A stretch of 21,172 nt of DNA, taken from Candidatus Sigynarchaeum calidifontis (lineage in GTDB: Archaea; Asgardarchaeota; Lokiarchaeia; Sigyniarchaeales; Sigyniarchaeaceae). The position numbers and the translations under genes are program-made. The notes beneath the pieces were generated by a model. That model saw only the letters and a list, made by a program, of their open reading frames with translations, had not been told where the DNA came from and did not search any database. The DNA lies in the NCBI GenBank assembly GCA_030587475.2, contig JAUQYZ020000043.1:1-21172 (forward strand). The letters run 5' to 3'. Positions 1 to 21,172 of this stretch are shown in pieces (within the stretch, counting starts at the first letter, position 1; every line of letters begins with the position of its first letter).

Positions 1-372
1 GGCTTCAAGATCAACGACGGCGACTGCCCGTTCTACGCCTTGCTCGCGCGCAAGGCCGCGGGCAAGGCCGATCCCGATCCCGCGCCCCGCGATGTGCCCG
101 CGGGCCAGGGCACCGTCCACGAGCCGCTCGACCTGGACACGATGGCCCCCGCGCCTGCGCCCGCCCGCGTGGAGGGGCACGTGCCACCAAGGAGCGAACC
201 GGCCGCGGCCTGTCCAGCAGCGCGCGCCATGCCTCGGGCGGCCGTGACAGCGCGCTCGCCACGACCCGCGTGCTCGTCTGGAACCGTGCCTTGGCCGCCG
301 CGTAGGTCATCTTCTTGTCATCGCGGAAGGCCGTCGCGATCTGCAGGCGTTTCTCGATCTCGCTTCGCTTGA
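1..372 (+). CDS. Possible 3' end of a gene entering from the left edge (GFKINDGDCPFYALLARKAAGKADPDP...), hypothetical
   Basis: Frame 1 is open from base 1 to the stop at 372. The first ~60 codons have coding-like GC3-rich usage (ggc ttc aag atc aac gac ggc gac tgc). The remainder overlaps the opposite-strand gene and looks like antisense text. Confidence 0.35.
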   Translation, partial: GFKINDGDCPFYALLARKAAGKADPDPAPRDVPAGQGTVHEPLDLDTMAPAPAPARVEGHVPPRSEPAAACPAARAMPRAAVTARSPRPACSSGTVPWPPRRSSSCHRGRPSRSAGVSRSRFA

Positions 373-385
373 GGTTCCGTGCCAT
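11..385 (-). CDS. Small basic protein with a probable N-terminal helix-turn-helix; C-terminal half low-complexity or possibly corrupted
   Basis: The ATG at 385 has GGTGAT just upstream (391-396) and a TATA-like CTAAATA at 418-424. The N-terminus 'EIEKRLQIATAFRDDKKMTYAAAKARFQTSTRVVASAL' has HTH-like spacing. After about residue 62 it becomes R/P/G-rich. Confidence 0.5.
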   Translation of the reverse strand: MARNLKRSEIEKRLQIATAFRDDKKMTYAAAKARFQTSTRVVASALSRPPEAWRALLDRPRPVRSLVARAPPRGRAQARGPSCPGRAARGRCPGPRAHRGARDRDRPCPRPCARARRRTGSRRR

Positions 386-394
386 CGTGCATCA

Positions 395-417
395 CCGCGC
401 GACCCGCGCGACCCGCG
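395..417. repeat. 9-bp tandem repeat CCGCGCGAC x2.5
   Basis: Read directly: 395-403, 404-412, 413-417. It lies between the TATA-like box and the RBS of the 11..385 gene. Confidence 0.7.
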
Positions 418-431
418 TATTTAGGCAGAAA

Positions 432-798
432 CCCGGTTAGATTCGTTTACGATCCGCCACGTCCCGAGGCGCGGACGGTTAGACCCAGGCAAGACCCGGC
501 CAAGACCCGCTTTCGTGGCTTCCCCGTGCCAGGTCGCGCCGGTTTCACGTGGCAGCCGCCAGCGACGGCCATCCTACGGGCCGCGCGGCCCGGTCGAGGA
601 AACCGTGCACGATCGCGGCGAGATCGCCTCGCACCGATCCGGGCCAGCGCGGGTCGAAGCGGGTGTGCCGATCGAGAGAAGGCAGCCCGAGTTTCCGTTT
701 CCGGATCGGATGCCGCCCGGATACGGGATTTTCTCGAAAGGGGGATCGAAACGGGCGCGTTGCCACTTGGGCCCGGTTAGACCTTGTTAGGCCCGGTT
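432..798. repeat. Cluster of short direct repeats: CGGTTAGA x3 and AGACCC x3 at 11-bp period
   Basis: CGGTTAGA at 434-441, 476-483 and 774-781. AGACCC at 481, 492 and 503. GCCCGGTT at 771 and 791. Confidence 0.55.
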
Positions 799-1065
799 TG
801 CCGTCGAGGCTGTTGGCGATATGCTTCACCCCACCACGCGAGATTGACTTTGAGCCAGGTACAACTTCCACGTAATGGTGCCAGGAGACATACATGTTCA
901 CCACGTCCACGATAGGGCTTGCGAACATGTTATATCGAACGTTCAACATGTACACGTACCCCCAAATCATTTATTAAGGCACCTCGACTAGCCACGTAGT
1001 CATAAACATGATGTTGATTCATGGCTCATGGCTTTTACAAATATCAAAAAAAATTAGTGATTGAT

Positions 1066-1359
1066 ATGAGTTATAGCATAGAAGATTCGAGACCTAGTGG
1101 ATTCGGCAAGTGTCAGCTATCTCGAAGCATTGCCAAGCCCTTTATCGACATCCAACTGCACTTGCGGCCTTGCAATACCGACGACTTGTATGGTCTCGCG
1201 TTAGACTTGTTCGGTGTCGAGTTCTGCGCCCCTTGGGATAGAGATGGTTCTTGTCCCAAGTACAAGCACAGGATCAGAGAAGTGCTCGAGAGCGAGAAAA
1301 AGAGTGGCGCTTATGACCACGATCCTCTAACAAGGCTATACTCAATCCGAGCCCGCTAG
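1066..1359 (+). CDS. Small hypothetical protein, probable winged-helix DNA-binding domain
   Basis: The ATG at 1066 follows GTGAT (the ORF track starts at 1021). 'TDDLYGLALD...PKYKHRIREVLESEKKSGAYDHDPLTRLYSI' fits helix / recognition helix / wing. An oligo-T tract follows. Confidence 0.55.
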   Translation: MSYSIEDSRPSGFGKCQLSRSIAKPFIDIQLHLRPCNTDDLYGLALDLFGVEFCAPWDRDGSCPKYKHRIREVLESEKKSGAYDHDPLTRLYSIRAR

Positions 1360-1378
1360 GGGATAGTCTTTAACAATG

Positions 1379-1395
1379 CTTCTTTCTTTTTTTTT
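1379..1395 (+). terminator. Oligo-T tract, probable archaeal terminator
   Basis: TTTCTTTCTTTTTTTTT lies 20 nt after the stop at 1359. Confidence 0.45.
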
Positions 1396-1852
1396 AATCC
1401 CCGTTAGTTTCCGCGGATGACGTGCACGTTTCCGCCACGCGCACCGACACCCGCACGCCCGGGAACCGCGCCCCGATGCGCCCCGCGAGGTAGCCCGCCA
1501 GCAGCTCCGCCGTGATGGCCGCCAGCGGCAGCAGCACGCAATCGCCCCGCGGTATCGAGTATTTCTTGTTGTCAAAGGATATTTCGACTTGATCGCCTTG
1601 CTCGGTGATCGTCATGTCAAGCGACCTTGCAGGGAGCAGCAGCACGTGGTCGAGCAGGTCGAGCTCCTCCCCCACGACCCGCTTGGCCTCGAGAAAGTCC
1701 ACGACCATGCCCTTGCTGTCCAGCTCGCCCGACAAGCGCACGCGGCAATGGTAGTTGTGCCCGTGCAGCCGCGAGCACTTGGGATGCCCCGCGAGGAAAT
1801 GTGCCGCCGAGAACTTGCACGCCGACGCGTCGATGATGATGGATGTCGCCAT
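1394..1852 (-). CDS. queD: 6-carboxy-5,6,7,8-tetrahydropterin synthase / 6-pyruvoyl-tetrahydropterin synthase (QueD/PTPS family)
   Basis: Motifs FSAAHFL, CSRLHGHNY (catalytic Cys plus Zn-binding HxH), GMVVDF, LDH, TAE and VAET. TATA-like CTTAAG at 1873-1878, about 25 nt before the ATG. Confidence 0.93.
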   Translation of the reverse strand: MATSIIIDASACKFSAAHFLAGHPKCSRLHGHNYHCRVRLSGELDSKGMVVDFLEAKRVVGEELDLLDHVLLLPARSLDMTITEQGDQVEISFDNKKYSIPRGDCVLLPLAAITAELLAGYLAGRIGARFPGVRVSVRVAETCTSSAETNGD

Positions 1853-2089
1853 GCCCGCCCGCGCGTCCCGGGCTTAAGAACGAATAGTCGAGCCCGGCAC
1901 CTTTCCTTTGGCACCTTTTCCGCCGGTGATCTCCAAAACCCGCTCCTCGACGGGGGATGGCCCGTCCCCCGTTTTGCCAGGGGAGCCAGGCCAGCGGCGA
2001 CCCGGGAGCGCCGGCCCATCCCCGGAAGAAGGTGCCAAAGGTCGGCTACCCGCGAGCGTGCTATCGCCAGCCGGGATGCGTGACCGGCC

Positions 2090-2351
2090 ACTCGTCTTTT
2101 TTCGCCGGGATAGGAAAGACCGGCGTGCGCGCCCGCCACGCGGCCCGCGTCGAGGCGCAGCGCCGCTTCATGGAGACGCGCGTCCCCATCCCGCGGCAGT
2201 CGGCCACGACGTGATGGTGTTCCGCGCCAAGCATGCCAGCAGCGAATGGGTCTTGGACGAGGCCACGGCCACGAGGCAGCTCGTGACCAGGGTCGAGCAC
2301 TACACGCTGTGGGATCTCCTTTTCTCGGCGTTCAAGCCAGGTACAAGGTGA
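2090..2351 (+). pseudogene. Degraded 3' remnant of an unidentified gene directly upstream of the TGT-like remnant
   Basis: Protein-like text is split over two frames: '...GIGKTGVRARHAARVEAQRRFMETRVPIP' then 'VGHDVMVFRAKHASSEWVLDEATATRQLVTRVEHYTLWDLLFSAFKPGTR*'. No credible start. Its stop overlaps a GGTGA RBS for the ATG at 2361. Confidence 0.3.
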
Positions 2352-2360
2352 TGACCGGAG

Positions 2361-2775
2361 ATGGCGATGACGAGCAAGGCCATGGACTTGATCAGCGTGT
2401 TTGGCAACGAGCTCGGCAAGGAGGACGTGTGCCAGCATTACAAGGGCGAGCGGTTCATGTTCAGCGTTTTCGACCTTTACACGAACAAGCGCAAGCGTGC
2501 CGCGATGGAAGCGTGCGGGTTCCACGCCTTCGTGCGCCACGATGCTCCCCTCATGCTCGACAGCGGCGGGTACCAGATCCTCCGCGCCCGCGCAAAGGGC
2601 CAGCACGCCCGCGCCGATTAATCGCTCCGGTATTTTACCCAGAAGCCGGGCCATGGATCTTGCGGTTGCTGCACGTGTATGCACATGCGCTAAAGTGTCA
2701 CGACGAACCACGCGAAGTCTGCTTCTCTTAATGAAAAGTACGAGTACTATGGCGATGTTCGGTAGGCACCCTTGA
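2361..2775 (+). pseudogene. tgt: tRNA-guanine transglycosylase (TGT/ArcTGT/DpdA family) N-terminal fragment, truncated and frameshifted
   Basis: 'GFHAFVRHDAPLMLDSGGYQIL' matches the TGT signature GLHxFxxxDxPIxxDSGG(F/Y)Q (DSGGYQ at 2559-2576). The frame stops at 2621. Plausible continuations in other frames: 'VFYPEAG', 'MDLAVAA' (2653; compare G.DIAMAxD) and 'AKVSRRTTRS'. The rest of the barrel is absent. Confidence 0.7.
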
Positions 2776-2849
2776 TAAATCCGGGCTATGTAAATGAGAT
2801 CAGCCAAAATGGTTAAGATAATTGAGAAAAATAAGAATTTTTTGAGGAT

Positions 2850-3353
2850 TTAGTCCCCAAGGCCTTGTTCTTCGTAAAAAGATGTAATCCACTCTCTTCC
2901 GATTACTGCAAGCTTGATTGGCCCCGAAACAGTGAGCGTTCCAGCGAAGAAGAACGAATCGGTGTTCGGGTTTCCAGACATGATTTGCGTCATGGCATCC
3001 GCAATCATTTCCATCTGGCAAGGGTTTTTCCAATTGTTGGCCGCTTGTATCTCCTTCCAATTGCCCGTGTACGTGCCGATTTTACCACCCTTTTCGTTGG
3101 CCACGAGGAGCAGCTTGATGTCGGTATCCCGCACCTCGTAGTATTGCACGATTTCGCCGTATTGGAGGATCGTGTCGGCGACGGTCTCGCCGTAGTCCTC
3201 GTTCATCTTCTGGAATTCGAGCGTGGCCTTGAAGAACAAGATCACGTCGTCCTTGTTTCCTCCGCTGTAGTTTTTCGCCTTGAACTTCTCGATCCACTTG
3301 GCATTCGAGCCCTTGATTTCGTCTTCGGAAATCCACTTGACTTCTGCTGGCAT
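2850..3353 (-). CDS. SCP2 sterol/lipid-binding domain protein
   Basis: The C-terminal 'MEMIADAMTQIMSGNPNTDSFFFAGTLTVSGPIKLAV' matches the SCP2 pattern (..I.SG..N...AF..G.L.V.G...LA). Confidence 0.75.
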   Translation of the reverse strand: MPAEVKWISEDEIKGSNAKWIEKFKAKNYSGGNKDDVILFFKATLEFQKMNEDYGETVADTILQYGEIVQYYEVRDTDIKLLLVANEKGGKIGTYTGNWKEIQAANNWKNPCQMEMIADAMTQIMSGNPNTDSFFFAGTLTVSGPIKLAVIGREWITSFYEEQGLGD

Positions 3354-3973
3354 GGTTGATGCACCGATTTGCGATCATTCACCATTGCTAAGATGATGAA
3401 TTGATAGTCAACTATCGATGCGATTGTTTAAAATGTTTTACAAGGATGTTTCCGTCCCGGGCTCGGCTCGATGCACGGCCGCGTTCGTGTTGCGCGATCC
3501 GCATGAACGAGCACGCTTTTGTTTCGTCAATCGCGCGCCGATCGTGCATTCCGTATTGGATTCCAACATCGTCTCTCGATGGGGCGCGTCGATGGATCCC
3601 CGGTTGCATCCTTCACCAGCATCGCCGAGCGTGCAGCGCGCTCATGGTTCACATCGCGCGTGAAACGAATTTCACGAACCGAGTTTCACCTTTCTTATTC
3701 ATCGCGATAAAGCCCATGCTATTACCAATATTCTCCCGCACGTGATTTACATTGATTATAATTGGTCTTGGCGCCGTGTCCATGTCGTGATCGAAGAGCA
3801 TTGGTAAAAATGGAAAGTACCCTGGAAGAACGTGTAATTTAGATATTTCCTCGACCCAACTGCAGCATTGGCATGGCGGCGGCCCAATCATTCGAAATGC
3901 TACGAGTTTAAATGAAGTCGAGCTCGAGCTGCAAGCCAGCGATTCTTCAAGATGCGGTAGGGCAGGTTGCAAG

Positions 3974-4852
3974 TCATCGCTTCTTTAATATGAAGTAGGG
4001 GAACTCGTGCTCGTCGCCCGTGATACATGTCCCGGCAGGGATCGGGTTGAAATATCCATCGAACGTCGCGATGATGTCAAAACCGCCCGCGTCCGTGAGG
4101 CGCTTGATGTCCTCGTGCGTCCATAGCCGCAGCTCGTGCGTCTCGGCGAATTCAGAGCATTTCCCGTGGTCGTCGACGTGCATCGTGAGTTCCACGATGC
4201 GCAGCTTCCGATCGGGATCGTACCGCACGGGTTTCCACGTGGCCGTGACCCGAACGCCGTCGCGCTCGACCGTCCATGTCTCGTCGGGCTTGTGTTCCTT
4301 GTTAAAATCGTTGCACTTGATCGTGAGTTCGACGATATACAAGCCGCCATCGACGAGAGCATCCCCAGTCACCTTGAAATGACTGATGATGTCTTCGTCC
4401 GCCTTCAAGTAGGCGAGGCTGTTGATCTGGTTGATGGCGACATCGAACTTCTCCTTGAACGTGGCGTTCCGCATGTCCCCTTCGATGACGCGCACGCGCT
4501 TGGAAAGCCGCGCCTTCTTGATCCTCGCCCGAGTGTAGGCGACCATGGACGTGCTCAAGTCGTAGCCGGTCACGTGGTACCCCGCTTTCCCCAGCAGCAC
4601 CATGTAGTGCCCGGAGCCGCATGCGGGCTCGAGGATGCGCTTTACCTTGCCCGCGGCGAATTGCTCGAAACATCGCTGGTAGAAATCGACTTCCGCTTGC
4701 ACGTCGCTCCCGAAAACGATATCATAGTACAAGGGCAGCTGGTAAAAAATGTGATTTTCCTTCGGTTTCTTGCCAGGCTTCCCGCCGCCCGAGTTAGACA
4801 TGCATTTGCTTGAAGTGGCGGGCTTTGCTGGCTTCCGGGTGGTTTCCGTCAT
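3974..4852 (-). CDS. Class I SAM-dependent methyltransferase
   Basis: Motif I 'RILEPACGSG', 'VTGYDLSTSM', 'EGDMR', 'FDVAI' and 'LVDGGLYIVE'. Start placed at MTETT (4852) rather than 4972. Confidence 0.92.
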   Translation of the reverse strand: MTETTRKPAKPATSSKCMSNSGGGKPGKKPKENHIFYQLPLYYDIVFGSDVQAEVDFYQRCFEQFAAGKVKRILEPACGSGHYMVLLGKAGYHVTGYDLSTSMVAYTRARIKKARLSKRVRVIEGDMRNATFKEKFDVAINQINSLAYLKADEDIISHFKVTGDALVDGGLYIVELTIKCNDFNKEHKPDETWTVERDGVRVTATWKPVRYDPDRKLRIVELTMHVDDHGKCSEFAETHELRLWTHEDIKRLTDAGGFDIIATFDGYFNPIPAGTCITGDEHEFPYFILKKR

Positions 4853-5157
4853 AGAGATCTGGTTTTGGGTCCCGCGATTCGCCTCGGGAGAACGCACGGA
4901 AGCCTCCCGCGAGGTCGATTGATCGTCCGGGGCTATTGGCGCGGGGGGATTGCCCGCGTGCCATCGACGCATTAACTGGTAAAGTCGATATTGATTAGTA
5001 ATACATGAAAAATAATAAAGATTTCGCCACCAGGCTAGCTATCTTGCCAATATATCGTGGATCCCTGGCAGTCCCTCGCCCGCCACGCGTTCCCCCGTGT
5101 AATCTCATGGTAGATGACCGTTCCCGATGGCAACCGTGGTTCCGTGGAAGCCCCGCG

Positions 5158-5724
5158 TCATATCTTGTCGGCATGCCACTCGGCGAATTCCTTGTCCAGG
5201 TTGTCCACGAACCGGGCCGTGTCGCCGGAGCCGAACACGATCATGTTCCCGTCCACCTTGAAGCCGAATTGCTCTGCCCAGTCGAAGACCCGCTGCCACG
5301 CGTGTTTTTCTTCGATCCCGAGCGCGTCGGCCAGCTTGGCAACCTCGATCCGGTCCGAAAGCTTGATGATCTTCCGAAGCTTCTCGACGTGGGCGATCTC
5401 GCCGGCACGCGCGGCGCGCGCTTTCTTGTCCCGCTCGTCGCTCGCCTTCTTCGCGAGGGCCTGGTCTAGCAAGTAATCCGCATGGGCGATGCCTTCTTGC
5501 CAGTCCATTTCAATGCAAATCTTCCGTGCCTTGTCGATGTCGTCGGCCACTCGCGCCCATTGCTTGTTTCCGATGCTCGCGATCGCGTCCTTGAAATATC
5601 GCCTCGCCTCGGCTTCCATCCGGACTAGCTCGGCCTCGGTCAGCTGCCGCGGGCTACCCGGCTTGAACAGGAACGCAGGGACTTCCTCCAGCCTCGACAC
5701 GAAATCCTTGAATCCCATCGCCAT
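5158..5724 (-). CDS. Helical protein with a C-terminal PCI-like winged-helix domain
   Basis: A TPR-like helical hairpin is followed by 'LRKIIKLSDRIEVAKLADALGIEEKHAWQRVFDWAEQFGFKVDGNMIVF', which resembles the PCI winged helix (I.l..LA..L.......e..l......g...id...i.f). Confidence 0.65.
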   Translation of the reverse strand: MAMGFKDFVSRLEEVPAFLFKPGSPRQLTEAELVRMEAEARRYFKDAIASIGNKQWARVADDIDKARKICIEMDWQEGIAHADYLLDQALAKKASDERDKKARAARAGEIAHVEKLRKIIKLSDRIEVAKLADALGIEEKHAWQRVFDWAEQFGFKVDGNMIVFGSGDTARFVDNLDKEFAEWHADKI

Positions 5725-5807
5725 CGCTCTGTGACTTGCATTACTTCTCGTCTTACACTAACGCTCCAATCTTAAAAAAAGGAAACATCGGATGAAAGGG
5801 ACAGGCC

Positions 5808-7619
5808 TCATGGCTGCGCGCGCTTCCGGTCGACGACCTTCACGTCGTGGTCAAGCGAGAAATCGAGCAAGGCCATGGTTAAACCGGCCGCGATCGCGAC
5901 GGCACCGACCCACATGTAACCGAGGTGCTCGAAGTTGAGCGCCGCGTCCTCGGCGATGGAACGCCTCGGGGTCCAGTCATCGGTCCAGATCGTGAATGGC
6001 GTGGTCGAGCCAGGCCCGTTGACCGTGGCATTGAGCTTGTCGAACGCGTCCGCGACGCCGTACTGGTCAAAAAACCCCGTGTATTCCGTGTGACCCTCGA
6101 ACTTGAGGATGCCGTGGAAGATTGACACCTTCGTGCAACCGAAATGCTTGAGGATCAAGATGTCCCTGGCGAAAGCATCGAAACCCTTTCCGGCGCCGAA
6201 TGCCATGGGGGCACCGTGCTCGTAGACGGTCGTGGTGTTGCGGTAGGGCCCGCAACCCGTGCAACCAAGCCACATGCTCGCCCGGGATGCATTGCCGCGA
6301 AGGATCCCGTCGACGAGTGCCTTCGCTTGCACGTAGACGGACCAGGAGCCGCCATATGACCCTGGTTCGATGTCTTCTATGTCACAGCTGCGATACACCA
6401 TTGGCCCGTAATCATCCCATTCGGGCATGAAGATGTTATAGCGCTGGTAGTACTGGAGATCCGGATCGCCGTCGTAGCCATCCCAGCCCGTGCTGTCGGG
6501 ATAGCAGCACGAGAATGTCCAGTGGGGAAAGTAGGCCCGCGCGTAGGCCATTGCATCCGTCCAGAGTGCCTGGTGCCAGCCGTTGAGGGTCTCGTTGCTG
6601 ATCTTGGTTCCTTGATCGCTAGGTCCTTCCCAGTCAGTGTACACGCCCACGACGTTCGTGAGGTTGTTTCCCCTGCACACGTCGACGAACCGCTTGAGCA
6701 TCGCCCCTGTATAGATCGAGCCCTCGTAATTCCCGCACGAGCCCATGCCCAAGCCATAGGCATAGTATTGAAACTTGATGTTCGGGTAGTTGTTCTTGAA
6801 CCACGTGAGGTTACCCACGGCGTTGGCCGCATCGCCCGCATGCACGGTCGGCGAGAACGACTCGTAACTGCCATTCGAGTCCCTGATCGGGAAAATCGCG
6901 TTCTGGATCGTGACGTGGTGGCGGTCCATTTGTTGCAGGATCTGGGTGCCCTTCGTGCTGTTGTAGCTGGCCACGTCGTAATAGCCCCAGATGCGAAACT
7001 CGATCGGGTCGGCGCGCGGCGTGATCGTGATTTGCGTCGCGGTGGCGCCCGTCAACGACAGCACCTCCAGCATGGTCGCCGCGCCGGCGACGACGAGGAG
7101 GATTAAACCCGCGCGGCCGTTCCGGCGAAGCTCGCGCGCGAGGTGCGACGCGAGCCGGCGCATCGTCGGGGGATGCGTCCGTTCCCACAGGATGGACAGC
7201 GCGATGAATCGCAAGATCACGAGGAGCAGCGCCACGATGCCCACCGCGATGAACGCGTACCAGAAAGTCGTGTACATGGTGAACGTCGTTGGCCGCTTCA
7301 CGTATTCCAGGACCGTATCGCCGTTGTAATACATGACGGCTCCGAGGATCACGGTCCCGACCCTGTTGCGCACGTTGAAGATGCCGAGCGCAAGGAGCGA
7401 GGCGATGGCAACCGCCTCGGTGAGAAGGCCCGACAATGCGATTGGTTCTATGTAATTTGCAGCAAGGGCCTGGAACGGGGGGATAACGTTCACCGCCACG
7501 TGCACGACGAACATCATCACGGAAAAGGCCAGCACCCATGCCTCAGAAATGCCAAGGAAACGTCGCGTGCCGGGGTCGATGCGCTCGGCACGGCGCTTCC
7601 AGGTGGTTGGTTGTTCCAT
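5808..7619 (-). CDS. Membrane-anchored protein with ~5 N-terminal TM helices, an extracellular TIM-barrel glycoside-hydrolase-like (GH18-like) domain and a C-terminal TM helix
   Basis: Hydrophobic stretches in residues ~20-200 and ~570-590. 'VVGVYTDWEGP' resembles GH18 DGxDxDWEYP and 'DDYGPMVY' resembles DxxxxMxY. Many N-x-S/T sequons. TATAAAT box about 25 nt upstream (7642-7648). Confidence 0.6.
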   Translation of the reverse strand: MEQPTTWKRRAERIDPGTRRFLGISEAWVLAFSVMMFVVHVAVNVIPPFQALAANYIEPIALSGLLTEAVAIASLLALGIFNVRNRVGTVILGAVMYYNGDTVLEYVKRPTTFTMYTTFWYAFIAVGIVALLLVILRFIALSILWERTHPPTMRRLASHLARELRRNGRAGLILLVVAGAATMLEVLSLTGATATQITITPRADPIEFRIWGYYDVASYNSTKGTQILQQMDRHHVTIQNAIFPIRDSNGSYESFSPTVHAGDAANAVGNLTWFKNNYPNIKFQYYAYGLGMGSCGNYEGSIYTGAMLKRFVDVCRGNNLTNVVGVYTDWEGPSDQGTKISNETLNGWHQALWTDAMAYARAYFPHWTFSCCYPDSTGWDGYDGDPDLQYYQRYNIFMPEWDDYGPMVYRSCDIEDIEPGSYGGSWSVYVQAKALVDGILRGNASRASMWLGCTGCGPYRNTTTVYEHGAPMAFGAGKGFDAFARDILILKHFGCTKVSIFHGILKFEGHTEYTGFFDQYGVADAFDKLNATVNGPGSTTPFTIWTDDWTPRRSIAEDAALNFEHLGYMWVGAVAIAAGLTMALLDFSLDHDVKVVDRKRAQP

Positions 7620-7675
7620 GCGTGACGATCGAGCAAAGCGAATTTATAGAGATATTACGGAACGGAAGTTCCGCA

Positions 7676-8119
7676 TCAAGAGTACCCGTTCAGCATTAGT
7701 TGGAGTCGCTGGATGGACTCCTCGTAGATGCGCTCGACGATCGTGTATTCTTCGTCGGAAAAATCGCCCTGGAGGTGAAAGACCAGCTCGGAAAAGGGTT
7801 CCTGCTGGAAATAGGCAAGGATGGGCTTCGATTCCTTCAAGAAATAGTCCTCTGTCTTCTTGGAGGGGAACTCGTCAGTGACGAACGAGAGCATAAGGAT
7901 CTCCACGTTACCCCGGGATTTACTCGACTTGATCGTGAATTGCAAATTGTACGTCGTGATGTTGCCAATGCGGACGATGAAATAGTCAGTTGATGGCTTG
8001 AGCGTGAGCATGGAGGAGATCTCCTCCTTAATATTTTCGCTCACGAAGCCATCGGTAACGAGGAAATGCGGCATCGGCCCATTGACAGGATTAAAGGAGG
8101 ACACGACGATCGTTTTCAT
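7676..8119 (-). CDS. Stand-alone longin-fold protein of uDENN/NPR2/folliculin type
   Basis: 'IVVSSFNPVNGP' (strand-F-x-x-x-x-GP) and 'NLQFTIKSSKSRGNVEILMLSFV' (F.l....ARG....l.l) are hallmarks of uDENN/NPRL2/FLCN N-terminal longins. TTAAATAT box about 25-30 nt upstream of the ATG at 8119. Confidence 0.6.
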   Translation of the reverse strand: MKTIVVSSFNPVNGPMPHFLVTDGFVSENIKEEISSMLTLKPSTDYFIVRIGNITTYNLQFTIKSSKSRGNVEILMLSFVTDEFPSKKTEDYFLKESKPILAYFQQEPFSELVFHLQGDFSDEEYTIVERIYEESIQRLQLMLNGYS

Positions 8120-8219
8120 CGGCAAATATTTTTCATCGGCGCATATTTAAGCCATATGAGACCGGGGAAACACTTGCGGGATATCGGTTCGATCTTGTTA
8201 GAAACACGTGCACGTGTTC

Positions 8220-9593
8220 TCAAAAACCAAAGATTTCCTTGGGACCATCGTAACAGACGCGCCTCGCCAGCTTGATTGCCAGGACCTCCGGTACTTGCCC
8301 TTTCTCGACCATTGCCCCGAGCACGTCGGCGAGCACGCGCCTGAACATCTCCGTGCGCGAGCCATACGACATCAGCTTCCGCGAATCGGTAACCATTCCC
8401 GCGAAGTTTGCCAGCAAGTCGACAGAACCGATGTACTCGAGCTGGCGTCGCATGCCGACCGGCGAGTCGTTGAACCACCACGCGGAACCGAGGTTCACGT
8501 CCTTGCCGAACGCACGCGTGATCGTGGCCAACGCGGGCCAATGAACCGGATCGAGGGAATAGAGCACGACCTTGAGCTTGCCATCGAACGCGTTGAGCAA
8601 GGCCTTGAGCGGCTCGACGAGGGGGATCGCGGGGTCGCATATGTCGCCACCGGTATCAGGGCCAAGATTCTCGAAAAGTACCGCCCGGTAATCGCGCACG
8701 GCACCGACATGGATTTGCATGACCCATCCCGACTTGCTATTCATGGCCGCGTATTGGTGCATCATGTAGGAGATGTAGTCCCGGATCTCGTCCGAGTCCA
8801 CGGCCTTGCCGGCCATGCGCTTCTTGAAAATCTCGTCCGCGCGACTCTCGGGCACGTTGTACCCGAACGGCGTGTGGATGCCGTGGTCGCTCGCCCGGCA
8901 GCCATGAACTTCGAAGTAGTCATGCGTGGCCTGCAGCGCCGAGACGAGCCCGGAAATGTCGGCGATCTTCGTTCTCGTGCGTGCTTCTAGCTTCTTGATG
9001 TAGTCGGGAAAATCCGTCTTGAAGATGTTCATCGACCTGTCGGGACGCCACGTGGGCAGCACCCGGGGGATGCCCTTCAACGTCGCGATGGCCTCGTGGT
9101 GCTCGAGCGTGTCGACCGGGTCATCGGTCGAGCACATGACCTCGACCCGCATGGCCACGAGCAAGTCTTGTGGTTTCATGCCGGGCCTGGCAAGGCGGGC
9201 CTTGGCGTGATCCCAGATCAGCTTGGCATTCCCCTTGTTGATCATGGCGGTGATGCCCAAGCGGCGCTGTAAATCCAGATGGATCCACTCGTATGTCGGG
9301 TTGCCGGCGAAATCCTCGAACACGGTGGCTAGCGCGTGCCACTTTTCTTCGTTGGATGCATCACCCGTGATCAAGCGCTCGGGCACGCCACGCTTGCGCA
9401 TCAATTCCCACACGTAATGATCCGTGGCAGCCTCAACTTGCCAGATATCGATGTAATTCTTGTTATCGAGGATCTCCTTCACGTTGGCATGGTTATGAGC
9501 GTCGATAATAGGGAGATCCTTGATCTCGCTAAAGATCTTCTTGGCCGTGCCGTTCGTGAAGAGATACTCATCACCCAGAAAGGTCGTCATCAT
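8220..9593 (-). CDS. uxaC: Uronate (glucuronate) isomerase
   Basis: Motifs LPIIDAHNH, DHYVWELMR, GNPTYEWIHLDL, STDDP, PTWRPD, SDH, QIHVGA, WWFND and GMVTDSRKLMSYGSRTEMFRR. Start placed at 9593/9590. Confidence 0.97.
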   Translation of the reverse strand: MMTTFLGDEYLFTNGTAKKIFSEIKDLPIIDAHNHANVKEILDNKNYIDIWQVEAATDHYVWELMRKRGVPERLITGDASNEEKWHALATVFEDFAGNPTYEWIHLDLQRRLGITAMINKGNAKLIWDHAKARLARPGMKPQDLLVAMRVEVMCSTDDPVDTLEHHEAIATLKGIPRVLPTWRPDRSMNIFKTDFPDYIKKLEARTRTKIADISGLVSALQATHDYFEVHGCRASDHGIHTPFGYNVPESRADEIFKKRMAGKAVDSDEIRDYISYMMHQYAAMNSKSGWVMQIHVGAVRDYRAVLFENLGPDTGGDICDPAIPLVEPLKALLNAFDGKLKVVLYSLDPVHWPALATITRAFGKDVNLGSAWWFNDSPVGMRRQLEYIGSVDLLANFAGMVTDSRKLMSYGSRTEMFRRVLADVLGAMVEKGQVPEVLAIKLARRVCYDGPKEIFGF

Positions 9594-9778
9594 ATCCACA
9601 TCTCGCGTGAAAGCAAAAAAGGTTCCCACGCGAGCCCTTGTGCGCTCGCGTCGTGACTTGATCATGTACTATTAAAAGAGAGAAGATTAGCACGACATCG
9701 GTCAAATAAATTGAGCACAAGAAAGAGGATAAAGGTATAATGTGAAATATTCTTAAATAAATGAGAATAATATAAGAA

Positions 9779-10909
9779 TTACTTGGAACGCGCCTTTTTT
9801 TCCTTTACATACCTGATAGCTCTAATAAAAATGCTCGGCGTGAAGTACCACTGCATCCGGTCAAATGGCACGAGCACGGCATAGTATAGCGCGAGCATGA
9901 TCACGACGCTCACGATTCCCATCAACGGGGATATAGGCCACGGGGCTGTCTTGTACGTGTCAACGAGATCGAGCAAGTCCCAGACGATAAATTGAAATGG
10001 GAGCGCTAGCATGAACGCGAGCAACGTGTTGCGTCCGAACGGGTTCAACCCGATAACGGAGAACTTCTTGGTTTCCAGGTAATGAAATATCACGAGCAAG
10101 AACCCGCCCGCCCCGATGCTCATGAGAACGATCGAGACGTTCATCGCATGATGGTCTGCCCACCAGAAATAATCCATGATGAAGCACGCGACCCACGCGA
10201 TGACCGAGGCCTTCATGATGCGTCGCAGCGCATCATCCATGGAATTGGTATCCCTGGCACGTACGAACCATTCCATGAAGATGCCTCCTTGTATGGCGAC
10301 GATGGTAGCGCCGAGCAGGTTAAGGGGAATGATGGCAATGCCGTTCGTTGGACCTCCATTCAAGATATACGGTGGCGCGTACAATATCCCCAGTGCTATC
10401 AAAAGCGCGATATTCAAGTACAAGCGCTTGTCAGGGTCCTTGACCAGGGCTGCTGCGAGCGTGGCAAAAACCATTGATGCTGCCAGCACCGCGAACGTGT
10501 TCGTTAAAAACATGGATGTCAGGTCAAAATCACCCATCACGCCCGCGATGAGGTAAAACCATCCCAATCGGACAAGGAGTTGCCCCACCGCATATCCCGT
10601 GCCACCTTTCGCCTTGTGTTGCTTCCAGGACAGCGGGATCATCAAGCCCATGACAAACACGAATAATAACTGGCCGATATCGATGAGGGTGATCATTTGC
10701 TTGTAATCGAAGTCGTAAAATTTCCATCCATGGTTCAACCAAGTTGGCCCGACGGGGAGCACGGGCGGGACCCCGGTGATGTTTCCAGACCAATTCCACG
10801 TGATATCGGCGATCACGAACAGTAATATCACGATACCTCGAAATTGGTCGATGAAACCGAATCGTTTTTCCTTGTCGACGACGATGAATTCTTGCTGCGT
10901 TTCGACCAT
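9779..10909 (-). CDS. Heparan-alpha-glucosaminide N-acetyltransferase-like (HGSNAT/NagX/DUF1624) polytopic membrane acyltransferase
   Basis: 'KRFGFIDQFRGIVILLFVIAD' (R..slD..RG), 'NHGW' (catalytic His position), 'TLIDIGQLLFVFVMGLMIPLS' and C-terminal 'FGRNTL'. About 10-11 TM segments. Confidence 0.8.
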   Translation of the reverse strand: MVETQQEFIVVDKEKRFGFIDQFRGIVILLFVIADITWNWSGNITGVPPVLPVGPTWLNHGWKFYDFDYKQMITLIDIGQLLFVFVMGLMIPLSWKQHKAKGGTGYAVGQLLVRLGWFYLIAGVMGDFDLTSMFLTNTFAVLAASMVFATLAAALVKDPDKRLYLNIALLIALGILYAPPYILNGGPTNGIAIIPLNLLGATIVAIQGGIFMEWFVRARDTNSMDDALRRIMKASVIAWVACFIMDYFWWADHHAMNVSIVLMSIGAGGFLLVIFHYLETKKFSVIGLNPFGRNTLLAFMLALPFQFIVWDLLDLVDTYKTAPWPISPLMGIVSVVIMLALYYAVLVPFDRMQWYFTPSIFIRAIRYVKEKKARSK

Positions 10910-11340
10910 AGAGATCAACCACTTAACTTCTCATCTAAATATATATGCTTTATGCCGTTTATGCCTATTATTGCTCAACATGTCTGATAACCATTCAATA
11001 TGCCAGTAAGTCCGCGTTTTTTATAAAAAAAAATACATCTACCAGAGATCTACATGTTTTTCATCGTCGTAGACGTCCTCCATATTCGCTTGGTTGTGTC
11101 CGTTATTGATAGAAAGAACCTTGCTCGATTTTAAAAAGATTTTTTTTTCATGTGGATTGGGATGAGATGATTTCCACGCAAAGAAGAGATTATGTTGCTA
11201 TTTTCTCACCGGGGAGAAAAAAATAAGTTTCTCCATAAAATCCGGCTAATTGAACGCCCAGGCAACTGCCGCGTGCCAGGGCGGGAAGTTATTAATATAC
11301 CCGAGTTGATTATGTTACCATCGTCGGGATGGTGAGAACG

Positions 11341-11760
11341 ATGCTGGATGGCGTGTACATCATAAAATCTTCGGGCGTGAGCTTCGCGGCCCTGGATAAC
11401 GGCACCGTCTCGACCACGAGCCCGGATCTCATGAGCCCTTTCTTCTCAGCACTTTCCGCGTTTACAACGGAAAACTTCAAGGCGAACATCAAGTGCATCA
11501 TCATCGATGACGAGGACGGTGTTGAAAAGAAGGTATACTTCAAGGATGTCAAGCTTTACTCGGATTCGTTCAAAGTCGTCGCCATATTCTCGAAACACAA
11601 CGCATCTTTCAAGGAAATCGATGCAAAAATGCTCCAATTTAAATGGCTCATGCAAGAGCGTGGCTGGTTCAAGTATTTGAACAGCGGATATATCCCTGAT
11701 AATGTCAAGCGTGATATCCAAGACAAGATCAAGGAGCTATTCGCCGTCGGCTCGAAATAA
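11341..11760 (+). CDS. Stand-alone longin-like domain protein (Asgard type)
   Basis: 'MLDGVYIIKSSGVSF...SPDLMSPFFSALSAFTTENF..NIKCIII' follows the longin pattern (strand-strand with xxG turn, then helix 'DL.sgF.sAl..F..E'). GGTGA RBS at 11331-11335 and TATA-like TTATTAATATA around 11289-11299. Confidence 0.7.
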   Translation: MLDGVYIIKSSGVSFAALDNGTVSTTSPDLMSPFFSALSAFTTENFKANIKCIIIDDEDGVEKKVYFKDVKLYSDSFKVVAIFSKHNASFKEIDAKMLQFKWLMQERGWFKYLNSGYIPDNVKRDIQDKIKELFAVGSK

Positions 11761-11778
11761 ATGGTATTTCACGCCTAA

Positions 11779-12783
11779 TCAAGTGCGGGTCGGAAATGGT
11801 GAGATGTTCTTCGAGACTTCCTTTTGCCTTTTTCTCGGCTTGCGGTTGATGAGCAGAACCGCCACGGATACGAGGGGAACAGACACCCACATGGCATCCG
11901 GTATCGGACGCGTGAAAAGCACGAACGCGAAAAATGCAGCGATAATCGGTTTCAAGAGCGAGAAGCTGATGCCGTGCGAGACATCGATCCACTTCACGCC
12001 GATGAAAAAGATGTAGAGGCCGATGCCGGACGAGACGATTGCCAAGAAAGCGATGAGACCCCATTCTGCGGCATCGTGCTGGAGGAAATCGGGGATTTCC
12101 TCGCTGAAAGGCAAGGTGATGGCGATGGGAATGCACGACAAGAAAAAACTCCAAATCGTGAACTTCACATCGACGTTCTCTATGCCCGGGTTCCGCCGGA
12201 ATATCTTCTTCCCGAGCACCGAGTAGAAGCCCCATATTGCTCCCGCGAGTACGAGCAAGATATTTCCCATGATCTTGTCAGGCTGCATGATGATCGCGAA
12301 GTTGAAATTCGTGAGCAAGATGAGGGTGCCGATGAACCCGATGATGAACCCGAGGATCTTGAGCGGGATATTATCGCGCTCGTTGAGGATGAAGATACTG
12401 TAGACCCCGATGAACAGCGTGTAGGACGTGTATAGTGCAGCGCCCACGTGTGCCTCGGTGCCATACAGCTGGATACCCAGGAAATAAATCATGTTGGAGA
12501 TGCCAAGGCCGACCACGCTCGATAAAAATAGCAGCGCTGGTTCTCTCTTGATCAATTCTCCGAAACCAGATAGATCTCCTCGCGCGATCATCACGACGAG
12601 GAGGAAAACGCCACCGAAAAAGAATCGATAGAACGACAGCGAAATGGAACCCACGCCCGATCCAGGAACACCTACCCGCGGTTTCAAGAGCCAGACGATT
12701 ATTTCGGAGAAGGACCAACAAAACACGCCAAAGAAACAGAGGAAATATCCCTTCGTCGAGGCTCGCATGAGTACTAGATTCAT
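11779..12783 (-). CDS. DMT-superfamily (EamA) transporter
   Basis: Ten TM helices in two repeats. Motifs 'FCWS', 'LSFYRF', 'ILNER', 'GNILLVLAGAIWGFYSVLGKK' and 'LLKPIIAAFFAFVLF'. The start could also be MRAST. Confidence 0.9.
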   Translation of the reverse strand: MNLVLMRASTKGYFLCFFGVFCWSFSEIIVWLLKPRVGVPGSGVGSISLSFYRFFFGGVFLLVVMIARGDLSGFGELIKREPALLFLSSVVGLGISNMIYFLGIQLYGTEAHVGAALYTSYTLFIGVYSIFILNERDNIPLKILGFIIGFIGTLILLTNFNFAIIMQPDKIMGNILLVLAGAIWGFYSVLGKKIFRRNPGIENVDVKFTIWSFFLSCIPIAITLPFSEEIPDFLQHDAAEWGLIAFLAIVSSGIGLYIFFIGVKWIDVSHGISFSLLKPIIAAFFAFVLFTRPIPDAMWVSVPLVSVAVLLINRKPRKRQKEVSKNISPFPTRT

Positions 12784-12941
12784 GGGTGCTTTTTAAGAGG
12801 TGGCCAAATCACGTGAATGCCACCCGATCGCTTCACGAGGGGTATCGATACGATTGACTGTGCGGAATAGCCGAACATGCGATTAGATTTAATATGCCAA
12901 TGACAATACATTGACAGAGCAACGGGAAATAAAACGGATCA

Positions 12942-13733
12942 ATGGAACAAGCCATGTCAAACGAAGAAAAACTCGCTCGGGTGTTGGATTTCATCTCCAA
13001 GGGTTTGGATTCGCTAGGCGAACAACTCCAAGAGACCAGCAAGGCAATTGCTTCTTTTCAAGAAGCTATCAAAAACGCCAAGAGCGATCTATCGGGTGTC
13101 GACGTTGGTCCCGTCGGCAAGAAAAGCCGTGGCGGATTCTTTGGCGGAAAAGCCAGCAAAGCGGGATCCGTTGACAAGCAAGCCGCGGCGAACACCTTGA
13201 TCGGGTTACTCGGTGGTGGCGGTGCAAAAGCACCAGGATCGACAGGTTCCTCGAGCGGTGGCTTGTTTGGCGGGGGGACTGCAAAAGCTTCAACAGGCGG
13301 CCTTCCAAGTGGCCCTGGCGGACTCCCGACCGCGCCGGGCTTGCCGGGCATACCAGCAGCACCGAAAGGTCCCAGTCTCGGCCTGAGCCTTGGTGGTGAT
13401 GAAGGTTCAAAACCTGGCGGGTTACCAACTGGCCTTCCGAGCGCGCCTGCTGGCCTTCCGGGTGCGCCTGCAGGATTACCAGGCATCCCGTCCATGCCGA
13501 GGGCACCGGGCCCTCCAAGCTTGCCTGGGGGTGCGCCGACGGTCCCGAGTCCCCCGATGGGCGGCGGCATTCCAGCACCACCAGCACCGCCAGGTCCACC
13601 AGGCATAGGAGGCGCCCCGATAGCCGCACCGCCAGCAGCCGGTGGTGCTGCTGGCGGGGCTTTCAAGTCGTTACGTGACGAGATGCTATCCGAATTAAAC
13701 CGATTGAAAAAGATAATGGGTGGCGCGAAGTAA
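12942..13733 (+). CDS. Coiled-coil + Gly/Pro-rich disordered protein with a C-terminal amphipathic helix ending in LKKI (WH2-like or MIM-like)
   Basis: N-terminal heptad-rich helix (LARVLDFISKGLDSLGEQLQETSKAIASFQEAIKNAK), about 110 aa of LPxxP/PPxPP repeats, and C-terminal FKSLRDEMLSELNRLKKIMGGAK. An AT-rich promoter region lies upstream and T-tracts lie downstream. Alternative start at 12954. Confidence 0.8.
   Translation: MEQAMSNEEKLARVLDFISKGLDSLGEQLQETSKAIASFQEAIKNAKSDLSGVDVGPVGKKSRGGFFGGKASKAGSVDKQAAANTLIGLLGGGGAKAPGSTGSSSGGLFGGGTAKASTGGLPSGPGGLPTAPGLPGIPAAPKGPSLGLSLGGDEGSKPGGLPTGLPSAPAGLPGAPAGLPGIPSMPRAPGPPSLPGGAPTVPSPPMGGGIPAPPAPPGPPGIGGAPIAAPPAAGGAAGGAFKSLRDEMLSELNRLKKIMGGAK
13431..13487 (+). 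repeat. In-frame 21-bp tandem repeat encoding GLPSAPA / GLPGAPA / GLPGI
   Basis: ggccttccgagcgcgcctgct, ggccttccgggtgcgcctgca, ggattaccaggcatc. Confidence 0.75.
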
Positions 13734-13828
13734 CCATCCGATTCCTTTGTTTTCTCGCATGATAATTTCTTTTTCGTCTTATTAGCATATTAATAATAAA
13801 AATGGCAAATCGATAGGATTGAACGTAT

Positions 13829-14284
13829 CTATCGTGGTGCTTGATGCGATATCCAGCGGCTAGAGCCGTCCGAGTAGATTTCCTTCTTCCAAAGTGGCGT
13901 TTCCTTCTTGTAACGATCCACGACATTCTCGAGTGCCTTGAATCCCTCGCTTCTATGCGCTGAACTGATAAAGACGTGTACCATCGGCTCCCCGAGCTCG
14001 AACGTGCCAGTCAGATGGATGATCACGACCTTGTGTATACCCGCAAGAGCTTCTGTCTCCGTGGCAATACGCTGGAGAACCCCGCTGGAGACGCCCTCGA
14101 TCGCTTCGATCTCGATCTGGCGGGTCTTGGCAACGCCCGCGTCGCCATCCTTGGAATCGCCACGAACCGTGCCCGTGAAAGTCACGATAGCACCACACTC
14201 GTGACCTTTAATGGACGATCGGAACATCTCGAAAAGTTCACCGAATGGCAGCGCGGATTCCTTCGGAATGGTGCCAGATTTCAT
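13829..14284 (-). CDS. moaE: Molybdopterin synthase catalytic subunit
   Basis: Motifs GAIVTFTGTVRG, HLTG, SSAHRSEGF and KKETPLWKKE...W. A GGAGGT RBS inside the end of moaD supports the ATG at 14284. Confidence 0.95.
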   Translation of the reverse strand: MKSGTIPKESALPFGELFEMFRSSIKGHECGAIVTFTGTVRGDSKDGDAGVAKTRQIEIEAIEGVSSGVLQRIATETEALAGIHKVVIIHLTGTFELGEPMVHVFISSAHRSEGFKALENVVDRYKKETPLWKKEIYSDGSSRWISHQAPR

Positions 14285-14288
14285 CGCG

Positions 14289-14594
14289 TCAACCTCCTGA
14301 AAAGGGTGGGAGAATGCCAAGTTCGTCCGAATCCTTCAACACGTGATCCATGGCCTCTTGCGGGTTCATGATGTGCTTGTTGAGCATGATCTTGTATCCC
14401 GGTGCTATTACAAAACCTCCGACCGTGTTGGTAACGATTACTCTTCCCGCTAGCTTCTTTCCGGTCGCAGCGTCCAACGCACGTAAGAAGTCCGATAACG
14501 TGCACATGTTGTCGGGGAGGACTATACTCACTGCCTTTGTCCCGGCAAGGTCACTTGCCTCGCCAAAGAGCAACGCTGTCATCCTCAATGGCAT
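14289..14594 (-). CDS. moaD: Molybdopterin synthase sulfur-carrier subunit (MoaD/ThiS/SAMP ubiquitin-like)
   Basis: 'LFG...DLAG', 'LKDSDELGILPPFSGG' with C-terminal GG. It sits between moaA and moaE and has a GGTGAGG RBS. Confidence 0.92.
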   Translation of the reverse strand: MPLRMTALLFGEASDLAGTKAVSIVLPDNMCTLSDFLRALDAATGKKLAGRVIVTNTVGGFVIAPGYKIMLNKHIMNPQEAMDHVLKDSDELGILPPFSGG

Positions 14595-15565
14595 CCGGTA
14601 CCCTCACCTATCATATATGGCGCCCGTGCTTGAATGGCTTTCAACACCAGAGCCCGGACCTCGCTCCCGGGGCGTTTCTCGCGGATCTTGGTGATTAGGT
14701 CAAAGCTCGTCCCCGCTTTCATCAAACATGGTTTTATTTTTCCCTCTGCAGTAACGCGAATCTTGGTGCAGTGCGCGCAGAATTCGGCGGATGGTTTGAT
14801 CACCTCGATCGATGCGCCGTTCGTGAAGAATACCAGCTTTCGATGCTGCAAGTTCCGGAATTCCACATGGTCGACCGGTTTCGAGATGCGTTTCAAAGTG
14901 GATTCGACATCAAGATGATGTTTCTCGTAAAAGGCTCGTTTCTCTGGATTAGTATCCGGGATCTCGTGCAGTTCGATGATCTGCAGCCGCAGTCCCTTGT
15001 TCCCGCAGAAATCGAGCATCGCGTCCAGTTCACCATCGTTGATGCCCTTCATAATCACGTAATTGATCTTGACCGGCACGAGGCCCGCGGTGATAGCAGC
15101 GTCGATTCCCTCGAGCACATTGCTCAAGCCGTCAACGCGTGTTATCATCTTGTATGTACTATCTCGCAGTGAACACAAGGAAATGTTCACCCGATTCAGG
15201 CCAGCAGCCTTCAGCGCAATAGCAAGGCGAGCCAGGTAAAACCCATTCGTTGTCATCGAGATTTCGTTGATCGTGGGGATGCTCGATATGGCTTTTACAA
15301 CACCGATGACGTCCGGATGCACCAATGGCTCGCCCCCGGTGATTTTTACCTTCTTGATGTCGCCGATCTCATTGAATGCTTGCACGATAGATGCTATCTC
15401 AGCCGCTGAGAGCATGTGGCCGTCAACAGGTGTCACATTACCTTCCTTGTCGCAATAGATACAATTGTAATTGCAGTCCCGGTTGATCGATAGCCGGAGA
15501 TAGTTGACCGGGCGGTTGTAATCGTCTCGGAGATTCATGGAATGATCAACACTTGAATTATCCAT
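14585..15565 (-). CDS. moaA: GTP 3',8-cyclase (radical SAM), archaeal type
   Basis: D.YNRPVNYLRLS, CNYNCIYC, KITGGEP, MTTNG, RVNISL, VKIN and FCAHCTKIRVTAEGKIKPCL. It ends in R.PY rather than the bacterial GG. The start may be MNLRDD. Confidence 0.96.
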   Translation of the reverse strand: MDNSSVDHSMNLRDDYNRPVNYLRLSINRDCNYNCIYCDKEGNVTPVDGHMLSAAEIASIVQAFNEIGDIKKVKITGGEPLVHPDVIGVVKAISSIPTINEISMTTNGFYLARLAIALKAAGLNRVNISLCSLRDSTYKMITRVDGLSNVLEGIDAAITAGLVPVKINYVIMKGINDGELDAMLDFCGNKGLRLQIIELHEIPDTNPEKRAFYEKHHLDVESTLKRISKPVDHVEFRNLQHRKLVFFTNGASIEVIKPSAEFCAHCTKIRVTAEGKIKPCLMKAGTSFDLITKIREKRPGSEVRALVLKAIQARAPYMIGEGTGCH

Positions 15566-15614
15566 TGGCGTAAGGCATTTTTGGTTTCTGGTTCTTTTTT
15601 TCCAACGAGATTCA

Positions 15615-16925
15615 TCAAGAAGGGTGCAACGATACTACTACAACGTCCCCAGCTTCATAGCCTTCGATGTCGGGGGGTATCTCGACGAAACCATCGGATT
15701 CCACCATCGAGCGCTGCATTCCCGCGCCCGATAGCTTGACGGGAATGGCCCTGGGTAGTTCGTTTCTAGCAGGCTCACGATCATCAACCTTAACCCGCAA
15801 GAGCCTCGTGATCCCGAAACCCTTGACGGCGACCGCGTCAGTAAGCCTCGCACGTACACGCACACGGGGATCTAGCACGGTTTCTCCGGCAAGCTTGCGG
15901 ATCGCGGGCATCCCGAAGTAGAGCATCCCGATCTCCGCTGCTACCGGGAATCCGGACAAGCCGAGAATCGGCTTTCCACTCCCGGTACCGAGTAGCGTCG
16001 CCGCGCCGGGCTTCATCGCTATACCATGATATAGGATCTCGTGATGCTTTCCCACGACTAACGGGATAAAGTCCCTATCCCCCACGGAGGTTCCGCCAGT
16101 GGTGATGACCATGTCGCAAGATTTTAACGCGCTAGTTATCGCGTCCGAGATCGTGCGCTCGTCGTCGGCTAGCATCTTTGCTCTTACCACGATCCCGCCG
16201 GCGATAGCAACGAATGCGCCGATCGCGTGACGATTCGAATCAATCATTTTACACCGCCCGGCAGTGCGGGGATCTACGAGGTTGCCCGCGTCATTATTCA
16301 ATCCGTTAATCTCCACGAGCTCGTTCCCGGTTATAAAGACGGCCACGGCGGGACGTGTGATGACCCTGATCCGGGCCATGCCCAGCGTGGCGAGAACGCC
16401 GATGTCTTGCGGTCGAATTTTCCTCCCTGCAGGGAAAACAAGTTGCCCTTCCTTGTAATCCTCGCCGGATTGAATTATATTTCCACCCGGTGCAACTTGT
16501 TTATATAGCCGAATGGTGGTTCCATCGACATCTGGTTCCGTGTCTTCGATCTTAACGACAGCATCAGCGCCGCGCGGGATCATCGCGCCGGTCGAGATTT
16601 TTAACGCTGTACCCGAGGAGACAGAAGCATCAGGCTCTTCACCAATGACCACGCTGCCCACTAAGCGTAGCACGCATGGGTTTTGAACGCTTGCACCAAA
16701 CGAATCCATGGCCTGTATCGCATATCCGTCCATTGCTGACTTGCTAAAAAACGGCACTGACCAACGCGCGAAAACCGGTTCCGCGAGCACCCGGCCGAGC
16801 GAGTCATCGAGGGAGATCACCTCGGTCGCGCCAGTGGATCGCACGCGGGCAAGGAACCCGGCCATTGCGTCGGTCATGCTTGCTAGGCTGGGAAACCCGG
16901 TCTTTTTCAACTTGATCACGTGCAA
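15615..16925 (-). CDS. moeA: Molybdopterin molybdenum/tungsten transferase, paralog 1
   Basis: GRVLAE, SAMDGYA, TGAMIPRGADAVVKIEDT, TGNEL, DSN, TGGTSVGDRD, MKPG and GLSGFP. Start at TTG 16925 (7 nt after GGAGTGA) or GTG 16919; the track's 17093 start overlaps moaB. Confidence 0.95.
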   Translation of the reverse strand: MHVIKLKKTGFPSLASMTDAMAGFLARVRSTGATEVISLDDSLGRVLAEPVFARWSVPFFSKSAMDGYAIQAMDSFGASVQNPCVLRLVGSVVIGEEPDASVSSGTALKISTGAMIPRGADAVVKIEDTEPDVDGTTIRLYKQVAPGGNIIQSGEDYKEGQLVFPAGRKIRPQDIGVLATLGMARIRVITRPAVAVFITGNELVEINGLNNDAGNLVDPRTAGRCKMIDSNRHAIGAFVAIAGGIVVRAKMLADDERTISDAITSALKSCDMVITTGGTSVGDRDFIPLVVGKHHEILYHGIAMKPGAATLLGTGSGKPILGLSGFPVAAEIGMLYFGMPAIRKLAGETVLDPRVRVRARLTDAVAVKGFGITRLLRVKVDDREPARNELPRAIPVKLSGAGMQRSMVESDGFVEIPPDIEGYEAGDVVVVSLHPS

Positions 16926-16932
16926 GTCGGTT

Positions 16933-17481
16933 TCACTCCTTTTTTCGCAGCATGGCAAGCAAATGAGATATCTCGGGGATGATGATCTTTTCAAGTCCAA
17001 GCTTGACTGCTTTCGGGGAGCCAGGCAAGCAGAACACCGGCTTTTGATTGATGATGAATGCCTCGGCGCGGCTGAGCATTGCGGATGTTCCAACGTCTTG
17101 ATAACTCAAGGCACGGAAGAGTTCTCCAAATCCCTGAAGATGCTTGAGCTTCATGCCTGCGAGCACGTCGACCGTTATATCACGAGGGGAGATACCGGTT
17201 CCACCACAAGTTACCAAGACGTCGATATCAGTGCTTGTCGCGAAGCTCTTTACGAGATCCTGGATCATCCCGGCATCGTCTGCCACGAAGTCCGTCCTCG
17301 CAAGCTCGTGGCCATGTTGCTTCAACAAAGGACCAGCCATGTCGATGGTCTTGTCGGTTGATGGGAGTGCCTTGATCCGCTCTTCATATCTCGTTGTACT
17401 TACGATCACTATCCAAAATCGCAGGTGATCGGGGTTCGCTTGCTTGTGCTGCTTGATGGTATCGGGTAAATGACTCGTGAT
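16933..17481 (-). CDS. moaB: Molybdopterin adenylyltransferase (MoaB/MogA family)
   Basis: VSTTR, D.AGP, V.DD, TCGGTGISPRDITVD, GFGELFR.LS, AMLSRA and LPGSP.AV. The conserved N-terminus (HKQANPDHLRFWIVIVS) lies upstream of the first canonical start (GTG 17409), so the start is tentatively placed at ATC 17481. Confidence 0.9.
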   Translation of the reverse strand: MTSHLPDTIKQHKQANPDHLRFWIVIVSTTRYEERIKALPSTDKTIDMAGPLLKQHGHELARTDFVADDAGMIQDLVKSFATSTDIDVLVTCGGTGISPRDITVDVLAGMKLKHLQGFGELFRALSYQDVGTSAMLSRAEAFIINQKPVFCLPGSPKAVKLGLEKIIIPEISHLLAMLRKKE

Positions 17482-17490
17482 CGATCTCCC

Positions 17491-17982
17491 TCATTCGAGC
17501 GTTTTGGCTGAATGCGCCTTGATCTTTTTCACCACGCGCACGTTCTGGATGGCTGTTGACGGATATTGACCGTCTGCATCCTTCTCGTACATCTTGGTCA
17601 TATCCCAGACGTTGAGCAGCGCCGCGGTCGTCGCAGCCAGTGCTTCCATCTCCACGCCGGTACGCTCCCGCGCCTCGACCTCGCTCTTGACCAACACGCG
17701 ATCATCCAGCACCGAAATCTCAACCTCTACCTTCGTCAATCGCAATGGATGGCACAAGGGTAGCATGTCGGGAACCTTCTTCGCAGCCATGATGCCAACA
17801 AGTTTCGATGCAGCAACGACATTGCCTTTCTCGAGCGTACCTTGCCGGATCATTTCGATCGTAGCTTTTTGAAGCAATATCTCGCCGGAAGCGATAGCCA
17901 CCCGTTCAACAACGGGTTTTTCGCCCACGTCTATCATCTTGATGTCGGCCGGTTTCCCGCCGTGCTTCGGTGCTCGTGCCAT
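17491..17982 (-). CDS. moaC: Cyclic pyranopterin monophosphate synthase
   Basis: MIDVGEK, R.A.ASG, KGNV, GIMAAKK, LPLCHP, TGVEMEAL and archaeal-type WDMTKMYEKD..GQYP.T.I. Confidence 0.97.
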   Translation of the reverse strand: MARAPKHGGKPADIKMIDVGEKPVVERVAIASGEILLQKATIEMIRQGTLEKGNVVAASKLVGIMAAKKVPDMLPLCHPLRLTKVEVEISVLDDRVLVKSEVEARERTGVEMEALAATTAALLNVWDMTKMYEKDADGQYPSTAIQNVRVVKKIKAHSAKTLE

Positions 17983-18066
17983 CTGCGATATTCCTTCTAT
18001 TGATGAGAAAAAACACCCCTCGAGGAATTTGATTCTTGCGATGTGAATGATTGTCTATAACGATGA

Positions 18067-19347
18067 TCACGGATAGGGATTCCCCGGACATCCCCATGAA
18101 AACAAGATCACGTCGACATGCGTTCCCTTTTCCACAATCTCGACGTTCTCGGGTATTTCAAAATATCCATCCGCATCAACGAGAGTCGTTACGGTTTCCG
18201 AGCCTTTTGTAACTGGTTTCGCTTCCCACGTACCATCCGGTCCCCGCTCGAGCACGACAGGCTTGAGTTCGAGGCGCCCGAACTCGGAGTACACGCGCTC
18301 GGTGAGGCACGCTTGGACAACGACGCGCTGTTCCGGTGGCTGGTGGTTCCACCGTCGCAAAGCAGGCAGCACGAATCGAACCATCGTCATCGCCGCGGAT
18401 ACGGGGTTCCCGGGCAAGACGAATACAGGCTTGTTTTTCACGAGGGCCATGATGATTGGTTTGCCTGGCTTGACACGAACGCCGTGCACTTGCAAGGTCG
18501 TCGCCGGGTGCTGCCCGATGAGAGACGGCATCAGGTCGCCCCGGCCCTTCGACGTGCCACCGGAACAGATGACCACGTCACTCTGCTCGAGGATGGCCTC
18601 GAATGCCGGCCCCAAGGTAACCATCTCGTCAAGAAAGATCCCGTGAAACGCGACGCTGCACCCGGTCGATTCCAACATGGCCGCCAGCATGACCGTGTTC
18701 ACGTCGTAGATCTTTCCCGCCGCCAGGGGCTTGCCCGGCTCCACGATCTCGTTACCCGTGCTAAACAAGCCGACCCGTAGCTTCTTGAACACACATGCCG
18801 AGGTGAAGCCTGCCGCGGCGAGGGCTCCCGCCCTTGCCGGTGTAATAAAAGTTCCCTTTTTGAACAGCAAACTGCCTTTCCGGATATCCGCCCCGGGGAC
18901 AACAATGCCGTCACCGGGGACAACTGCTTGGAGAACTTGTACCGCCTCACCATCCTTACCCAGGGCCTTTGTATACTCGATCTTGACCACGCTATCAGCA
19001 CCGTCTGGGATATAGCCACCAGTCGGCACGTACATGCACTCGGCCTCACCAGTTATAGGACGTGGGGGCGCGTGGCCCATCTCGACTGCACCGATGACAC
19101 GGCACGAGACAGGTCGCCCCTCGTTTGCTCCAAATGTCGACCGCGCTTTCAAGGCGTAGCCATCCACGCTCGATTTCGGGAACGATGGGACGTCGATGGC
19201 ACAAGACACGTCATCAGCGAGAGCACGTCCAGCGATGCCGGCGAGCGGGACTTGCTCTTTTCCCGGCTCGGCAAGGTCGATGGCATCTAGGATGCTCGTG
19301 AACTCGGTAATGCTGATTGCTTTGAGGAAACGGCTCTTGCTGATCAT
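18067..19347 (-). CDS. moeA: Molybdopterin molybdenum/tungsten transferase, paralog 2
   Basis: GRALA, DVPSF.KS.VDGYA, TGGYIPDGADSVVKIE, STGNEI, YDVN, SGGTSKG.GD, VKPGKP, LPGNPVSA and ADG. No C-terminal periplasmic-binding extension. Confidence 0.95.
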   Translation of the reverse strand: MISKSRFLKAISITEFTSILDAIDLAEPGKEQVPLAGIAGRALADDVSCAIDVPSFPKSSVDGYALKARSTFGANEGRPVSCRVIGAVEMGHAPPRPITGEAECMYVPTGGYIPDGADSVVKIEYTKALGKDGEAVQVLQAVVPGDGIVVPGADIRKGSLLFKKGTFITPARAGALAAAGFTSACVFKKLRVGLFSTGNEIVEPGKPLAAGKIYDVNTVMLAAMLESTGCSVAFHGIFLDEMVTLGPAFEAILEQSDVVICSGGTSKGRGDLMPSLIGQHPATTLQVHGVRVKPGKPIIMALVKNKPVFVLPGNPVSAAMTMVRFVLPALRRWNHQPPEQRVVVQACLTERVYSEFGRLELKPVVLERGPDGTWEAKPVTKGSETVTTLVDADGYFEIPENVEIVEKGTHVDVILFSWGCPGNPYP

Positions 19348-19449
19348 GATCACGGTACCGCGGCATCTTCAGGGATCAAAGGGCACGCGCGCTGTTAAAC
19401 GTTACCCGGGGTAAAAAACGATGATGGACAAAAGAATTGAAAAGTTCGG

Positions 19450-20832
19450 TTATTTCTTGAGCATGTCGTTGATCTCGATATTCCCCGCTGGTGAAAATTT
19501 CGAGATCGAATCCTTGAGCGGCGGGTTATGGAAGAAATTCTCGCCCGTGTAGTTTATAAGAGTTCGTTCTTGAAACTCGTCCTTGCGCTCGAACTTTATT
19601 TGCACGATCCTCGGGTCGATCTTGGCGTTTACAAGTTCTTGGAACAGATGAGTTTTGAGCTTGTTGAACTGCGATTCCTGGAATAGCAGGAGTATATATG
19701 CCATTAAAACTGTCCCAATGACAGGAAAGCCGAAGATGAATATGCTAAACATCGTCGCACAAAGACCGGCGAAAAAGCCAGGTGAAAAGTTATCGACCGC
19801 GGTGAATATCTCCCCCACGACAAATCGATTGGTGTAGATGAAAGTTACATAAGTGATCAAGGCACTCGTGCCCAACACGGCTTGAATTAACGAGGAAAAC
19901 CATTGGCTTACGCTGCGCAATTCAGCAGGCTGGCGCCGCTCCGTGTATTTTTTATAATAGACCAATCCGGCATCATCGAGAAGGTATGTTGATGGCAACA
20001 CCCAGAAGAAAATTACGAAGGTCGCGACGACGGGAATGACCGTATGGAAGATCAAAGATGAACAATACAACACGAAACCAGGACTATCAATCACGGTAAG
20101 AGGTGGACGGTATTGGAGCTCGTATCCAAGGCCACGCGGAAAAAACCCACCTATTTCTGTCATCAAGGGATGCCACACCGAGAACACGATGGTGAGGCTA
20201 TAAATCAAGGCAGTGAACGCGCGCTTTAACGTGATAGTGAAGGAATGATCTTGTGGCGTTTGTAATACCATTATCTCGCAGGCTTTTGTCTTTGTCGTCC
20301 AATTGACGGCCTTGAAGACGCGGATGATGAGCTTCACCGCCAGACCGGGAGCGGTCTTGTACCACAAGGCCATGATGAACGGCATCGAAGCGAAGTAAAC
20401 GACCAAGGCGATGATGACGACGCCGAGCATCTTGCCTTGATCATTTTGACTGACAATTGTAAATGGAAAACTGGAATTGAGCCAGAAAAAAAACCACAAG
20501 CCAAAAAGCACCAGCCCCAAGAAGATCAGCATGAAAACAATGCTTCCGATGGCGTTTTCCACCCCTATCCGTTTTTTTTCTTGCTCGCTTGTCTTTGCTT
20601 TATTATACTTGATCGCGAGAGCAAGATATAGCAAGAAGGTGCTTGCCGCGCAAGCGAGCATTATCGGAAAAGAAGATATTAACCTTTTCCCAGTAAAAGC
20701 AATCGCAAGAATAGCAAAAATGACGAATAATCCAAAGGCAAGAAGCACCCTGACGATTGGCACGCGCCCTTTTATTGCTTCTTTTGCAGCTTTGCGTTGC
20801 TGCATCAATTCTTTCATGGATGGCATGGACAT
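19450..20832 (-). CDS. Uncharacterised polytopic membrane protein (~8 TM)
   Basis: Long ORF with ~8 hydrophobic segments, a 'PSTYLLDDAGLVY' loop and a soluble C-tail. Start placed at MSMPSMKE (20832). Confidence 0.75.
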   Translation of the reverse strand: MSMPSMKELMQQRKAAKEAIKGRVPIVRVLLAFGLFVIFAILAIAFTGKRLISSFPIMLACAASTFLLYLALAIKYNKAKTSEQEKKRIGVENAIGSIVFMLIFLGLVLFGLWFFFWLNSSFPFTIVSQNDQGKMLGVVIIALVVYFASMPFIMALWYKTAPGLAVKLIIRVFKAVNWTTKTKACEIMVLQTPQDHSFTITLKRAFTALIYSLTIVFSVWHPLMTEIGGFFPRGLGYELQYRPPLTVIDSPGFVLYCSSLIFHTVIPVVATFVIFFWVLPSTYLLDDAGLVYYKKYTERRQPAELRSVSQWFSSLIQAVLGTSALITYVTFIYTNRFVVGEIFTAVDNFSPGFFAGLCATMFSIFIFGFPVIGTVLMAYILLLFQESQFNKLKTHLFQELVNAKIDPRIVQIKFERKDEFQERTLINYTGENFFHNPPLKDSISKFSPAGNIEINDMLKK

Positions 20833-20941
20833 CACGTCGATAATTGAGATTGAGCAACAAATACAATCTTGGTTATATATATCTATTTTCGAAATCGCGC
20901 TTGAAAAAAGGGTTGAACTGCAATAGTGCAAATAATAACAA

Positions 20942-21172
20942 TCAAGGCTTGAACCAGCGGAAGACGTAATACGTGATCGTGGGCAATGTCATTTCTCCCG
21001 ACGAGATGCTCGCAATGACGAAACGTTTTTTAACGCTCGTCGCGAGCCGGCCCGCCTTGACCATGTCCATTGACGAGATGCGGTTTTCGTGGTGGGGCCC
21101 GAGGACAACAAACCCAGACTGGGCAAGGCCCGGGCCGGGGCGATAAAAACTAAAAAAAACACAGAAAGTTAG
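20942..21172 (-). CDS. endA: tRNA-intron lyase (tRNA splicing endonuclease), 3' end only; runs off the window and is not in the ORF track
   Basis: Manual translation from 21172: LTFCVFFSFYRPGPGLAQSGFVVLGPHHENRISSMDMVKAGRLATSVKKRFVIASISSGEMTLPTITYYVFRWFKP*. This matches the EndA C-terminus (Y..GPG..H, GRLA.SV(R/K)K, i.YY.f.w.kP). Confidence 0.85.
   Translation of the reverse strand, partial: LTFCVFFSFYRPGPGLAQSGFVVLGPHHENRISSMDMVKAGRLATSVKKRFVIASISSGEMTLPTITYYVFRWFKP

Follow-up and report, generated by a model that had tools for sequence, protein, structure and literature searches.

Layout of the tether gene and its product

The stretch of DNA analysed here, referred to as the window, comprises 21,172 nucleotides of contig JAUQYZ020000043.1 from Candidatus Sigynarchaeum calidifontis, the assembly of which (5.0 Mb in 269 contigs) is 89 % complete. 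An open reading frame of 263 codons plus stop occupies positions 12942 to 13733 of the plus strand, isolated between minus-strand genes, with an EamA transporter gene as upstream neighbour and a molybdenum-cofactor cluster (MoaE, MoaD/ThiS, MoaA, MoeA, MoaC) downstream. The frame has 8 close homologues and over 100 distant ones. It is a genuine gene from a hitherto undescribed family that is nearly universal among Asgard archaea and whose members we call tether proteins. Judged from the aligned sequences, translation is likely to start at M5 (position 12954), since homologues open with Met-Ser and the corresponding protein Atlas entry begins at residue 5. Inspection by eye revealed, some 50 nt ahead of the start codon, an AT-rich box, TTTAATAT (12888–12895, plus strand), that may represent an archaeal TATA element, and a T-rich stretch past the stop codon (13743–13779, plus strand) may likewise act as an oligo-T terminator.

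The AF2 model of the tether protein, built on a 46-sequence alignment, begins with a long amphipathic helix of coiled-coil type formed by residues 7–51 (12960–13094; pLDDT 93–98), in agreement with the N-terminal coiled-coil helix of about 45 residues postulated in a preliminary description based on the DNA letters only. Within this helix, L22, L25, L29, K34, F39, A46, D49 and L50 are at least 90 % conserved in the 46 sequences, and we take it to be an anchoring or possibly oligomerising module. A second conserved mini-helix (residues 76–90; 13167–13211) has the core A-A-x-x-L-x-x-L-L-G, with A82, A83, L86 and L90 invariant in the same alignment. Residues 95–239 (13224–13658; pLDDT about 42–55) form a disordered arm of some 145 residues composed of 28 % Gly, 25 % Pro and 15 % Ala, both length and sequence of which differ between homologues. 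In this family, long ORFs on the antisense strand of the Pro-rich tract may be chosen by gene callers. The proline motifs listed in the preliminary description are all present in the arm, namely LPTAP (residue 128), LPGIP (134 and 179), LPSAP (165) and LPGAP (172) as well as MPRAP and PAPPAPPGPP, and its remark that long polyproline runs are missing is likewise correct, the longest run of prolines being 2. Residues 240–259 (13659–13718) are predicted as a single helix (pLDDT 83–88), the candidate docking helix discussed below, after which the protein ends with the short tail GGAK and a TAA stop codon (13719–13733). The reading frame and the AF2 model thus bear out the three-part architecture of N-terminal helix, Gly/Pro-rich tract and end helix that had been proposed. 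Less accurate was the notion of a terminal helix that is followed by LKKI: the end helix is there, but LKKI sits within helix 240–259, with five residues of the protein remaining after it.

Conservation, spread and reuse of the end helix

Across the phylum, L244, E251 and R254 of the end helix are invariant, and E247, M248 and L255 are conserved to at least 90 %. K256, K257 and I258 are variable: the corresponding segment occurs in forms such as RLKAL, RLREI, RIKEI and RLNRA, with position 257 taken by K, R, E, A or T and position 258 by I, L, F, Y, A or M, and LKKI is kept inside the order. Of the LKKI whose conservation among homologues the preliminary description had asked for, L255 is thus kept across the phylum, whereas K257 and I258 are not. 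On a helical wheel, F241, L244, M248, L252, L255 and M259 line up as one hydrophobic face with conserved charges at its flanks. The family can be described by the motif h-x-x-L-[RKQ]-x-E-M-h-x-E-h-x-R-h-[KR], preceded by a Pro-rich arm and an N-terminal anchor, and the window protein conforms to it in all parts.

A scan with tail patterns in one genome per prokaryotic species returned 103 loci, 80 of which were kept. In these 80 loci, the tail is almost invariant and the end of the motif always lies 5–6 residues ahead of the stop codon, a uniformity that is in part there by construction because the scan patterns were derived from the tail; near-invariance of the tail is also seen in the 46-sequence alignment, and the close homologues (n = 8) share 46–62 % identity and have identical tails. 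A motif profile made from the last 34 amino acids scores 54.5 bits on this reading frame and 46–48 bits on two motif copies that a single further protein contains, with nothing else above 11 bits among the 52,782 ORFs of this genome. When searched against 1.84 billion proteins, the same profile retrieved just 93 cluster representatives at E ≤ 1e-3, so that a chance match can be discounted.

Among Asgard genomes that are at least 90 % complete, 137 of 151 were positive with the motif profile, mostly with one copy, and a full-length profile of the family (170.6 bits on the window protein) yielded members in 270 of 400 Asgard genomes. As to the 80 kept loci, 79 carry labels of Asgard or uncultured-archaeon MAGs, while the one labelled Nanopelagicaceae (L014) probably stems from a mis-binned contig. 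The tether family is not strictly universal, given that no motif was detected in one family of seven small genomes. Vps4 is present in all seven of them, an observation that does not discriminate between the partners considered below.

Three different N-terminal anchors were found among distant members in front of the same Pro-rich arm and end helix. The first form is soluble, with a coiled coil as in the window protein, and measures about 210–260 amino acids; the second, of about 300–350 amino acids, has one N-terminal transmembrane (TM) helix, then basic residues and a helical hairpin that is conserved; the third has a polytopic membrane domain (about 560–630 amino acids). Most lineages anchor the tether protein by TM segments, and the basic residues after the TM helix put the arm on the cytoplasmic side in the TM forms. 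Two hints at known domains within the TM forms were pursued and rejected: a CdvA-like coiled coil (PF18822) in the hairpin was indicated in only 1 of 34 members, whose 18.4 bits fall short of the cut-off of 30, and a SHOCT-like signal (3 of 34 members) was not reproducible. Likewise, matches of 3 of 23 tails to the OAR motif at E 0.009 were put down to a chance likeness to S-I-A-A-L-R.

The preliminary description had foreseen that domain annotators would miss the motif, and indeed Pfam returned no family at E ≤ 10 for the full-length tether protein despite its strongly conserved terminal peptide. A profile search of the PDB gave collagen-like or low-complexity matches only, and matches in the protein Atlas were confined to unnamed Promethearchaeota clusters. 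The tether family is also absent from the literature we searched, including a published ESCRT survey; a structure-based ESP survey lists neither WH2 nor VASP or WASP.

The end helix is reused in a second architecture, which consists of an optional Ras/Roc GTPase domain, a Pro-rich stretch, 1–3 helix copies and a zinc ribbon, with the helix copies placed just ahead of the conserved CPxCG...CCxCF zinc ribbon. The C-terminal domain of the long forms adopts a longin fold in AF2 (Foldseek probability 1.0 to VAMP7, Ykt6 and Sec22b). One motif carrier of the Zn-ribbon type is encoded in the window genome (contig C63). In another relative, a TM-type tether protein is fused to a TIR domain. Such reuse on GTPase/longin proteins ties the helix to membrane or cytoskeleton signalling, without naming its partner.

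A probable flexible tether and the candidate partners of its end helix

Taken together, the observed architecture, conservation, modular reuse and phyletic spread are probably best explained by a tether whose flexible arm offers a docking helix to a conserved partner. The N-terminal module would fix or oligomerise the protein, by means of the 45-residue helix in the window protein and of a TM helix plus hairpin or a polytopic domain in other lineages; the Gly/Pro-rich arm would provide reach; and the 20-residue amphipathic end helix, with the invariant E251 and R254 flanking its hydrophobic face, would dock on a conserved cytoplasmic partner. Our best reading of the window gene is hence that it encodes the soluble coiled-coil form of an Asgard adaptor family. 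We infer a protein partner rather than lipid, since the membrane-anchored forms need no lipid-binding end helix and since charged residues are conserved in it. Three partners can be named, of which the hydrophobic groove of actin comes first, followed at equal rank by Vps4 or another MIT domain and by the GTPase/Zn-ribbon/longin proteins; what is left of our expectation goes to something else.

Docking of the end helix in the hydrophobic cleft of lokiactin, as known for WH2 helices and arcadin-2, is a tentative proposal that we consider conceivable rather than probable. According to this idea, the tether protein would link actin to the cortex or membrane, or would feed or sequester monomers. 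As the preliminary description had supposed, the host genome is that of an Asgard archaeon and encodes an actin, namely canonical actin (lokiactin, 436 bits; contig C144, 14529–15638, minus strand) plus two more actin-family genes, while a profilin-like match on contig C181 is weak and sub-threshold. Within the order, canonical actin shows 89–97 % identity, a degree of conservation in keeping with the near-invariant end helix. There is also a precedent for a terminal helix acting on an archaeal actin, in that the last 17 residues of Pyrobaculum calidifontis arcadin-2 bind the hydrophobic groove of crenactin with a Kd of 31 nM (PDB 5LY3; PMC5173319). Asgard archaea form actin-based protrusions, with profilins and gelsolins as the only regulators known according to a published survey (bioRxiv 10.1101/2025.11.30.690169). 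The tether motif, however, lacks the Trp that is the key contact of arcadin-2.

Gene order provides a further argument for actin, albeit one of limited reach. One large taxonomic family has an actin paralogue encoded just downstream of the tether gene, on the same strand, in 77 of 80 loci; the two genes are directly adjacent at a gap of 130–280 nt in 22–24 loci and separated by a PIG-L deacetylase gene in 53. The genomes concerned are fairly diverse, with a median identity of 60 % for the neighbouring topoisomerase. A 121-aa ORF after the actin paralogue was considered as a profilin, a candidate we discarded as it looks like a wHTH regulator. The neighbouring actin, however, belongs to a paralogue class of its own (about 295 bits, 374 amino acids), whereas lokiactin (441 bits) is encoded elsewhere, and this paralogue class was not found in the window genome, where the best match is 42 % identical. 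Moreover, the actin neighbourhood is absent from this window and from the three closest families, which have unrelated neighbours, and 8 other Asgard families, represented by 33 loci, have as their conserved downstream gene rpiA (ribose-5-phosphate isomerase A), surrounded by PGK, tRNA-intron endonuclease and other housekeeping genes. The adjacency is thus lineage-specific, being restricted to one taxonomic family, and constitutes weak evidence of function.

The resemblance to a WH2 motif, from which the idea of an actin regulator had originally sprung, is seen by eye in a helix R-x-x-M-L-x-x-L that is followed by L-K-K-I, but membership in the WH2 family did not stand up to scrutiny. The PF02205 profile gave no match at E ≤ 10 for the protein and none for 23 family tails, and a six-frame WH2 scan of the genome scored other places at 11–14 bits, with the tether ORF not among them. 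The caveat already attached to the proposal, a short spacing between helix and LKK, proved well taken: merely 2 residues (N-R) lie between L252 and L255, so that linker and extended LKK segment are missing and one continuous helix is predicted, although this continuity of residues 240–259 comes from a monomer prediction and might change on binding. Together with the LKK-x positions outside the conserved core and the lack of polyproline for profilin, these negative HMM results and the spacing led us to rule out a WH2 domain, and each of these points also counts against the actin groove. Rejection of WH2 does not entail rejection of actin binding by another mode. In the literature we searched, the term 'WH2' in Asgard archaea denotes only an LKKT-like linker inside gelsolins.

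Going one step beyond docking as such, the end helix could be a coupling peptide that connects membrane or cortex to actin in the lokiactin groove, membrane-anchored in most lineages and reused in a way that lets GTPase switches act directly on actin. We regard this as a doubtful extension: if true, it would represent a functional forerunner of the eukaryotic axis from membrane via GTPase and nucleation-promoting factor to actin, realised without WH2. To our knowledge, a linker or adaptor between membrane and filament has yet to be described for Asgard archaea.

A second named partner is Vps4 or another MIT domain, for which the end helix would be a MIM1-like ligand. The tether protein would then serve as an ESCRT adaptor, either recruiting Vps4 or regulating it, and the LPGIP-type motifs of the arm would be MIM2-like sites. 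We think this unlikely, even though the helix is positioned at the extreme C-terminus past a proline-containing linker, as in ESCRT-III, and the two LPGIP motifs fit the MIM2 pattern. The genome encodes four ESCRT-III genes plus Vps4 with its MIT domain (contig C149, 34267–34542). In three of these four ESCRT-III proteins the C-terminus reads h-x-x-E-L-E-[KR]-L-[KR], by eye similar to E-L-N-R-L-K-K of the tether protein. MIT–MIM recognition in Asgard archaea has been described (PMC7240154). The MIM1 consensus (D/E)xxLxxRLxxL(K/R) nevertheless deviates from the tether sequence, as E-L-N-R-L-K-K-I-M reads L-x-R-L-x-x-I and is thus one residue short, with a last position that is not basic. The motif profile also fails to pick up ESCRT-III tails (1.7 bits at best, rank 241), and the tether protein has no Snf7 fold according to Pfam. 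No ESCRT or Vps4 gene was seen within 8 kb of the tether gene in 10 distant loci, nor among the conserved neighbours in 50 further loci from 13 families. Finally, the N-terminus of Vps4 is only 39–48 % identical between families, as opposed to the unchanged end helix. The resemblance to MIM1, drawn by eye, is no better founded than that to WH2.

Comparably unlikely, in our estimate, is a network in which the end helix of the tether protein pairs with the same helix, the Zn-ribbon or the longin domain of Ras-like GTPase proteins to recruit them to the membrane or cortex. This possibility is suggested by the GTPase/Zn-ribbon/longin proteins being the sole other carriers of the motif, one of them encoded in the window genome, and by the C-terminal longin fold in such carriers. 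Longin domains are known to bind helical peptides. An AF2 model of a GTPase-family relative argues in the opposite direction, since its motif helices (pLDDT 51–64) showed no docking in cis on the Zn-ribbon or longin domains. Carriers of the GTPase type are, in addition, much rarer than the tether protein, and most genomes show a single copy of the motif. The end helix could also be a self-association element. A membrane-targeting amphipathic helix of the MinD/FtsA type, to which the C-terminal location, amphipathic character and hydrophobic moment of 0.46 might point, is highly improbable in view of the TM anchors already present in most lineages, the invariant residues E251 and R254, the negative mean hydrophobicity and a degree of sequence invariance that is atypical for lipid-binding helices.

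Returning to the flexible tether as the favoured explanation, its significance would depend little on which of the partners applies. The tether protein, nearly universal, mostly single-copy, membrane-anchored in the majority of lineages and sharing its peptide with GTPase/longin proteins, offers a handle on Asgard cell organisation; its partner, whether actin, ESCRT/Vps4, a GTPase module or a new one, has to be a conserved hub in the cell biology of these archaea.

Comparison with known adaptor and tether systems

Arcadin-2 is related in concept to the tether protein in two respects: its conserved C-terminal helix binds the partner by itself, the tether helix being conserved and C-terminal as well, and its gene resides beside an actin-family gene, as does the tether gene in one Asgard family. 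The two differ in that binding of arcadin-2 relies on Trp, that arcadin-2 has no Gly/Pro arm and that the tether gene of the window is without an actin neighbour. WH2 proteins (WASP, WAVE, WIP, MIM/ABBA, thymosin-beta4) share with the tether protein an amphipathic helix R-x-x-hh-x-x-h that is followed by L-K-K-x, as well as the placement of the motif after a proline-containing tract. However, about 5 residues separate the helix core from LKK in WH2 versus 2 in the tether protein, whose motif is all one helix and contains conserved acidic residues. Among the WH2 proteins, MIM/ABBA come close in layout, a Ser/Pro-rich middle part joining their N-terminal helical membrane module to a C-terminal WH2. 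Ena/VASP and WASP-family proteins likewise combine an oligomerising coil, a proline-rich region and short helices, the latter binding actin in their case, but the order of modules is different, the tether protein has no EVH1, VCA, acidic region or profilin-type polyproline, and there is neither sequence nor profile similarity between them.

The MIM1 of ESCRT-III proteins (Vps2/CHMP1 class) resembles the end helix as a leucine-rich amphipathic C-terminal helix with an R-L core and a basic end, in contrast to which the tether protein is off the consensus spacing and has neither a Snf7 domain nor an ESCRT neighbourhood. For the TM forms, bacterial tethers of the ZipA/EzrA type offer a parallel, in which an N-terminal TM helix leads via a coiled coil and a long, flexible Pro-rich linker to a cytoplasmic C-terminal element for partner binding. 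There is no homology between the two groups, the C-terminus of ZipA is a globular domain rather than a peptide, and the window protein lacks a TM helix.

Antisense frames and the convergent molybdenum-cofactor cluster

Opposite the Pro/Gly-rich tract of the tether gene (12942-13733, +), two long antisense ORFs run through on the minus strand, one of 202 aa (13058-13666) and one of 186 aa (13069-13629). Such frames arise because CCN and GGN codons are mirror images of each other; automated gene prediction could choose the wrong strand at the tether gene and its orthologues. Convergent to the tether gene lies a complete molybdenum-cofactor biosynthesis cluster (13829-19353, -), which comprises MoaE, a MoaD/ThiS-like protein with a C-terminal GG, the radical SAM protein MoaA, MoeA, MoaC and a second MoeA-like ORF. 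Base composition varies along the window, with a G+C content of 65% at its left end (1-1000) versus 45-46% at 11000-12000 and 20000-21000, a large swing for 21 kb.

Further carriers of the end helix and related loci

On contig C63 of the same genome, a 274-aa protein (L010:1129-1953, -) carries two internal copies of the tether's end helix ahead of a CPxCG...CCxCF zinc ribbon. This protein stops earlier than its relatives P0019 and P0050, whose chains run on into a longin domain, and may therefore be truncated or frameshifted. Just upstream of its gene we noted a MoaD/ubiquitin-like ORF with a GGG end. The end helix is likewise internal in P0038 (549 aa, from a metagenome), a family protein of the TM type, in which a TIR domain (PF13676, 65.9 bits) forms the C-terminal part after the helix.

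Another family gene is found on a contig labelled Candidatus Nanopelagicaceae bacterium (L014, DATKTW010000083.1), which is probably mis-binned; the encoded tail is identical to that of the Asgard locus L017. The arm of the orthologue at L110:9371-10183 (-) contains a tandem GPPSGPPKA repeat array, and the closed genome of 6,035,313 bp to which it belongs is probably that of Lokiarchaeum ossiferum.

Actin paralogues and Vps4

L024:2609-3727, like 76 further loci, encodes a member of a distinct class of Asgard actin paralogues (374 aa, about 295 bits). This class shares about 42% identity with lokiactin, has 9wc4, 'HC1 actin', as its best PDB match, and is followed by a 121-aa wHTH-like ORF. 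No member of it was found in the genome of the window. The Vps4 gene of that genome (C149:34213-34829) breaks off where the contig ends, about 205 codons in, with the MIT domain intact.

A second conserved mini-motif

The tether protein harbors a second conserved mini-motif (13167-13211, +; core A-A-x-x-L-x-x-L-L-G), with counterparts in the distant members L114, L115 and L120. There it takes the form acidic-x-[LV]-[FW]-x-x-[LFM]-x-G, as in E-D-L-W-S-V-L, a pattern that resembles LIR motifs of the Atg8 type or other short aromatic docking motifs.
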